From the sequence record MN101221.1: a stretch of 64,000 nt of DNA; one strand, written 5' to 3'. The stretch is from Klebsiella phage KMI7. The notes beneath the pieces were generated by a model. The model made no database searches and had not been told where the DNA came from. It worked only from the letters and a program-made list of their open reading frames with translations. This document shows, one piece after another, positions 1-64,000 of the stretch (its first letter is position 1; each line of letters begins with the position of its first letter). A program made the translations under genes and the position numbers.

Positions 1-22
1 ACGAAATCTACGGGTAAATGAC

Positions 23-307
23 TCATTCGCGACCCCGCTTATATGATTCCATGAAATAGGCCAATGATAGCGCAACTTCCGGAGTAACATCAACAGATTC
101 GATCATGCCTGGAGTTACCGCCATCATCCCGAACTGACGAAGCCCACAACGAGCAATCGATTTTTCCAGTCGGATCATGTTTTCTACAGCCTCTGCAAAA
201 TTGTCCAGATGTTCCCAATCATGGTAATCTTCCATTGTCGAACGATCACTTTTCAAAATCAGATCGGCAACCAATTCAGCATAAAGGCGAGGAAGGTGAA
301 TATTCAT
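23..307 (-). CDS. hypothetical protein (94 aa)
   Basis: Open frame upstream of dda in the co-directional early gene array. No recognisable motif. Confidence 0.4.
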   Translation of the reverse strand: MNIHLPRLYAELVADLILKSDRSTMEDYHDWEHLDNFAEAVENMIRLEKSIARCGLRQFGMMAVTPGMIESVDVTPEVALSLAYFMESYKRGRE

Positions 308-616
308 TTAAAACCCCTCAAGCATGTTTTTGTTTTCACGAATGTTACGACCCATTTTCAAGGTATCAATGATCACTGCATACTCTTCAAAAGTGAATTC
401 GATATCTTGTGAAATGTTTCCCCACGTGTAGGTCGGCCCGTTAGGACAGTATAACCCAACTTCTTTGTTTGCGTTGTCAACGCAGCGCAATTTTGCAAAC
501 AACAAATTGATATCGATAGAATTGAACCCTTCGAGATAATCAAGCCCCTCTCTACCAATACGGTCAACTTCTCGCAAAATCTTTTCTACATCTTTGACTT
601 TAACAATAATTTTCAT
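308..616 (-). CDS. hypothetical protein (102 aa)
   Basis: ORF directly after dda. GAGG Shine-Dalgarno follows the GGGC-TTCG-GCCC hairpin upstream of its ATG. Confidence 0.45.
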   Translation of the reverse strand: MKIIVKVKDVEKILREVDRIGREGLDYLEGFNSIDINLLFAKLRCVDNANKEVGLYCPNGPTYTWGNISQDIEFTFEEYAVIIDTLKMGRNIRENKNMLEGF

Positions 617-626
617 AATAACCTCA

Positions 627-643
627 AAGGGCCGAAGCCCTTA
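627..643 (-). other. GC tetraloop hairpin overlapping dda stop codon
   Basis: aagggccgaagccctt (UUCG loop on the minus-strand RNA), followed by the SD of the next gene. Likely a partial terminator or RNA stability element. Confidence 0.4.
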
Positions 644-1969
644 GACATAATCAACAGTGAATCGTGCGCGGGTAGTTCCTACATAAAGCAACTGCTTACA
701 CAATTCATAATCGGCGTATGCGTATGCATCGCGCGTATACATGTATGAATGATCATACGTGCTTCCCTGACCTTTGTGATACGTACAAACCGGAAGCGCC
801 TTAACCGTCTGGAACTTGTTTTTGATTTGCCAGAACGAATACCAGGGGGCTTTGTATCCGGTTTCCTGTTTCATCTTTTTATACTGAAACGCGACGTAGT
901 TCAAATAATCGCCTAAACGTTCCTGCATAACCGGATCCGCGATAACCTGAATATCCGCTTTCGTATCCTCGAACATCGATTCTGTTTTCATCAAGAAATA
1001 ATCGATTTGAACCGGATCGCATCGGTCAGCTTTGATAGTATCAGAACGCGGTATGATTTCAAGGATTTTAATTTGCTCGTTGTTGTTATAGATAACTTCA
1101 ACAAACGAAACCCCATTCACACGGCCTTCCGTCACTAACGGTTCTTGCATCACAACTACTTCACCAACAATGAACGGCTGATCAGTTTTGTACAAGTGTT
1201 TGCGGATCACTGCGTTTAACTTGTCTACGTTTGCGTTAGTGTAAGCAAACATACGGTTATTATTCAGGTCATCCGGAGTCTTAACACGGCTAAAATAACG
1301 TCTCAGGAAGTCACCAGCGTTTTCGTGCTTCATTACCCCTAGTTCACCATTCATGAGGGGCATTAACGGCTTACCGTCGCGTATAGCGCGTGATACCTGG
1401 ATGATTGGGTTTCCTTCTGCCTGACGCATAATCTTATCCATGCGAATGACATCAAAAATTTCCTCATCAAAGAACGGTGAAAGCTCGGTGATCCCTTCGG
1501 TATTAACAGGACGGATCTGATCCTTATCACCCAATCCCAGGATCACCGCACAACTCGGAATAGTACGCTTGATGATACGGAATAGTTCTTTGTCAACCAT
1601 CGATACTTCTTCAACCACAAACACACGACATTCAGACAGATCAGCGGCTTTTTTGCCTTTTTGCTGTTCAAATACTCGTAACTCTTCGTTGGTTACGGGG
1701 CTGATTTTCAGTGCTGAGTGAATGGTCGTTGCATCCATACCCACCGCCTCAGAGAGAACGTTTTTAGCCTGGTGCGTCGGTGCTGTCAACCAGATCCCAC
1801 TAATACCCAGTTTTTTCAATGTTTCAAACACAAATTTTACCAGAGTAGTTTTACCAACACCCGGCCCACCTGTGATAGTAGTATGGATTTTGTTTCTGAT
1901 ATTTTTAATCACTCGATCATGTGCATTTTTCTGGTCTTCGCTCAGATCGTCAAAAGTTAATTCGCTCAT
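641..1969 (-). CDS. dda: Dda-type SF1B DNA helicase
   Basis: 442 aa. Walker A GGPGVGKTT. Collinear with my recall of T4 Dda (439 aa), including LTAPTH, DEVSMVD, QIRPV and the C-terminal LLYVGTTR motif. Confidence 0.9.
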   Translation of the reverse strand: MSELTFDDLSEDQKNAHDRVIKNIRNKIHTTITGGPGVGKTTLVKFVFETLKKLGISGIWLTAPTHQAKNVLSEAVGMDATTIHSALKISPVTNEELRVFEQQKGKKAADLSECRVFVVEEVSMVDKELFRIIKRTIPSCAVILGLGDKDQIRPVNTEGITELSPFFDEEIFDVIRMDKIMRQAEGNPIIQVSRAIRDGKPLMPLMNGELGVMKHENAGDFLRRYFSRVKTPDDLNNNRMFAYTNANVDKLNAVIRKHLYKTDQPFIVGEVVVMQEPLVTEGRVNGVSFVEVIYNNNEQIKILEIIPRSDTIKADRCDPVQIDYFLMKTESMFEDTKADIQVIADPVMQERLGDYLNYVAFQYKKMKQETGYKAPWYSFWQIKNKFQTVKALPVCTYHKGQGSTYDHSYMYTRDAYAYADYELCKQLLYVGTTRARFTVDYV

Positions 1970-2256
1970 ACTTTAATCAATACCCCTTGAATACTTGCGT
2001 GTTCAATAAACCAACGCATATCTTTCTTTTTCTTTTCGGTTACGGTTTCAACTTCTTCCTTTCGAAAGAATCGGCTAAGACCACTTTGTTTAACTGGATT
2101 CATCTTATCATGATATTCTTTGATAATCGAATTTTTATACTCGTTAGCATCGTCCGGAGATAGAAACAACAAAGGTGTTAACTCTCCTTCCTTAATGAAG
2201 GGAATTTTAAACCCGTCTTTATCCTTACTAACGACGATATAATATTTTGTAATCAT
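1966..2256 (-). CDS. hypothetical protein (96 aa)
   Basis: ORF whose stop overlaps the dda start (coupled). No motif. Confidence 0.45.
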   Translation of the reverse strand: MITKYYIVVSKDKDGFKIPFIKEGELTPLLFLSPDDANEYKNSIIKEYHDKMNPVKQSGLSRFFRKEEVETVTEKKKKDMRWFIEHASIQGVLIKV

Positions 2257-2438
2257 TCTCGCCCCTCATAACAAACGTAGAATATTCCAACAAACCAAAA
2301 CACTGATAGTATAATCAGTAAAAGTTTTCTTTCAACGCCATTTACGTGAAACACACACCAACCGAAAAGATATGTGATCATCGCGCAAACACCATAAGAA
2401 AGAACCCCAACAGCTACTAGCGCGATGATCGGATCCAT
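2253..2438 (-). CDS. small hydrophobic (membrane) protein, 61 aa
   Basis: Two hydrophobic stretches. Overlaps neighbouring genes by 4 nt. Confidence 0.35.
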   Translation of the reverse strand: MDPIIALVAVGVLSYGVCAMITYLFGWCVFHVNGVERKLLLIILSVFWFVGIFYVCYEGRE

Positions 2439-2971
2439 TAGTAGTTGTTAGCCCAACGGCGGAGGTTTTCGGCTTGTTTCAGTGCATACAGTTTGTAGAT
2501 AGTTTCCGCATCCATACCCAGCGCCAGGAATTTGCACATAAAGAAATGCCACTGATCGATAAGTTCAAACAGAACTTCTAAACGATCCTCTTCACTCAGA
2601 TCCGCAAATTTAGTATTGCGCAATTCCTGGTGATTTGCTTTCCACGGTTTCCAAACACCGGATGCAGGTTTAACACCGCGAGACATTCCACCCAGAGCGG
2701 TATACAATTCGCGGGTTTCGTCGGCGATCGCGTCATCTTGCAGTTTCAGCCAATCAAGGATTTCTCCGCAAGTTTCCAGATTATCTGGACGCGGAACCCA
2801 ATGCAGCGTATCAGACAGGCTTTGTTGTGCATGGTTTTGTAAATCCAGCATGGATTGTAAAGGATCACCATTACGGGCCAGAATCTTTTGATATTCGGAA
2901 TCTACAAATTCCAGATCTTCCGGGTTAACCAGGTGCGCACATGAATTAAATACAGGAGTTTTATCAGTCAT
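2438..2971 (-). CDS. MazG-like all-alpha NTP pyrophosphohydrolase (putative)
   Basis: 177 aa. ExxE (ADETRELY) followed by an EDRLEVLFELID motif about 50 aa later. This is the MazG ExxE...ExxD spacing. From sequence only. Confidence 0.4.
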   Translation of the reverse strand: MTDKTPVFNSCAHLVNPEDLEFVDSEYQKILARNGDPLQSMLDLQNHAQQSLSDTLHWVPRPDNLETCGEILDWLKLQDDAIADETRELYTALGGMSRGVKPASGVWKPWKANHQELRNTKFADLSEEDRLEVLFELIDQWHFFMCKFLALGMDAETIYKLYALKQAENLRRWANNY

Positions 2972-2978
2972 ATCAATC

Positions 2979-4004
2979 TCATTTTTTCGGTGATTTGTCC
3001 CACGACTTAAATCGAAGTTTTGCCGTGAGTCCAGAAACAGTATTATCTTTCAAATACTGCATAATTTCAAGTTTAGTTGCGCCGTCCGTTTTTATCATTT
3101 CGTTGATATCTTTGGAAGGCCACGGGCATTTGTCCCACATTACAACCTTTTCTCCAGCCTCAATCAATTTAAAGAGGCGGTGAGTAGTATCCGGATGACG
3201 TGCTTCATTGTCAAGAACCCAGACACGCATATTTTTATACGGAACCTCAGAAAGCGCAAGCTGTCCACCAGTGATAGCGCCAGCATTATCAACAAACAGG
3301 CTATCTAATGGCCCCTCAAGAAGATAAACCGTTTTTAGCGGATCTATCGTATCCTGTCCGTAAATCTTAGTTGATTCCTCACAGGCTTTGATTGTGATAT
3401 ATTTCGACTTAGCACCATCACGTAAAGCACGGCCCTGGAAAGATTCTATTTTACCTTTCTTATCGAAGATAGGGATCACTAATCTCGGTTCTGGTTTTGC
3501 GATCGGATAGGTATCCGGATTCACAGTATTAACCAGTTGTTGCCATTCGCGAGTAAACCACAACCGATCCCACTTGTCACGGGGAATACAACGATTTTGC
3601 ACATATTTTATGATCGGATGTTCATCCGGCAAGGTATCTAACCTTTCGCAGAATTGAAGAGTAGGAATAAATTTCTTCTCTTCCTTCGGTTGTTCTGTAT
3701 GTGTTGGCTTTAACGAATTGCGATCCTTAAACGATTCCATGAGATAATCACGGTAATCGTCTGGATAATATTCTTTCAGGAATACGCTAAACGGTACACC
3801 ATAACCACAGTTAAAACAACCACAATTCATATGATCGCCCTTTTTAGAAGGGTAGATCCAAAATCGTTTTTTGTACTTGTCTTTCATTGAGTCGCCGCAA
3901 ATAGGGCAACGCGCATTGATGCTTAATGCCCCTGATTTACGAACGATTTCGCTTTGAGGCAATGATCCCATGATTCGGGTTGCAAATTCTATATCAAGAT
4001 ACAT
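2979..4004 (-). CDS. 61: DNA primase gp61
   Basis: 341 aa. N-terminal zinc ribbon CPICGDS...CGCFNC. Length and position (between dda and gene 41) match T4 gp61 (342 aa). Confidence 0.88.
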   Translation of the reverse strand: MYLDIEFATRIMGSLPQSEIVRKSGALSINARCPICGDSMKDKYKKRFWIYPSKKGDHMNCGCFNCGYGVPFSVFLKEYYPDDYRDYLMESFKDRNSLKPTHTEQPKEEKKFIPTLQFCERLDTLPDEHPIIKYVQNRCIPRDKWDRLWFTREWQQLVNTVNPDTYPIAKPEPRLVIPIFDKKGKIESFQGRALRDGAKSKYITIKACEESTKIYGQDTIDPLKTVYLLEGPLDSLFVDNAGAITGGQLALSEVPYKNMRVWVLDNEARHPDTTHRLFKLIEAGEKVVMWDKCPWPSKDINEMIKTDGATKLEIMQYLKDNTVSGLTAKLRFKSWDKSPKK

Positions 4005-4007
4005 TTC

Positions 4008-4268
4008 TTACCTCAGTTGACTATCTTTCGATCCTCGTCGATTATACCCGGCGCTGATCATTTCGTCATGTTCTTTTTGGCATTCAATACAATAACGGCA
4101 ACCCTTCACGATAGCCCTACGCTTTTCGGGTATCGGATCCCCACAATCAAAACAATGCGTTAATGATTCTCCGTTTCTGATTTGAGAACGTGCAAAATCT
4201 ATCGCATTGTCTATTGTTGTCTGGATGGTATCTTGAACACCGTCAGCAGGGCCAAATCCAACCGCCAT
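4008..4268 (-). CDS. TraR/DksA-family C4 zinc-finger protein
   Basis: 86 aa. CFDCGDPIPEKRRAIVKGCRYCIECQ matches the C-x2-C-x17-C-x2-C-Q signature of DksA/TraR. Confidence 0.6.
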   Translation of the reverse strand: MAVGFGPADGVQDTIQTTIDNAIDFARSQIRNGESLTHCFDCGDPIPEKRRAIVKGCRYCIECQKEHDEMISAGYNRRGSKDSQLR

Positions 4269-4323
4269 TGTAAATCCTCCTAATCAAATGATTTGAATAT
4301 CATAGACTAAGAGGATTTTTCTG

Positions 4324-4821
4324 TCAACTGGTTAATTTCTTTTTCTTTTTACCTGCACGGGTAACACCTAATACTTTCGGCCCGATGTTGGTTACTGCTC
4401 CAGTAGTCACACCAGAAGCAATCTTTTCCGGATCGCCGCCAGAATCGCCAGCGACCATATCCTCTAACATACGCCCCTTATCATAATATTCTTTGAGGCG
4501 TGGAACGTTCAGCATGATTTCTTCATGCTCTTGTTCCGTCAGATTGTAGCGATTGCGTAAGGTATCATATGAACTGGTTAAGTTCATAAATCCAGTCATA
4601 TACGGAACAGAATTCATTCGACGCTTGATATGGCGTACTGAACGATGAAAAGGAGAATACGCTTCTAACTCTTCTTTTGTTTTGGGGTTGCGAATTACTT
4701 CGCCTTGTCCATCAAGGATCCCCAGCTTGTAAGCAGTCCATTCAGTCCAGGGCTTTTTGAGTAGCCGGATCATCCGGACGCTATATGTTAAATCCATATT
4801 TTTAACTAATTGATCACTCAT
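4324..4821 (-). CDS. hypothetical protein (165 aa), lysine-rich C-terminus
   Basis: Long open frame, co-directional. C-terminal KKKKK tail. Confidence 0.5.
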   Translation of the reverse strand: MSDQLVKNMDLTYSVRMIRLLKKPWTEWTAYKLGILDGQGEVIRNPKTKEELEAYSPFHRSVRHIKRRMNSVPYMTGFMNLTSSYDTLRNRYNLTEQEHEEIMLNVPRLKEYYDKGRMLEDMVAGDSGGDPEKIASGVTTGAVTNIGPKVLGVTRAGKKKKKLTS

Positions 4822-4826
4822 GATTA

Positions 4827-5603
4827 TTACTCTATTGTGAAAGTGAATAAATCAGATTTGGTTTCAGGTTCAAACTCCATACAAACAACCTCGCATAGTG
4901 GTTTAACCCCTTTCCAATCCTCCAGGTAATACCCAGTATCTATACCGCATCCAGGATTCATAACAAGGCCAGTTTCATCAAGAAACTTTTTGCATTTACT
5001 TGATGTGGTGCTGTCATCTTGTCGGAAACAATGTGTTTTCGAATACCGGAAATTTGCAGACATTTGAGGGATTATGAAAGTTCCCTGACGCGCGATCTGT
5101 GATGCACGTTCGATTACTTTATACTCAAATTCTGCCCCTGTATACTTACCCTTAAAATCAGAGGTTTTGATTTTACCAAAAGGCGGATTACTGATCGCCA
5201 TATCAAACACCTGATTAAATTCAGTTGTTAAGGCGTCTCCATGCACCCAGGAGGCTTCTGGTACGATACGCTTACCTAACTCATAGTATGTGTGATTTAA
5301 CTCAACACAGACGATTTCACGCGGCGTATTGTACATCATGTAATGAACCATAGCGAAAGATAATCCACCGATACCAGCACACAGGTCAATAACGCTTCCA
5401 CCTGTGCAAGCATCGATTGTGAAATCGCGAGCAAGTCCAATAGGGGTAAAGAACGCCCCTAATTCAGAGTTGTTTGTAAACGCGCCTTCATGAAAGTTTT
5501 CGATAATGAACAACTTCTCTTCGTAAGTTAGCGCTTTGTCAGAGTGAACCAGATCCATTATCTGATTGTGTTTCTTGGTTTCCGCTTTCGTTAACTTTGC
5601 CAT
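4827..5603 (-). CDS. gamma-class N6-adenine (amino) methyltransferase-like protein
   Basis: Motif X FFTP, motif I VIDLCAGIGG and motif IV NPPF in gamma-class order. Start trimmed to MAKL (ATG 5601-5603, weak SD). The longer ORF-track N-terminal extension looks non-protein-like. Confidence 0.65.
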   Translation of the reverse strand: MAKLTKAETKKHNQIMDLVHSDKALTYEEKLFIIENFHEGAFTNNSELGAFFTPIGLARDFTIDACTGGSVIDLCAGIGGLSFAMVHYMMYNTPREIVCVELNHTYYELGKRIVPEASWVHGDALTTEFNQVFDMAISNPPFGKIKTSDFKGKYTGAEFEYKVIERASQIARQGTFIIPQMSANFRYSKTHCFRQDDSTTSSKCKKFLDETGLVMNPGCGIDTGYYLEDWKGVKPLCEVVCMEFEPETKSDLFTFTIE

Positions 5604-5925
5604 TGTCCCAGCTATACAATAATGTTGATTCATTCGGATAGAATTCCCATCCGTCCACGTATCCGGTTTCCCAGTCAGTAGTTTGTTCAAAACCACAGAT
5701 CCATTCATACACACCCGGAGGCATTTCGATAGAATCAGGAAGCCCGATATCTTCCGCGCTGCGTCCACATTCAAAGAATGCATCGTGAATGAATGGTCGA
5801 GATAATACCGTAACATAACCTTCATCGTCAACAGCTACGATCCAGCGCGAACTGTGAGGACTATCGAACTTCGGTTCTTCGTCCATATCCGCTTTTATTT
5901 CAGCCTTACAAAAATCAATATTCAT
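5539..5925 (-). CDS. hypothetical acidic protein (128 aa)
   Basis: Protein-like composition. Its 3' end overlaps the methyltransferase start by about 60 nt in another frame. Confidence 0.45.
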   Translation of the reverse strand: MNIDFCKAEIKADMDEEPKFDSPHSSRWIVAVDDEGYVTVLSRPFIHDAFFECGRSAEDIGLPDSIEMPPGVYEWICGFEQTTDWETGYVDGWEFYPNESTLLYSWDNGKVNESGNQETQSDNGSGSL

Positions 5926-6158
5926 TTCAAACCCTCTTTAACACCCTCTTTCATGGCTTTCCAGGTAGAACCCGCTTCACCATTCAGGGCGGCGAATACA
6001 AATAGTAAGATAGCAAGGACAAGATTCACGCCAGCAATCACCATGATTTTGCTATACACGAAAATGTAAGGCATTGCCACCACCCACCAACTAAAAGAAT
6101 TACCAGTTACGATGTTGAGTGCTGCAAGTAAGAAAGTGATAACGAATGCGATTTTCAT
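5922..6158 (-). CDS. small membrane protein (about 78 aa, 2-3 TM)
   Basis: Start trimmed to MKIAF, preceded by a strong AAGGAGG SD. Hydrophobic helices. Follows a bidirectional hairpin. Confidence 0.5.
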   Translation of the reverse strand: MKIAFVITFLLAALNIVTGNSFSWWVVAMPYIFVYSKIMVIAGVNLVLAILLFVFAALNGEAGSTWKAMKEGVKEGLK

Positions 6159-6222
6159 AATGTCCTCCTTTGTTATGATTAAGGTATCATCTTTTGTGAA
6201 AGAATGCAATACCTACAGATAC

Positions 6223-6251
6223 AAAAAAGCCCCTTTCGGGGCTTAATTTTT
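6223..6251. terminator. bidirectional intrinsic terminator
   Basis: aaaaaagcccctttcggggcttaattttt. Confidence 0.55.
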
Positions 6252-6504
6252 ATGCGTTATTGATGAGATACCGAAGAACGTTTTTCGCTTGTTCCTCATT
6301 ACAACCAACTTTGAAACCAGGTTCGATAGGGAGGAAGTTCCAGAGGAAATCAACACTTCCTTCAACGTCATCTTTGCCTTTTTCCAGCATCGCTAACAGT
6401 AAACCTTTGTTTTTGATGCTGTTTACGATTGCGTCAAAATAACCATCGCTGAAATCAACATTCGGGTTCAGCATTTCGTTGTAAGGGTTGTTGAATACGT
6501 TCAT
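6250..6504 (-). CDS. hypothetical protein (84 aa)
   Basis: ORF with SD AAGGAG upstream, followed by the hairpin at 6223-6251. Confidence 0.5.
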   Translation of the reverse strand: MNVFNNPYNEMLNPNVDFSDGYFDAIVNSIKNKGLLLAMLEKGKDDVEGSVDFLWNFLPIEPGFKVGCNEEQAKNVLRYLINNA

Positions 6505-6584
6505 TTTGAATCTCCTTTGTTTAACTCAGTATCTTGTCTACGTGAGTTATATTACCACAATGGAGATTCAGGTCAATACCTTTT

Positions 6585-6854
6585 TTACGATTTTTTGAAA
6601 AATTTTTCGTATTTGGCTTTTACCCAGCGATACATATCTTCGGCCTTGTCACTGGAAATCAGTGAGAACAGCAGATAGATCGCAATACCCACCAACACAA
6701 CGCCTACAACAATGTAGACGGGTAATAGAACTGGGAAGAGAACCCAGAACCATGACATTTGCGAGAAGCCGAACACTTTAGCGGCTGCAAAAATCAGAGT
6801 TAGTCCAGTTAGCAGTTTGATAGCCGGAATCGGAATCGTTATAGTCTTAGTCAT
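6585..6854 (-). CDS. small membrane protein (89 aa, 2 TM)
   Basis: Two long hydrophobic helices. Confidence 0.5.
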   Translation of the reverse strand: MTKTITIPIPAIKLLTGLTLIFAAAKVFGFSQMSWFWVLFPVLLPVYIVVGVVLVGIAIYLLFSLISSDKAEDMYRWVKAKYEKFFKKS

Positions 6855-6858
6855 TTCA

Positions 6859-7068
6859 TTACCTTACATTTTTTGCAATAAACAGTGTTAAACGCGGGAA
6901 TACGTTTGATAGAATGATCATTCTCAGTACAAAACCACCTACTAACACCAACAGCGGAGAACAAACCAACCACCAGGAAGCAGTAGCCATAACGCCGATT
7001 GCTGCTAATTTTAGGTATACCATCACACCAAACAAAATAATTAATATAAGTTTCATTTTAGATTCCAT
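6859..7068 (-). CDS. small membrane protein (start uncertain)
   Basis: Hydrophobic ORF. The ORF-track start is a TTG inside a hairpin, so I trimmed to the first ATG (MESKM). No clear SD. Confidence 0.3.
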   Translation of the reverse strand: MESKMKLILIILFGVMVYLKLAAIGVMATASWWLVCSPLLVLVGGFVLRMIILSNVFPRLTLFIAKNVR

Positions 7069-7095
7069 TGTAGGGGCTTTTTCGCCCCCAGTCAA

Positions 7096-8532
7096 TTAAA
7101 ATTGAATGTCAGATTTTGCAATCTGTGCCATTTTATCACGTCGGGTAGATTCAGCCTGTTTAATCATCGGGCCTTGTGTCTGTTCTACTGTTTTAGGCAT
7201 AGTGTTGCCGTGGTAGTCAGATTTAAACCCGTATTCGCTGTTGTCGGTATCCATCCAGCGCTGATTACCCTTGCGAACTTCCAACTTGAACTTGTTGAAA
7301 GTGTTCTTATCGCCATAACGGGATTTGATTTGCTTGAACAGTTGCATACCCTGATCAGCTAACTCTTCCGTCTCGATTACAGCTAACATAAAATCAGCCG
7401 TAGCAGGTAAACCAGCGGATTCCGCAACATCACCCATACTCACATCCGAACTATCCCATGCAGAACGACCAACCTGTGCGCCTGTCCACATTACGGTATT
7501 AGTTTCAACAGCAAGACCGCGTAGTTCTTCGGCAATTGCTTTAACCAGAATATAGGTATTCTCAGCACCTTTAACACGGGTTGAAGTACAGATCCCCAGG
7601 TAATCGACAATGATCACATCCGGAACAAACTGTTTCTTCAATTTAAGCTCTTTCACAAGCGCTCTAAAGTGGTTTGCACCTGCACCCGATGTAGGGTACT
7701 GCTTAACCACCAAACGCCCAACCTTACCCGCTTTAAGGCGCTCCATTTTGTTCTTATAGTCTGCGTATGTAATGTTCCCTTCGTCGATGTCATCCATAGT
7801 CACATCAAGAAGGTTAGCATCGATACGCTTAGAGCAAACATGCTCTGCCATTTCCATAGAAATGTAAAGAACGTTTTTACCCTGTTGCAGATAATCAGCC
7901 GCAAGAGAACATAAGCCCAGTGATTTACCAACGTTAACACCAGCCATGATGATATTCAGTGTACCACGTTCCGCGCCGCCTTTGGTGATTGCGTTCAGGA
8001 TCGGGATACCAAACGGAATTTTCATCGCCTTCGATTGGTAAAGCATCCACCGTTTTTCATAATCTTCGAAATAGTCATGACCTACTGAACTATCGAATGA
8101 AATTGCTAATGCTTCCTCCATGATTTCAGGGATAGCCCCAACACCAGGAAGTTTCTTGTTCTGTTCTGTCAGTGGTTTTTCTGCGTTCGCCTGGATCTCA
8201 ATTGCGCGAGAAAGAGCACGATACATTGCTTTGTCTTTGCAATATGTTTCCGTTTCCTTCATTAGCCAATCTAAATCTTCTGGCGCATTTTTCAGCGACT
8301 GAATCGCCTTTTTCGTGTCTTCGTAGACTACATCACTTAGATTTCGTTTGTCAAGCGCAACCTCTAAAGCAGTTTTTGACGGAATGCCGTTGAATTCCTG
8401 TACATGTTTATCAATGAGGTCAAACAAAACTTGCGCATTGCCTTCGAAATATTCCTTTTTCAGATGGGGCCATGCTTGGACAAAATATGTCCCGTTATAA
8501 ATCAGGTTAGAAAATATTGTATCAACGATCAT
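7096..8532 (-). CDS. 41: replicative DNA helicase gp41 (DnaB family)
   Basis: 478 aa. Walker A GVNVGKS. N-terminus collinear with T4 gp41. Position between primase and uvsX. Confidence 0.92.
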   Translation of the reverse strand: MIVDTIFSNLIYNGTYFVQAWPHLKKEYFEGNAQVLFDLIDKHVQEFNGIPSKTALEVALDKRNLSDVVYEDTKKAIQSLKNAPEDLDWLMKETETYCKDKAMYRALSRAIEIQANAEKPLTEQNKKLPGVGAIPEIMEEALAISFDSSVGHDYFEDYEKRWMLYQSKAMKIPFGIPILNAITKGGAERGTLNIIMAGVNVGKSLGLCSLAADYLQQGKNVLYISMEMAEHVCSKRIDANLLDVTMDDIDEGNITYADYKNKMERLKAGKVGRLVVKQYPTSGAGANHFRALVKELKLKKQFVPDVIIVDYLGICTSTRVKGAENTYILVKAIAEELRGLAVETNTVMWTGAQVGRSAWDSSDVSMGDVAESAGLPATADFMLAVIETEELADQGMQLFKQIKSRYGDKNTFNKFKLEVRKGNQRWMDTDNSEYGFKSDYHGNTMPKTVEQTQGPMIKQAESTRRDKMAQIAKSDIQF

Positions 8533-8541
8533 TGTATTGCC

Positions 8542-8862
8542 TTATACCAGGTTGCTGAACATCATGAAAAAGTTGTAAACCTTTTGTTTGAATACATCCC
8601 ATAATGTCAGTTTAGGCTTTGGGACAACTGAACCCTTTTCAAGCTCTTTAATCTGTGCATAAATTGCATCATGCACCAGCGGGATCAACGCTTCTTTGTC
8701 TTCGTCTGGGGTACTGAATTCTACTTTCAGCCCATGATCCCAAAACACCTTATGAATATAAACCAGATGCGCAACACCTTTTTCATCGTTAATCAGAAGT
8801 TCCTGAATAACATCTTTCATCGCTTCATCAATATAATTCTTTGCTTTGCTCTCGATATCCAT
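8542..8862 (-). CDS. hypothetical protein in the gene-40 position (106 aa)
   Basis: Sits between uvsX and gene 41, where T4 has gene 40. Hydrophobic C-terminal tail. Positional call only. Confidence 0.45.
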   Translation of the reverse strand: MDIESKAKNYIDEAMKDVIQELLINDEKGVAHLVYIHKVFWDHGLKVEFSTPDEDKEALIPLVHDAIYAQIKELEKGSVVPKPKLTLWDVFKQKVYNFFMMFSNLV

Positions 8863-8877
8863 ACATTGCCTCGGTTA

Positions 8878-8893
8878 TGGGGCCGAAGCCCCA
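8878..8893. other. GC tetraloop hairpin GGGGCC-GAAG-CCCC between uvsX and downstream gene
   Basis: The T-run is on the plus side only. On the minus-strand RNA it precedes a GAGG SD. Confidence 0.4.
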
Positions 8894-8898
8894 TATTT

Positions 8899-10056
8899 TT
8901 ATAAAATTTCGTCGTTTTCTTCGATATCATCAAATGATTCTGGGATATCGTCATCATCCAGATCAGGATCTGGGATGCTATCAGTGCTGTATAAATCTTC
9001 CAGCGCGGAACCATCGCTGATTTCACGATCTGGGATCTTATACTTTTCTTCGATAGCTTTCAAGAATGGTTGATGAGTAAACAGAGGACGCCAGAATTCA
9101 ACGCTATTTGTTTCTGACTCACGCCATTTCTTTTCTTCAACTTCGAGTTCGCCAGTCTCAGTATTCAGGAAAGCGCGGTTGCGCCATCCTTTGGTTACGG
9201 TCTGTACAAAGTTCATTTCCATTGCCAGATCCAAAAGGCCAGAATACATACTAATACCGCCTTCATAGGTAACATGCAGCGGGAATTTTGATTTCTCTTT
9301 CACGAATCGAGATTTTTCGATGTTCATGATGAAATCATAACCCACTACCTCAGTACCTTCTTTCACCTGTTGTTTACCCAGGATGATCGCAGTATCAGCG
9401 GAATACATTAAACCAGTACCACCGGAAATAACTTTCTTGCTGTACATTTCTTGTGTGTCATAGGTATGACAGATACAAACCATCGGGATATCCAGGTCAG
9501 CCAGATAAGGCGTAACCATACGGAACATACCTTTTAATGCTTTTGCTCGCGTCATATCCTGTTTATCGTTATCAGACAGCGCGTCAGCAAGTTCTTTTTT
9601 ACTTGCCGTGTTGCCTACTGAGTCAACGAATACAATCACCTTATCACCGCGTTCAAGCGCGTTAAGCTGGCTTACAACGTCATTACGCAACTGCTCGACC
9701 GTCGTGATACGAGTATACACAACACGATCCGGATCAACACCCATTGATTTCAGATAGGATTTAGTAACACCTTTTTCTGAATCGTAGAACAGGCACACAG
9801 CATCTTCATACGTTTTGAGATAAGCCGCTACAGTCAGCAAACCTAAGTTGGATTTGAAGTGTTTGGACGGGCCAGCGAAAAGGGTAAGACCAGAAGTTAG
9901 GCCACCGTTAAACGCACCGGACAACGCCAGATTCAGAATCGGCACACGGGTTCGCGTGATGGTAATATTGTTGAATACGTCGCTTTCAGAAAGTACAGAT
10001 GCAGTTTGGCTATTCGAGTTTTTGATCAGTTTTTTTAGTAGTGCTTTGTTTGACAT
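8899..10056 (-). CDS. uvsX: UvsX recombinase (RecA family)
   Basis: 385 aa. Collinear with T4 UvsX: AGPSKHFKSN Walker A, DSVGN, MTRAK and the acidic C-terminus. Confidence 0.92.
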   Translation of the reverse strand: MSNKALLKKLIKNSNSQTASVLSESDVFNNITITRTRVPILNLALSGAFNGGLTSGLTLFAGPSKHFKSNLGLLTVAAYLKTYEDAVCLFYDSEKGVTKSYLKSMGVDPDRVVYTRITTVEQLRNDVVSQLNALERGDKVIVFVDSVGNTASKKELADALSDNDKQDMTRAKALKGMFRMVTPYLADLDIPMVCICHTYDTQEMYSKKVISGGTGLMYSADTAIILGKQQVKEGTEVVGYDFIMNIEKSRFVKEKSKFPLHVTYEGGISMYSGLLDLAMEMNFVQTVTKGWRNRAFLNTETGELEVEEKKWRESETNSVEFWRPLFTHQPFLKAIEEKYKIPDREISDGSALEDLYSTDSIPDPDLDDDDIPESFDDIEENDEIL

Positions 10057-10110
10057 TTAATTTTTCCGATTTATTCATTGTCATTCTATATATCTCACTA
10101 GTTAATGAAA

Positions 10111-10124
10111 GGGGCCGAAGCCCC
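10111..10124. other. GC tetraloop hairpin between gene 43 and uvsX
   Basis: ggggccgaagcccc followed on the minus-strand RNA by UUUCAUU. Confidence 0.45.
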
Positions 10125-10130
10125 TAGAGT

Positions 10131-12830
10131 TTACCAGTCACCAAACAGGTCGTTTAAACTGGCACGTTTTTCATAATCAATTTTACATACTTCTGTGATG
10201 TTAGTCAATGGACTAATAACATGTTTTTCAAACATACCCGGATAATCTACCCATGCGAGAATATCACTTTCGATCTCTGCTGGTAGTCTATTTCCGGATT
10301 GCCACGCGATGCAATCAGCTTGCCACGGGTTTTTATCCCTTAGTGGTAGAACCATTACCTTTTCACCTTCCATGATTGGCGTAACACCATCAATACAAGC
10401 AGTGAAACGGTTAAAGAACAGCACCCCTTTAATATGGTTTGGTGTTCCTTTTATTGGATATCCAGCCCCATCACGATATTTCGAAATGTTGTTGGCAGAT
10501 GATACACCAGCAATTTCCCTGTAGTCAAGTGCCTTATATTCTTCTTCGAACTTTTTATAATGTTCGTGCAAAGATAATTCACCTTCTTGCAGGATACGGC
10601 GGATCGCTTCTTTCAGGAATACTTTCACAGAGGTCGGAGTACTCGATCGCTGTGTTTCCATACCCATGATTTTCAATTTCGGTTTTTCATAGCGGGTTCC
10701 TTCGGAGTCCCACACGTTAGCCGCATATCGTTTTTTAGCAGTCCAGAAACTTCCCAACCCTTCGGAACCCAACGGAGGCCCAGAAATGATTTCACGATCC
10801 ATAAACATCAGGTGTTCCACGTTGTTCATGTATTCGCAAAGTTCACGATACCCTTTATCGATCATCGGTTCCATTCTTTCTTTAGCAAAGCGATCCAGGA
10901 AGTCAACCCAATGGTTATTATCCTTAAATTTAGCCTCACCGCCAACTTTTGCAATCACATTATCCATGCAAACATAAATGGAGTCAGTATCACAGTATCG
11001 AACGTATGCATGATCCGTAGTACCGCACAGGTCGTTAAGGTATTCGTTTACCTTACGTTCAATCCACTGGATAGCCAACTGCCCGAACATGGTGATCGCG
11101 CTGGCGTTTCGTAGATCGAAGTATCGGAAGTGTTCATTACCCAACGCACCATAAAGGGAGTTGATAGAAATCTTACGGTTAAGCTGTGCGGTGTTCGCTT
11201 GTGCGATCTTCTTCTCACACACGCGCTTAACTGCTTTAAGCATTTGTTTAGTAAGAGTTTTCAGAACTGCTTTCGATTCATCACTGAAATCTGTATAGAA
11301 ATCAAAATCAGGATCAACCATTTGGTTATGCGCGTCCGTTAAGTGTTCGAGTTCATGCTTGATGAGTTCAAGATTTCGCTCACCCGCCATCATTCGTTTT
11401 TTCCACATCTTACGCTGATCAAATACTTTCTTGATCTCTACTGGGATCACGCCTTTGATATCACGGCGGAACATCCACCCGTTAGGAGAACAGCTAAATT
11501 CATCGCTAGGGCGCGGCGCGGTCTTATTAATATACTCTTCAAGAGCACGTACCGCAAAACTTCCCATAATCGTTTCAGGGCTTATATTCACCTGTCGGAT
11601 GATGGAAGGGTACAGGCTTGTTAAGTCGAACGATACCATGTATTTGTAAGGCCCAGGAACAGGATCCTTCACAAATGCCCCAGGGTAAGGGGTTTTAGTA
11701 TGGCGTCTGTTTTCCGGAATAACAACCTTATCTTCACGCAGAGAGTTATAAATGATCGCGTCCCACGTTTTCAGTGGAGACATAACCCCAGGGAAGTTAA
11801 TTTTTGCATAGTACGCTACAGACAGAACCAGTTCAATAAAGTTTCGTTTACCATCGATATCAAGTACACGGATAACGTCAACAATGTTGTACGTGATGTA
11901 CAGTTGGTGATCTCGCTGTCGTAGTTCAGACAGGGAACCTTCATACTCAACTTTATTTTTACCAGTTTCGTATTCCGCGATCGCGTCCAGGCGGTAAGAT
12001 GGTTGCGGGGTAAAACTGAATTTCTTATACAGTGCCATACCATCCATTTGAGCAACGCCGGAAATGTCATATCCTAACTGTTCGTTGCCGTAAGCGTCGG
12101 TAGTGGTTCTGGCGGTTACTTTACCAAATGGGCTAAAATGCCTTACTACGTTTTGACCGAAAATGTTCAGGTATCGCGTGATGATATATGCAATATCGAA
12201 TTTGTCAGAGTTCCATCCGGTTACAATAACAGGGGTTCGCTCTTTCCAATCTTTGATATACGCAGACAATAACGACTTCTCGGTCTGGAAAGACCGATAA
12301 ACAATTTTGTTTAAATCTTCTTCGCTAATATCTTTTCGGTCAACGTTTGCCGCGCACCATTCAGCAAGACAACCCTCAACCAGATCGTATACATAGAATT
12401 TATCTTCGATGCTATCGTAATGGGTTATCGCATCGATTGGATATTTTGCTTCACGTGGATCCGGAAATTCTGGGGCGGTCACCTCGATATCGAGAGAAGC
12501 AATACGAATATGTTCGCGGTTGTATTCAATTTCATTCCGGTACATGTCAGAAATGTAAGCCAGTCGGTAATCATCCATACCTAGCGCTTCCATCCCAACA
12601 TCGCGCATACGTTGCATCCAGTTTTTAGCTTCTTTGATGCTGTCAAACTGTTTTTTGAGGCAAGGCTTGCCGTAAATGTCTTTGTAGGGGGTTTCTACGC
12701 CATTCATAGCGTGTTGATACATTACGGGCGCATATTTCGTCTTACGTACCTGTTCGGTGCCGTTAGAGTCAACGAAGCGCTCATAAATGGTATCTCCCAT
12801 TTGTTCAACTGATAGGTAAAATTCATTCAT
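10131..12830 (-). CDS. 43: DNA polymerase gp43 (family B)
   Basis: 899 aa. Exo motifs DIE and YNIVDV. Polymerase motifs SLYPSII, KxxxNSLYG and YCDTDS. Collinear with T4 gp43. Confidence 0.95.
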   Translation of the reverse strand: MNEFYLSVEQMGDTIYERFVDSNGTEQVRKTKYAPVMYQHAMNGVETPYKDIYGKPCLKKQFDSIKEAKNWMQRMRDVGMEALGMDDYRLAYISDMYRNEIEYNREHIRIASLDIEVTAPEFPDPREAKYPIDAITHYDSIEDKFYVYDLVEGCLAEWCAANVDRKDISEEDLNKIVYRSFQTEKSLLSAYIKDWKERTPVIVTGWNSDKFDIAYIITRYLNIFGQNVVRHFSPFGKVTARTTTDAYGNEQLGYDISGVAQMDGMALYKKFSFTPQPSYRLDAIAEYETGKNKVEYEGSLSELRQRDHQLYITYNIVDVIRVLDIDGKRNFIELVLSVAYYAKINFPGVMSPLKTWDAIIYNSLREDKVVIPENRRHTKTPYPGAFVKDPVPGPYKYMVSFDLTSLYPSIIRQVNISPETIMGSFAVRALEEYINKTAPRPSDEFSCSPNGWMFRRDIKGVIPVEIKKVFDQRKMWKKRMMAGERNLELIKHELEHLTDAHNQMVDPDFDFYTDFSDESKAVLKTLTKQMLKAVKRVCEKKIAQANTAQLNRKISINSLYGALGNEHFRYFDLRNASAITMFGQLAIQWIERKVNEYLNDLCGTTDHAYVRYCDTDSIYVCMDNVIAKVGGEAKFKDNNHWVDFLDRFAKERMEPMIDKGYRELCEYMNNVEHLMFMDREIISGPPLGSEGLGSFWTAKKRYAANVWDSEGTRYEKPKLKIMGMETQRSSTPTSVKVFLKEAIRRILQEGELSLHEHYKKFEEEYKALDYREIAGVSSANNISKYRDGAGYPIKGTPNHIKGVLFFNRFTACIDGVTPIMEGEKVMVLPLRDKNPWQADCIAWQSGNRLPAEIESDILAWVDYPGMFEKHVISPLTNITEVCKIDYEKRASLNDLFGDW

Positions 12831-12876
12831 TGGATCTTGTCTTCTCCATTAATATAATGTTCCATTGTAACACCAC

Positions 12877-13206
12877 CTACAGCAAATTCAAGTTTACTCG
12901 ATGTTCTAAAACCAATAACCCTTCTGCTAACAAGTCACGGATCTTTCTCAGTTGAACAAGCTGGCGTTCAAGTTTAAACCCGTCGAATAACATGCTAAAA
13001 ATACTGGAATTGATACTATGATATTTTGCTTCTGCAATGCCCTGGTTAACCATCATGATAGCTTTGTTAACCAGTAGTTTCCTTTCCGTTACTGTATGTT
13101 CATCCAGTTGACAGGTTGCAAGGGAAACCAGATCATCATAAGCACGTTGATCAATAACGTTATCCATACGGGCCGCGAAAATTTTATTCATGTAAGTGCG
13201 GATCAT
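12877..13206 (-). CDS. hypothetical protein (109 aa)
   Basis: ORF inserted between gene 43 and regA. No T4 counterpart at this position. Confidence 0.45.
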   Translation of the reverse strand: MIRTYMNKIFAARMDNVIDQRAYDDLVSLATCQLDEHTVTERKLLVNKAIMMVNQGIAEAKYHSINSSIFSMLFDGFKLERQLVQLRKIRDLLAEGLLVLEHRVNLNLL

Positions 13207-13490
13207 TGCGCGTCCTCCATTCTTTTCATAAAGACTTCTTTTGCTTGTTGGATCAAGTCCAGAGATTTTTTAATACGCTCATAGAAATGAGTGGTTTCAA
13301 CTTGATTGCATAACAACGTGTACTCTGAAATGTTACGATCGTAAAATCCAGGAAAGTAATGTTGTGCATAGCTGTAAGTGCGGGTATCTGACAGATTGCA
13401 AGTTAACGATAACAAGATGTCATCTTTTACAATCGGGATGATCAAAGTTTCGTTGGATTTGATTGAATCCATGATTTCGTTAATAGTCAT
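13203..13490 (-). CDS. hypothetical protein (95 aa)
   Basis: First ORF downstream of the promoter/stem-loop cassette at 13505-13557. SD GAGAGGGA. Confidence 0.45.
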   Translation of the reverse strand: MTINEIMDSIKSNETLIIPIVKDDILLSLTCNLSDTRTYSYAQHYFPGFYDRNISEYTLLCNQVETTHFYERIKKSLDLIQQAKEVFMKRMEDAQ

Positions 13491-13518
13491 AATATATCCC
13501 TCTCAATGGTGTACACCC

Positions 13519-13552
13519 AATATAACAAAGCCCCTGCACGAATGCAAGGGCT
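13519..13552 (-). promoter_or_regulatory. promoter/stem-loop cassette between regA and inserted ORFs (TTGCAT-17-TATATT with embedded hairpin)
   Basis: aatataacaaagcccctgcacgaatgcaagggcttttt. The hairpin follows the regA stop. -35 lies in the loop and the -10 precedes the SD of ORF 13203..13490. Confidence 0.55.
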
Positions 13553-13558
13553 TTTTGA

Positions 13559-13921
13559 TTAGTGACCGATCCGGTACTTGTACTTGAGGATCCAATCTGC
13601 TTTTTGCGAGTGAGTCAGTACGCGGAAGTTGTTTTCTTCTGCAAACTTCAACCCAGGGGTTACGATCTTAACCATGCCCCACTCTTCGAGAAGTCGCGCA
13701 ATGTTGTTCCGGCGTAGTTCGTCTTCTTCCGTCATATCGACTTGACGACCATCGAGTTTCAACAGTTCTTTAAAATGCACGATAAAATACTTACCTTGCT
13801 TTTTCAGAATGTGACACGATTGCCAGAGCATTTTCTTTTTGTTGTTTGCAATACCAATACGGGTTAGCGTTTCACGGATCTTTAAAAAAGAATCGTCGCT
13901 GATTAGTTGAATTTCTAACAT
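13559..13921 (-). CDS. regA: translational repressor RegA
   Basis: 120 aa. Close match to my recall of T4 RegA (LTRMGIANN, QSCHIL, YYIVHFKE). Confidence 0.85.
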   Translation of the reverse strand: MLEIQLISDDSFLKIRETLTRIGIANNKKKMLWQSCHILKKQGKYFIVHFKELLKLDGRQVDMTEEDELRRNNIARLLEEWGMVKIVTPGLKFAEENNFRVLTHSQKADWILKYKYRIGH

Positions 13922-13924
13922 ACA

Positions 13925-14488
13925 TCACCATTGTTTAATCAATTTTTCCAATTTCTTTTGTTCAGCTTTGTTTTTCACAATACCCAACAAAGACAGAGCG
14001 ACCTTTGCGTGTTTTCTTTTCCAATCCTCGAACATTCCGAGGTCTTTAAGTTCCTGCAAATATTCCATCGCTGTACGTGTATTTACACTGTATTTTTCGC
14101 GAAGGATTTCGATAATAATTTTCTCTTCAAAATCTTCCGATAGTTTAGCCCATGCACCGAAGCGTTTAGCCTTCCTAACAGAGTTGAGATAATAGTTATA
14201 GTGCATTTGGTCAGAGATACTACCGCCTACCAGATTCATCACATACGCGTTGTATATCGTGTCTATGTGCTGGCTCATTGCGTTGTCTACAAAGTACTTA
14301 TCATACACTTCATCGATAACCAACGGCGTTTTGCCGTTGTTGATTTCGTCTATGATGTTAAACAAGGTGTTTTCTTTATCCTTGCCGTACTCTTTGACCA
14401 GTTCTTCAACCTTATCCCAATCTTTAGAAAGCCAAGCGGATTCATGCGGGGATAACTCTTCTTCATCCAGAAATTCCGCCAGGCTCAT
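13925..14488 (-). CDS. 62: clamp-loader small subunit gp62
   Basis: 187 aa. Positioned between regA and gene 44 as in T4. Size matches. Confidence 0.75.
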   Translation of the reverse strand: MSLAEFLDEEELSPHESAWLSKDWDKVEELVKEYGKDKENTLFNIIDEINNGKTPLVIDEVYDKYFVDNAMSQHIDTIYNAYVMNLVGGSISDQMHYNYYLNSVRKAKRFGAWAKLSEDFEEKIIIEILREKYSVNTRTAMEYLQELKDLGMFEDWKRKHAKVALSLLGIVKNKAEQKKLEKLIKQW

Positions 14489-14490
14489 GA

Positions 14491-15489
14491 TTACGCCTCC
14501 CAGACCATAGAAAGCATCAGGTTCATCAACAGATATTGCAGATGAATTTCTTTATTCATCGCCAGCCCGTATTGCGCGTTGTTTTCGCCTACAATCTGGA
14601 TCAGTGCGATTTTCGAATCCTGATTCACGATAGGGTAAATCGTATCAGTCAATTTTCCGATAAAGGTATCGTATTCTGACGCATATTTAATAACCTCAGA
14701 GCGCAACCCTTTATAGTTCTTTTCTTTCAACAGGGTAATGATATGAGACACATCAGAACCAACGATCTCATTTAGGATCCCCGCATCAATTTCACCACGT
14801 TTCGAGTAGAACCCGATCGCTTTGATAATAGAACGCGCATCCGGATAATGCTCTTTAACAAACGCTGCAATGACTTTAGGATCATACTTGATATTCTCGA
14901 TTTCAAGGATACCGAAACAACGCTTGATTAACTGTTTCATCAGTTCGATACGTTCAGCATCAGACGGAACACCGAATTTAACAGGAGGACAACGAGAAAG
15001 CAGAGCACTATGCACACCGTTAATGTTGTTCGCCGTTACAATAACAGAAACGTTTTTACTGTATGCTTCGATAAAGCTACGCAAGTGTTTCTGTGCTTCC
15101 GCCATACCAGAACGATCGAATTCATCAATGATGATAATCTTTCCGCCCGGTTTCTGCGTCATTGATGAAGCAAAACGATCCAGTTCATTACGAATGAAGT
15201 TTACACCACAGTTCGAACCGTTGACAAAGAACACCTCAGCATCAACCTCACGGGCCAACACAAGCGCGAGGGTCGTTTTACCAGTGCCAGGGGAATCAGA
15301 TACAAGGGTCATGTTCTCAACACGCCCAGATTTGATTATGCCCCGCATAGCGGCTTTGTCACCAGAAGGTAAAATACACTCTTCAATCGTTGTTGGGCGA
15401 TAGCGCTGATCCCATGCAAATTCATCAGGAGATCGGGAGATTTTACCGTATTTGGTTTCGATGATTTCAATATTTTCACTAAGTTCCAT
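14491..15489 (-). CDS. 44: clamp-loader ATPase gp44 (AAA+)
   Basis: 332 aa. Walker A SPGTGKTT, Walker B IIIDEFD, SRC-like motif LLSRCP. Confidence 0.9.
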   Translation of the reverse strand: MELSENIEIIETKYGKISRSPDEFAWDQRYRPTTIEECILPSGDKAAMRGIIKSGRVENMTLVSDSPGTGKTTLALVLAREVDAEVFFVNGSNCGVNFIRNELDRFASSMTQKPGGKIIIIDEFDRSGMAEAQKHLRSFIEAYSKNVSVIVTANNINGVHSALLSRCPPVKFGVPSDAERIELMKQLIKRCFGILEIENIKYDPKVIAAFVKEHYPDARSIIKAIGFYSKRGEIDAGILNEIVGSDVSHIITLLKEKNYKGLRSEVIKYASEYDTFIGKLTDTIYPIVNQDSKIALIQIVGENNAQYGLAMNKEIHLQYLLMNLMLSMVWEA

Positions 15490-15520
15490 AATATACCTTC
15501 AAAATAAATGGTGTAAAAGA

Positions 15521-15538
15521 AAGGGGCCGTAGCCCCTT
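15521..15538. other. GC hairpin between genes 45 and 44
   Basis: aaggggccgtagcccctt. Confidence 0.45.
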
Positions 15539-15547
15539 AAAACTATC

Positions 15548-16213
15548 TTACTTGAATGTGCTACTTGCTTCAAGTACGACGACGTAAGCAACGCCGTTAT
15601 CAGAAGAGAATTTTGCGGCCCCTTTTGAGGAAATCTCTACTTTGTAATCGCTGTTGATGAACTGCATGTTATCAATCTTCATATCGAAATTGAAAACATT
15701 GTCACCTTCATACTCACCGACTTCAACGGAGAAAGTTGATTGACTTTCTTTGCTTTTCGCGGTGATGACCAGTTTACCATCAATCGGTTCAACGGACAGG
15801 TCGGTCAGTTTCATCATGCGAGACGCTTTGATCAGTTTTTCGAAATCGTTAGCGGTAATCTGGAAAATCAGATCTGCTACTGGCATCACCAGACGTTTTT
15901 TTGGTTTCGGGATCGTTGTTGCGTCTGCTGAACGTTCGATGATCTTCATCTTATCGCCGCGAATCACGATTTCACCAGTGGAAATATCATGAGTGATTTC
16001 CGCGTCAGTGCCGACGATGTTCAGCATGTTCAGGAATGAGTTGAGATCGTAGATACCAACATCTTCATCAATCACATCAGCAATTTCAGCTTCTGCGTAT
16101 ACAACGCTGTTGATTGATTTCGTCATGATGAATGAACCTTTGGTCAGCATGATCGAAGAGTTGATTTGAGAAAAGTTTTTCAGGATATCAATAGTTTGTT
16201 TAGAGAATTTCAT
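15548..16213 (-). CDS. 45: sliding clamp gp45
   Basis: 221 aa. Collinear with T4 gp45 (INSSIML, FNFDMK, ending YVVVLEASSTF). Confidence 0.88.
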   Translation of the reverse strand: MKFSKQTIDILKNFSQINSSIMLTKGSFIMTKSINSVVYAEAEIADVIDEDVGIYDLNSFLNMLNIVGTDAEITHDISTGEIVIRGDKMKIIERSADATTIPKPKKRLVMPVADLIFQITANDFEKLIKASRMMKLTDLSVEPIDGKLVITAKSKESQSTFSVEVGEYEGDNVFNFDMKIDNMQFINSDYKVEISSKGAAKFSSDNGVAYVVVLEASSTFK

Positions 16214-16239
16214 ATTCAGCCTTTAGTTTTCAATAAGTG

Positions 16240-16509
16240 TTACTTAATAAGTGATTTTACAACGGTTTCCGCTGCGGTGTCAAGCATATCAGCCATTTCT
16301 TTAACGGTTGTACGCTTCGGATCTTCGCGGCGTTCGCTGGTAAGTTTACGATGTTCCGCAACCACTTTTTCATCAATGTCACGATAGTGTTTAAAACGTT
16401 CCTCTTGAGGCATAGCTTTAAACAGTTCTTTGGTTTCGTCCGAGAGTTTAGCAACCCAGGATTTACGGACGCGGTTCATGTAGTCAACAAAAACATTACT
16501 TTCATTCAT
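16240..16509 (-). CDS. hypothetical protein (89 aa), highly charged
   Basis: ORF between genes 45 and 32. No motif. Confidence 0.45.
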   Translation of the reverse strand: MNESNVFVDYMNRVRKSWVAKLSDETKELFKAMPQEERFKHYRDIDEKVVAEHRKLTSERREDPKRTTVKEMADMLDTAAETVVKSLIK

Positions 16510-16542
16510 ATATTTCTTCTCTAACTTAGAATTCTTTGAGTG

Positions 16543-16558
16543 GGGGCCGAAGCCCCCG
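16543..16558. other. GC tetraloop hairpin downstream of gene 32
   Basis: gggggccgaagccccc. Confidence 0.45.
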
Positions 16559-16564
16559 CTTGTA

Positions 16565-17536
16565 TTACATGTCTAACAGTTTATCCAGGTCATCATCACC
16601 GGAGCTATCAGAATCATCCAGATCGAACGGTACGCCGTCATCTTCGCCTACCGGAACCGATGCAACACCACCAGATGATTTCACATCAGATGTCTGATTG
16701 TCAAACTTAGCCATTTCGTTATCGAAGTTGCTCAGTTCGCTATCAAGGTCAGCGGAAGCACTGGAACCAGCAGAACCGATCGAACTACCCATAACTTTAT
16801 TGAAGCGAGTAGTCAGGTCAGCCAGCGATTTGAATTCGCTTTCGGCGGTGATCGGGCGGAGATCGCTCATACCTTCGAAAATTGCTTTCTGAACTTCTTC
16901 ATCGTCGATGTTTTTGATCTTAGCCGGAACACCAAACGAGCTATCGTCATAGTTAGGCCAATCACCAACTTTTTTCGCTTTCAGGGTGAAGTTAGCACCA
17001 TCAAACGGACAGGTTACAGCAATACCCGGTTCATCAAGTTCTGGATTACCGTTAATTGCGGCGGTGATCTTGTCCATGATTTTCTTACCGAAGCGATATT
17101 TGAACACCTTACCTTCGTTTTCTGGAGCGCCTGGGTCTTTAACGATCAGGACGTTAGCCCAGAAACTTTGTTTACGACCGATCTGGCTCAGTAGTTTATC
17201 TTCTGGCCCGTTTTTGTTGGCTTTAGCCTTCTCATACAGATCGTTTTCAGAAATGTACTTACATGCAGGACAGCCGTCATAATCGCCGTGGGTAGAGGAA
17301 CAGTTCTCAATGTACCACTGGTTGTTTTTCTTGAAAGAGTGGCTCACGATACGGACGAACGCCAGTTCATCATCGGAACGTGCTGGGAGGAATCGAATAA
17401 CGGCGGAACCGTTTTTCTGTGCGTCCAGGGTCAGTTTCCATTCTTTCTCATCTTTCTGGAAGCCGGAACCACCTTTCAGATTTGCTACCTGTGCCTGGAG
17501 TTTAGCGGGATCTTGACGTTTAAAAATGCTGCTCAT
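16565..17536 (-). CDS. 32: single-stranded DNA-binding protein gp32
   Basis: 323 aa. Zn site CSSTHGDYDGCPAC. KVFKYRFGKKI conserved. Acidic C-terminus. Confidence 0.9.
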   Translation of the reverse strand: MSSIFKRQDPAKLQAQVANLKGGSGFQKDEKEWKLTLDAQKNGSAVIRFLPARSDDELAFVRIVSHSFKKNNQWYIENCSSTHGDYDGCPACKYISENDLYEKAKANKNGPEDKLLSQIGRKQSFWANVLIVKDPGAPENEGKVFKYRFGKKIMDKITAAINGNPELDEPGIAVTCPFDGANFTLKAKKVGDWPNYDDSSFGVPAKIKNIDDEEVQKAIFEGMSDLRPITAESEFKSLADLTTRFNKVMGSSIGSAGSSASADLDSELSNFDNEMAKFDNQTSDVKSSGGVASVPVGEDDGVPFDLDDSDSSGDDDLDKLLDM

Positions 17537-17551
17537 ATTCTGTTTTCTCGT

Positions 17552-18211
17552 TTAGTTTAGTTTGATTAACGTTTGTTTCATTAAGTTTCGATATTTTATG
17601 ATATCTTTTTCAGTAAGGTCAAATATTTTTCTGTATGCCTTTAACTTAATGCTAAAGTCAGACCAAATAATATCATCAGCTACTTGATCGTGTTTATTTA
17701 TGATACCTAAAAATGAGTCAAAAATCAAAAACGATTCGTAAGATATCACATTTGACAGGACAAGTTTGCTTATGTAGGACGTTGATGATTTTTCGCTGTA
17801 CTTGAACACCAGAGACACGGGGATCTCTTTCATTTTGGCGAATTCGTACACGTTTTTAACGTCATCCACAAACACGTTATCTAGTCTTTGTAATTTTCCT
17901 ATGTACTGCCTGTAAAAGACAATACTATCTTCATCAACATCGCCTACCCAGAAATCCGGATTGGCTACGAAGTTGGAGAGGAATATAAAATAGATTTCTT
18001 TGAATGTAAAGCGTTGAGCTAATTTTACAAAGAAATATCTATCCTTTCGCTTGTTAAAGGCGTTTTCACTAACTTTGATCTGCCAGTTGTATTGAAGGAC
18101 ATCAAAACGCCCCTGGAAATGAGTTTTCATCGCCAGATATAACTTGTATACAGACAAAGGCACAAGCCGTGAATTCGCCTCACTATCAGCAAACGGAGCT
18201 TTAAATCTCAC
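17552..18211 (-). CDS. 59: helicase loader gp59
   Basis: 219 aa. Collinear with T4 gp59 (VYKLYL, KYDV..YNW, DRYFF, SNLVAN). Confidence 0.85.
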   Translation of the reverse strand: MRFKAPFADSEANSRLVPLSVYKLYLAMKTHFQGRFDVLQYNWQIKVSENAFNKRKDRYFFVKLAQRFTFKEIYFIFLSNFVANPDFWVGDVDEDSIVFYRQYIGKLQRLDNVFVDDVKNVYEFAKMKEIPVSLVFKYSEKSSTSYISKLVLSNVISYESFLIFDSFLGIINKHDQVADDIIWSDFSIKLKAYRKIFDLTEKDIIKYRNLMKQTLIKLN

Positions 18212-18453
18212 ATGAAGCCGTCCAGAGTGGTTGATGAACTATGTTCAAGCGCAACCGATGGGCGAAGCATGTTTCCTTTGATCGCTTCGTCGCTAATCTT
18301 ATCAAGGATCGCGCGAGGAACCGTTTTATTCAGCATCGCATAATCAATGGAATTTTCATCCATCCATTGTAGCGTTGCTTCCATGTAGGTTGCCCCCTCA
18401 GAGGCAACCAGATTTTCGATATACAAACCGACTTCGGTCTTATTTCCGATCAT
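18208..18453 (-). CDS. 33: late transcription co-activator gp33 (putative)
   Basis: 81 aa. Position between 59 and dsbA as in T4. Weak C-terminal similarity. Confidence 0.5.
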   Translation of the reverse strand: MIGNKTEVGLYIENLVASEGATYMEATLQWMDENSIDYAMLNKTVPRAILDKISDEAIKGNMLRPSVALEHSSSTTLDGFM

Positions 18454-18456
18454 GCT

Positions 18457-18720
18457 TTACGCCTTATCGATCATATCATACAGTTCGATCAGTTCGTTGT
18501 TTTCTTCTTCGAAAGCGGTACGGGCCTGTTCGTGATACAGTTTGAACAGTTTCCCGAAGGTTTTTCCGTCGATACCGAAATCAGTTTTTGCTTTGGATTT
18601 GATATCCTTGAAAGTACCGTTGAAGATCTCAACTTGAGTTTTCACGTTGGATGCTTCTTTGATCAGTTCTTTTACCTGTTTTGCTACATCAGGGTTTGTT
18701 TGTAAAAATTCTACACTCAT
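18457..18720 (-). CDS. dsbA: DsbA-like double-stranded DNA-binding protein (putative)
   Basis: 87 aa. Position between 33 and rnh as in T4. Size matches T4 DsbA (89 aa). Confidence 0.55.
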   Translation of the reverse strand: MSVEFLQTNPDVAKQVKELIKEASNVKTQVEIFNGTFKDIKSKAKTDFGIDGKTFGKLFKLYHEQARTAFEEENNELIELYDMIDKA

Positions 18721-18729
18721 TTTGTTACC

Positions 18730-19665
18730 TCAAAAATCACTTAGTTTTTCGAACATACGGGAAAGTTTGTTATCCATGAAGTAACGTTCCATTTTGGCTT
18801 TACTTCCGGATTTTGGAGTATTATACGCTTCAATAATCGAATTTTCAATATCTTTTGGTATAAATTCGAAATCACGTAGTTCCTCGTTTTCTTTGTAACG
18901 TGCGGCCCATTCAGGGGTCATCAACGTTGTCGGGTCGTCTGCCTCTAGCCATGCCTCTAACTCAGAGGATTTTACCGCTGGGGCGCGTTCACCTTCAACT
19001 TTCGTCACAATATAATCATTTCTGATTTTAATGCAAGCGATACTATCTTTTTTATCGCCTTTGATATTTTTGTATCGCAGATCGTTACGTGGTGAACCGT
19101 ACTTAGGCGTTACCCATTTTTTCTGGGGAGGCGACCATTGACGAACACCGTTATATTTTTGTAGTTGTGTAAAGTCGCTATCAGCGGAAACCACTAATAC
19201 TCGTCTACCTTCACCAACAGCCTTTTTCGTAACAACAGCAATTATATCATCAGCTTCCGCGAATTCAACCTTTAATCCGAGATAAGGCATATTCTGACGG
19301 ATTTCTTCGAACACCGGATTCAGGAAGTTGTTCAGACGATCCCAATCCCATTCTGATTCTTCGTGTTCGATCTGACGACGTTTTTTGTAGTACCAGGCTT
19401 TTTGCCTACGCCAGTAATTTCTGTCATCGAAGGCAATCACGATTTCTGGATACTCGCCTTTAAATTTTACAACGTTAAACCTTAAAGTGTCAAGCACCAG
19501 ATGACGAATCATTTCGATCGTGATGGATGCTTGTTCCTTTGGTTTGAAGTTATTCATCAGTGTAGCGATGGAAATGTTAGAGATATCGATGACCATAGTA
19601 TCATCGGGTTCCCCTTCATCTTGCATCAGCTTGTTCAAGTTAAACATGCTTGCAAAGCTGCTCAT
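18730..19665 (-). CDS. rnh: RNase H (FEN-family 5'-3' exonuclease)
   Basis: 311 aa. Collinear with T4 RNase H (ADDIIAV, SSDSDFTQL, GDKKD, TRVEGER). Confidence 0.9.
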   Translation of the reverse strand: MSSFASMFNLNKLMQDEGEPDDTMVIDISNISIATLMNNFKPKEQASITIEMIRHLVLDTLRFNVVKFKGEYPEIVIAFDDRNYWRRQKAWYYKKRRQIEHEESEWDWDRLNNFLNPVFEEIRQNMPYLGLKVEFAEADDIIAVVTKKAVGEGRRVLVVSADSDFTQLQKYNGVRQWSPPQKKWVTPKYGSPRNDLRYKNIKGDKKDSIACIKIRNDYIVTKVEGERAPAVKSSELEAWLEADDPTTLMTPEWAARYKENEELRDFEFIPKDIENSIIEAYNTPKSGSKAKMERYFMDNKLSRMFEKLSDF

Positions 19666-19969
19666 ACATACCTCAATTTTTCAAAGAACGGGGTTATTGT
19701 AGTAACTTACGAAATGAAGTCAATACAAAAGATCATAAAATTTTTGATCAATAATACTTGATTTGATCAAATTTATGATCTATAATTTATTAATTAATAA
19801 TTATTTTACTACAATGATCATTGTAGGTCAAGTACTAAAATCAATAAATTTTATATAATTTAGATCTGATCTATAGATCATTAGATCTACTTTAACCTTA
19901 AATAATATAGAATGAAATTTGATTTTGTCTACAGTTATTATATAATATTCTTAACTTCAAAGAGGAAAT
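19666..19969. promoter_or_regulatory. AT-rich divergent intergenic region with clustered GATC sites and early promoters
   Basis: About 85% AT, yet about 9 GATC in 180 bp, including AGATCT palindromes. Lies between rnh (-) and gene 55 (+). Confidence 0.6.
19758..19786 (+). promoter_or_regulatory. sigma70-type promoter (TTGATT-17-TATAAT)
   Basis: -35 TTGATT, 17-nt spacer, -10 TATAAT. GATC abuts the -10 (TGATCTATAAT). Points toward gene 55. Confidence 0.5.
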
Positions 19970-20497
19970 ATGAATACTATGACTAAAGAAACAACCAATA
20001 TCTACGCAGACAATGAAAAATTATACCCTATCCTCTGTGCATGGAAAAAGCAAATCGCCGAAACAGGTGATCGCAAAATGCCTAATGAGTTGGGGGCTGC
20101 TATTATGGATATTGCAAACGGGCTATCACGTCGTTACAACTTCAACCGTTATTCCGAAGATTGGAAAATGGATATGATTGATGACGGAATTTCCGCTGCA
20201 ATCTCAGGACTGCATAACTTCGATGAAACTCGTTATACCAACGTTTACGGTTACATTAACAAAGCATGTTGGCAAGCATTCGTAACACGTATTCTGTACG
20301 AGAAAAAAGAGAACGCGAAGAAATATAAATTCTTCCTTGAGCACGTTTACGACTGCGAAGATTCAGATATGGTTAGTATTGCAGACGAAGGTTTCATTCA
20401 AGATCTACATGACAAACTATCTCAGTACGAGGCTTCCGCCACCAAAACCAAAGACAAGGAAGCGGAAGTATTCCCAACATTGGAAGATTTTCTATGA
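19970..20497 (+). CDS. 55: late sigma factor gp55
   Basis: 175 aa. Collinear with T4 gp55 (KGLHNFDETRYTN, ACW.AFV.RI). SD AGAGGAAA. Confidence 0.88.
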   Translation: MNTMTKETTNIYADNEKLYPILCAWKKQIAETGDRKMPNELGAAIMDIANGLSRRYNFNRYSEDWKMDMIDDGISAAISGLHNFDETRYTNVYGYINKACWQAFVTRILYEKKENAKKYKFFLEHVYDCEDSDMVSIADEGFIQDLHDKLSQYEASATKTKDKEAEVFPTLEDFL

Positions 20498-20709
20498 AAG
20501 CAATAATTGACTTAAACAAAATATTAACTGATATCGATTACGAAATTGACTTGCTACCCTACTTCGTAAAATTAGAGTTGCAAAACGTGGGAATCCCGGT
20601 TATCATCGATCCAACTGACGTAAGAAACCCCGATTTCGAAGTAGAAGAAGGGGTTTTGTCTTATATGATAAACGCCGAAACTATGATCATGGAGATCACT
20701 TATGATTGA
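20494..20709 (+). CDS. hypothetical protein (71 aa)
   Basis: ORF overlapping the gene-55 stop by 4 nt (coupling). Confidence 0.45.
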   Translation: MKAIIDLNKILTDIDYEIDLLPYFVKLELQNVGIPVIIDPTDVRNPDFEVEEGVLSYMINAETMIMEITYD

Positions 20710-21028
20710 TGAAGAGAAAGAAGTACTAACCAGTGTGGAAGAAGTGGATCCAGAAGAGGAAATTCAACAAAAGATCCAGGCACGTGTAGAAGCCGACGCA
20801 TTGAAGCGAGCACAAAAATTCATTAAGAAGAACCGGACTGAGATCAAACGCCTCCGTAGACACGCAGAGGAAGCCCTATTCAGGGGTAATAAAGTTCAGT
20901 ATGTGTATGCGGTTAAGAAACTTCGTGATATGCTCAAACAGCCGTATACAGAGGATTTCATTGATACGATGTGGAACACTTCACTAGCATCAATTCGAAA
21001 TATCGTAGCTTCACAACAGAAGCAATAA
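20702..21028 (+). CDS. hypothetical protein (108 aa), charged/coiled
   Basis: ORF. Followed by hairpin 21037-21056. Confidence 0.45.
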   Translation: MIDEEKEVLTSVEEVDPEEEIQQKIQARVEADALKRAQKFIKKNRTEIKRLRRHAEEALFRGNKVQYVYAVKKLRDMLKQPYTEDFIDTMWNTSLASIRNIVASQQKQ

Positions 21029-21036
21029 CAAACAAG

Positions 21037-21056
21037 TAGCCCCGAAAGGGGCTATG
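21037..21056 (+). other. GC hairpin upstream of gene 47 (GTAGCCCC-GAAA-GGGGCTAT)
   Basis: Perfect 8-bp stem directly before the gp47 SD. Confidence 0.45.
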
Positions 21057-21064
21057 AGGGTCTT

Positions 21065-22111
21065 ATGAGAAAGTACTTAATGATCGGGGATACTCACGCT
21101 GGCTTGCGTCAGGACAACCCCTGGAATGAAGAAAACCTATACAATGTATTCGTACAAATCGTAGAACACTGCAAAGCAAACGGCATTACCGAGGCTTTCC
21201 ATGCTGGTGATTTCTTTGATGTGCGCAAGGCCACCACACAAACCACGATGAAATTCATTCGTGAACGTATTGTGCCACTACTGGAAGAAGCCGGATTACA
21301 TATCTATGTTCTGGTTGGGAACCACGATTGCCAGTTTAAAGACAAGATCCGCCCTAACTCACCGCGAGAGATTCTTGATCAGTATGATTGCTTCACGGTT
21401 GTTGATGAACCGATGACAGTAAATCTTGATACTTCTCCGCTGCAATCAATAGATTTGATCCCGTGGATTTGTCAAGAAAACACACAACAGATTTTTGATT
21501 TCATCAAAAAGTCAAAATCTCAATACTGCTTAGGACACTTTGAACTGTCCGGATACTATTTCTATAAGAACAGTAAAGCGGATCATGGGCTTGAACCTGA
21601 TTTCTTAAAGAAATATGATATCGTGTATTCAGGCCACTATCATCACGCTAACGAAGGCGCTAACGTTTTCTATATCGGTACACCTCTTACCATGAGTGCG
21701 AACGATGAGGACGAAACCAGGGGCTTCTATGAGCTATCTTATGGCGACGGTAAACGTGAATTAACTTTCATTGCTAACCCAGTATGCCACCATCGCCGGA
21801 TCACCTATCCGGATCAAAAAGATGTTGATGTTGCAGATTACAAAAATTGCTCTGTTCGCTTGATTGTACGCGAAGTTGATAACGATTTGCCTAAGTTTCA
21901 AACAAAACTGGAAGAAACAGTTTATGAGTTGAACATTGTCGATCGCGTGATCACTGATTCAGAAGTCGATACTGATTTTGAAATCAAAAGTGTATCTGGA
22001 TTGATTAGTGAGTACATCAACAACATGCAGATCACTCCAGAAGAAAAGACCGAAGTATCTGCAATAATGAGTGCATTGTATGCAGAGGTTACGAGCAATG
22101 GAAATAGTTGA
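21065..22111 (+). CDS. 47: recombination nuclease subunit gp47 (Mre11-like)
   Basis: 348 aa. Phosphoesterase motifs GDTH, GDFFD, GNHD, GHFE, GHYH. Collinear with T4 gp47. Confidence 0.9.
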   Translation: MRKYLMIGDTHAGLRQDNPWNEENLYNVFVQIVEHCKANGITEAFHAGDFFDVRKATTQTTMKFIRERIVPLLEEAGLHIYVLVGNHDCQFKDKIRPNSPREILDQYDCFTVVDEPMTVNLDTSPLQSIDLIPWICQENTQQIFDFIKKSKSQYCLGHFELSGYYFYKNSKADHGLEPDFLKKYDIVYSGHYHHANEGANVFYIGTPLTMSANDEDETRGFYELSYGDGKRELTFIANPVCHHRRITYPDQKDVDVADYKNCSVRLIVREVDNDLPKFQTKLEETVYELNIVDRVITDSEVDTDFEIKSVSGLISEYINNMQITPEEKTEVSAIMSALYAEVTSNGNS

Positions 22112-22385
22112 TTACGTTAATATTTTAAACGAAGAAGGGCGATATAAAGCCCTTTATAAAATGTTTGGATTTGATGTGATTGTTGCAGTACAGCAGGATT
22201 CCTATAATGAGTATGTGTCATTGGGGTTCACTCTGATTAAAGATAACTATCACGAAACAAAGGTTTGGACATTTACTGTCCTGAATAGCATGGATGAAGA
22301 TTCCGTGATATACTGCTTTGATAGCACGATTACAAACATGATTAGTGATATATCCCAAAGGATAATTGATGAAACTCAAATTTAA
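22098..22385 (+). CDS. hypothetical protein (about 95 aa)
   Basis: ORF between 47 and 46. Start set at MEIVDY with a GAGG SD. Overlaps the gp47 end. Confidence 0.4.
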   Translation: MEIVDYVNILNEEGRYKALYKMFGFDVIVAVQQDSYNEYVSLGFTLIKDNYHETKVWTFTVLNSMDEDSVIYCFDSTITNMISDISQRIIDETQI

Positions 22386-24060
22386 AACATTGACTTATCA
22401 AAATATCTTGTCGGTTGGTAACGTACCGATCGTCATTGATTTTGATTCAGCAAAGAAAACCCTCATTACGGGTAAAAACGGCGGTGGTAAATCCACCATG
22501 ATCGAAGCGCTTACATATGCTCTCTTTGGTAAGTCATTTCGCGATCTGAAAGTCGGACAACTGGTGAACAGTATCAACAAGAAAAAATGTCTGGTTGAAC
22601 TGTTGATCGAATACGGTAATGATGAATATAAAATCATCCGTGGACAAAAGCCGAAAGTATTTGAGATCTGGAAGAATGGCGAAAAACTGCCGGAAGATTC
22701 AGCCGCTGGTGATTATCAGTCACAGCTTGAATCAATGTTGAATATTAATCTGGTGGGCTTTAAACAGGTTATCGTTCTGGGTACTGCTGGTTATGTACCT
22801 TTCATGGAACTGAAAACACCAGATCGCCGTAAACTGGTTGAAGATTTGTTGTCTTTGTCTATCATCAGTGAAATGGACAAACTGAACAAATCATACATCC
22901 GTGGTGTTAACCGCGAACTGGATACGCTTTCAATGCAGATTGGACACGTACAACAGCAGATCGCAACACATCAAAAGTTCATTGACGAACAACGGGCAAA
23001 AGCAAATCAGAATACGGCGCGTTACCAGGATATCTACGATTCCCACGTAGAAACAGCAAAACAGATTAAAGCGCAATTAGTTGAACTTCAAACCCAGATC
23101 GCAGAATGTGTGATCAATGGTGAAGACCAAACAGCAAATATTCAAAAACTGCGTGATGGCTATACACGCCTCTCAATGAACGTAGAACAGTTGCAGCGTC
23201 TTGAGGTGATGTATCGCAAGGGTGGTGAATGTCCGGCCTGTAAACAGCCAATTAGCCCCACTCCTGAACGCATGGAAGAGATTGCCGAGAATATTAAAAA
23301 CGGTACTCAGAAACTTACGCTGATTAAGAACAAGCAAGATCAGCTACAGAAAATCATGGATGATTTACTAACACAACAACGTACACTAAATGGGCTGAAA
23401 TCCAAATACGAATCACTACGCGGTACACTTCAAAACGAAGTTGCAGCGGCTAAACGTGTTCGGGCTGTCATGGATAAAGCACAGGAAGACGTGGTGATCG
23501 ACGAATCCCCAGTTGAAAAACTCCGTGAAGATGAAAAGGAACTTGATTCTAAACGTTCTGGATTTGTCAAGGAAAAATATTTCAGAGGTATTGTTACGGA
23601 TCTGCTGAAAGATTCCGGCGTTAAAGCGAGCATCGTTAAACGTTATATTCCTTACTTCAATAAACAGATTGCGTACTATCTGGATCTGTTGGGTGCTGAT
23701 TATCAGTTCACTCTGGATGATGAATTTAACGAATCGATTAAATCGCTGGGTCGTAATGATTTTAGTTACGCATCGTTCAGTCAAGGAGAAAGAGCACGTA
23801 TCAACCTTGCTTTACTTTTCACCTGGCGCGATGTAACCAGTAAAATTTCTGGTGTTGATTTATCCCTTCTGATCCTGGATGAAGTGTACGATGGTGCAAT
23901 TGATCGTGATGGTAGTTTTGCTGTAAAAGCACTATTGGATGGGATAAATGGTAACGTAATTGTTATCAGTCATCAGGATTTGGATCCGGAAGATTTCGAC
24001 CGACATATTGTTATGTCAAAAGTCGGTCGATTCTCTAAAATGGAAGTTAAGAAGTCTTAA
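22369..24060 (+). CDS. 46: recombination ATPase gp46 (Rad50/SbcC-like)
   Basis: About 563 aa. Walker A GKNGGGKST, CPAC zinc hook, signature FSQGE, Walker B LILDE. Collinear with T4 gp46. ATG at 22369 after an AAAGGA SD. Confidence 0.9.
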   Translation: MKLKFKTLTYQNILSVGNVPIVIDFDSAKKTLITGKNGGGKSTMIEALTYALFGKSFRDLKVGQLVNSINKKKCLVELLIEYGNDEYKIIRGQKPKVFEIWKNGEKLPEDSAAGDYQSQLESMLNINLVGFKQVIVLGTAGYVPFMELKTPDRRKLVEDLLSLSIISEMDKLNKSYIRGVNRELDTLSMQIGHVQQQIATHQKFIDEQRAKANQNTARYQDIYDSHVETAKQIKAQLVELQTQIAECVINGEDQTANIQKLRDGYTRLSMNVEQLQRLEVMYRKGGECPACKQPISPTPERMEEIAENIKNGTQKLTLIKNKQDQLQKIMDDLLTQQRTLNGLKSKYESLRGTLQNEVAAAKRVRAVMDKAQEDVVIDESPVEKLREDEKELDSKRSGFVKEKYFRGIVTDLLKDSGVKASIVKRYIPYFNKQIAYYLDLLGADYQFTLDDEFNESIKSLGRNDFSYASFSQGERARINLALLFTWRDVTSKISGVDLSLLILDEVYDGAIDRDGSFAVKALLDGINGNVIVISHQDLDPEDFDRHIVMSKVGRFSKMEVKKS

Positions 24061-24772
24061 ACTTGCAGTTATCAAAATGCCAGCGATTCATATTGCTGGC
24101 ATCACCAGATTTATTGCAATATGGACAAATCAACTGCTTCCTTTTTGCTGGCGTCTTTCTATTTGGGTTATTTCTGCAATACGGTATATGTGAACGCAGA
24201 TAATGTAATGACGATTCTGTTCCGCAATATGGACAATTGCCCCGTTCTTTAGGTACGTTTCCGTTCTTATGGGAACACGGGATACCCTCGAACTTATGTT
24301 TCAACCCTTCATTACCTGGTTTCAGTTTGCAGTTGTCGAAGTGCCAACGAGTCATATTTCCAATTATACCTGATTTTCCGCAATGAGGACACACAACCCT
24401 TTCTTGTTGCTTTTTGGCTTTACTCATTCGCTGTCTGGTTTCTTCGGTGAACTCTCTATTCCTATGTGCTTCTGACGCTTTTTTCTTTAACCATTCATAG
24501 CGGCGGTTAGCTGTTCTTTCCTTTGATCTATTGGAACCAACTGTTAACATATGCGCTGCAAAAACAAGTTTGTTATTTCCTGGGTACATCTTGACTAATA
24601 ACAGATGCGCAATATAATGTTGACGCGCTGTAAGATTAACCAAATTATCATCAGAATCTGTTCCACCTATGCACTTAGGTATGATATGGTGTGATTCTGT
24701 ATATCCATCATACTGCGTTTGTTTAGCATGTTCTATGATAGAGTTATAAATTTTGTTATAGTTCATAAACAT
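24047..24772 (-). CDS. HNH homing endonuclease with C-terminal zinc-finger repeats
   Basis: HNH core SHHIIPKCIGGTDSDDNLVNLTARQHYIAH. Three CPHCGK/CPYCG...WHFDNCK repeats. Convergent with gene 46 and overlaps it by 14 nt. Confidence 0.8.
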   Translation of the reverse strand: MFMNYNKIYNSIIEHAKQTQYDGYTESHHIIPKCIGGTDSDDNLVNLTARQHYIAHLLLVKMYPGNNKLVFAAHMLTVGSNRSKERTANRRYEWLKKKASEAHRNREFTEETRQRMSKAKKQQERVVCPHCGKSGIIGNMTRWHFDNCKLKPGNEGLKHKFEGIPCSHKNGNVPKERGNCPYCGTESSLHYLRSHIPYCRNNPNRKTPAKRKQLICPYCNKSGDASNMNRWHFDNCKFKTS

Positions 24773-24822
24773 ATCTCTTGTTTGATGGGCCGTTAGATAC
24801 CCCTATTTAAGAGGATGAAATT

Positions 24823-25017
24823 ATGTTATTAGAAAAATCTTTTGAATTAGAAACCGCTCTGGAAATAGAGCGGTTTTATCTCCACAACAATTTTCTTGAA
24901 GAAAAACATATAGTTACTATGAAAGATGTTGAGGAAGCATTCAAAAATAATCCTATAGAGTTGACGCGAATCAAGAACAACAAAAGTTCTGTTTGGTTCC
25001 TCGAAAAAATCTATTGA
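24823..25017 (+). CDS. hypothetical protein (64 aa)
   Basis: Small plus-strand ORF. Followed by hairpin/T-run terminator 25041-25075. Confidence 0.4.
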   Translation: MLLEKSFELETALEIERFYLHNNFLEEKHIVTMKDVEEAFKNNPIELTRIKNNKSSVWFLEKIY

Positions 25018-25040
25018 CCGAAATCCATAAATACAGTAAA

Positions 25041-25075
25041 GTAGCCCATGTAACGAAACGTGGGCTTTGTTTTTA
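25041..25075 (+). terminator. intrinsic terminator (hairpin plus T-run)
   Basis: agcccatgtaacgaaacgtgggct stem-loop followed by ttgtttttatt. Confidence 0.5.
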
Positions 25076-25090
25076 TTTGAGGAACAATAA

Positions 25091-25327
25091 ATGATCACCG
25101 AATCCAAAATGACTTATCAGGAAGCACTGAAAGTTTTGGGCGCAACTGGTAGCGAAACCAGCGCCGAAATGTCCAGACTCTTCAAACGTGCATCCTTACG
25201 CAATCACCCCGACCGTGGTGGTAGCAATGAATTAATGCAGAAAATTAACCAGGCTTACGACGTCGTTACAAAAACTGGGCCTAGTGGCGCACGTTCTGAG
25301 ACTGCTGGTGACGTTCGCGCACGTTAG
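25091..25327 (+). CDS. J-domain protein (DnaJ-like, HPD motif); Rki-like N-terminal module
   Basis: 78 aa. Helices I-III plus the HPDRGG loop give a canonical J-domain. SD GAGGAA. The frame stops right after helix III. Confidence 0.7.
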   Translation: MITESKMTYQEALKVLGATGSETSAEMSRLFKRASLRNHPDRGGSNELMQKINQAYDVVTKTGPSGARSETAGDVRAR

Positions 25328-25775
25328 CGGAAACGATATCTTTGTTGAAGTTGGTACACTGAAAGTTCGTTTCTATCGTCACGTGTTCATGCGCAAAGGT
25401 GCTTATGTGTTTAGCGCGGTGTATGATCCTGCTGTATCTAAGTATCGTCCGGCTGCACAACTTCGCGGAACCATGTTCGAAGACGAAGACGGCGCTTGCC
25501 TGGATATGATCGTTGATACGTTCAAAGAGTTGCAGAAACTGAAACCGAGTGTTCAAGGCGTTGTGAACGCGATCGATAAGATGAACGCAGAGTTTGCAGC
25601 GGGACATCGTTCAGCATCTTTTGTTAAACGTGTAGCTGCTCAGGAAGCCGCGCCGAAGCCAGAAGAGAAGCCAAAACGCACTGTTAATCGTATCGGTAAA
25701 GAGGCACTGGAAGAACGATATTCCAACATCACGGGGATCTTTTCCCCGTCCTTGACGTTGTTAATGATATCCTGA
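25284..25775 (+). other. +1-frame ORF continuing downstream of the J-domain gene (possible frameshifted C-terminal domain)
   Basis: 163-codon frame that is open from 25236 and overlaps the J-domain ORF's 3' end. Begins only at a GTG. J-domain plus this ORF would total about 228 aa. Confidence 0.35.
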
Positions 25776-25906
25776 TCGATGAGTTCAATCAGGTCTCTTT
25801 TCTCCTTGATCAAGGTAGAAATTTCTTCTTGCAGCGGGGCTATCTGTGCATGAAGTTCTTTGATCCGTTGATCAATTACGGTCACTTCGAACGCTAAGTT
25901 TCTCAT
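25640..25906 (-). CDS. hypothetical coiled-coil protein (about 88 aa)
   Basis: Start at MRNLAF with a GGGGA SD. ATGA-coupled to the upstream gene. Its 3' third is antisense to the plus ORF 25284..25775, so the two conflict. Confidence 0.4.
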   Translation of the reverse strand: MRNLAFEVTVIDQRIKELHAQIAPLQEEISTLIKEKRDLIELIDQDIINNVKDGEKIPVMLEYRSSSASLPIRLTVRFGFSSGFGAAS

Positions 25907-26049
25907 TGTACCCATTCCCCGTTTTTATCAATGTACATGATCCAATCAGCAACCGCCCAATGGGAAGTATTGCCTTTCGGAGTAGCTACGATGTAGGAAC
26001 CAGCTTTAAACAGTACGCGTTTAGTTTCGTTCAGGGTCAGGTCGCTCAT
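25903..26049 (-). CDS. small protein (48 aa)
   Basis: Start MSDLTL. Has the same 19-nt RBS-start sequence GAGGAATACATTATGAGCG as the upstream gene. Confidence 0.4.
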   Translation of the reverse strand: MSDLTLNETKRVLFKAGSYIVATPKGNTSHWAVADWIMYIDKNGEWVQ

Positions 26050-26059
26050 AATGTATTCC

Positions 26060-26455
26060 TCATTTAACCAAAGTGAATCGTGATTCATAAGCATCGTTCG
26101 GGCGCTCATACACGGTATCCGAACTTGTAATGACAGTGTACACGGTTTCTTTCACAAGATCCATGATTTTCTGTGATTCTCCCCAGACATTGATACTAAA
26201 ATAAATCCCATTTTTAGGAATAGGATTGTATTCCATATCATAATACATATCCATGAGTTCACAAATGAACAGGCGGCGCTGTTCGTTATCATATGTGAAA
26301 TAAATGTTAAAACAATCGAGAGATTTACTCAAAGTAATCTCTTTGATAACGATGTTGTCTTGTTTGCTAAAATGATCGCGGATTGCTTGCACACAACGCA
26401 ACAGGTTAGGGTAATCATATTTTTGTGAAACAATGACTTGATGTGAAACGCTCAT
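26060..26455 (-). CDS. hypothetical protein (131 aa)
   Basis: ORF with a GAGGAA SD. First gene after the bidirectional hairpin 26492-26522. Confidence 0.5.
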   Translation of the reverse strand: MSVSHQVIVSQKYDYPNLLRCVQAIRDHFSKQDNIVIKEITLSKSLDCFNIYFTYDNEQRRLFICELMDMYYDMEYNPIPKNGIYFSINVWGESQKIMDLVKETVYTVITSSDTVYERPNDAYESRFTLVK

Positions 26456-26491
26456 AATGTATTCCTCTCAATTAGATACACTCATAATAAA

Positions 26492-26522
26492 AAAGCCCCC
26501 GACCGAAGTCAAGGGCTTTTTG
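26492..26522. terminator. bidirectional intrinsic terminator
   Basis: aaaaagcccccgaccgaagtcaagggcttttt: an interrupted GC stem with a CGAA loop, flanked by an A-run and a T-run. Confidence 0.55.
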
Positions 26523-27164
26523 TCAAATGATTTGTTTTTCTTCTAACAGCTTCGCGGTTGTATTAACCATACGAGCATAATCACGGGCTTCTTTCTTTGT
26601 ATACTTGAAACCAGCGTTATAGCTCGCAAGCGCCTTTTTCAAGTCGCCTTTGTGGTAATCAAGCCAGTACTCCAGTTCATAGATCGCATACTTCGATCCA
26701 CCTTGAAGAGTTTCGAGCTTTTTGATTACTACGCGTTTAGGATATGACTTATCCATTCGTGCGCTGGCGCTCCTTGCGGTAACTTGCCAGCATCCATAAG
26801 CGTGATGGCCTTTTTTACCTTTACCGACATTCTCACATGCGCGAGACTCAATCCAGGCAATAGCCGCTAAATGATAGCCTAAACGTTTAGCCTTATCTTT
26901 TTCTACAGGTTTTGCAGTCTTCAAATCATAGTTGTGTCCAACTCGATAAGCATACTCCAAAACCTCTTTCTGCTTCGGTGTGATATTATCCAAATCCTTG
27001 ATGTAGGATGGAGAATTTTTGTTTGCCGGAGGCTTTACAGTAGCCTTTTGTAAAGGCAATTGATGAGTAGGCAAATCCGCAATGAAATCCCCTAGCGGAT
27101 CCGTCGCAGCGTTGCCAGAAAAAGAGCACAAGAAAATGCTGGCAGCAATAATAATTTTCTTCAT
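26523..27164 (-). CDS. lytic transglycosylase (SLT domain) with cleavable Sec signal peptide
   Basis: Start MKKIIIAASIFLCSFSGNAA (AGGT SD). Catalytic motif AIAWIESR. About 213 aa. Confidence 0.7.
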   Translation of the reverse strand: MKKIIIAASIFLCSFSGNAATDPLGDFIADLPTHQLPLQKATVKPPANKNSPSYIKDLDNITPKQKEVLEYAYRVGHNYDLKTAKPVEKDKAKRLGYHLAAIAWIESRACENVGKGKKGHHAYGCWQVTARSASARMDKSYPKRVVIKKLETLQGGSKYAIYELEYWLDYHKGDLKKALASYNAGFKYTKKEARDYARMVNTTAKLLEEKQII

Positions 27165-27228
27165 TTTAATACCTATGTTGCAAAAAGAGGGGCAATAATA
27201 CACCCCACTTTATATTTATGCAACTATT

Positions 27229-27783
27229 TTAGATAGTTTTCGCGTCACGTAGTTTATCGTTGATAAACTCAGCAATGTTATAATTTGAAATAGCCTTGTT
27301 AGGATCGTATAGTGCAACAATTTCATCTAATGATACCATAACGGCATGTTTAAAATAGACACTCCAGCTAGTAGTAAAGATTTCTCTGTTGTCAAATCCA
27401 CAATCAGGGCTGAACAATGCGCGGTATTTGTACCCACTGTATTTCGTCAGACGATTCGTGCTGTGTGCATCACTGGTGATCAGAAATTTTCCCTGGTGAG
27501 TTTGAATGACGAAAAAGTATCCGAGGCGTTCTTTGTTGTCCAGCATCTTTTCAAACTTGCGATCGGTTTCTTCGCGAAAAATACGAGAAGTCAGCATTTC
27601 CAACACTTTATCGTATTCGGGCCAATCATTCTCGATCACGATCGCATCAAATGGTTTCTTACCATTAATCCCGCGCCCGATTTCGATTTTCGTGCAAATT
27701 TCGTTGAACGTTTTCAAATCTTCTGGCGTCAGTTCTTTAAGATCGCTCAATTTTGCTACATAATAACGTTTTTCTAGTTTCAT
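27229..27783 (-). CDS. hypothetical protein (184 aa)
   Basis: Long ORF with no motif recognised. Confidence 0.5.
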   Translation of the reverse strand: MKLEKRYYVAKLSDLKELTPEDLKTFNEICTKIEIGRGINGKKPFDAIVIENDWPEYDKVLEMLTSRIFREETDRKFEKMLDNKERLGYFFVIQTHQGKFLITSDAHSTNRLTKYSGYKYRALFSPDCGFDNREIFTTSWSVYFKHAVMVSLDEIVALYDPNKAISNYNIAEFINDKLRDAKTI

Positions 27784-27794
27784 TTATAGAAACC

Positions 27795-27998
27795 TCAATT
27801 CAAAAATAATTTCACAGAGTTACCACATTTGGGACATGTGATAAATTTTTTCACGACATAATCAGCAGCAGAGAAAAATCCATTGTAAATCGATTCTCTC
27901 TTTTGCTGTATATCAGATAGTTCATATTCTAACCCACTTTTACAGCAACTGCAAACAGTAATTAGTTTTGGGCTATGGATAACAGTAATCATATACAC
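27795..27998 (-). CDS. small zinc-ribbon protein (67 aa)
   Basis: CSCC...19 aa...CPKCG spacing suggests a C4 ribbon. Confidence 0.45.
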   Translation of the reverse strand: MYMITVIHSPKLITVCSCCKSGLEYELSDIQQKRESIYNGFFSAADYVVKKFITCPKCGNSVKLFLN

Positions 27999-28005
27999 CT
28001 CACAA

Positions 28006-28026
28006 AAAGGGGGCTTTCGCCCCCAT
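28006..28026. terminator. GC hairpin (GGGGGC-TTTC-GCCCCC)
   Basis: aaaaagggggctttcgccccca between the PhoH-like gene and the zinc-ribbon gene. Confidence 0.45.
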
Positions 28027-28028
28027 CA

Positions 28029-29372
28029 TTAGAAATTGTCTTCGACAAACGCCGCGAGACGGGAACGATACACTGTATCAAGAATGATATGGCTTGAGTG
28101 TTCGTATTCTTTCAGCTTTTCAACAGCCCATACAAACCCGTTGTTAACGGCAGTGTTTCGAGGGTTGTCGATCTGCTTAATGTTCCCGCATAGTATCAGA
28201 AGTGTGTTCTCTCCGCAACGAGAAATGATAGATTTAATTTCGTGGTTGCTAAGGTTTTGACATTCATCAACAATCAGCACAGAACCTTTGCCCGGATCCG
28301 GATGTCCGATACTGCGACCACGGAAGTAATACAGGCTAGGGAATTGCACCACCCCTTTTTCAATCAAACCTTCAATGTATTTTTCAGATTCCGGATTATC
28401 CTTAAACAGAATATTCAGGCTAGTAATACAAGGTTCGATAGAAGGCCGGAGTTTTTCGCCCAATGTACCAGGAAGGAAGCCGATTTCACTTGATAACGGG
28501 CTATCTGACTTCACATACATCAAGTTAGCGTAATGTCCACTATTAACCAGGTGCATAGCACCGGAAACAGCAAGCATTGTTTTACCAGAACCAGCGCCGC
28601 CCATAATGGTAGCAACATCGATTTCATTGCTCATAATGGATTCGACAAAAGCCGCTTGCAGAGAATCACGGGGCTGAATAGCTTTCATGAGTTTGCGTTT
28701 CATAGCCTGTTCGTGCTTAACAGGTAAGACATTCAAGCAAATCTCATCAGCAGTCACCACACGCCCGACTAACTCACCATTTGAGGTAATGTACTGGTTA
28801 GGATAAAAATCTTCGTCAGGAAGCGAACTGTAAGTGATTTGGGCTACATTATCTGTATATCCCAACACTTCTACGGTATCCCAGAAATCAGGGATCTCTA
28901 CATAACCGGAATACAATACATCGCTATCTTTTAACGTATCGTCGCCAGTATACTGTTCTACCTTACACCCACGGGACATTGCGATCAGCAACATCATAAT
29001 ATCGCGAGTAACTAAGGTTGCATCCTGTTGCATACAAGTTTCAATGATTCGTTCGTCTTGCTTGTCAAGAGCAAACGTTTTGTTTCCGACATAATCAACC
29101 ACTTTAAGGGTGATAGTGTCAGACAGTGCTGGGTTTGTCAGGTTTAAAGGAATACCTGATTTCGTAATCGCATCATATGACTGACCGAAAATAACTTTTG
29201 ACAGAAGCCGGATCGCCAATCGTGCTTCGTGCGCTGTTCGTTCTTTCGTTTTCAGGTGATCTAATTCACCCATAGTAGCAGAGGTAATAATGATTTCTGT
29301 ACCAGGTTGAGTGAATGAATAGATTGAATAGGGGTTCGAGACTAAAACGTTAGTGTCTAAAACATATTTCAT
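28029..29372 (-). CDS. phoH: PIN-domain / PhoH-like ATPase fusion
   Basis: N-terminal PIN (MKYVLDTNVL...D). P-loop GGAGSGKT in the C-terminal PhoH-type domain. 447 aa. Confidence 0.78.
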   Translation of the reverse strand: MKYVLDTNVLVSNPYSIYSFTQPGTEIIITSATMGELDHLKTKERTAHEARLAIRLLSKVIFGQSYDAITKSGIPLNLTNPALSDTITLKVVDYVGNKTFALDKQDERIIETCMQQDATLVTRDIMMLLIAMSRGCKVEQYTGDDTLKDSDVLYSGYVEIPDFWDTVEVLGYTDNVAQITYSSLPDEDFYPNQYITSNGELVGRVVTADEICLNVLPVKHEQAMKRKLMKAIQPRDSLQAAFVESIMSNEIDVATIMGGAGSGKTMLAVSGAMHLVNSGHYANLMYVKSDSPLSSEIGFLPGTLGEKLRPSIEPCITSLNILFKDNPESEKYIEGLIEKGVVQFPSLYYFRGRSIGHPDPGKGSVLIVDECQNLSNHEIKSIISRCGENTLLILCGNIKQIDNPRNTAVNNGFVWAVEKLKEYEHSSHIILDTVYRSRLAAFVEDNF

Positions 29373-29387
29373 AGAAAATTCCTGATT

Positions 29388-29412
29388 TGATTACGGGGTA
29401 CGCGGATTCGCA
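29388..29412 (-). other. 5'-UTR stem-loop upstream of PIN-PhoH gene
   Basis: Perfect 8-bp stem gtacgcgg/ccgcgtac with an 8-nt loop, immediately upstream of the PhoH SD. Confidence 0.4.
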
Positions 29413-29427
29413 CCCCGCGTACTGCAA

Positions 29428-29886
29428 TCACATACCCAGCGAAATTACGTGAATATATGCTAATGGGTGTCTCTTTTGTACACAATGCATGATTGTATTA
29501 TATACAATGTCCATGCGTTCATTGTGTGTGAGATCACACTCATCAAAAATAAGGTTTATTGCCTGGTGCTCTATTCGACGTCCACGGAAATGATTAAGAA
29601 TCGCCCCTTTACTGGTCAATACATCACATCCGGTAGCACCGTGTAGCCGTTTGGCTTCTTGTGCTGCATTTAACGTATGCGCTACGTAAATGTTAAGGGA
29701 ACTATGGGAACGTTTCATAAAATCAAACGCACCTTTAGTCTTTTGTGTTCTTCTACCCAGATCCAACCTGGTTTCAAATACCATAAAATCGTTAGGGCCG
29801 TAATTATGCGTTGGTTCTTCCAACTCTCGCATAAGATGCATCTTACGACATTCTTCAATTGTCTTTACATAAAATTCACTATTCAT
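29428..29886 (-). CDS. hypothetical protein (152 aa)
   Basis: ORF followed by hairpin 29898-29915. Confidence 0.5.
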   Translation of the reverse strand: MNSEFYVKTIEECRKMHLMRELEEPTHNYGPNDFMVFETRLDLGRRTQKTKGAFDFMKRSHSSLNIYVAHTLNAAQEAKRLHGATGCDVLTSKGAILNHFRGRRIEHQAINLIFDECDLTHNERMDIVYNTIMHCVQKRHPLAYIHVISLGM

Positions 29887-29897
29887 GTTTTACCTTT

Positions 29898-29915
29898 AAG
29901 GGGCCAAAGCCCCTT
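29898..29915. other. GC hairpin aaggggccaaagcccctt
   Basis: Between the endolysin start and the stop of the upstream gene. Confidence 0.45.
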
Positions 29916-29917
29916 TG

Positions 29918-30313
29918 TTACGCTAATTCCACATGCGGGGCATCAATGAATTTTGTTTCGATCGGAAGGTTCGGATCATTTTTCCAGTTGATACCAAAAC
30001 GCAGTTTAACACCCAGTTCATCACCTGCTTGTTTAACAGCATTCAGGACAGGCAACCACACTTTAGGGTTTGTTTGCCAGCCTTGAGGCAATACGCTAGG
30101 ATACAGATCCACAGCATCACCAGTGATGTGTTTTGAGTTCATTGTTTGAGATACACCCTTACGGACGTTCTCGCGCTGTTGTTCAACAGTACGCAGACCT
30201 TCACGTACACCAAAATCAACAGGAGACAGTTGCAGAGCACGTTCTACAACTTTCACCAGTTGAGGTTTAACACCTTTAAGGTTGTTAAGGCTTTTTTGAC
30301 TGAATTTAAACAT
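29918..30313 (-). CDS. endolysin, L-alanyl-D-glutamate peptidase (peptidase M15, phage T5 Lys type)
   Basis: 131 aa. Collinear with my recall of the T5 endolysin: MFKFS..., SKHITGDAVD, LGVKLRFG, C-terminal APHVELA. Confidence 0.85.
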   Translation of the reverse strand: MFKFSQKSLNNLKGVKPQLVKVVERALQLSPVDFGVREGLRTVEQQRENVRKGVSQTMNSKHITGDAVDLYPSVLPQGWQTNPKVWLPVLNAVKQAGDELGVKLRFGINWKNDPNLPIETKFIDAPHVELA

Positions 30314-30380
30314 AAATCACCTCTTGTAAAAATACCCTGTTTGGGTACACAGGGTATTTATGGTTTAAGAGGTTCGATAA

Positions 30381-30782
30381 TTAATAATCGTAAAGATCAC
30401 CGAAGCATAATTCAAATTCACGTTTACGTTTCATCTGTTCTTCTTTTCTCTCTTTCATATCAGAAGGGAGACGATCTTCATTGACTTCATCAATGTACGC
30501 TTGTGCATCCTCTTTTGTTAGAAAGAATGCATGGAAGTTATATCTGTTACGCCCATTCATACTACGGTCGTCAAGAGAGAATTGAGTGTGACAGTCCCAG
30601 TCATCAAACAGGGTGATGCATTTTGCAAACAGCCCTATACCGCGATTCATATAAGGGAAGCCAGTAACAATCATCTTGTTACCCATTTCCGCTTTTTCAC
30701 CGTCCACGCAGAATACTTCATACATGATCGCACCTGGTTTAACATCTTTCTTAACAGCACGTTTTTCAAAAGCACTTTTCAT
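30381..30782 (-). CDS. hypothetical protein (133 aa)
   Basis: ORF. No TM segment and no motif. Confidence 0.5.
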   Translation of the reverse strand: MKSAFEKRAVKKDVKPGAIMYEVFCVDGEKAEMGNKMIVTGFPYMNRGIGLFAKCITLFDDWDCHTQFSLDDRSMNGRNRYNFHAFFLTKEDAQAYIDEVNEDRLPSDMKERKEEQMKRKREFELCFGDLYDY

Positions 30783-30836
30783 AATATATTCCTCTCAATT
30801 GGTGTAACTACAGGTTACTTGTTTATTTTCTGGATG

Positions 30837-31160
30837 TCAACAAGGTTTATCGTTTTTTGACGGAAAAGTTAGAGTGAACAAACGATCGTGAAGGTTGTCT
30901 ATCCGTTCACAAGCCTGTTTCAGTATGGTTTTATCACCATCATTTGTTGTTTCAATGCATCCAAGTTCATCGGCGTCAATGTTCACTACATCGCTCATCA
31001 ATGAAGCAAACACGTTAGCATCAGGATGTAACAGTTCTTCGATTTCGGCCTTCATGCCGTCGTGTTCAGAAAGGATATCAATAATATCGCGGGTTAAGTC
31101 TCCCTGGTACGGGAACCCCGTTTCTAAATGATTAATGATCCTTTGTGCTTTCGTAATCAT
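30837..31160 (-). CDS. hypothetical acidic protein (107 aa)
   Basis: ORF followed by hairpin 31173-31196. Confidence 0.45.
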   Translation of the reverse strand: MITKAQRIINHLETGFPYQGDLTRDIIDILSEHDGMKAEIEELLHPDANVFASLMSDVVNIDADELGCIETTNDGDKTILKQACERIDNLHDRLFTLTFPSKNDKPC

Positions 31161-31172
31161 AATTTTACCTAC

Positions 31173-31196
31173 AAAAAAGCCCCTTTCGGGGCTAGT
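31173..31196. terminator. bidirectional terminator aaaaaagcccctttcggggct
   Basis: An A-run precedes the hairpin and a T-rich tract follows. Confidence 0.5.
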
Positions 31197-31199
31197 TAA

Positions 31200-31463
31200 T
31201 TAAAGTTCACAGCAACGGCACACACCGTATTTTGTAAATGGAGCATCACCGCTAACATAGGCCCAGAAATCACATGCTTCTTCGGCAGTATCGAAGATTG
31301 CAGCATCATAGAACCCGTGGGCTTCGTTACCGTTCTCATCGATGAAAACCGGAGTCCAGATATTAGGATTGAAGCAATCGTCAACAACAACCCAACCTTC
31401 TTTAGCTTTCATTGCTTCTTTGTTGGCTTCGATGTGAGCTAAGATTTCGTTCATGATGTCCAT
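31200..31463 (-). CDS. hypothetical protein (87 aa), C-terminal CRCC
   Basis: ORF. Confidence 0.45.
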   Translation of the reverse strand: MDIMNEILAHIEANKEAMKAKEGWVVVDDCFNPNIWTPVFIDENGNEAHGFYDAAIFDTAEEACDFWAYVSGDAPFTKYGVCRCCEL

Positions 31464-31532
31464 TTTTCTCTCCTAAAGTGCGTTTCGTTTCGACAGGGCT
31501 ATAGTCTCATAACCCCGTATCTACGTCAACAC

Positions 31533-31793
31533 TTATTTGAAGCGAATTGTGCTATTTTTGAAAAATAATCCAGAGCACACAGCACCTTCAATTTTCACCC
31601 CTGTAGGACTTTTAGCAACGAACCCTGTTGCATAGGTGTCTTTCTCATCACATGCAAACCAGGCGTGGCCTGTGTACGTGATATCGGTAAACCCGTTAGC
31701 AGTCAGAATACGTTCGGCTTCTTTCTCATCGGTGCATCCGGCTTGTGCTAAAACGACAATGACGACTAACACCAAAGCAATAATATATTTCAT
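31533..31793 (-). CDS. putative lipoprotein / signal-peptide small protein (86 aa)
   Basis: MKYIIALVLVVIVVLAQAGC is a signal peptide with a lipobox-like AGC. Confidence 0.5.
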   Translation of the reverse strand: MKYIIALVLVVIVVLAQAGCTDEKEAERILTANGFTDITYTGHAWFACDEKDTYATGFVAKSPTGVKIEGAVCSGLFFKNSTIRFK

Positions 31794-31794
31794 G

Positions 31795-32226
31795 TTAAAC
31801 TCTTTTTAAGTTGGTTTTACTGGCTTCAATCCAGTACACGGGATCAGAATAGTTACCGCACATACCCAGTAACACAGTTGTACATCCTAAATGATCGGAA
31901 GGTCTCAATCCATCAGGATGAAAAGGCAATTCGTTAACACCGATACTGGTAGCAAAAAGAGCACCTCCAGTACTGTAAAATGTTTTGATATGATCGTATG
32001 CATCATCAGGCCACTGAAAACGATAAGTTTTATTGTCAATGGTTACTGTATACATATCATATTCCGTAAACAACGGATCTTTTCCTTGTGTTGCCCCATA
32101 CAGAGCGCCGCGCCATTCAACCAGATTTGCTTCAATGTCGCTTACACAAATTTTGTTACCCATACGCAAATCATGAAGGATCCCTTCAATGGTACGAATA
32201 GCCCCGCTAAGTTCATTAGTTAACAT
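31795..32226 (-). CDS. hypothetical protein (about 143 aa)
   Basis: Start trimmed to MLTNEL, which has an AAGGAA SD and removes the overlap with the upstream gene. Confidence 0.45.
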   Translation of the reverse strand: MLTNELSGAIRTIEGILHDLRMGNKICVSDIEANLVEWRGALYGATQGKDPLFTEYDMYTVTIDNKTYRFQWPDDAYDHIKTFYSTGGALFATSIGVNELPFHPDGLRPSDHLGCTTVLLGMCGNYSDPVYWIEASKTNLKRV

Positions 32227-32236
32227 AGAGTTTCCT

Positions 32237-32491
32237 TTAAAGTCTTTCCAGCATATCAGGCCCGAATGCCATAACAAAAGAACCCCTCAACGCTTGCCAC
32301 TTTTTATGGAGGCGCTTAGGTACGTTTACTTGCAAACGATCCATTTTACGAATAAGTTCTAATGCATCGTTGCTTGTGATTTCATTGTAACCTGGATTTA
32401 TTGTTGCGATCCCATATCTAAACGCCATTCCAGCTTCGGTATTTCCAACAAAAACAGAGGCTTTCATTTCATCAAAAGATTGTTCAAACAT
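32237..32491 (-). CDS. hypothetical protein (84 aa)
   Basis: ORF with an AAGGAA SD. Confidence 0.4.
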   Translation of the reverse strand: MFEQSFDEMKASVFVGNTEAGMAFRYGIATINPGYNEITSNDALELIRKMDRLQVNVPKRLHKKWQALRGSFVMAFGPDMLERL

Positions 32492-32504
32492 GAGATCAGT
32501 TCCT

Positions 32505-32678
32505 TTAAATTGGTTTAATGGTTTTCAGGTGTAGTTTAGCATAAGAAGAACCAAATGAGTTACCATTATGATCAAACTTATGTTCTTCACTCTTCCAGTA
32601 TTTCCCCGATTTCATCAAGGGTATACGCTTCTTACCTGCTGTTATCGTTTCAACCATTCCGGTATGTGTAAAAATCAT
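32505..32678 (-). CDS. small protein (57 aa), not in the ORF track
   Basis: I translated it by hand: MIFTHTGMVETITAGKKRIP... Strong AGAGGGA SD. Its ATG overlaps the upstream stop as ATGA. Confidence 0.35.
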   Translation of the reverse strand: MIFTHTGMVETITAGKKRIPLMKSGKYWKSEEHKFDHNGNSFGSSYAKLHLKTIKPI

Positions 32679-33028
32679 ACAAATCCCTCTTCTTCAAGCA
32701 CTTCCCAGATCAGCTTATCAAGGTGCATCAGGTTCCACATAACAGAGTCATAAGAACCAAGTGAGCGGGAGTAAATCACTCCCCATGAACGATACGCCTT
32801 TTGGAATCCCTCTGCACTATCTACATCATACGGCATATCATCACCGGAAGCAATCAAAAGTTTTAGGATCATCAGACTATTGATCGCCTTTGGCGTGAAT
32901 TCTTGCTCGCTTAACTTCATAGCATATCGTTCAATAATTTCTATTGACTTTGATTCTTTGATACGAGAATCTTCTTTGCGTTTGTAGTAGCGACTCATCA
33001 ATTCATCAACGGCGGCTGTGCATTTCAT
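32675..33028 (-). CDS. hypothetical protein (117 aa)
   Basis: ORF coupled to its neighbours. Confidence 0.45.
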   Translation of the reverse strand: MKCTAAVDELMSRYYKRKEDSRIKESKSIEIIERYAMKLSEQEFTPKAINSLMILKLLIASGDDMPYDVDSAEGFQKAYRSWGVIYSRSLGSYDSVMWNLMHLDKLIWEVLEEEGFV

Positions 33029-33356
33029 ACATTCTTTCCTTCTGTTCTGTGCTCATACCATACAACTGAGAGCGTATACGGTCTTGTATGCGGCGTGTTT
33101 CGTTTTGCATCAGTTGGTTTGAAAGAATCAAATCGACTACCGCGCCGCGAACTTTCCATAGATAATCAATCATCGCCATATCTTCATCGGTATGGAAACC
33201 CTTCGCATCACATTCATAGATAATGCTTTGCCTTTCCGCCATTGCCATTTCTGCTGTTGCCGGAGTAGCCAGAGAATATTCATACTTCTCGATCAACGAT
33301 TCCAGTGTACGCGGTTTTTCGGGAATGTCAACCACTAAAGGATTAATTGGGTTCAT
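33006..33356 (-). CDS. hypothetical protein (116 aa)
   Basis: ORF. Its start overlaps the stop of the Fe-S protein gene by 4 nt. Confidence 0.45.
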   Translation of the reverse strand: MNPINPLVVDIPEKPRTLESLIEKYEYSLATPATAEMAMAERQSIIYECDAKGFHTDEDMAMIDYLWKVRGAVVDLILSNQLMQNETRRIQDRIRSQLYGMSTEQKERMYEMHSRR

Positions 33357-34615
33357 TTCAATTCCACCGCGTATACATCCAATTCAGGGGCTTTGTGTAC
33401 GCGCATATCTTTACCACATACCGCATAAGCCGGACAGTTACGGCAACCGTTATGATCCTTGTTACCGATCAATTCCTGACGGAATTTCTTAGTTTTCGGA
33501 TGTTCCCAGATATCTTTGATAAAATCACTGGCTTCCAGGACGTTAAGCCCTTCTGACCATCCACCCTCGACCCAACGTTCGGTAAATGAACAAGGGAAGA
33601 ATTCACCCTTCTCGTTGATGTACGAGCTAAACATAGTAGCTTCACAATCTTCCGCATACTGTTTGTATTGTTCAAAATTTTCATGCCCTTCCATAGCCTC
33701 TACAAAGGCCGGAGCGGAACAGGAATCAAAACCGAACCCTACACCGGATTCAAGGCAATAATCTACCAGCGCTTTATACTGCTCGCGTGTAACGGTATCC
33801 CAGTTCTTCCCACGGCCTTTTTGTTTCAGACCCAGGAATACGATCGCGTTAACTTGCTTCAAGCGCGGATCATTCTTCACAGCATCAACCACGTTAAACG
33901 CGTCATCATAGGTTTTAGAGCTAACCATGAAATGAAGGTTGATTTGCTGTTGTCCGGCTTCTGCCAGATTAGCCACTGAATTAAACGCTACATCGAATCC
34001 AGCATGTTTGTATACTGATACCGCAACAGCCCCAGCAACAGCCGCTAAACGCGCTGCAACGTCTTTTGATACATCAGCAATGGTAAGGTTTGGTACAATG
34101 CCTTTAGAACGCGCATAGGCCATCATATCAAACATATCAGGGTTTGTTTGTCCCTGTGCATCAGCACCGAGGGCGCATTGTGTTAACCAGGGCATTTTAT
34201 CAATGATAGATTTGAATGTATCAAGATCCATATTGAAGCCGTTAGGGTTATTAGACTTGTAGCAGAAACCGCAAAGTTTACCAGCGGGGCCATTGCATTT
34301 AGTTGTGATCTCGATATCGAGAATTTCGGGGAATGGGGCATAGGTAGGATCAGTTTCAAACGATGTTCCCCAGCGAGCAAACTCACCAGTTTTAACGTTG
34401 AAATTGTAGTTATACCACTTAGAGCGAGCGTAACGGATATCACCATCTTGATAGATGAACAGGGTAGGAGCTTTCAGAACAGTTTGTGCGTTATTCATAA
34501 TATAATTCTCAAAATCTAACATGGGATTGGAAGACAGCGCGAGCGAGACTTTCATTATCAAACGGTATTGATTGGTGTTGCCCTTTGCTATCGATGTTAA
34601 CGCGCCAAAATTCAC
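33353..34615 (-). CDS. cysteine-rich protein with radical-SAM-like CX7CX2C triad and SPASM/twitch-like C-terminal cysteine cluster (putative Fe-S enzyme)
   Basis: TTKCNGPAGKLCGFCY near residue 115. C-terminal CSAPAF, FFPCSF and GCRNCPAYAVCGKD. The ORF-track start is a GTG. ATG alternatives are 34555 or 34498, giving 381-420 aa. Confidence 0.45.
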   Translation of the reverse strand: MNFGALTSIAKGNTNQYRLIMKVSLALSSNPMLDFENYIMNNAQTVLKAPTLFIYQDGDIRYARSKWYNYNFNVKTGEFARWGTSFETDPTYAPFPEILDIEITTKCNGPAGKLCGFCYKSNNPNGFNMDLDTFKSIIDKMPWLTQCALGADAQGQTNPDMFDMMAYARSKGIVPNLTIADVSKDVAARLAAVAGAVAVSVYKHAGFDVAFNSVANLAEAGQQQINLHFMVSSKTYDDAFNVVDAVKNDPRLKQVNAIVFLGLKQKGRGKNWDTVTREQYKALVDYCLESGVGFGFDSCSAPAFVEAMEGHENFEQYKQYAEDCEATMFSSYINEKGEFFPCSFTERWVEGGWSEGLNVLEASDFIKDIWEHPKTKKFRQELIGNKDHNGCRNCPAYAVCGKDMRVHKAPELDVYAVELK

Positions 34616-34724
34616 TAGAACAATTTTCAGTGGAGTAGTTCAACAGCGTTACCGTTTTATTCTTTTCCAAAAATACGCGTTTGTCAATCTCTGTTTTGAT
34701 TACGTGTTCCATCATTTTACCCAC
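34509..34724 (-). CDS. hypothetical small protein (71 aa)
   Basis: ORF with no SD. Overlaps the long-start version of the Fe-S gene. Status uncertain. Confidence 0.3.
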   Translation of the reverse strand: MGKMMEHVIKTEIDKRVFLEKNKTVTLLNYSTENCSSEFWRVNIDSKGQHQSIPFDNESLARAVFQSHVRF

Positions 34725-34969
34725 CGTTGTTTGCGTTCGTCAGCCAGTTCTTTTTTGTACACCTTGATGTATTCGCCGTTCAAGGCACGGAGATTTGAAA
34801 ATACACGATTGAAAAGATTTTTCTTTTCTTTGTATGCCGGAGACATACGGATCGATTCAATAGTCATACCCATTTCATTTTTAGGATACGCTCTTAACTC
34901 TGCGCCGATCTCATCAATCCATTTTTGGTACTGATCGCGCTGTGCTTTGTACTGTTCAAAAGTCAACAT
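34712..34969 (-). CDS. hypothetical protein (85 aa)
   Basis: ORF. Confidence 0.45.
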   Translation of the reverse strand: MLTFEQYKAQRDQYQKWIDEIGAELRAYPKNEMGMTIESIRMSPAYKEKKNLFNRVFSNLRALNGEYIKVYKKELADERKQRWVK

Positions 34970-34976
34970 AACAACC

Positions 34977-35150
34977 TCACTTCATTTTAGCAATGTATTT
35001 GTCAATACTCATGTAAACGCGGGTATACATTACAGCAGCGTGACGGTCGAAGAATCTTTCCCACCATTCCAGCGCTTCCGCTTTAGAAGGTTTCGCGCCC
35101 AGGGCATCGTGCATTTTGGCTTTGATTTCTGTTACTGTCAACATGTCCAT
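34977..35150 (-). CDS. small protein (57 aa), not in the ORF track
   Basis: I translated it by hand: MDMLTVTEIKAKMHDALGAKPSK... GGGGA SD. Confidence 0.35.
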   Translation of the reverse strand: MDMLTVTEIKAKMHDALGAKPSKAEALEWWERFFDRHAAVMYTRVYMSIDKYIAKMK

Positions 35151-35215
35151 TTTTATCCCCGTTTCGTTTCGGTATGGGTGTAAGATAACATCATCCTACA
35201 CCCAGCGCAAGCATT

Positions 35216-35422
35216 TTATTCTTCTTCATCAAAATTATTTTGCGCGTAGTATTCACACACTGCATCTTCTGGGGTGCAACCGTCCGAGTAAAGAGCATAC
35301 ATCAGATCTTCGTCATAATCAGAAGAACCCAGCATATGTTGAACAGAGCGTTTCCATTTGTTGTAATCTTTTTCGCCCTGGGTTTCGCTGTTTTCTGATT
35401 TAAGCATTTCGTACATGTTCAT
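35216..35422 (-). CDS. hypothetical acidic protein (68 aa)
   Basis: ORF. ATGA-coupled with the upstream small ORF. Confidence 0.4.
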   Translation of the reverse strand: MNMYEMLKSENSETQGEKDYNKWKRSVQHMLGSSDYDEDLMYALYSDGCTPEDAVCEYYAQNNFDEEE

Positions 35423-35568
35423 AGGAATCTCCCGTAGTCGGTTGCAGCATCTTCCGGATCCGCATCAAGTTCGTACAGTTCGCGAGCTAGTGCGCTGGGT
35501 TTAATATCGCGCCCTAAGTGGGCGCTAACATTACGTAGCCATTTCATATAGGGTTCGAATTTGTTCAT
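35419..35568 (-). CDS. small protein (49 aa), not in the ORF track
   Basis: I translated it by hand: MNKFEPYMKWLRNVSAHLGRD... ATGA-coupled at both ends. Confidence 0.3.
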   Translation of the reverse strand: MNKFEPYMKWLRNVSAHLGRDIKPSALARELYELDADPEDAATDYGRFL

Positions 35569-35816
35569 TTTATACGTACCGCGTTAAAAGCCTGGTTCCG
35601 GAGATCATACGCTTTTTCAAGCTGTTCTGTAGTGAACAGATCACTATCCGAGTTTACTGTGAAACTGCAAATGGTTTTGTTGTCGGCGTTGACTTCTTCA
35701 ACAACGATATCATAACCCCAAATACCACTTAGTTCACATTTCACGTTACGGTACTTGATATAAACCGCAACAACATCTTCTTTTTTGTAGTTACGGCTTT
35801 TGTATAAAATTTCCAT
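35565..35816 (-). CDS. hypothetical protein (83 aa)
   Basis: ORF with an AGAGGGAG SD. Preceded by a degenerate leader copy. Confidence 0.45.
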   Translation of the reverse strand: MEILYKSRNYKKEDVVAVYIKYRNVKCELSGIWGYDIVVEEVNADNKTICSFTVNSDSDLFTTEQLEKAYDLRNQAFNAVRIK

Positions 35817-35889
35817 TTCAAACTCCCTCTGCTTCGTTTCGATGGGGTAACAATACCAAATTCAAACCAGGATTGTTTAGCAATTAGTG

Positions 35890-36051
35890 CTATAACACAA
35901 ACGAACGCCCATCTTTTATAGATCGTTCCAGCGATGAAGCGGTTACTGTAAACTCAGGAAACCAGCACCCAAGATTACTTGACCACCACCAGACATTCAC
36001 GCCGTCTGTTTTAAATTCGATGTTAAGGTAAGTATTGAAAACGTGTTTCAT
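35890..36051 (-). CDS. small protein (about 53 aa)
   Basis: Start trimmed to MKHVFN with an AGGGGA SD. The longer frame overlaps the upstream gene. Confidence 0.35.
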   Translation of the reverse strand: MKHVFNTYLNIEFKTDGVNVWWWSSNLGCWFPEFTVTASSLERSIKDGRSFVL

Positions 36052-36061
36052 GTTGTTCCCC

Positions 36062-36340
36062 TTACGCCATTTTCTTAGCGATTTTCCAGGAGGCTTTGAA
36101 CGCCGGAACGTCTTCAATATCAATCCAGAAACCAGATCCGAAACCATCACTATAGCAAGGGCAACCGTCGCAGTAGTTTTCCCAGGTCATCACTTCACCA
36201 CCAACAGAAGCACCAGTTTCCATAGCACGTAATGCATCTTCAACTTTTTCCAGTTTTTCGGCGTTGTCGTCGTAAATGACAAAGTACCATTTACCGTTGT
36301 ATTCGTTACCCAGTTTGATTGATTCGCGAACAAGTTTCAT
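36062..36340 (-). CDS. hypothetical protein (about 92 aa) with CxxC..C pair
   Basis: Start MKLVRE with an AGGAA SD. Downstream of promoter 36379-36406. Confidence 0.45.
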   Translation of the reverse strand: MKLVRESIKLGNEYNGKWYFVIYDDNAEKLEKVEDALRAMETGASVGGEVMTWENYCDGCPCYSDGFGSGFWIDIEDVPAFKASWKIAKKMA

Positions 36341-36378
36341 GATGATTTCCTTTTTGTCTGTTTCGTTTCTATGTGTGT

Positions 36379-36406
36379 AATATACCACAACCAGAATTTA
36401 ATGCAA
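36379..36406 (-). promoter_or_regulatory. sigma70-type early promoter (TTGCAT-16-TATATT), cassette copy without stem-loop
   Basis: Minus-strand TTGCAT..TATATT followed by the conserved leader ACACACATAGAAACGAAACAG. Confidence 0.45.
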
Positions 36407-36409
36407 CAT

Positions 36410-36742
36410 TTATTTTGCTTCGAGTTCAATATTTTTCCATGTTTTCATCGGAACCCCTATCGCATCCCAAAACTTAACATCTTCCGCTGCAATCAGAGTA
36501 AAGAAGATCCCAGTTTTCCAGTATTTCCCGTTTCTGATTTCGTTTGCGATCTCATTCAACTGGTCGCAAAAATGTTCAGTCCAACTAACATCACCATCCC
36601 AACGAGTTTTCCCGTTGTACAGAGAGAATATGAAACTATCAATATAAGAAGATTTTCCGGTAGAGATACCCATCAAAACAGCCAGGATTGTGCGAACTGC
36701 ATATAAATTCTGAACCTCAACACTTCTCGTTTTAATAGTCAT
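36410..36742 (-). CDS. hypothetical protein (about 110 aa)
   Basis: Start MTIKTR with an AGGAA SD. Downstream of cassette 36776-36812. Confidence 0.45.
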   Translation of the reverse strand: MTIKTRSVEVQNLYAVRTILAVLMGISTGKSSYIDSFIFSLYNGKTRWDGDVSWTEHFCDQLNEIANEIRNGKYWKTGIFFTLIAAEDVKFWDAIGVPMKTWKNIELEAK

Positions 36743-36775
36743 TTCATGATTCCTCTGTTTTGTTTCGATGAATGC

Positions 36776-36812
36776 AATATAACAAAACCCCTCACCATAG
36801 GCAAGGGGTTTT
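36776..36812 (-). promoter_or_regulatory. promoter/stem-loop cassette (TTGCCT in hairpin loop, 17-nt spacer, TATATT)
   Basis: Hairpin AACCCCT-11nt-AGGGGTT. The -35 TTGCCT lies inside the loop and the -10 TATATT just downstream. Same architecture as 13519-13552 but with different stem bases. Confidence 0.5.
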
Positions 36813-36820
36813 TGCAAAAA

Positions 36821-37078
36821 TCATCGTTTGATTGGGGTATTATCTATAACCCTTTGAATTTCCGAACGCATCGTAGAATACTGACACAATTCGGTAAGCG
36901 CCCGATCCAGGTGCATCATAGCGTAAGAAAACTCCTTTCCGCATTTGTCACATCGAGCGTATAAATGTAAATGGATGCGCCCGATCCCATCTACCTGACT
37001 ATATTTCTGGAATATGTAAGGATCTGCACCCCGATAACCAGTTGCTTGATGCTTACACTCTCGTTTGAACCATGACAT
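36821..37078 (-). CDS. small zinc-finger protein (85 aa)
   Basis: CKHQ...CDKCGKEF...C pattern. Confidence 0.4.
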   Translation of the reverse strand: MSWFKRECKHQATGYRGADPYIFQKYSQVDGIGRIHLHLYARCDKCGKEFSYAMMHLDRALTELCQYSTMRSEIQRVIDNTPIKR

Positions 37079-37653
37079 TAATAATATCCTTGTACGTTGA
37101 AGCGATCACATAACAATTTTCTTGTTTGGTTAGTATCGCTTTGGATAGAATTCAACATAGCGCTGATCATGTTTAAGTTATTTTGCATCATTTCCGCGCT
37201 CATGAGAACTTCCATACGCGCACGTAAGCGTTTATTTTCTTCTTCCAACTCAACCATACGGTCATATGCTTTTATGCGCTCTAAGGGCATATCAGGGCGC
37301 TCTTTGAGTACGCGAGCACGTTCAACCTCACAAGCATGATTTGCTTTCCAGTGGTTCGATTCCGCTTCAAATTTATTGAGGCGGCGGATCTCTTCAACCA
37401 GCTTTTTGATCATGTGTGGATCCATCATGTCGATGAATTTCATCAAGCAATTGGATTTTGTTTGGTTGTCAGCAACAGACCAAGACGAATTATACGTAAC
37501 CGTAAACGTGCGGCCCATTTCATCAACAACCCCGATCTTGTTATCATCGGTGATTGCAGCCGCCCATTTCTCCCGCATGGCTGTACAGGTTCCGCTGGCT
37601 ACACTGTGCAACTTGTTTAATGTTGCATCATCAAACACAATTTCATCACTCAT
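37078..37653 (-). CDS. hypothetical protein (191 aa), coiled-coil C-terminus
   Basis: ORF. Confidence 0.5.
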   Translation of the reverse strand: MSDEIVFDDATLNKLHSVASGTCTAMREKWAAAITDDNKIGVVDEMGRTFTVTYNSSWSVADNQTKSNCLMKFIDMMDPHMIKKLVEEIRRLNKFEAESNHWKANHACEVERARVLKERPDMPLERIKAYDRMVELEEENKRLRARMEVLMSAEMMQNNLNMISAMLNSIQSDTNQTRKLLCDRFNVQGYY

Positions 37654-37660
37654 ATATGCC

Positions 37661-38059
37661 TCACATAGATTTCAAAATACGCAGAAGTGCGTTAGTAAAG
37701 ATATCAGGAACACAACCACCAAACAACTTATGATTCATCAGCGCTAATTTCATGCTGTGATTTTCAGTATATCGCCCGTTCTGGATCCCCCAGGCAACGA
37801 CATTACCAGGTTCATGAATAACTAAGTTGGTGAGAGTAACGGTCATGCGCTCTTTATCATTGATAGAAAATGAATAGCAGTAACCGGATCCGATGTCGCC
37901 GTAAAGGTTAAGGTCTTTCAATTTCCCTTGCTCATGCAAGCGTTTCATATGAACTGCACATGCATGATTAATAGTCATTTCGTCATCCCTAGCCCAGTCA
38001 TCAATACCAGAGGTATAACGAATATTGAAATAGTTAGTCAGTTCATTTGATACGCTCAT
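37661..38059 (-). CDS. hypothetical protein (about 132 aa)
   Basis: Start trimmed to MSVSNEL with a GAGG SD. Confidence 0.45.
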   Translation of the reverse strand: MSVSNELTNYFNIRYTSGIDDWARDDEMTINHACAVHMKRLHEQGKLKDLNLYGDIGSGYCYSFSINDKERMTVTLTNLVIHEPGNVVAWGIQNGRYTENHSMKLALMNHKLFGGCVPDIFTNALLRILKSM

Positions 38060-38261
38060 TAGAAACCTCACTTTTATAAAATTCTTTACCAGTCCCATTA
38101 CAGCTACTGCATTTGGGGGAACGGTTGTTATCATACCGCCCCGATCCGTTACATGCAACACATTTCCTTAATTTCCAGCCATACACGAACCTCATGTAAT
38201 AATCGGTTCGTGCGGCCTTGCGTTCATGGAAATTCATGCTTTGTAAACCTGAACCAACCAC
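38043..38261 (-). CDS. small zinc-ribbon protein (72 aa)
   Basis: CVACNGSG...CSSCNGTG, a DnaJ-CR-like CxxCxGxG pair. Confidence 0.4.
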   Translation of the reverse strand: MVGSGLQSMNFHERKAARTDYYMRFVYGWKLRKCVACNGSGRYDNNRSPKCSSCNGTGKEFYKSEVSNERIK

Positions 38262-38434
38262 ATTTCGATGTTAGGCGCGTAAGTAACGTTTACCTTATGC
38301 ATAGTGCGGTATTTGTAAGCGGCTTTGTACGCATCGAGTTCAGTCGGAACACAGAAAGAGAAACCGTTATCATAGCGTTCTGCGTTAGAAACTTCACAAC
38401 CAACTACAGCGGCAATGTTTTTATTCATGTTCAT
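38234..38434 (-). CDS. small protein (about 66 aa)
   Basis: Start MNMNKN with an AGGAAA SD. First gene downstream of cassette 38471-38504. Confidence 0.4.
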   Translation of the reverse strand: MNMNKNIAAVVGCEVSNAERYDNGFSFCVPTELDAYKAAYKYRTMHKVNVTYAPNIEMWLVQVYKA

Positions 38435-38470
38435 GATGTTTTCCTTTCTCTGTTTCGTTTCGATGTGTGT

Positions 38471-38504
38471 AATATAACAAAGCCCCTGCACGAATGCAAG
38501 GGCT
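38471..38504 (-). promoter_or_regulatory. promoter/stem-loop cassette (TTGCAT-17-TATATT with embedded GC hairpin)
   Basis: aatataacaaagcccctgcacgaatgcaagggcttttt. On the minus strand: terminator hairpin, -35 in the loop, then the -10. Confidence 0.55.
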
Positions 38505-38510
38505 TTTTGA

Positions 38511-39425
38511 TTATTTTGGTAATTTTTCGATGGTTGCTTTCAACTCATTGATTTTATTAAAGAGTTCATCGCTATATTTCATCAACTCAGTACGGCGCTT
38601 TTCGGCCCACTTGATCAGGAATTCAGGAGAATCTACACCATACGTGTAACCGTCGGCACTTAGTTGAATACGAGCACGGGAACCATAATCAACAGAACTT
38701 TGTTCAATGAGAAACTTAACCGCATCAAGCAGGGCTAAATCTTCATGACTTACCATGATTCCTTCTGCCTTTGGAAGATCCACAACTTCATCCTGAATGA
38801 GTTCACGGCGGGTTGTTTCTTCCAGTGTTTCATGATTCTGGATCATCGTTTCGACCGGATCCTTTGCCACGACTGGTTTATTTTCACCTACTTCTTCCAA
38901 AAACATCAACATCCATCCAGGAATTTTAGTCCGGAAAGAACTTTGCACTTCACTGGTGCATGAATTTCCCAGAATGTGGATCGCGTTGCCATGCATATCA
39001 ACTTTATTGATATAGATAACGTTCTGCTGTTCCTGTCGGTTGCTACCATAAGAAAGGAAGCGGCGTAACGATGTGTTATGACCATACTTCCCTAAATCGA
39101 TTTCAGCCAGGCAATCAATGATCCCACGGTTAGAAACCTTGTAGCGCTTACCCTGTTTGAAAAATAACGATTCTTCCATGTGAGTAGGGTTAAACTCTTC
39201 ATAAAGCACATAGAATTCTTTAGGAATTTTGCGCTGAACCAGACTCAGTTTACAATTATTAGAAGGAACGATAACAGAGTGAATGTTTCCTTCTGTATCA
39301 CACATAGCTTGCATTACTTGCGGATAGTAAAGATGGTCTTTCTTGCAAGTATAGCTATGGATACGACTCTGACGTTTTTTGAAGTACCATTTACCAGTTT
39401 CAAAAGGCGCTGTTGTAAAATTCAT
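38511..39425 (-). CDS. hypothetical protein (304 aa)
   Basis: Long ORF. ATGA-coupled to the upstream DUF262-like gene. Confidence 0.55.
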   Translation of the reverse strand: MNFTTAPFETGKWYFKKRQSRIHSYTCKKDHLYYPQVMQAMCDTEGNIHSVIVPSNNCKLSLVQRKIPKEFYVLYEEFNPTHMEESLFFKQGKRYKVSNRGIIDCLAEIDLGKYGHNTSLRRFLSYGSNRQEQQNVIYINKVDMHGNAIHILGNSCTSEVQSSFRTKIPGWMLMFLEEVGENKPVVAKDPVETMIQNHETLEETTRRELIQDEVVDLPKAEGIMVSHEDLALLDAVKFLIEQSSVDYGSRARIQLSADGYTYGVDSPEFLIKWAEKRRTELMKYSDELFNKINELKATIEKLPK

Positions 39426-39949
39426 TTTGCATTCTCATACATAGTTAAAATTGCTTGCATATGTTCCGGTGATTGTGGAACCCCTGCAAAGTTCACTTTC
39501 AAAAAGAAATTCAACCGATCTTTTATGTTGCACTCATCGAGTCCAAGCGCTGGTAATGAAATGTTTTCAAAAGCACGTTGTTCATGTCTTTCCATTTCAC
39601 CCCAAAACAAACGGGAACCGTTAGGCATCGGTATTCCAATTTCATTGTTCCAGAATTTCATGATAGTTGTCAAGCGCTGTTTTCCGTCAATGACTTCTAC
39701 CCATCGAGATTCGTTGAATTCACTATCAACCGCGATCGCAATGATACCGCAAGGAAACCCAGTAATCAAAGTTTTCATGAAAGCATCTTGCTCTTTCTGC
39801 TTCCACACGTAGGGCCGCTGATAGGACGGATTCAGATCCAGATCGTTGTTCTTGAACCAGTGAATGTAACTACCAACCATGATCGCATGATCGCGACTTT
39901 GGAAAGTTTTTAACTCACGAATACGGTTTCTTACAATTTCATCCGACAT
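39422..39949 (-). CDS. DUF262 / ParB-like nuclease (NTPase) domain protein
   Basis: 175 aa. YQRPYVW ... GFPCGIIAI ... IDGKQRLTT matches the DUF262 (GmrSD N-terminal, ParB/Srx fold) core motifs. Confidence 0.6.
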   Translation of the reverse strand: MSDEIVRNRIRELKTFQSRDHAIMVGSYIHWFKNNDLDLNPSYQRPYVWKQKEQDAFMKTLITGFPCGIIAIAVDSEFNESRWVEVIDGKQRLTTIMKFWNNEIGIPMPNGSRLFWGEMERHEQRAFENISLPALGLDECNIKDRLNFFLKVNFAGVPQSPEHMQAILTMYENAK

Positions 39950-40271
39950 TATGTATCACCCACAGCAATAAAAAAGAATTGATAAATGCAAAAGTGGTAC
40001 AGATTGCAGCAAAAACACGCGCATTATGAACCTGTGTTTTCAATTCTGCGATCTCTTGATCCTTTTCGCTTTCAAACTCTTCGCGAGTACCATAATACCC
40101 AGGATCGTTAGCCGTTGCCAATCTAACCGCATCTTTTTCAACCAGCGTTGCGTAACCGCTTTTTATTTGTGTCGCCCCGTACCATCCACCCCGATCGTTG
40201 TTAATGATCAGATGATCGCCCTTTTCGTTATGCTTTGATTCGCCAACAACAATAACCCGCTTACCATTCAT
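39939..40271 (-). CDS. hypothetical protein with C-terminal TM anchor (110 aa)
   Basis: ORF with a hydrophobic C-terminus. Confidence 0.45.
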   Translation of the reverse strand: MNGKRVIVVGESKHNEKGDHLIINNDRGGWYGATQIKSGYATLVEKDAVRLATANDPGYYGTREEFESEKDQEIAELKTQVHNARVFAAICTTFAFINSFLLLWVIHNVG

Positions 40272-40284
40272 AATATGATCCTCA

Positions 40285-40303
40285 AAGGGGCCGAAGCCCC
40301 TAT
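40285..40303. terminator. GC tetraloop hairpin GGGGCC-GAAG-CCCC
   Basis: aaaggggccgaagcccctattt. Confidence 0.5.
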
Positions 40304-40557
40304 TTCGCGTTCTTCTGTAGATAATATAACAGATTTCCGCTTTGATGTAAATCTAAAACTTTAGAAAACTTCTCTGCGTTTCTTTCGTTTGTGAGTTCGT
40401 CGAAATGCCATACACCATCATCAGCTATTAACGCGCCAGGTGATGAACCTGTTTCTACATCACGGGAAAGCGCAAGCCCCAGAGGGTGTAAGATTTCGCG
40501 GTTAATGCGCCAAACAAGGCCCATTTCAGATAGAGTATTAAAATCGACGTATCTCAT
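40300..40557 (-). CDS. hypothetical protein (85 aa)
   Basis: ORF. Confidence 0.4.
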   Translation of the reverse strand: MRYVDFNTLSEMGLVWRINREILHPLGLALSRDVETGSSPGALIADDGVWHFDELTNERNAEKFSKVLDLHQSGNLLYYLQKNAK

Positions 40558-40558
40558 A

Positions 40559-40942
40559 TTATGCCTTTGGTTTCACACCGTAGGCCAACATACCGAAACG
40601 ATGATCATTATCTGCATCTTTAAACAGAACTTCGTTACCATCAATGCAGATGACCTTTGCTTCCGGATCGATGTATGGTAACAACCATAAAGGGATCAGG
40701 CGTAGGCCGCTATGTTCATCCCAGCGACTGAAATTGAGTTCTTCCAGTTCATCAAGGGAAAGATCATTAGGATCGATATAACGGAACCATTTGGTATTTT
40801 TGAGGCGGTCGGGGAAGTTTACGATTTCTTCATAGCCGAATTCAGCACTCCATGAAGAGTAAACAGTGACTTCGGATGCTTTGGTTAAAACAGCATCACG
40901 AATTGATTTGCAGATATCGATTAAAGTCAGTTGATTTTCCAT
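40559..40942 (-). CDS. hypothetical protein (127 aa)
   Basis: ORF. Confidence 0.45.
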   Translation of the reverse strand: MENQLTLIDICKSIRDAVLTKASEVTVYSSWSAEFGYEEIVNFPDRLKNTKWFRYIDPNDLSLDELEELNFSRWDEHSGLRLIPLWLLPYIDPEAKVICIDGNEVLFKDADNDHRFGMLAYGVKPKA

Positions 40943-40952
40943 GATATATTTC

Positions 40953-41360
40953 TCATCTTGCTAAAATTTTAGGCAGTAGTTGCCCCATCGTTTTACGTGC
41001 ATGTGACGGAATCTGTGAGATCGGGACATATTTAAAATCATCCATTTCACGTATAGTCCGTCCGTTCTTAACGAAAGTTGATGCACAATAGCATTCTTCC
41101 GCTACTGGGTAATCTTGCCCTACATAGAGGAATAAAGCAAGGTTTTTTGTTTTCGTGTAATCGAGAACACCCAGACTAACCAATTCCTCCGCGAACACTT
41201 CAAATCCTGTTTCTTCGAAGCATTCGCGGATCGCCGCGTCAATGTGAGTTTCGCCCTTTTCAACATGCCCCTTCGGAATATCCCAATGGGGCGTTTCAGT
41301 GGCATGGCCCATCAACACGGCACCATCTTTAACAAAGATAATACCCGCTGATAGTTCCAT
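40953..41360 (-). CDS. NUDIX hydrolase
   Basis: Nudix box GHVEKGETHIDAAIRECFEETGF (Gx5Ex7REUxEExGU). Confidence 0.8.
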   Translation of the reverse strand: MELSAGIIFVKDGAVLMGHATETPHWDIPKGHVEKGETHIDAAIRECFEETGFEVFAEELVSLGVLDYTKTKNLALFLYVGQDYPVAEECYCASTFVKNGRTIREMDDFKYVPISQIPSHARKTMGQLLPKILAR

Positions 41361-41606
41361 TTATTCACCTTCAAAAGCGTTATCAAATGCTTCAAGTGCT
41401 TTGTTAGCGCGAGCACTGGCTTTTGTCACACCAGCAGAAAGGTTTTCGAAGAAAGTATGTTTCCACACTTCGCGGCGACTGGATTCATGTTCCAGAAGGT
41501 TTTTGTGATTACCGCGAATCTGTTCTTCCATGTTGTAACGGTACAGATCGAGTTCTGTGTTTAATTCCTGTTCTAATGCCTGTGCAAATACTTGATCAAT
41601 ATTCAT
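41361..41606 (-). CDS. hypothetical protein (81 aa)
   Basis: ORF. Confidence 0.4.
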   Translation of the reverse strand: MNIDQVFAQALEQELNTELDLYRYNMEEQIRGNHKNLLEHESSRREVWKHTFFENLSAGVTKASARANKALEAFDNAFEGE

Positions 41607-41854
41607 TTTGTATAGCCTATTTCAGATTTAAGGTTTTCGAGGGTAGAATGATAAACAACATTCCCTTCGTGTCGAGTATACCATACTTTTCCGTTCTGGT
41701 TACACTCATTCATTACATTTTCATCTAAACCAGGGTTCGGCTTCATGCTGGGAGAAAACGCGATAGACATCATTTGTTCTGCACTATCAGCAAACCCACA
41801 AGGGAAAACAGATCCAGTTGGTTTATCAAGATACATCAACTCTACTTTAGCCAT
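41603..41854 (-). CDS. hypothetical protein (about 83 aa)
   Basis: Start MAKVEL. Overlaps the upstream stop as ATGGCTAA. Confidence 0.4.
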   Translation of the reverse strand: MAKVELMYLDKPTGSVFPCGFADSAEQMMSIAFSPSMKPNPGLDENVMNECNQNGKVWYTRHEGNVVYHSTLENLKSEIGYTK

Positions 41855-42140
41855 AGATTTCTTCGAAATCCTCACAATCAGGCAAATACGTTTCACAGAA
41901 GGTGCAAAGCGTAAAGAATGCAGGTTGACGAATACCAGGATTATCCGGTAGATACATCCAGAAGGTGTTAGCAAACACGATGAATGTTTTCAGGTTTTCG
42001 GTGGTGATTTCGCTAACACCATCATACCCGGATTGATTGATCGCGCGTTGCAGTGGCACCTCATACTGTTCGCAATAGTCGGCATAATGATCGCTTGTTA
42101 CAAGGCCATTAGCCATTTTAATCAAATCGACGATTTTCAT
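41847..42140 (-). CDS. hypothetical protein (97 aa)
   Basis: ORF. Confidence 0.4.
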   Translation of the reverse strand: MKIVDLIKMANGLVTSDHYADYCEQYEVPLQRAINQSGYDGVSEITTENLKTFIVFANTFWMYLPDNPGIRQPAFFTLCTFCETYLPDCEDFEEIYG

Positions 42141-42472
42141 GATTTTACATATTCCACTTTAACAGGTTTTGCAACAAATTTATCTTTGGTGCGCCCATGA
42201 CCATTACACAGGTCACATTCTTTGTTGAAATCTTTCATATCTTCAACCCATCCAGAATCTGGCAACCCAGACGGATATGCGTTATAACGAATGGTTTCAT
42301 AACCTTTTCCGTTGCACTTCGGGCAAACATGAGGACGTTCTTTTTTAGCAGACTCTGCCAGTTCGCGAAGGGTGGTAGAACTACCATAAGCCCGACACAT
42401 GTTTTCAAAGTCTTTTAAAGTCATTCTATAAACATCAATGACGTTATATTTTTTGCCGGATGGTTTAGCCAT
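42137..42472 (-). CDS. zinc-ribbon protein (about 111 aa)
   Basis: Start MAKPSG. CPKCNGKG...CDLCNGHG. Confidence 0.45.
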   Translation of the reverse strand: MAKPSGKKYNVIDVYRMTLKDFENMCRAYGSSTTLRELAESAKKERPHVCPKCNGKGYETIRYNAYPSGLPDSGWVEDMKDFNKECDLCNGHGRTKDKFVAKPVKVEYVKS

Positions 42473-42482
42473 AATATATTTC

Positions 42483-42623
42483 TCACTTAAAGAATTTTTT
42501 GATGAAAGAGATAGCAAGGCCGATACCAAAGAAAACCCAATATGCTTTACCATCACCATTTGCCAACACATAAACTGCGTTACCGTATGCAAAGATTTCC
42601 GCGATGTTCATTAAGTTTCTCAT
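42483..42623 (-). CDS. small hydrophobic protein (46 aa), not in the ORF track
   Basis: I translated it by hand: MRNLMNIAEIFAYGNAVYVLANG... Strong AAGGAGG SD. Confidence 0.35.
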   Translation of the reverse strand: MRNLMNIAEIFAYGNAVYVLANGDGKAYWVFFGIGLAISFIKKFFK

Positions 42624-42712
42624 GATATCCTCCTTTTTCTATATTAAGTATCTTACCATAATATAAACCAAAGTCAACAACAAAGTTTTATCAACCCACT
42701 TATCACCAGTCA

Positions 42713-42853
42713 TTAGTAATCCCCTACAGGTTGAGACGCCGCAACACTCAGGATCTTGAAAGTGCAATTGTTCCACTCACAATACGTTTTTGCACAGTGA
42801 ACACTTCCTTTCATAACAAACCCGTTTGAGAAAATTAACCAGTAAAGTTTCAT
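42713..42853 (-). CDS. small Cys-rich protein (about 46 aa)
   Basis: Start MKLYWL with an AAGGAGG SD. First gene downstream of cassette 42881-42914. Confidence 0.3.
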   Translation of the reverse strand: MKLYWLIFSNGFVMKGSVHCAKTYCEWNNCTFKILSVAASQPVGDY

Positions 42854-42880
42854 GATAGCCTCCTTTGTTTCGACAAGGCC

Positions 42881-42914
42881 AATATAACAAAGCCCCTGCA
42901 CGAATGCAAGGGCT
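42881..42914 (-). promoter_or_regulatory. promoter/stem-loop cassette (third identical copy)
   Basis: aatataacaaagcccctgcacgaatgcaagggctttttt. Identical to the core sequences at 13519-13552 and 38471-38504. Confidence 0.55.
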
Positions 42915-42918
42915 TTTT

Positions 42919-43458
42919 TCAGTTTTTCAACATCCAAAGTTGCGGAGGACAATCTTTAGAAGCGATTAGACGATCCAGGCGGGACATAACCCGACGATAA
43001 CCGTCGTATTCAAAATTAATTTTTGGTGGAACGTAGTTTACCTGGATTGTTTTTCTGTTAGCTAAAGAAACATACTCAGGGATCACTGTTCGCAACCGTA
43101 TAGCGATGACTGGCTTCTCTTCGCCTTCGTTAAAGAACATTTGAACAGTGATAGGACAGGCAAAAATTTTACCATTTACCCGACGATAAACAATAACTTC
43201 CTGTGTCCCTTCTGTTTTGGCCTTCACAGCGTAGGTTAGAACATAACACGAATAATGATTTGCTAGACTCATCATGATATCGCGATAAGTTTCAATATCT
43301 TTTTTAATCGATACTGAACGGTCTTTAAAGCGATCTGCAATGTGGTCAGCAGTAGCCGCTACCTTGATTGTATACCAGTCACCTAACGCGCTAGTAAACG
43401 CCTCGCTAACTTCTTTTCGTACACTGTTAACAAGATACATTAAACGTGTTCTGTTCAT
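42919..43458 (-). CDS. hypothetical protein (about 179 aa)
   Basis: Start trimmed to MNRTRL with a GAGGA SD. Confidence 0.45.
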   Translation of the reverse strand: MNRTRLMYLVNSVRKEVSEAFTSALGDWYTIKVAATADHIADRFKDRSVSIKKDIETYRDIMMSLANHYSCYVLTYAVKAKTEGTQEVIVYRRVNGKIFACPITVQMFFNEGEEKPVIAIRLRTVIPEYVSLANRKTIQVNYVPPKINFEYDGYRRVMSRLDRLIASKDCPPQLWMLKN

Positions 43459-43465
43459 ATAATCC

Positions 43466-44089
43466 TCACTGATTTTTGAAGTATTCGATCTGACGCAAAC
43501 GCTTTTCAGCGGCGGCTTTCGAATCGTATTCACCAAGTTCTTTTGTGCGATCGTGATTCAAAACAACCCACTTGTCGCCACGCTGTTCAATGTGTTCTGT
43601 AATGTCTTTTAACGACTTATCCAGATCCAGTGATTCAGCCTCTTCGCAGATAATAGTCAAATCCACTGGTAGTGTCAACAACCTTTTCACTCCGGTGATA
43701 TCATCAATCATAGAATCATATGCAAGGGTTACGTGCGGCTTGTAATCCGGGTAATCGTATGTTGCGCCAGCATCAATTGAATCTTTGAAACGGCTATGCA
43801 GGTATTCAGATTCCAGGATCCCTACGATAGTGCTACCGTATTTTGTGTCCCACTTTTCAACATCAACCAGTTTAGCAGGTTCTGTGATGTCCTGTTGCGG
43901 GAACAAATCAACCGTTTTCCGGCTGTATACGATCGTTGTATGCATCTTTTCGGCTGAAACAGCATTCTTTGTGATACCTAATGTCTTTTGAACATTTTTC
44001 AAAGCCTCACATGAAGCCTGATCGAATTTAGCACACATGTAGATACCAGGATCTACAACAGGTTTTGTGATTTCAAGAAATGATTTCAT
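43466..44089 (-). CDS. 2H phosphoesterase (LigT-like; two H-x-T-x motifs)
   Basis: HTTIVYS and HVTLAYD are 80 aa apart, as in LigT/2H cyclic phosphodiesterases. Start MKSFLE. About 207 aa. Confidence 0.6.
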   Translation of the reverse strand: MKSFLEITKPVVDPGIYMCAKFDQASCEALKNVQKTLGITKNAVSAEKMHTTIVYSRKTVDLFPQQDITEPAKLVDVEKWDTKYGSTIVGILESEYLHSRFKDSIDAGATYDYPDYKPHVTLAYDSMIDDITGVKRLLTLPVDLTIICEEAESLDLDKSLKDITEHIEQRGDKWVVLNHDRTKELGEYDSKAAAEKRLRQIEYFKNQ

Positions 44090-44103
44090 AAAACACCCCA
44101 ATA

Positions 44104-44127
44104 AAAAAGGGGCCGAAGCCCCTTTGT
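44104..44127. terminator. bidirectional GC tetraloop terminator
   Basis: aaaaaaggggccgaagcccctttgtaat. Confidence 0.55.
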
Positions 44128-44140
44128 AATAAATTTGTTT

Positions 44141-44413
44141 TTACGCTTCTTCGCCAAAGGCGGCTTCATCTTCCGCGACTTTTTCGACTTCAACGGAAGG
44201 GATCAGAGCGGATACCGCGCCAATCACTGCTTCTGGGGTTACTGGCTGGCTTGCGTCAATACCCAGTACCGAACACAGGTCGGACAGAAGTTGACGATGA
44301 ACAGAGAGTTCACTTTCTTTTTGCGCGATCACTTCGTTCAGATCGAATGCGCGGCCTTTCAGTACCAGTACTTCATTTTGCAGTTTTTGAATATCAGACA
44401 TTTTATTACCCAT
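44141..44413 (-). CDS. hypothetical coiled-coil protein (90 aa)
   Basis: ORF. 4-nt overlap with the dNMP kinase start. Confidence 0.45.
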   Translation of the reverse strand: MGNKMSDIQKLQNEVLVLKGRAFDLNEVIAQKESELSVHRQLLSDLCSVLGIDASQPVTPEAVIGAVSALIPSVEVEKVAEDEAAFGEEA

Positions 44414-44415
44414 TG

Positions 44416-45111
44416 TTAAAATTTAAAAGTATCGAGCACTTTGCTCTTTAGTTGTTTCAAAGTACCTTCGTTAGTGATGATACTATCTCCCGGTTGAGGT
44501 GTCAAACCTTTTTCCGTGGAATGTTCATCAACAATTCCGGTATCCTTTACAATAAACACAAACTTAGCACCCAAGCGTTTCAGGTATTTATATTCGTGTT
44601 CCTGACGACAGTCAGTTACCAGAAGATGATTGTATTCATCACCAGCATATTTATTGACGAATCTTTCCAGTGTGTAACGAACCCAAACCGTGTTATCATA
44701 CTTGCATACGATATCAGTTCCAAACACTTGCATCAAGCGTCTGATACTCCAGGGGGTATCGTTACGCATAATCAGGTTATGAATATCATCCGGACTGTAA
44801 ACAATATTGTATCCGCGTTCTTTGAGGATTTCAAGCCCGATTCTGAAAATATTTAGGACATCTTCATTAGAAATCACAAGAGGTTTCTCTCGATCGCCTT
44901 CATAAAAAATAGCATCCGGATCAGAATATTTTCCTTCAACCAGATTGCGAATGTATGGTTTATCGTAACCATATCGCTGCATTGCTACTCTTAGCGTTCT
45001 TTTGATACCAAATGCCAGTGCTTCACACTGAACATCATTGTACGCCTCTTGAATAAATTTAGCAACCGTATCTTTACCAGTTCGCTTTTTTCCACTAATC
45101 ACATAAATCAT
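44416..45111 (-). CDS. 1: deoxynucleoside monophosphate kinase (gp1)
   Basis: 231 aa. P-loop SGKKRTGKDT. WSIRRLMQVFGTD and DCRQEHE match my recall of T4 gp1. Confidence 0.88.
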   Translation of the reverse strand: MIYVISGKKRTGKDTVAKFIQEAYNDVQCEALAFGIKRTLRVAMQRYGYDKPYIRNLVEGKYSDPDAIFYEGDREKPLVISNEDVLNIFRIGLEILKERGYNIVYSPDDIHNLIMRNDTPWSIRRLMQVFGTDIVCKYDNTVWVRYTLERFVNKYAGDEYNHLLVTDCRQEHEYKYLKRLGAKFVFIVKDTGIVDEHSTEKGLTPQPGDSIITNEGTLKQLKSKVLDTFKF

Positions 45112-45641
45112 TAGCTCATTCTCTTTTGAGAAGTGACTACTTTTCCGTCAATTTCAACTTCCATATGAAGGAAGCCAAAAGTTGCCATACACGTAACCGC
45201 TTCATCACTATCGTTAGTATAACCCAATTCAACCTCACCCAAGTTTGTTGGGAAGGCACCATAAAATCTAAATGTGGCGATCGTTTTCATCTGGGAGTTA
45301 TCCAGGATATGCACAGCGAATGATTGCTTAGGATCATCCCACGCAACAGAGTTAAACTCGTTATAATCGTTTGTGCTCAACATCCATATGTAAATCCCAA
45401 GATACGATCTCATTTCCTCATCGACTACAAAGCGGATCATCAAAGGATCAAACTCAAAAGCCGAACCAGGTACTTTACCTCGAACCATCATATTTGCAGG
45501 AATATCAACTGCTGGGAGGTTCATTGATGGTAGTGTAACCCCTTGAACTTGTAAAGTCAAACCTTTCATGTAACTGTTATCAGGAATATCAACCCGAAAG
45601 TTTGTAGGTGAGATTTGGTTTAAAATCATTTCTGTAGACAT
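45111..45641 (-). CDS. tail completion/sheath stabiliser gp3-like (positional)
   Basis: 176 aa, the same length as T4 gp3. Adjacent to gene 1 as in T4. Beta-rich tail-tube-like composition. Confidence 0.4.
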   Translation of the reverse strand: MSTEMILNQISPTNFRVDIPDNSYMKGLTLQVQGVTLPSMNLPAVDIPANMMVRGKVPGSAFEFDPLMIRFVVDEEMRSYLGIYIWMLSTNDYNEFNSVAWDDPKQSFAVHILDNSQMKTIATFRFYGAFPTNLGEVELGYTNDSDEAVTCMATFGFLHMEVEIDGKVVTSQKRMS

Positions 45642-45720
45642 AGGATCTCCTTTCCTCTATTTAGCGGGGAACGGGATCAAAGCGGCCTGACGGGGTAATA
45701 TAAAAATTTGAAGAAAATGC

Positions 45721-45749
45721 TTGACCTTTTAAAATCTTTGATCTATAAT
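45721..45749 (+). promoter_or_regulatory. sigma70 consensus-like promoter TTGACC-17-TATAAT
   Basis: Near-consensus hexamers and spacer. GATC abuts the -10. Confidence 0.55.
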
Positions 45750-45836
45750 AATTTTTAATTAAAATTTTATCAAAAAGATCTAACAAGATCAAGTAAAATT
45801 TAATAAATAATTTATCAAAAATTTTTAGATCTGATC

Positions 45837-45865
45837 TTGAATTCATAAATTTTATGATCTATAAT
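45837..45865 (+). promoter_or_regulatory. sigma70-type promoter TTGAAT-17-TATAAT
   Basis: Second tandem promoter. GATCTATAAT again. Confidence 0.5.
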
Positions 45866-46010
45866 ATATTAATATTTTATTTTATCATAAATTTTTATGA
45901 AGATCAATACTTAGATCTAATAAATTTTATGCTTTTTCTGAAAACTTTTCCTTTACCCCGTCACTAAATACTGGTACTATGTTCCCATATTGGAAATCAG
46001 GAAAAACAAA

Positions 46011-46955
46011 ATGACTCACTTGAAAAAATTCAAAGAATTTCTGACCGAAGGTAAAACCCTCGCTCGTACCGTAGCACGTGGTCAACGCGCTAAAACTTCC
46101 GATAAACATTCAATCGGTTTTCTTCACTTCAAACATGGTTCTGATTTCGAAGTTTTAGCACCGGATTCTCACGATCTGGCATACTTCGGTAAAAACATTG
46201 TACGTTTGAAAGGTATGACTACTGGTAAAGTTCAAGCGGCTTATGTCGATTGGGCTAAAGGTACTGTTTCTTTCTACAGTGGTAATCCGGATAATGATAT
46301 GGATTTCGATAAACCAGAAAAATTCAAAGCTGCTACTCTGTATGAAGAGGCGGAAGAAAATCTGGATCTGTATAACCAGTTAGCAGAAGATTTCGAAATC
46401 GAGATCCCTATGGATGAAGCTCTGGTGAAAGGTAAAGTTTACAAACTCCCAAGCAACGATATGCGTCTTCTGTACACTGGGCGTTCTAAAACTAAAGCAA
46501 GCGGTGAATATGCAGTGTTTACCGTAGTCGATGCTTCCGGTAAACCTCGCCTGGTATCTGGTAAAAAATTCACCCAGGAATATAAAGGCGATATGGTTTC
46601 TAAACTGGTTCTGGCTGAATCGGAGGAAATCAATGAAGCTGTTGTGGGGAAGTCCTCACCTAATGTTAAAAAATTGGTTGCTGCACTAAAGAAAAAGTTT
46701 GATGTTTACGTGGAAGTAGAAAAAAAGAAATTTTACAACGAAAAGACTGAATCATTCGAATATGAAACCGTCGTTAGTGTTGAATACTACGAAAAAGGCG
46801 AAGATTCAGAACCGATCGGCGTATTCCGTACATCAGACGACCAGAAATTTACATTTGGTCATATCTACAGTAAAGCGGGTTCTGATCATGGTAAAGCGTT
46901 TGATGTAGCACATATTGTTTCCGGAATTAAAACCGGACATTACGATCCTAAGTAA
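46011..46955 (+). CDS. lysine-rich protein with internal-protein-like N-terminal capsid-targeting sequence (candidate injected internal protein)
   Basis: Start MTHLKKFKEFLTE|G with an AGGAAA SD. Resembles the T4 IP CTS (MKxYxEFIAE, LxE cleavage). Strong GGT/CGT/CTG/GCT codon bias. Has its own promoters and terminator. Confidence 0.5.
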   Translation: MTHLKKFKEFLTEGKTLARTVARGQRAKTSDKHSIGFLHFKHGSDFEVLAPDSHDLAYFGKNIVRLKGMTTGKVQAAYVDWAKGTVSFYSGNPDNDMDFDKPEKFKAATLYEEAEENLDLYNQLAEDFEIEIPMDEALVKGKVYKLPSNDMRLLYTGRSKTKASGEYAVFTVVDASGKPRLVSGKKFTQEYKGDMVSKLVLAESEEINEAVVGKSSPNVKKLVAALKKKFDVYVEVEKKKFYNEKTESFEYETVVSVEYYEKGEDSEPIGVFRTSDDQKFTFGHIYSKAGSDHGKAFDVAHIVSGIKTGHYDPK

Positions 46956-46956
46956 A

Positions 46957-46990
46957 AATAAAGCCCCTTCCTTTCGGTTGGGGCTTTTTG
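46957..46990. terminator. bidirectional intrinsic terminator
   Basis: aataaagcccc...ggggctttttgatt hairpin flanked by an A-run and a T-run. Lies between the 46011 gene (+) and gene 2 (-). Confidence 0.55.
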
Positions 46991-46991
46991 A

Positions 46992-47846
46992 TTAGTATTT
47001 GCTCCAGACTTTTTTCGCGCCGTAAGGTTTCCCTTTGGACATAAATTGCTGAGTCGGTAGCCAAACAGCTTTCGCCCAATCTTTAGGGGCAATCTCTGCT
47101 AATGGTGATTTGAGGTGTGATGGTAGATATGCTTTGATCATTTCTGTTGCGCCTCGCATACCTTTCACGTTACCCCAGTTAATTTTAAGCACGGTCTTGT
47201 TAGAGAGGCGTTTAGTGGATCCGTACCCTCGCTTCAATAACTCTTCTAAAAACTCCTGTCGTGCTCTGGGTGGCGCATAGTGCAAGTTCAAACCATAGAA
47301 CACCAAGTTACCCGCTTTCGATCTTCCGGATCCTAAGAAAATGATCAGTGGAAATCTATCCCAGTACGGCAGGGTGTCTTTATATTTTGCATCATATGCA
47401 AACGTGTACAGGCGACCCGTTGCTGGTTTTGCCACACGGTGTGTTTTGATACTGGTTTTGATGAAATTACCAAACCATTCTGTTGAATCTTTCTGTCGCT
47501 TTGCCGCTGATACACCAACAGTGATCTTTTTCAGACTATTACGGAAATCGTTGATGATCTCGATCCCGTGTTTTTTACGGTAGTCATTACGTTTTTTACG
47601 GGCTTCTGTTTCTGCTGTACGTCGTTCAATCTCATCATCAATCTGTTTTTTGTAACGATGCATTGACTTTGTGAACGTTGCGTAGTTTAATCCCTCAGAA
47701 TCGGCAAAACGTTTAGCAGAAACACCTTTCGTTTTTGCCTTACGGAATTTGATCCCAAGTTCAACCCAATCACTCAATTTGCGTTTGGGTGGTGCTTTGG
47801 GTTTATCCTCTTCCGCGATGATCTCAAACTCAAAAATAAAACTCAT
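46992..47846 (-). CDS. 2: DNA end-protector / head completion protein gp2 (putative)
   Basis: 284 aa, very basic. Next to gene 4 as in T4. The T4 gp2 size is similar (274 aa). Confidence 0.65.
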   Translation of the reverse strand: MSFIFEFEIIAEEDKPKAPPKRKLSDWVELGIKFRKAKTKGVSAKRFADSEGLNYATFTKSMHRYKKQIDDEIERRTAETEARKKRNDYRKKHGIEIINDFRNSLKKITVGVSAAKRQKDSTEWFGNFIKTSIKTHRVAKPATGRLYTFAYDAKYKDTLPYWDRFPLIIFLGSGRSKAGNLVFYGLNLHYAPPRARQEFLEELLKRGYGSTKRLSNKTVLKINWGNVKGMRGATEMIKAYLPSHLKSPLAEIAPKDWAKAVWLPTQQFMSKGKPYGAKKVWSKY

Positions 47847-47861
47847 GTTTCCCTCCAGGGA

Positions 47862-48329
47862 TTACTGACCTCGCCACCCAAAAACTTTTTTGAGTGATTC
47901 TTCTGTTACTATTTTGAACTGCCAGCCTTTTTGACGGCATAGCTCATTTGCGGCTTTCCACTTATCAATATTAACTGTATAGGTGTAAAGAGCATCAATA
48001 AATTTCTTTTTATTGTGTACGTTGTTGTTTACTGGCTTCGGTGGAGGCATGGTTTCTTTAAGGGGCTTAACCTCCCAAAGATATGTAGTACCATTTTCCA
48101 TTTCCACATAGAAATCCATGTAATAGCGCCTTCTCTTACCGTCTGCGTTGCAGAAATACGGGATCACTATACATTCAGAATTCCAACGTTTTACGTGTGG
48201 GTTTTTATCCAGCCACTTCATAACGTAGCGCTCCCACGATGACCTATACGTAATCTTTCGCGGATCGCCTTTATACTTCTGTATGTTTTCGGGTACAAAC
48301 GACCCTTTATACGTCTGTCTTCCAGCCAT
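47862..48329 (-). CDS. 4: head completion protein gp4
   Basis: 155 aa. YRSSWE, IPYF, YYMDFYV and WEVKP match my recall of T4 gp4 (150 aa). Confidence 0.8.
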   Translation of the reverse strand: MAGRQTYKGSFVPENIQKYKGDPRKITYRSSWERYVMKWLDKNPHVKRWNSECIVIPYFCNADGKRRRYYMDFYVEMENGTTYLWEVKPLKETMPPPKPVNNNVHNKKKFIDALYTYTVNIDKWKAANELCRQKGWQFKIVTEESLKKVFGWRGQ

Positions 48330-48379
48330 TGCGTAAATCCTAAATAGAATAATATAACGTTTAGATAGGGGAACTTACC

Positions 48380-48934
48380 GTGCTATTTTCATACTTCCCG
48401 CCTGTTGATTACAAAGGCACCCAGACAACTGATATTTTCCGAGACTATCGATTTTATTTTAATCGTGTGATTGGAAAATATAAAACCCGTAGTTACCAGA
48501 TAACAGGCACACTACGACCTGAACAACTTGCAGAATCATTATATGGAAACCAGCAATACTACTGGATCCTGTTGATGCTTAACTCTGTTTATGACCCTTT
48601 CTATGGTTGGATCAGCGATCAGGAAGCCGCGTATCAGTGCGCTATACAGCGTTATTCTGAGGTTGGCGGTGAACAGGTTCTGTATCATGTAGATGAAAAC
48701 AACAACAAGTATTATAACCTTGTCGAAGACCCCAATAACCCTGGTCATTGGTATGACAAAGGCGACAAACCAATGCTGTATTTACAGTATCAAGGTGTAT
48801 TAGCTCCTGTAGATATTTATGAAGATGCAGTGTTGCAAAATGAAGCAAAACGAACAATAAAAATCATTAGTCCGTCTGACATCCAGGCGTTTCTGAATGA
48901 TTTTATTAAAGAAATGGAAAAGGCTAACTCATGA
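48380..48934 (+). CDS. 53: baseplate wedge protein gp53
   Basis: 184 aa, GTG start. Collinear with T4 gp53 (TDIFR.Y..YF.R, YWILLM.N..YDPFYGWI..QEAAYQ, VYHV.EN..KYYNL). Confidence 0.85.
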   Translation: MLFSYFPPVDYKGTQTTDIFRDYRFYFNRVIGKYKTRSYQITGTLRPEQLAESLYGNQQYYWILLMLNSVYDPFYGWISDQEAAYQCAIQRYSEVGGEQVLYHVDENNNKYYNLVEDPNNPGHWYDKGDKPMLYLQYQGVLAPVDIYEDAVLQNEAKRTIKIISPSDIQAFLNDFIKEMEKANS

Positions 48935-50700
48935 AATTAGGCGGAAATTTACACTCACCTTTCTTTGATGGGGTGGTTGAAAACGTTGATGATCCGCGCG
49001 GGTTGGGCCGTGTTCAAGTCCGTGTATTTGGACAACACCCAGCCCAAAAACAAAAATCCGATGCAATCGGTGTTCCTGTTGAAGATTTACCCTGGATGAT
49101 GCCTATTCAGGATATTAGAAGCGCTGCGATCTCTGGTGTGGGCTTCTCTCCAACTGGTATCACTCGCGGATCCTTTGTTGTTGGTTATTGGCGTGACAAA
49201 TGGCACCAAGATGGTATGATAATCGGTACTGTCGCTGGTGAATATGTCGAACAACCAGACACACAGAAAGGTTTTTGCGATCCTATGGGTGAATACCCTC
49301 GCTATGTTGGTAACGATGTTAACTCCCTTGCATTAGGTGGTTTGAAAGGCAAAGGATCATCAAGTGTCATCATTCGTGATTCAAACACAAGCATAGCAGT
49401 AAACCCAGACGATCGCCCACTGGATGAGATACCAGAAGATAACCGCCCTGATACGGGTGGATTTACGATCGAAAAGATGCTCAAACAGGATGAGGGGATC
49501 CGCACACGCTGGTATACAGACAGTGAAGGATATCCGACAATTGGGATCGGGCATTTGCTTATCCGCGAAAAGACTCGCGACACTGCAAAAATTAACGCTG
49601 CGATCAGTAAAGCGGTAGGTCGAGAAGTAACAAACGGAACAATCACGGCAGAAGAGGTATCAACCTTATTTGCTCAAGATTTAGCCAAAGTAAGATCTGA
49701 TATTCAGAGAACCGCTAACGTCCGTGAAGTGTATGTGAACCTCAACCGTCCTCGTCAAATGGCGATCGAAAACATGTCGTTTCAAATGGGCGTCGGCGGT
49801 GTTGCTAAATTCACCAATACCCTAAAAGCGATGAAAAATGAAGATTGGCAAGCGGCTTATAATGGTCTTCGAAATTCACTGTGGGCTAGTCAAACTCCAG
49901 GCCGTTCTTCTCGCGTGTCTAAAATCGTCCTCACGGGCAACCTTGAATCATATGGGGTGCAAGTACCAGATCCGGAAGGGCGCTCTCTGAGTGCTGCTTA
50001 CGCTGCGTATAACGGTGCTACATTGTTGGCTGCTAGTCCGGAAGATCCGTTTACTCCTGGTGATACCCGTGTGATGTTTGAAGAACCAGCATCATCTTAT
50101 AATGCGGAATATCCGTATAACATGGTGTTTGAATCGAGATCCGGACACATTCAGGAATTCGATGATACCCCAGGATACGAACGATATAACCGTGTTCACC
50201 CAGCAGGGAGTTACGAAGAAATTCGCCCGGATGGAACCCGCGTTGTTAAAATCGTAGGGGATGATTATCAGATTGTGATGCAGGGCCGGAAACTCAACGT
50301 TAAAGGCAACTTGCAGGTAGTTATTGAAGGCGATGCGTTCATTTACAACATGGGTAACGTTCAACAAACGGTTGATGGTAACGTAACTGAATTTGTTCGT
50401 GGAAACGTTCAACAAACGGTTGAAGGTGAGTACGTTGGCCTTATTAAAGGCAATGCTGAACTAACTGTAAACAAAGATGCAACAGTTAACGTTGATCAGA
50501 ATCTTACCGCAAATGTGAAACAGAATGCAACCGTGGCTGTAACAGAAGACGCAACGGTCAGTGCAAAAAATGCGAAAATTGAGATTGAAGAAACGATGGA
50601 TATCGGTGCTAAAGATATCAATATCAAAGCAACGAATAACACGTTTATTGACTCTGGCGCATTAACAAAAATCACTGGCGGCACCGTCCAAGTGGGGTAA
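48931..50700 (+). CDS. 5: baseplate hub/central spike with lysozyme domain gp5
   Basis: 589 aa. OB-fold N-terminus. T4-lysozyme-like domain GYPTIGIGHLL...MSFQMG. C-terminal VxGxxxxN beta-helix repeats. Confidence 0.92.
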   Translation: MKLGGNLHSPFFDGVVENVDDPRGLGRVQVRVFGQHPAQKQKSDAIGVPVEDLPWMMPIQDIRSAAISGVGFSPTGITRGSFVVGYWRDKWHQDGMIIGTVAGEYVEQPDTQKGFCDPMGEYPRYVGNDVNSLALGGLKGKGSSSVIIRDSNTSIAVNPDDRPLDEIPEDNRPDTGGFTIEKMLKQDEGIRTRWYTDSEGYPTIGIGHLLIREKTRDTAKINAAISKAVGREVTNGTITAEEVSTLFAQDLAKVRSDIQRTANVREVYVNLNRPRQMAIENMSFQMGVGGVAKFTNTLKAMKNEDWQAAYNGLRNSLWASQTPGRSSRVSKIVLTGNLESYGVQVPDPEGRSLSAAYAAYNGATLLAASPEDPFTPGDTRVMFEEPASSYNAEYPYNMVFESRSGHIQEFDDTPGYERYNRVHPAGSYEEIRPDGTRVVKIVGDDYQIVMQGRKLNVKGNLQVVIEGDAFIYNMGNVQQTVDGNVTEFVRGNVQQTVEGEYVGLIKGNAELTVNKDATVNVDQNLTANVKQNATVAVTEDATVSAKNAKIEIEETMDIGAKDINIKATNNTFIDSGALTKITGGTVQVG

Positions 50701-50704
50701 TTAA

Positions 50705-52771
50705 ATGATTATGGATTATGAATCAATAATTGATGGAATTATGCAAAATTATCAACATCCTTGTGATGCTGAGATCCCCGCTGGCTATTATCGGCGGGTT
50801 ATCTGGCAAGGGCATACAGAAAATTATCCGGCTGTTGGGGTTGAGTGGGATACCGAGATAATCAAAATCGGTACTCATCTTTATACTCAAGAACCGTTCG
50901 GACATAGAAGCACGGATCTACCTGTTGTCAATTCACCAGGAACAGATCCAAATACCGGACAACCAACAGGGATCCTTGTTCCAAAGATTGGTTATTATTT
51001 CAACACTCAAGCAGAAATTGATGCTTACATTACATCTATTGGTGCAACTAAAATCAATGGTGGTAATGATTGGTATGGCGCGGATCTGTCAAAATCAAAC
51101 CTATACAAAAACCCTGGCGAACTGGCTATGTATAAGGTCGAAAACAGTGGTGGATATCTTTCCGGAACAAACCCTGTATGTGATGCTCGCATACGTCAGA
51201 CGTATAATCAGGACACTGGCGCATTCACCAATATTGATTATTATTGGAACGGTAATCGTATAGCCTATATGAAGCATGATGAAACAGGGGCGCACCAGTG
51301 CAAATATACGGGTATGCAGGTTAACACCAACGCAGATACAAGCATTCCTCCTGTTCCTCCTGCAATGCCTTCCACTTATGGGGCATTACCGAGTGAATTA
51401 AGCCGTGCTGATATTTCGTGCATTCCGGCAACTGTTGGTTTCGCATATACAAATATCAGTGATGCTATGTTACAGGCATGGAATGAAACCCGTCATACGT
51501 TCAAGCTACAGTTTAACATGTTAACGGGTGCTGTACAGAATGGATTCGGGATCGCGACGATGTTTGATGGTTTATCCGTATCGATGGAAGAAGTAATGGC
51601 GGGGGCGCTCGCATTGTCACAGCAAGCATGGCAAACTGCTATGAAAGTTTTCAGACAAGTGATTAGCGCTGCATTTAACATTATCGGTGGTGCATGGGGA
51701 TTGATTAATCAGTTCTTGCCTCAAGTAACCATCTTAGGTGTTGCGATCAACATTTACGATCTGGTGTTTGGTGATAATTCTGTTCAGACTTTGAAAGATG
51801 CTTTTAATGCAATCATCAAATCCGGACAACAAACATATGAAACCGTCATAAACGCAATATACGGGGCCATAGGAAGCGCATACAATTACTCTGTGGAATA
51901 TGTCAAAGCTGGCGCTCGCGACCTTGTGGATGCGTGTAGCGCGTTATTTGATTGGTGTTTAACGATGTTCCAAAACGGTTGCGTTGCATTAATCGACTTA
52001 TACGGTCGGATCATGCAAACATGGGCTATCCCTCCGGAAGTCCCAAACCCGTTATGGTCTGCGGTGCTGGCTATCCGTAACATCATGATGCAAATCAAAC
52101 CACTTGATATAATTCTGGGCGGTAACTTCCCTGGATTCACTGCAATGGATTTGTATCAACAAGCACAGGAAAAAGTCAAGGCTTTTGTTGATGAGTCATA
52201 CGAACAGATCCGAGGGCTTTATGAACAGGGGCAGGAACTTTACAAAACGTTAAAAAATCAGATTTTCGAACGTGATGCAATTCAGAGAAAATTCAACCAG
52301 TACTTAAACTGGATGTGGGGCGCTGTAACAGACGAAGCAACAGCGGCTTATCAATCTGCATTGGATGCTGCAAACGCTGCTGTAGCTGCAACACAGGCCG
52401 CGTATGACGCTATACAGGAACAGATTGGATCTCTACAAGATGCAATGAAAGATACATACAGCATGGCGATGGAAGAATTAAAGAAATTGCCTTTGATGAG
52501 TACAATAAACGAGTTTTTAGGCTTCTGTGGTGTCGCATTTGACGATCTTCTCAAGTCATATGAAAATGCGATTACTGGTGCTCAGTCGCTGTACAAAAAT
52601 TTCATTGATAGTTCGCGCTCGTTTAAAGATCACTGCAAAGTAATCTATAACCAAATTTGTACGTTGGCGTTGAGTAAAGTCACACAATATGTGAATAAAT
52701 TGCTGTCTCTCATAGGATTAGCAATCAACTTTGGTTCGATTAGTGTATGTGTTCCAGTACTGAAATACTAA
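50705..52771 (+). CDS. uncharacterised 688-aa protein in the gp5.1/gp5.4 position (Gly/Asn-rich N-domain, helix-rich hydrophobic C-domain)
   Basis: Long ORF starting 5 nt after the gp5 stop. No PAAR motifs. C-terminal 450 aa are Ala/Gln-rich helices with several long hydrophobic segments. Confidence 0.6.
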   Translation: MIMDYESIIDGIMQNYQHPCDAEIPAGYYRRVIWQGHTENYPAVGVEWDTEIIKIGTHLYTQEPFGHRSTDLPVVNSPGTDPNTGQPTGILVPKIGYYFNTQAEIDAYITSIGATKINGGNDWYGADLSKSNLYKNPGELAMYKVENSGGYLSGTNPVCDARIRQTYNQDTGAFTNIDYYWNGNRIAYMKHDETGAHQCKYTGMQVNTNADTSIPPVPPAMPSTYGALPSELSRADISCIPATVGFAYTNISDAMLQAWNETRHTFKLQFNMLTGAVQNGFGIATMFDGLSVSMEEVMAGALALSQQAWQTAMKVFRQVISAAFNIIGGAWGLINQFLPQVTILGVAINIYDLVFGDNSVQTLKDAFNAIIKSGQQTYETVINAIYGAIGSAYNYSVEYVKAGARDLVDACSALFDWCLTMFQNGCVALIDLYGRIMQTWAIPPEVPNPLWSAVLAIRNIMMQIKPLDIILGGNFPGFTAMDLYQQAQEKVKAFVDESYEQIRGLYEQGQELYKTLKNQIFERDAIQRKFNQYLNWMWGAVTDEATAAYQSALDAANAAVAATQAAYDAIQEQIGSLQDAMKDTYSMAMEELKKLPLMSTINEFLGFCGVAFDDLLKSYENAITGAQSLYKNFIDSSRSFKDHCKVIYNQICTLALSKVTQYVNKLLSLIGLAINFGSISVCVPVLKY

Positions 52772-52802
52772 ATAGTCGAATGATCAAGAGGAATTTATAA
52801 TA

Positions 52803-54728
52803 ATGGCTACTGCTAAGACTAAGACTGTCAAAAAACAGATTAACCAAATCCCCGATATCTTTATCGGGGGTACTTTCGAAGAAATTAAATCGGATCTGAT
52901 TGATTGGCTGGGTGGACAAGAAGAGTTTAAGGATTACGATTTTTCCGGCTCACGAATGAACGTACTGATCGACCTTCTGTCGTATGCTACTCTTTATATT
53001 CAGCAGATGGGTAACACGGCTCTATTTGAATCGTTTATTCGCACGGCTGCGTTGCGTAGTTCTGTTGTACAGTCTGCTCAAGAACTGGGATATATGCCAG
53101 ATTCGCGCACGGCTGCAAGCACAGCAGTTATGATTACGGCTGCTAACCCACTGACCCCAACATCGATCCGTATCCCGCGCGGTACAAAATTCATCGGTAC
53201 TGTAAAGAATACAGACAGTTATTCTTTTGTTGTATCAGATGACGTTGTTATCGTTCGTGATAGTAATAACAACTATACATCAATGCTGAACCTGGTGCAA
53301 GGCCGTTTAGTTCGTACTGAACTAATTTATGACGGTTCGAGTATCTTGATCCGAGATCCAAACATTGACCGTAGTCAGGTACGTTTAACTGTAAACGGCG
53401 CACAATGGGAAGACTGGACAAACGAAAGCATTGTAAACGCAACAGGCGCAAGCACGATTTACTACATGCGTGAAACTGTTGATGGACATACCGAAGTTTA
53501 TTTCGGTGAAGGTGAAGCAAGTCAACAAGTGGCTGGTGGCGCACTAACCGCTGAATATATCGGGGGCTTGAAACCTGCTAATGGTTCGACTATCGTTATT
53601 GAGTACCTGTCAACCGATGGGGAAGCGGCTAACGGTGCAAAAGATTTTATCTATGTCGATACATTAACCAATATTAGCATCACTAACATCGAAGAAAACC
53701 CGACTAAATCCCCTGATTATGTTGGTGCTGATGGTGGTGGTGATCCGGAAGATATCGAGCGTATTCGAGAACTGGCCCCTGTTATGCGTGAAACACAACG
53801 CCGTTGTGTAACTGCATCGGATTATGAATCATTCCTGTCTCACAGATTTGGTTCTATCATCCAGGCGGTACAGTGCTTTACTGATAACGAAAAACCTGGT
53901 TATGCTTTCATTTCTGTTAAACCAAAGTCAGGTTTACGCCTAACATCGGTACAGAAAGAAGATATGCAAACGTATCTTTCGAAATATAACCTAGCGACGA
54001 TCACCCCGTCGATTATGGATCCTAACTATCTGTATATTGTGCAATCTGTCAAAGTAACGTATGATATCAGTAAGTTGACGGAATCAGAGGAATGGTTACG
54101 CGGTCAGGTTATTTCGTCGATCGACTCTTACTATACTGACAACGTTGAAATTTTCAACAAATCTTTCAGTGTATCTAAGATGTTGACTTATGTCGATCAG
54201 TCTGATACTTCTATTATCGGTTCGGAAGCAGATATTAAATTGCTCCGTGAAATTGACAACTATTACAGCGCCCCTATGTCTGGGATCCATTTCTTGAACC
54301 AAGTGGAATCTAAATCAATCATTTCCAGTACGTTCAAGTTCACCAACGAAGAAGACGAAAGTTATGATGTTCGTTATGCTTCTACGGAAATGGATCAGGA
54401 TGGTAACGCAAAAATTGTAATAGGCCCGTTCAAGGATGGGGATATTTCGATCGCTGCTTATACAGGCGATGACTTTGAAAAATTAACAGATGCAGGAACC
54501 CGTAATAAATATTACGAAGTTGGATCGGTTTCTCATTACACCGATTTCATTAGTTTTGACCTGGGCGTTCTGAACGTATCCGCCGATAGTTTCAGCGCTG
54601 CTTATATCGAGCTAAATGCAAAACCTCTCGAAGAAACCATTTTTACTCGCGATGGTTCGTTGATCGTGTTTGAAAATGACCTGCGTCCTCAATATACCAC
54701 ATTGACTATGAATCCTATCAGTCAATAA
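52803..54728 (+). CDS. 6: baseplate wedge protein gp6
   Basis: 641 aa. Extensive collinearity with T4 gp6 (IPDIFIGGTF.EIK, GADGGGDPEDIERIREL, TRDGSLIVFENDLRPQY). Confidence 0.92.
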   Translation: MATAKTKTVKKQINQIPDIFIGGTFEEIKSDLIDWLGGQEEFKDYDFSGSRMNVLIDLLSYATLYIQQMGNTALFESFIRTAALRSSVVQSAQELGYMPDSRTAASTAVMITAANPLTPTSIRIPRGTKFIGTVKNTDSYSFVVSDDVVIVRDSNNNYTSMLNLVQGRLVRTELIYDGSSILIRDPNIDRSQVRLTVNGAQWEDWTNESIVNATGASTIYYMRETVDGHTEVYFGEGEASQQVAGGALTAEYIGGLKPANGSTIVIEYLSTDGEAANGAKDFIYVDTLTNISITNIEENPTKSPDYVGADGGGDPEDIERIRELAPVMRETQRRCVTASDYESFLSHRFGSIIQAVQCFTDNEKPGYAFISVKPKSGLRLTSVQKEDMQTYLSKYNLATITPSIMDPNYLYIVQSVKVTYDISKLTESEEWLRGQVISSIDSYYTDNVEIFNKSFSVSKMLTYVDQSDTSIIGSEADIKLLREIDNYYSAPMSGIHFLNQVESKSIISSTFKFTNEEDESYDVRYASTEMDQDGNAKIVIGPFKDGDISIAAYTGDDFEKLTDAGTRNKYYEVGSVSHYTDFISFDLGVLNVSADSFSAAYIELNAKPLEETIFTRDGSLIVFENDLRPQYTTLTMNPISQ

Positions 54729-54733
54729 TCTTT

Positions 54734-54765
54734 AACCCCTGTCTTCGGATAGGGGTTTTTCTTTT
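54734..54765 (+). terminator. intrinsic terminator after gene 6
   Basis: cccctgtc-ttcg-gataggggttttt hairpin plus T-run. Confidence 0.6.
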
Positions 54766-54773
54766 TATAAATA
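54766..54773 (+). promoter_or_regulatory. T4-type late promoter TATAAATA upstream of gene 7
   Basis: Exact TATAAATA 36 nt upstream of the gp7 ATG, immediately after the terminator. Confidence 0.6.
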
Positions 54774-54808
54774 CGTGATATACATAACCGCAAATTTGGA
54801 GAAATATA

Positions 54809-57800
54809 ATGATTAAAGCGCCTTCGATTACGAGTTTGCGCGTTGATAAGCTGGCTGCTAACTTCGTTTACCTTAAATGGGATGATGTTGGCATGGATTT
54901 CTATTATGTGGTTGAATTGGCCCGTAGCCGTGATATGGACGGAACTATTATCCCAGATGAAAATTTAATCTGGAGTCAGTTGGGCTATAGCTACGAAAAC
55001 GAATGGTTTAGCGATCAGGTTGCCCCAAATACACGTTATAAATTCCGTATTCAAACAACTCATGAAGGGTTTGAACCTTCTGATTGGGTGATCAGCGATG
55101 AATTATGGACGTTTGATGAGAACGCCTACGCATATACAACCATGCGTGAATTCACCCCTGCTGATTCGTTTATCAATGAAAAATTCGCCAAAAACAATCG
55201 TGATTACGTCGATTTTAACGATGATGTTATTATGGCTTCTCTGATGGTTGAGGATTTTGTATACTCTCCCCTGTATTCTGATGTAAGCCAGATCAGCGAT
55301 AAGATCCTGAAACAAGAAAGCTACCACGAAATTCAAGATCACATCGAACACGTTTGTAATGACATAGATCGCACGTTCCTGGTATACTCAAACGGATTGC
55401 TTTACCTGTTTGAACGTTTTCAGAATATGGCTAAAGTGTCAAATGACAAAGGCCAAACGTGGTATTACTACAAAGCATTAAACGATCGCGTAGGCAATCC
55501 GGTTTCCCGTACCGTTGCTTATCAGAGCGCTAACACTACGTATGTGTTAGGATACGATCGCATATTTTACGGGCGCACGTCAACAGATATTCGTTGGTCT
55601 TCTGATGAAGTTCGTTTTTCTGCTGATGATGTAACGTTTGCGAAGCTGGGGAACCAGTCAGGGTTAGATTTTGATGTTGACTCATACAACACGTATGCGC
55701 GTCTACCGGGCGGAGTGTCGAAGTATGCCGAAGCTATGGCTTGTTCTAGTGACTGGCTCTACGTGGCTGCTAAGAACGTTATGCGCCGTATTGCGTTACG
55801 TAACACACCAATTGATACTGATCCTGGTTCGCCGACCTTTGGTGAACGTATTTTTGATGAAGTTTCATATACCATCGTACCAGGAAATGATAAAATTGTT
55901 GTTAAAAAAATGGACGTGCTAAATGACCGTCTGTACGTTCTGGTAACTGGTGAAGTTAAAACGGCGATGATGGATCCGACTGTCAAGGCTAACGTGATCC
56001 CGTCAAACGATGCTGGCGTTTATCTGTGGGATGAGACTGCAAAGACGTTTACCCGTGTTTATGGTAAAACCGAAGAGGAACGTTTTTATATCACTCATGA
56101 ATATACCAATATGTCAACCAATGGCGATGAAGTTTACATTTCTGTTGGTAACTACAAATATCCAGGCACTTTGCCAGATCCAGATCTGGTTGAAAAGTAT
56201 CCGGAAGATGTGCATTCAGCGGTGAAATACGATCTTGTTCCTGGTTATACTGCGAGCATTTCGATTAACTTTGCTACAGTTCGTGCAAATCAGAACGATC
56301 CTACAGTATGGAACTTTGGGCCGCAAGAGTACTACAATGAAGCAAACTTTAGCTGGCATTTCCGCGATAAGGTTAGCACATGGATCACCAATGATAACCG
56401 TCCTCTGGTGGTTTATCCGGAAACCCTATATACTCTGGTTACTGATAGCGCGTCTCCTGCGTCAACGATTCGTGTAAACCATGAAGTTTGGGACAAAGGA
56501 ACAGTTACTATCTACTTGAATAATATCAAGTTTACTGGGTTTACGAAGTACACAAACGGTGTTCTGTTGTATCGCTCAGGTGGTAGGATAATTGGATTCT
56601 ATGAACTGTCATACCGCGCAAGGGATGAACTCACTATTTTCTGGAAACCTGATAACACTTTAATGGTGGCAAGTCTGGTTAATCAGGAACGTGAAAACCC
56701 ATACACGCCGGATATTGAACCTGGACTAATCGACCCTGATCTGAGTCACATGATCACTCGTTTTGCTCCGCAAAGCTATCTGGACAACCAACAGTTTGAA
56801 AAATTTGGTGAATACTATCTGCAATATATTTCGTTGGGAAGCAACAGTTACTATAACAAATTGCTGAACCTCATCCGGAACAAGTATCCGAGAGAGAAAA
56901 ACAACGTTGAATATTTGTGGTCTGAAATTAACCGCCGTAACATTTACCTGGATAAAACCAAACGTGAGGCAGTGGTTAGATTTTTTGAATCACGTGCAAG
57001 CGATTTCTATTCAACAAAAGGGATCGAAGCAAGTTATACGTTCCTGTTTAAATTGCTGTATAACGAAGATGTTTCCGTTGAGATCGAAAGCTCCAACAGT
57101 CTCGAATATGATATTTTGGTTAGTTCAACAAATATCAGTCAGGATATCGTAGGCCGGACGATCTATACACCAACTGGACGCGCTAACGTTACATACATCG
57201 AACGTGACTATGAAAATGGTCAATTGCGTTGGTCAATGACTCTGCATAATGCTCAAGGTAACTTTATCGAAGGGCAGGTTGTCAAGTCAGAAAAAACCAA
57301 TTTCACCGGAATGGTAATTCGTGGTGTTCGCGGTAAACAAATGGCTAACAACTCGATCGACTATATCAACCGTGGACGATCTTACTATGTGATGAAAATT
57401 CGTTCAAATCTACCAACTTCCCGTTATAAGGATGACGTATTGAGGTTTGTTCATCCGGTAGGATTCGGCTTTATGGGTATCACGATGTTAACAGTATTCA
57501 TCAACTCTGGTTTGTCAATGACTCATAACGAGACAATCATTGATATTCTGAGAAACTACCGTTTCGATAGTGGTTATCCTAAGTTCTGGCCTGATCGCAT
57601 TGCGAGTATGGACGGTAACGGAAACCAACAATTCGACCTGGTTACTGGTGAACCTCTGTACACCGCACACCCGCGAGCGGGGGAACCTTTTGATGTACCT
57701 CCGGAATATGACATTGAAGAAAAACCACTTAACGGTGTTCTTCCTTCTGCGCGACGGTTCGATCAAAGTCCGTTGTTCGATTGCTCAGGCGTTAAATATT

Positions 57801-57895
57801 CACAGTTCCGTAATTTGGTGGATAAACGACTGAAAGATGATGCAGGAAACCCACGTGATCCAAATCCTCCATCACAGATTAAGGTAGGAAATTAA
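54809..57895 (+). CDS. 7: baseplate wedge protein gp7
   Basis: 1028 aa. N-terminus collinear with T4 gp7 (KAPS.TSLR..KL.AN.V...WDDVG). Size matches (1032 aa). Confidence 0.92.
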   Translation: MIKAPSITSLRVDKLAANFVYLKWDDVGMDFYYVVELARSRDMDGTIIPDENLIWSQLGYSYENEWFSDQVAPNTRYKFRIQTTHEGFEPSDWVISDELWTFDENAYAYTTMREFTPADSFINEKFAKNNRDYVDFNDDVIMASLMVEDFVYSPLYSDVSQISDKILKQESYHEIQDHIEHVCNDIDRTFLVYSNGLLYLFERFQNMAKVSNDKGQTWYYYKALNDRVGNPVSRTVAYQSANTTYVLGYDRIFYGRTSTDIRWSSDEVRFSADDVTFAKLGNQSGLDFDVDSYNTYARLPGGVSKYAEAMACSSDWLYVAAKNVMRRIALRNTPIDTDPGSPTFGERIFDEVSYTIVPGNDKIVVKKMDVLNDRLYVLVTGEVKTAMMDPTVKANVIPSNDAGVYLWDETAKTFTRVYGKTEEERFYITHEYTNMSTNGDEVYISVGNYKYPGTLPDPDLVEKYPEDVHSAVKYDLVPGYTASISINFATVRANQNDPTVWNFGPQEYYNEANFSWHFRDKVSTWITNDNRPLVVYPETLYTLVTDSASPASTIRVNHEVWDKGTVTIYLNNIKFTGFTKYTNGVLLYRSGGRIIGFYELSYRARDELTIFWKPDNTLMVASLVNQERENPYTPDIEPGLIDPDLSHMITRFAPQSYLDNQQFEKFGEYYLQYISLGSNSYYNKLLNLIRNKYPREKNNVEYLWSEINRRNIYLDKTKREAVVRFFESRASDFYSTKGIEASYTFLFKLLYNEDVSVEIESSNSLEYDILVSSTNISQDIVGRTIYTPTGRANVTYIERDYENGQLRWSMTLHNAQGNFIEGQVVKSEKTNFTGMVIRGVRGKQMANNSIDYINRGRSYYVMKIRSNLPTSRYKDDVLRFVHPVGFGFMGITMLTVFINSGLSMTHNETIIDILRNYRFDSGYPKFWPDRIASMDGNGNQQFDLVTGEPLYTAHPRAGEPFDVPPEYDIEEKPLNGVLPSARRFDQSPLFDCSGVKYSQFRNLVDKRLKDDAGNPRDPNPPSQIKVGN

Positions 57896-58888
57896 ATGGC
57901 ACAACAAAACTTGTATCGGTCGGTAATTACTGCAAAATTCCGAACCGAAAACTTGATGAACTTCAAAGATATGATCGGCGATGCCGCCGATCTAAACACG
58001 ATTTATATGTCTATTGGGCGAACTGAATCATGGGCGGATAACGAATCCGACCCTAACTTCGCCCCGCCATATCCAAATGATAGCACCGATGGTGTTAGTG
58101 ATATGTGGACGCATATGATCGGGGCTACTAAAGTTCCTGGTGATATGATAGATGCAATTTTACCACGTAAAGACTGGGGTGATACTCGTTATCCAAACCC
58201 GAAAATCTTTTACTTTAACGATATTGTCGTTGTAAACACCGCACCATATAACCGTACTGATCCGGGTAAAGGTTGGATGGTTTATCGTGTAGTTGATGTT
58301 CCTGATATCGGTTCTTGCTCCATTTCGAGCATTACCGGAAAACTTGAATGTATCAGGATCGGCGGTATCTGGAGTCCGTCTCATGAATCTAGTGAACCTC
58401 CACGCGGAGAAGCTAACGGGATCGACATGGGCGACGGTTATAAATGGGAATACCTCTACACAATCCCGCCAGATGTCGTGATCAACCGCTGTACAAACGA
58501 ACATATCGTAGTTCCTTTCCCTGGCGAACTGGAAGAGGATCCGGTACGTTGGGGTTATGATAACGTGATTCAATGGTATCCAGGGCAATACGATCTAGTG
58601 TATCGGTTGAAGGTGAATTCAATGCGTTTTCGTGCATACATGGATTCTCTTTTCTTCCCGCAATCTACGCTTCCTGGTAACAAAGGGTTCCGTCAGATAA
58701 GTATTATTGTAAACCCGTTGATTAAAAAGGCAAGCCCGACCGAACCTGAAAAGAAAGCAACTGGTGATTACTATAATGCTAACGCGCTTGAACCTGATTC
58801 CGGACGTATGATTTACATGGAAAACAGACAACCTATTATTCGCTCCCTTGATCAGACTGAGGAAGTGAGTATTGTATTCGAATTCTAA
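57896..58888 (+). CDS. 8: baseplate wedge protein gp8
   Basis: 330 aa. Strongly collinear with T4 gp8 (DMWTHM, RCTNE.IVVP, NKGFRQISII.NPL, MIYMENR.PII). Confidence 0.92.
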   Translation: MAQQNLYRSVITAKFRTENLMNFKDMIGDAADLNTIYMSIGRTESWADNESDPNFAPPYPNDSTDGVSDMWTHMIGATKVPGDMIDAILPRKDWGDTRYPNPKIFYFNDIVVVNTAPYNRTDPGKGWMVYRVVDVPDIGSCSISSITGKLECIRIGGIWSPSHESSEPPRGEANGIDMGDGYKWEYLYTIPPDVVINRCTNEHIVVPFPGELEEDPVRWGYDNVIQWYPGQYDLVYRLKVNSMRFRAYMDSLFFPQSTLPGNKGFRQISIIVNPLIKKASPTEPEKKATGDYYNANALEPDSGRMIYMENRQPIIRSLDQTEEVSIVFEF

Positions 58889-58897
58889 GGAAAAACA

Positions 58898-59761
58898 ATG
58901 GCTTACCAAACAGCAAAAAAACTAATTGATGTCGGTGAAATCGGCAACCCATCAACAGGCGACCCGCTTTATGATGGTGGTGTTAAACTGAACGAAATGA
59001 TCACCAACGTTTATAATGCGTTTGGTGATGTGCGTATGCTGTCTGCAAACGAAGGTGTCGGTAACATGGTGATCCATGCTACCGGATACTATCAGAAACT
59101 ACCACGCACTTACTATTCAAGCACACCGATCGAACTGGGTTCCTTGCATGACATGGATACTTCAACAGGTTCGATTACCGTTGTTCTTCCTTCTGGTAAG
59201 GTTGGCGAAGGTTGCTACTTCATAAATAGTACGGGTAGTGTCTCTGTTGATCGTCCTATCGCGTTTCGTCCTCAAGTTGGCGATACTATCGCGGGGGTTG
59301 CAGACCAGTTGTATATCACGTCACCTTACACCTTTGTAAAAATCTGGTGTACCAAAAAAGAAGGTGCGGTAACAACATGGGATTATTCTGTAGAATCTAT
59401 GTTCGGTTCTAAAACGATGCCTGTTGACACTACGGCGCTTGTACTGAAAGCAAACCCGACTGCTATTCCTATGTTCGGATATAGCGAATTTAGCGGGGCT
59501 AAGGTGCTCGTATACGCAGAAAACGTAGCTGGTACAGTTACCAAAATGGCGGAAGTTTTAATGACCGTAGATCGTGTAAACAAAGCGATTTATTCAACGG
59601 AATACGCTATTTTGAAAAACAGTGAAGATGAAATGTTTACATTAAACTTTACTGTCGGTGCTGGTGATGTCGTATACGCTAACGTGCAAGCGATCAAAGA
59701 AGATCGAATTAAATTCACGATTAAAGCAATCGATACGATTAAATCAGGGATCGCGTCATGA
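58898..59761 (+). CDS. 9: baseplate wedge / long-tail-fibre socket gp9
   Basis: 287 aa. Position and size as T4 gp9 (288 aa). Confidence 0.8.
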   Translation: MAYQTAKKLIDVGEIGNPSTGDPLYDGGVKLNEMITNVYNAFGDVRMLSANEGVGNMVIHATGYYQKLPRTYYSSTPIELGSLHDMDTSTGSITVVLPSGKVGEGCYFINSTGSVSVDRPIAFRPQVGDTIAGVADQLYITSPYTFVKIWCTKKEGAVTTWDYSVESMFGSKTMPVDTTALVLKANPTAIPMFGYSEFSGAKVLVYAENVAGTVTKMAEVLMTVDRVNKAIYSTEYAILKNSEDEMFTLNFTVGAGDVVYANVQAIKEDRIKFTIKAIDTIKSGIAS

Positions 59762-61575
59762 AACAAGAAATTTTAATAGGTCAGGTTGTAGACGATGGTA
59801 CAGGCGATTACCTGCGTCGAGGTGGTCAAAAGACTAACAGCAACTTTACAGAATTGTATAACATGCTGGGGGATGGTGAGATCCCCCATCCAGCAGGTGC
59901 CTGGAAAACTTTTGCGGGTACGACGCTATCACCAAAATTTGGTGAATCATGGGCGTTGAATACCAGTGCAAACAAAATCACTGTAAACCTCCCGAAAGGC
60001 GGCGTAGGCGATTATAACAAAGTTATTCGTCTGCGTGATGTGTGGTCGCGTTGGGCTACCAACAACGTTAGACTGATCCCCGCAACTGGTGATACTATCA
60101 AAGGTTCCCCAACTCCTAAAGATCTGTTTAAAGATTTTATGGATGTGGAATTGGTGTATTGTTCTCCGGGCCGTTGGGAATACGTCGAAAACAAACAGAT
60201 TGACAAAATCACAACTTCGGATCTGGCAACAGTAGCAAAAGAAACGTATATTGCTACTCAGGGACAAACTGACTTCCCTAACGTATTCGGTGTTGGTAAT
60301 GAATACAACCTGCAATCGTTCGAAGTTTACTATCGCGGTAACTTGCTGTTCATCGATGAGAAAGACGGATTCAATGCTGATAACTCAGACTATGGATCGA
60401 TTGGTTCTGCTCCTGGTGAACTGGTTGCACTTGATGGTAATTCAGTACGTCTTAAAAACCCGTGTAACGCTGGTGACACGCTTCAATTTGTTACCTATCT
60501 AGATGGGTTAGCAACATGGCGATCGAGCTATGAAGCGTATGTGATGCGCATGTATCAGACTGGCGATACTTCTCTGGAAACCGTTCCTGGTGAACAGTGG
60601 GTAGGTGATCTGACAACCAAAAAAGAGTTTACACCTGCTGAATTTGGTGTTAACCCTCGCGTGTTGATTAACCCTAACTCGTTTGAACTGCTTCTCAACG
60701 GTAAACAACTGGTTAAAGGCGGTGACGCTGACTATCCGGCGTTTTCCTGTGAAGGTGCGGAAGGTGTTGATGAAAGTACGTGTGTTGGTAACTCTGGTGT
60801 ATGGGTTCCGTCAGGACAGGATTATAGTTTAGTATTCACTGATTCTGTAGTGACTTCAATCAAGTTTGCTCAGGAACTGGAATCCGGCGACGTTGTAACG
60901 ATCCGTTGGTTTAACAATGATATTGGTACTCTGATGGATTGGGAAGGAACTGGCGGTATTAAAGAAAAAGCTGATAAGGTTTATCTCAATAACGAAGAAG
61001 AAGTTATATTGACGAACCGTATCGAATATACCGATTATAATAACCCTTCTCAGAAAACAATGCGTAATACAGGGGAAACCTATCAGGGACGTATTCTGGA
61101 TATTCAGGCTATGTTTGATATTATCCACCCGATCGGAACCATCTATGAAAACGCACACAACCCGGCAAACCCTGCTGATTATATGGGATTTGGTGGTTGG
61201 AAACGTTACGCAGAAGGTTATTTCCTGGCTGGCTGGACATCAAATGCAGCGGATCCTGATTTCGCATTAAACAATAATGATTTAGATAGTGGTGGTCAAC
61301 CGAGTCATACGGCAGGTGGTACTGGTGGCGATCGTGGTACAGAAATTAAAATCATCAACGTTCCTGAACTTGTATCAAAAGATAAAGTTCTGATTGCTGA
61401 TGAAAATGGTGCTGTGATCATTGGTGGTTGTCAGTTAGATCCTGATGCTTCTGGCCCTGGATACACTAAATACCGTGAGGATACATTGAAAGTGAATCAG
61501 GGTAACACATTACCTGATAAAATCAAAACTATTCCACCGTATATGACTGCACATCGCTGGATAAGGGTTGCATAA
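59758..61575 (+). CDS. 10: baseplate wedge pin protein gp10
   Basis: 605 aa. N-terminus collinear with T4 gp10 (VVDDGTGDYLR.GG.K.N.NF.ELY..LGDG). Confidence 0.9.
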   Translation: MKQEILIGQVVDDGTGDYLRRGGQKTNSNFTELYNMLGDGEIPHPAGAWKTFAGTTLSPKFGESWALNTSANKITVNLPKGGVGDYNKVIRLRDVWSRWATNNVRLIPATGDTIKGSPTPKDLFKDFMDVELVYCSPGRWEYVENKQIDKITTSDLATVAKETYIATQGQTDFPNVFGVGNEYNLQSFEVYYRGNLLFIDEKDGFNADNSDYGSIGSAPGELVALDGNSVRLKNPCNAGDTLQFVTYLDGLATWRSSYEAYVMRMYQTGDTSLETVPGEQWVGDLTTKKEFTPAEFGVNPRVLINPNSFELLLNGKQLVKGGDADYPAFSCEGAEGVDESTCVGNSGVWVPSGQDYSLVFTDSVVTSIKFAQELESGDVVTIRWFNNDIGTLMDWEGTGGIKEKADKVYLNNEEEVILTNRIEYTDYNNPSQKTMRNTGETYQGRILDIQAMFDIIHPIGTIYENAHNPANPADYMGFGGWKRYAEGYFLAGWTSNAADPDFALNNNDLDSGGQPSHTAGGTGGDRGTEIKIINVPELVSKDKVLIADENGAVIIGGCQLDPDASGPGYTKYREDTLKVNQGNTLPDKIKTIPPYMTAHRWIRVA

Positions 61576-62243
61576 TGGCTTACAACAATATTTCAAAAAC
61601 AAGGGAGGGCGCTCGCGTCCTCTCTAAAGAAGCAGATTACTTACAGTATGATACTTATGGTAAGTTGCCTCTGATCGGCGGTAAACGTTCGATCGGCGAA
61701 CCAAACATTGACCAAACAAAACGCGGTGTTCTGTATGGAAACGTACAATCCGCAATTGATGACCTGTATACGCTTATCGAGCAAATCCCGATTAACGGCG
61801 TTGTTACCATGACTGAGGATGCCCCTCCAATCGCTGTACAGCAGGTTGAGAGCGTTTCTTTTGATGGTATTGTACAGAACATCGATTCAGACCAAGAACA
61901 AGCTGTAGTTCACGTATATGGCTTCCCTTTCATCTTTGATAATGGGACTAACGCCGCAACCGTTTGTGAAACTGCATACAATAAATTTATTGAATTCGTT
62001 GCAGCGGAAAAATATTTCGCAGAAGTTAACCGCAAAGGTGTTGATGGTACGATCCTTGAATGTCGATTTATTGATAGTGTTCCGCACCCGGCAACAAATA
62101 TCTCAGAAAACGGCATTCGTCAAATCGGAACCATCGACGTAGCCGCAAAAAGTGGCTATGGTTCATGGGTTAAATTGGGTTCTGGTTTCTTACCTGATGT
62201 TACTCCGCAAGTAACCGTGTATTACTTCAAACGAATTGCATAA
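61575..62243 (+). CDS. 11: baseplate wedge / short-tail-fibre connector gp11
   Basis: 222 aa. C-terminal GYGSW..LG...YFKR.A as in T4 gp11. Confidence 0.85.
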   Translation: MAYNNISKTREGARVLSKEADYLQYDTYGKLPLIGGKRSIGEPNIDQTKRGVLYGNVQSAIDDLYTLIEQIPINGVVTMTEDAPPIAVQQVESVSFDGIVQNIDSDQEQAVVHVYGFPFIFDNGTNAATVCETAYNKFIEFVAAEKYFAEVNRKGVDGTILECRFIDSVPHPATNISENGIRQIGTIDVAAKSGYGSWVKLGSGFLPDVTPQVTVYYFKRIA

Positions 62244-62252
62244 GGATAACAC

Positions 62253-63638
62253 ATGAGTAACAATACAATCAACCACGTAAGTGATAAATCCATTTACGTG
62301 ACATTTGACCCAACAGGTACTGATTGGCCTGATACCATAACCAACGTACAAGATGCGTTGGAAAAAATAGGTAGTTGGGCGCGTACTGATACTGGGCTTC
62401 CTATCGCAACAACTTCTGTTCGTGGTATTGCTCAGATCGCAACCGAAGCTGATATTGACGCTGGCACGGATAACACTAAGATTGTTACTCCGAAACTGTT
62501 AGCATACCGTATGCAGAACCCTAAAGCATCACAAACCGTATGGGGTTATACGAAGTATTCGACTGATGCGGAATCTACAACCGTAACTAACGATGCATCG
62601 TCTATTACTCCGCGATCGCTGAACTATGTGTTCAATAACCGCAAAGGTACAGAATCGGTTTGGGGTTCTTCTAAAATTGCTACCACTGCACAGGCGGTTG
62701 CTGGTACAGATAACACTGTAACTATGACTCCGCTTAAAGTCAAGCAAGCGATCGCGTCTCTGGTTCCTGTTCAGTCAAGTGCGACCGAAAGCTCGCAAGG
62801 TTTGGTACAACTGGCAACAGTTGCACAGGTTCAGGCTGGTACGATCCGTGAAGGGTATGCAATTTCACCTTATACGTTTATTCGTTTAACTGCAAATGAA
62901 AGCAACCTGGGCGTTATTCGTATTGCAACACAAGCAGAAGCAAACGCGGGTACTGATGATACAAAAGCAATTACCGCGAGGAAAATGAACAACACTCGCG
63001 CAACAAATGCTCAATTTGGTGTTGTTAAACTTTCAACCACTGTTGGGAATGCTGCAAATACTGCACTTTCTTCAAACGCTGCGGTATTACCTAGTGATCG
63101 AAATGCGATTATTACTGGTTCCGTTTATGAGAATAGCGCAATTTATAACAACAAATATCAGACGTGGACAGATCTTGATTGGCATTTCCCAGTAGGTGCT
63201 ATTGTCATGACTGGTTTCCAGACTGACCACGGTAGTTTGTATATTTGTGATGGTCGCTCACTGAATAAAAATAACTATCCGTTACTTTTTGAGCGTATAG
63301 GTTATACATTTGGTGGTGGCGGTGATTGGTTTAACCTTCCAGATTGTCGAGGCGTTGCAGTACGTGGTCATGACCGTGGACGCGGATTAAACCCTAATCG
63401 TGGGTATGGTACATATGAAGGCGATATGTTGGGTTGGCACGAACACCCATTACAGCTTATCTACCAGAACGGCGGCAACATTCCGAAATGGCAAGCAGTT
63501 TACGAACTGAAAAGCGCCGAGAAGAATGACCAAAGCGCTCGCGTATTTGATGCTTCTATAACTAAAGCTACTGGTGTGGGCGGTGAAGAAACCCGCATGA
63601 AAAACATCGCATTAAACTACGTAATTCGTACTCAATAG
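62253..63638 (+). CDS. 12: short tail fibre gp12
   Basis: 461 aa. MSNNT..HVS..S.YV.FDPT. Repeated GT.NTKAVTP segments. C-terminal ...NISLNY.I as in T4 gp12. Confidence 0.88.
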   Translation: MSNNTINHVSDKSIYVTFDPTGTDWPDTITNVQDALEKIGSWARTDTGLPIATTSVRGIAQIATEADIDAGTDNTKIVTPKLLAYRMQNPKASQTVWGYTKYSTDAESTTVTNDASSITPRSLNYVFNNRKGTESVWGSSKIATTAQAVAGTDNTVTMTPLKVKQAIASLVPVQSSATESSQGLVQLATVAQVQAGTIREGYAISPYTFIRLTANESNLGVIRIATQAEANAGTDDTKAITARKMNNTRATNAQFGVVKLSTTVGNAANTALSSNAAVLPSDRNAIITGSVYENSAIYNNKYQTWTDLDWHFPVGAIVMTGFQTDHGSLYICDGRSLNKNNYPLLFERIGYTFGGGGDWFNLPDCRGVAVRGHDRGRGLNPNRGYGTYEGDMLGWHEHPLQLIYQNGGNIPKWQAVYELKSAEKNDQSARVFDASITKATGVGGEETRMKNIALNYVIRTQ

Positions 63639-63648
63639 AGGTTATTAA

Positions 63649-64000
63649 ATGATCATCGACAAATTAAATCCGTTGCCGAAGATCCCGTTTGTTGATGGCG
63701 TCCCAGATGACGCCACGACTCAAACGAAGATTCTTTGGATCAAAAACGGTGAAACTCTGGACGGTTCGCCAGATAAAGTGTCAAACACTGGTAGTCTTAA
63801 CCGAACTGGTGTAAACATCCAGCAGAACGCGGTTCAGTTAGAACAAAATACCATCACCCATAATGATAAAATCAACGAAGTAATCGATCAGGTTAACTTG
63901 ATTACTGAAAACATTGATGCTATTGGTGATGAAAGCGTAATCAAAAAAGTTAACCAGTTGGATCAGGATGTTCAGGCATTAACTTTATCTAACACCCAAA
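63649..64000 (+). CDS. wac: fibritin (wac), N-terminal fragment; continues past window end
   Basis: PFVDGVP...ILWIKNGE matches the T4 fibritin N-terminus (LPFVDGPP...ISWIKNGE). GAGG SD. Confidence 0.7.
   Translation, partial: MIIDKLNPLPKIPFVDGVPDDATTQTKILWIKNGETLDGSPDKVSNTGSLNRTGVNIQQNAVQLEQNTITHNDKINEVIDQVNLITENIDAIGDESVIKKVNQLDQDVQALTLSNTQ

What the first reader, a model, noticed from the sequence alone, without database searches (positions are those of the whole stretch)
50705..52771. Uncharacterised 688-aa ORF occupying the gp5.4/PAAR slot between baseplate hub gp5 and wedge gp6
In T4 only small genes (5.1, 5.3, 5.4 PAAR tip) lie between genes 5 and 6. Here a single 688-aa ORF starts 5 nt after the gp5 stop and no PAAR-like gene is present. 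Its first 250 aa or so are Gly/Asn/Tyr/Thr-rich. The remainder is Ala/Gln-rich helix (AAYQSALDAANAAVAATQAAYDAIQEQIGSLQ) with several 20-35 aa hydrophobic or amphipathic segments (VISAAFNIIGGAWGLINQFLPQVTILGVAINIYDLVF; LLSLIGLAINFGSISVCVPVL). The composition resembles pore-forming or membrane-inserting domains and tape-measure-like helical proteins. Because it sits in the central-spike locus, it is a candidate spike-tip-associated cargo or membrane-active ejection protein. That role is inferred from position and composition only.
Basis: partly seen in the sequence, partly recalled or inferred. Interest (0 to 1): 0.7.

Follow-up and report, generated by a model that had tools for sequence, protein, structure and literature searches.

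The report
Non-PAAR spike-tip protein of pseudo-T-even phages
This 688-aa gene is the Klebsiella Slopekvirus copy of a protein already proposed in the literature (RB43 orf205w, Helios gp203) to cap the phage's cell-puncturing spike instead of T4's small PAAR tip, and comparative genomics here strongly supports that role but not a pore-forming or tape-measure one.

Summary
The ORF (50705-52771, +, 688 aa) is real. It starts 4 nt after the gene 5 stop and precedes gene 6. No gp5.4/PAAR, 5.1 or 5.3 homologue exists in the window or in a complete Slopekvirus genome.

It belongs to a closed, always full-length family (phrog_5296) found only in T4-like phages. Two papers already propose this family as a non-PAAR spike tip: RB43 orf205w (2025 preprint, 17.7 A cryo-EM) and Slopekvirus Helios gp203 (2026, AlphaFold3 complex). 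The finding is therefore already known as a hypothesis.

New support found here:
- In two pairs of near-identical phages (Dhakavirus FB vs QL01; Tequatrovirus SG1 vs T4), the last ~77-88 codons of gp5 plus this ORF replace the last ~62-73 codons of gp5 plus 5.1/5.4 as one cassette.
- In all 8 named lineages and all 12 IMG/VR loci examined (a few are the same phages), ORF-bearing phages share a distinct gp5 C-terminus (...GGTVQVG).

Other results:
- The AlphaFold2 model is confident (pLDDT 87).
- The "hydrophobic segments" are not conserved transmembrane helices.
- The tape-measure resemblance is compositional, and a canonical gp29 exists elsewhere.
- The pore-forming/ejection reading is unsupported.

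The parts
48931..50700 (+). Gene 5 homologue: central spike protein with OB domain, lysozyme domain and C-terminal triple-stranded beta-helix (589 aa).
   Evidence: Pfam Gp5_OB 1e-58, Phage_lysozyme 1e-11, Gp5_C 7e-10. 50% identity to T4 gp5 over residues 10-538.
50428..50700 (+). 3' end of gene 5 (about the last 90 codons): the RB43-type beta-helix tip ending ...KITGGTVQVG. It co-varies with the downstream ORF and moves with it as one cassette. The left boundary is approximate.
   Evidence: FB/QL01 and SG1/T4 homology ends at gp5 codons ~519 and ~502. The same C-terminal motif occurs in 8 lineages and in 12/12 IMG/VR loci.
50694..50697 (+). GGGG Shine-Dalgarno-like element inside the last codons of gene 5, 7 nt upstream of the ORF's ATG. 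It suggests translational coupling.
   Evidence: Read directly from the sequence. The function is inferred.
50705..52771 (+). The 688-aa ORF: orthologue of RB43 orf205w and Helios gp203 (phrog_5296), the putative non-PAAR spike-tip protein.
   Evidence: phrog_5296 E=0 over the full length. 99-100% identical in Slopekviruses and 79% to RB16. Literature.
50705..51334 (+). N-terminal alpha/beta domain (aa 1-210). It folds autonomously and has no known structural relative. It carries the family's most conserved motif, NDWYGADLSK (aa 121-130), and the invariant cysteines C20 and C199.
51581..51772 (+). Core helix 1 (aa 293-327) plus the conserved following segment (aa 328-356, NIVGGxW...FLPxITIxG).
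   Evidence: AF2 H293-327 and E341-348. Matches the published core helix 287-327. 4-9 charged residues in most homologues.
51911..52144 (+). Core helix 2 (aa 403-440) plus the highly conserved following segment (aa 441-480: PPxVPNP ... IKPLDxILSGNFPGFTA).
   Evidence: AF2 H403-440. Published core helix 398-440. Conservation peak of 0.92 at aa 470-480.
52145..52444 (+). Long Ala/Gln-rich helical hairpin arm (aa 481-580). It is the least conserved part of the protein and the source of the tape-measure-like database hits.
   Evidence: AF2 H480-534 and H543-580. Mean conservation 0.44. TMP and apolipoprotein-like hits map here.
52292..52336 (+). Loop at the turn of the hairpin (aa 530-544, consensus FxQYLxGMWExVTDE). 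It is a conserved island in the variable arm and probably the distal apex of the spike.
   Evidence: Q532 92%, Y533 97%, M537 89%. Tip conservation 0.57 against 0.43 and 0.38 for the two arm helices. The Helios paper describes a 'loop at the tip'. Its identity with this loop is inferred.
52610..52768 (+). Core helix 3 (aa 636-669, LSKVTQWVNKLL) plus the C-terminal strand (aa 670-688, FPxISxCxPxxKY). This is the second 'hydrophobic segment' of the finding.
   Evidence: AF2 H636-669 and E679-687. Published core helix 631-670. Conservation 0.77. Up to 6 charged residues in homologues.
52803..54728 (+). Gene 6 homologue (baseplate wedge), which forms the right-hand boundary of the exchangeable cassette.
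   Evidence: Five gp6 Pfam domains. In FB/QL01 and SG1/T4, homology resumes just upstream of the gp6 start: about 10 nt in both pairs, inside the last codons of the tip-locus gene.

Best explanation
The ORF encodes a ~76-kDa structural protein that sits on the blunt C-terminal end of the trimeric gp5 beta-helix. It forms the distal tip of the cell-puncturing spike. In this phage lineage it does the job that the 97-aa PAAR protein gp5.4 (possibly together with gp5.1) does in T4.

SHOWN HERE
(i) It is a full-length orthologue of RB43 orf205w and Helios gp203.
(ii) It always lies directly after gene 5 (gap -4 to +4 nt).
(iii) Phages that have it lack gp5.4, 5.1 and 5.3.
(iv) It is inherited and exchanged together with the last ~80-90 residues of gp5 as one cassette. 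Two otherwise 95-100% identical phage pairs differ only by [gp5 tip + ORF] versus [gp5 tip + 5.1 + 5.4].
(v) It has a confident, non-PAAR fold: a new alpha/beta N-domain, an intramolecular three-helix core and a ~100-residue helical hairpin.

INFERRED
- One copy binds the trimer.
- The three-helix core continues the spike axis.
- The conserved Pro/Gly-rich segments after each core helix (aa 337-345, 464-480, 676-684) form the base that contacts the last strand (GGTVQVG) of each gp5 chain.
- The hairpin projects distally, so that its conserved aromatic loop (aa 530-544) is the first part of the virion to meet the outer membrane on sheath contraction.
- The protein then enters the periplasm with the gp5 beta-helix. 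This is by analogy with the P2 spike localisation reported in PMC12407873.
For: - Family and synteny.
- Absence of PAAR, 5.1 and 5.3: and PMC12407873.
- Cassette swap with sharp DNA breakpoints: FB/QL01; SG1/T4.
- gp5 C-terminal motif co-occurrence: 8/8 lineages and 12/12 IMG/VR loci, against T4/QL01 ending ...GSRIDIG.
- Structure: AF2 pLDDT 87.3, pTM 0.78. The core helices coincide with the published AF3 core.
- Conservation concentrated in the core and post-helix segments.
- Literature: 17.7 A cryo-EM of RB43 shows a larger tip density than T4. An AF3 model of (gp202)3-gp203 shows a gp5/gp5.4-like hydrophobic contact.
Against: - I found no direct biochemical detection of the protein in virions. 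The only virion proteome I located for a phage I take to be ORF-bearing (Morganella MP1, PM2/Bragavirus-like) detected neither gp5 nor any protein between gp2 and the gp6-like wedge. I did not confirm that MP1 carries the ORF.
- Co-expression of orf205w with a gp5 beta-helix fragment failed.
- The cryo-EM map is 17.7 A and C6-averaged, so the density is not assigned.
- The interface, the stoichiometry and the hairpin orientation rest on AlphaFold models, and I could not run a multimer prediction.
- Sequence-level pseudo-threefold repetition of the three helix-plus-segment units is not statistically detectable.
Confidence: 0.75

Rival explanations
1. Membrane-active ejection protein. The helical region refolds and inserts into the inner membrane to form or nucleate a pore or conduit for DNA, like the soluble-to-membrane switch of alpha-pore-forming toxins or tape-measure C-termini. 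This is compatible with a tip location but adds a second activity.
For: - Two hydrophobic stretches in this sequence.
- Weak profile hits to tape-measure proteins and to Hbl-B (E=0.018).
- A conserved aromatic loop at the hairpin turn.
Against: - The hydrophobic stretches are not conserved as TM helices. Most members carry 4-9 charged residues in them, and 7 of 37 members have no KD >= 1.6 window.
- They are modelled confidently as buried strands or turns.
- TMP similarity lies only in apolipoprotein-like regions.
- In T4 and P2 the spike is thought to stop in the periplasm.
Confidence: 0.1
2. Non-virion assembly factor: a chaperone or scaffold specific for folding or trimerising the RB43-type gp5 beta-helix end. 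It would co-vary with the gp5 tip but not be part of the particle.
For: - Cassette co-variation demands only a specific interaction, not virion incorporation.
- No virion MS detection was found.
- Complex formation by co-expression failed.
Against: - RB43 particles show extra tip density where T4 has gp5.4.
- No other candidate tip gene exists in these genomes.
- A 76-kDa, highly conserved, rigid three-helix/hairpin architecture is unlike known phage tail chaperones.
- T4 gp5 folds without a dedicated beta-helix chaperone in this locus (established knowledge).
Confidence: 0.07
3. A second tape-measure or tube-lumen protein, as some automated annotations state ('tail length tape measure protein').
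For: - Pharokka-type annotations in several records.
- PHROG TMP hits at E 1e-8 to 3e-3.
Against: - No TMP signature domain (PhageMin_Tail, TMP_3, etc.).
- No significant similarity to T4 gp29.
- A canonical 593-aa gp29 lies between gp48 and gp28 in the hub cluster.
- The globular 210-aa N-domain and compact bundle are incompatible with an extended tube-lumen protein.
- It is exchangeable with the 5.1+5.4 genes without any change to tail genes.
Confidence: 0.02

Closest known systems
RB43 orf205w / Slopekvirus Helios gp203 (phrog_5296), the putative non-PAAR spike tip (PMC12407873; PMC13611949)
   Same: Same family over its full length: 79% identity to the RB16-group protein and 99-100% within Slopekvirus. 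Same position after gene 5, same absence of gene 5.4, same RB43-type gp5 C-terminus, and the same predicted three-helix core.
   Different: Nothing substantive; this is another member. Added here: the natural cassette swaps, the closed distribution of the family, a high-confidence monomer model, and negative fold, PAAR and gp5.1 tests.
T4 gp5.4 and PAAR-repeat proteins (PF05488) of phage and T6SS spikes
   Same: The gene lies in the same locus. The predicted role is the same: a single protein capping the blunt end of a trimeric beta-helical spike. It is naturally interchangeable with gp5.4 (+5.1) in otherwise near-identical phages.
   Different: No sequence or fold relationship. It is 688 aa against 97 aa. 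It has a helical bundle, a hairpin and a new alpha/beta domain instead of a small beta-cone. It needs a different gp5 C-terminus.
Phage P1 UpfB alpha-helical tripod on the PAAR protein UpfC (as described in PMC13611949)
   Same: An alpha-helical extension with a distal loop beyond the beta-helical spike.
   Different: In P1 the tripod is three copies of a separate protein attached to a true PAAR. Here a single chain is predicted to supply the three helices, and there is no PAAR. Homology was not tested.
Tape-measure proteins (T4 gp29; PhageMin_Tail / TMP_3 families)
   Same: Ala/Gln-rich amphipathic helices, which give weak profile hits.
   Different: No signature domain, a different locus, a globular fold, and a canonical gp29 present elsewhere.
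T4 gp5.1 (PF26906)
   Same: It is lost together with gp5.4 whenever this ORF is present. The Helios paper proposes the ORF as an analogue of a gp5.1/gp5.4 complex.
   Different: Profile-profile probability is 0.2%. No BFVD structural match for the N-domain was named as gp5.1 or scored better than E=0.24.

Membership tests
phrog_5296 / RB43 orf205w-type spike-tip family | Full-length sequence homology to orf205w-type proteins (~660-760 aa) | tested here: met
   phrog_5296 E=0, positions 3-688 vs 1-685/685. 79% identity to RB16p191. 62 full-length clusters.
phrog_5296 / RB43 orf205w-type spike-tip family | Gene immediately downstream of gene 5, replacing genes 5.1-5.4 | tested here: met
   4-nt gap in the window. 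Same arrangement in 7 further lineages and 12 IMG/VR loci.
phrog_5296 / RB43 orf205w-type spike-tip family | Genome lacks a gp5.4/PAAR orthologue | tested here: met
   tblastn and phmmer on the window and on the complete Slopekvirus genome mtp7.
phrog_5296 / RB43 orf205w-type spike-tip family | Partner gp5 carries the RB43-type C-terminal beta-helix end | tested here: met
   The window gp5 ends KITGGTVQVG, as in RB16.
phrog_5296 / RB43 orf205w-type spike-tip family | Physical location at the spike tip of the virion | not testable with these tools
   The only evidence is the 17.7 A RB43 map and AlphaFold fits in the literature.
PAAR / T4 gp5.4 | PAAR-repeat sequence signature (PF05488) | tested here: not met
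   No Pfam hit. No similarity to T4 or QL01 gp5.4.
PAAR / T4 gp5.4 | Small conical beta-structure fold | tested here: not met
PAAR / T4 gp5.4 | Single copy bound to the blunt end of the trimeric spike beta-helix | tested here: inconclusive
   Supported indirectly by the gp5-tip/ORF cassette co-variation and by the published AF3 model. No direct test was possible.
Tape-measure proteins | TMP signature domain, or homology to T4 gp29 | tested here: not met
   No such Pfam domain. BLASTP against gp29 gives E=0.039 in low-complexity helix. The outside hits align only to apolipoprotein-like regions of TMPs.
Tape-measure proteins | Is the phage's tail-length determinant, encoded in the hub/tube cluster | tested here: not met
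   A canonical 593-aa gp29 (phrog_7361 E=0; phrog_1283 7e-11) lies between gp48 and gp28 in mtp7.
Alpha-pore-forming toxins (ClyA/Hbl/AhlC/YaxB type) | Specific fold match with a conserved hydrophobic membrane-insertion hairpin | tested here: not met
T4 gp5.1 (PF26906) | Sequence or structural homology to gp5.1 | tested here: not met
   hhalign probability 0.2%. BFVD search of the N-domain finds only its own family at E<=0.001; no other match was named as gp5.1 or scored better than E=0.24.

The most novel reading that the evidence does not exclude
The protein is more than a passive sharpening cap. It would be a single-copy, 76-kDa 'effector-like' tip. Its novel-fold N-terminal domain (invariant NDWYGADLSK, E139, E146 and four conserved Cys) and its conserved aromatic hairpin loop would carry out a specific step after outer-membrane puncture. 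Candidate steps are binding LPS or a periplasmic or inner-membrane host factor, or nucleating the inner-membrane conduit. That would make the [gp5 tip + tip protein] cassette a horizontally exchangeable host-entry determinant in T4-like phages.
Probability: 0.15. Interest if true: 0.7.

Novelty: already known. Interest (0 to 1): 0.4.

Why it matters
Spike tips are the first part of a contractile injection machine to meet the target membrane, and almost all characterised ones are PAAR cones or fused apex domains. This family is a large, non-PAAR alternative with a new fold.

It is naturally interchangeable with gp5.4/gp5.1 inside T4's own genus. T4-like phages therefore offer isogenic-like pairs (SG1/T4, FB/QL01) for asking what a tip contributes to host range, LPS dependence and fitness.

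For Klebsiella therapy phages (Slopekvirus) it corrects a recurrent mis-annotation ('tape measure'). The basic idea is, however, already published.

Tried and rejected
- PDB sequence-profile search: only coiled-coil noise.
- NCBIfam: nothing.
- Exhaustive HMM search of 1.84 billion representatives: the family is closed, and the only outside hits are weak and lie in TMP amphipathic regions.
- Homology to gp5.1: rejected.
- Internal threefold repeat by hhalign: not significant, 0.8-9% against controls of 0.2-1.7%.
- Virion proteomics: the KP15/KP27 paper has no MS. The Jiaodavirus MS paper is irrelevant because those phages are gp5.4-type. The ECLFM1 paper gave no usable list. MP1 MS missed gp5 as well, so it is uninformative.
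- Apparent natural knockouts: phT4A is a 100-N assembly gap, and kp20 is a 1-nt deletion in a CCC run that is probably a sequencing error.
- T4 late-promoter consensus: not enriched in the window and absent between gene 5 and the ORF, so expression timing could not be inferred.
- Two of my own frame-picking scripts gave wrong output. They were redone.
Full report
OBSERVATION

The ORF at 50705-52771 (+, 688 aa) exists exactly as described. Pfam and PHROGs identify its neighbours as gp53 (48380-48934), gp5 (48931-50700; OB, lysozyme, beta-helix), gp6 (52803-54728), gp7 and gp8. The gp5 stop (50698-50700) is followed 4 nt later by the ORF's ATG. A GGGG run lies 7 nt upstream of that ATG, inside the last gp5 codons. 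The composition statements are correct.

The window is a Slopekvirus-type Klebsiella phage, 99-100% identical to phages 150040, Miro and Matisse.

IS THERE A PAAR PROTEIN OR A TAPE MEASURE ELSEWHERE?

I assembled a complete Slopekvirus genome (mtp7) and searched it with the T4 proteins.
- The canonical hub cluster is present: gp25, 26, 51, 54, 48, a gp29-like gene, 28 and 27.
- The search returned no hit at E<=1 for gp5.1, 5.3 or 5.4, in that genome or in the window.
- A maximally permissive phmmer search of 2582 stop-to-stop ORFs gives only noise (best E 4.2).
- The gp29-like gene is 593 aa (T4 gp29 is 590 aa). It lies between gp48 and gp28 and matches phrog_7361 'baseplate hub' at E=0 and the 'hub subunit and tail length' family at 7e-11.

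So the 688-aa ORF is additional to the real tape measure, and the phage has no PAAR tip.

THE FAMILY

- The ORF matches phrog_5296 (unknown function) end to end.
- It occurs in 216 phage records and in 62 clusters at 90% identity, all 664-764 aa, down to 32% identity.
- An exhaustive profile search of 1.84 billion representative proteins finds only 8 full-length clusters plus fragments.
- The few outside hits (E 2e-8 to 5e-4) are tape-measure proteins. They align only through their apolipoprotein-like amphipathic-helix regions, not through PhageMin_Tail or TMP_3 domains.
- BLASTP against T4 gp29 is non-significant.

The 'tail length tape measure' label in some records is therefore a compositional artefact.

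LITERATURE

Two papers already address this protein.

PMC12407873 (bioRxiv, August 2025):
- RB43, RB16 and Lw1 lack gene 5.4.
- The 5.1-5.4 locus is occupied by orf205w, about 690 aa. Residues 1-220 are mixed alpha/beta and the rest is helical.
- Co-expression with a gp5 beta-helix fragment failed.
- A 17.7 A cryo-EM map of RB43 shows a larger spike-tip density than T4.
- A low-confidence AlphaFold model fits that density.

PMC13611949 (Viruses, August 2026):
- It identifies the same protein in Slopekvirus Helios (gp203).
- It models (gp202)3-gp203 with AlphaFold3.
- It describes a triple coiled-coil core (287-327, 398-440, 631-670) and a distal loop.
- It speculates that gp203 is a structural analogue of a gp5.1/gp5.4 complex.

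NEW COMPARATIVE EVIDENCE

The ORF is not confined to 'pseudo-T-evens'. It directly follows gene 5 in:
- Pseudotevenvirus (RB16)
- Bragavirus (SdyM_006)
- Moonvirus (KM16)
- Dhakavirus (vB_EcoM_FB)
- an unclassified Morganella phage
- a genuine Tequatrovirus (SG1)
- a divergent metagenomic contig, where gp25 is inserted before gp6

Two within-genus pairs act as natural experiments.

FB versus QL01 (Dhakavirus):
- gp53 is 98.5% identical and gp6 100%.
- gp5 alignment columns 1-500 are 94-100% identical.
- gp5 identity then drops to 46% and 10.7% over the last ~100 columns.
- At DNA level, homology stops at gp5 codon ~519 and resumes just upstream of the gp6 start, inside the last codons of the tip-locus gene.
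- Between the breakpoints FB has [gp5 tip + ORF], whereas QL01 has [gp5 tip + 5.1 + 5.4].

SG1 versus T4 (Tequatrovirus) reproduces this:
- 97.4% DNA identity up to gp5 codon ~502.
- 95.6% DNA identity from 10 nt before the gp6 start onward.
- In between, [gp5 tip + ORF] replaces [gp5 tip + 5.1 + segC + 5.3 + 5.4].

All 8 ORF-bearing lineages share a gp5 C-terminus ending (I/V/F)(T/S)G(G/A)(T/N)V(Q/V/S)V(G/R). T4 and QL01 end ...YTIDGSRIDIG. All 12 IMG/VR loci carrying the family show the same motif. Their gene 5 stop lies within -4 to +4 nt of the ORF, and no 5.1/5.3/5.4 homologue lies within 3 kb. A few of those loci are the same phages as the named lineages.

The end of the gp5 beta-helix and the downstream gene therefore form one co-adapted, horizontally exchangeable module. 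That is what is expected if the ORF product docks on that end, and if the two tip systems are functionally equivalent.

Homing endonuclease genes lie next to the cassette: a GIY-YIG gene upstream of gene 5 in FB, and one between the ORF and gp6 in RB16. They offer a plausible vehicle for the exchange.

STRUCTURE

With a 37-sequence alignment, AlphaFold2 gives a confident monomer model (mean pLDDT 87.3, pTM 0.78). Its elements are:
- an alpha/beta N-terminal region
- three long helices (293-327, 403-440, 636-669) that coincide with the published core
- a ~100-residue helical hairpin (480-534 and 543-580)
- short strands at 341-348 and 679-687

CONSERVATION AND THE 'MEMBRANE' SEGMENTS

- Conservation is highest in the N-domain motif NDWYGADLSK (0.93), in the three core helices, and in the Pro/Gly-rich segments that follow them (ILSGNFPGFTA 0.92; LSKVTQWVNKLL 0.89).
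- It is lowest in the Ala/Gln-rich hairpin arm (0.44).
- Within the arm, the loop at the turn (FxQYLxGMWExVTDE, aa 530-544) is a conserved island.
In most homologues they contain 4-9 charged residues (up to 6 for the C-terminal one).
- 7 of the 37 aligned members have no 19-residue window of KD >= 1.6.

They are best read as buried or interface elements, not as transmembrane helices. An internal threefold repeat of the helix-plus-segment units is not detectable by hhalign, so the pseudo-threefold base remains a structural inference.

MECHANISM

The best-supported reading is a probably single-copy spike-tip protein. It caps the RB43-type end of the gp5 trimer and is co-expressed with gene 5. 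It extends the spike with a rigid helical core and a hairpin whose conserved loop is the apex.

The following are inferred rather than shown: the stoichiometry, the interface residues, the hairpin orientation and the fate of the protein after penetration. The role of the new-fold N-domain and of the four conserved cysteines (C20, C199, C239, C682) is unexplained.

I found no virion-proteomic confirmation. The one dataset for a phage I take to be ORF-bearing (Morganella MP1) also missed gp5, and I did not confirm that MP1 carries the ORF. No credible natural knockouts exist among the records inspected.

VERDICT

- The pore-forming, cargo and tape-measure parts are not supported.
- The cassette-swap evidence, and the finding that T4's own genus contains an ORF-bearing member, appear to add to what the two papers report.

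Noticed in passing
L009 2079-2591 (vB_EcoM_FB) and L012 2497-2870 (RB16): Homing endonuclease genes lie directly beside the tip cassette: a GIY-YIG Seg-like gene between gp53 and gene 5 in FB, and a phrog_655 endonuclease between the ORF and gp6 in RB16. T4 itself has segC inside the 5.1-5.4 locus. They may drive the horizontal exchange of the cassette by co-conversion. In FB vs QL01 the 5' part of gene 5 next to the endonuclease is 93.8% identical, against 98% in the flanks.
   Followed up: partly
window 50705-52771, residues C20, C199, C239, C682: Four cysteines are invariant or >=90% conserved across a family that is otherwise only ~49% identical on average. They are spread from the N-domain to the C-terminal strand. 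They may form a metal site (as in other spike tips) or disulfides.
   Followed up: no
L017 (Salmonella phage SG1, NC_054936.1) 2947-4983: A phage classified in T4's own genus (Tequatrovirus; gp6 N-terminus 98% identical to T4) carries the large tip gene instead of 5.1/segC/5.3/5.4. Its cassette is closest to that of the Dhakavirus FB (gp5 tip 90-92% identical, ORF 73%).
   Followed up: yes
L018 (Klebsiella phage vB_KleM_kp20) ~1725; L019 (phT4A) 1101-1200: In kp20 the ORF is annotated as two CDSs because of a 1-nt deletion in a CCC run inside the invariant GNFPGF motif. This is probably a sequencing error, and gene 5 in that record is mislabelled as ribonucleotide reductase. In phT4A the gene is truncated by a 100-N assembly gap.
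   Followed up: yes
window 46167-46955 (+): A lone plus-strand ORF (262 aa, phrog_7322, unknown function) sits between the minus-strand genes 3 and 2, where T4 has no gene.
   Followed up: partly
window 47862-48329 (-): The gp4-type head completion protein gives a clear Pfam match to the TnsA-like endonuclease N-terminal domain (9.5e-24). This agrees with the 'head completion nuclease' annotations in some records.
   Followed up: no
L011 2542-2967 (metagenomic contig carrying P0062): In the most divergent family member's contig, a gp25-like gene (PF04965) lies between the tip ORF and gp6. In T4 and Slopekvirus, gp25 is in the separate hub cluster.
   Followed up: no
window, whole: The T4 late-promoter consensus TATAAATA occurs only twice in 64 kb (44585 on the minus strand; 54766 on the plus strand, just upstream of gene 7). 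That is fewer than expected by chance, so late promoters in this phage may differ from T4's consensus.
   Followed up: partly
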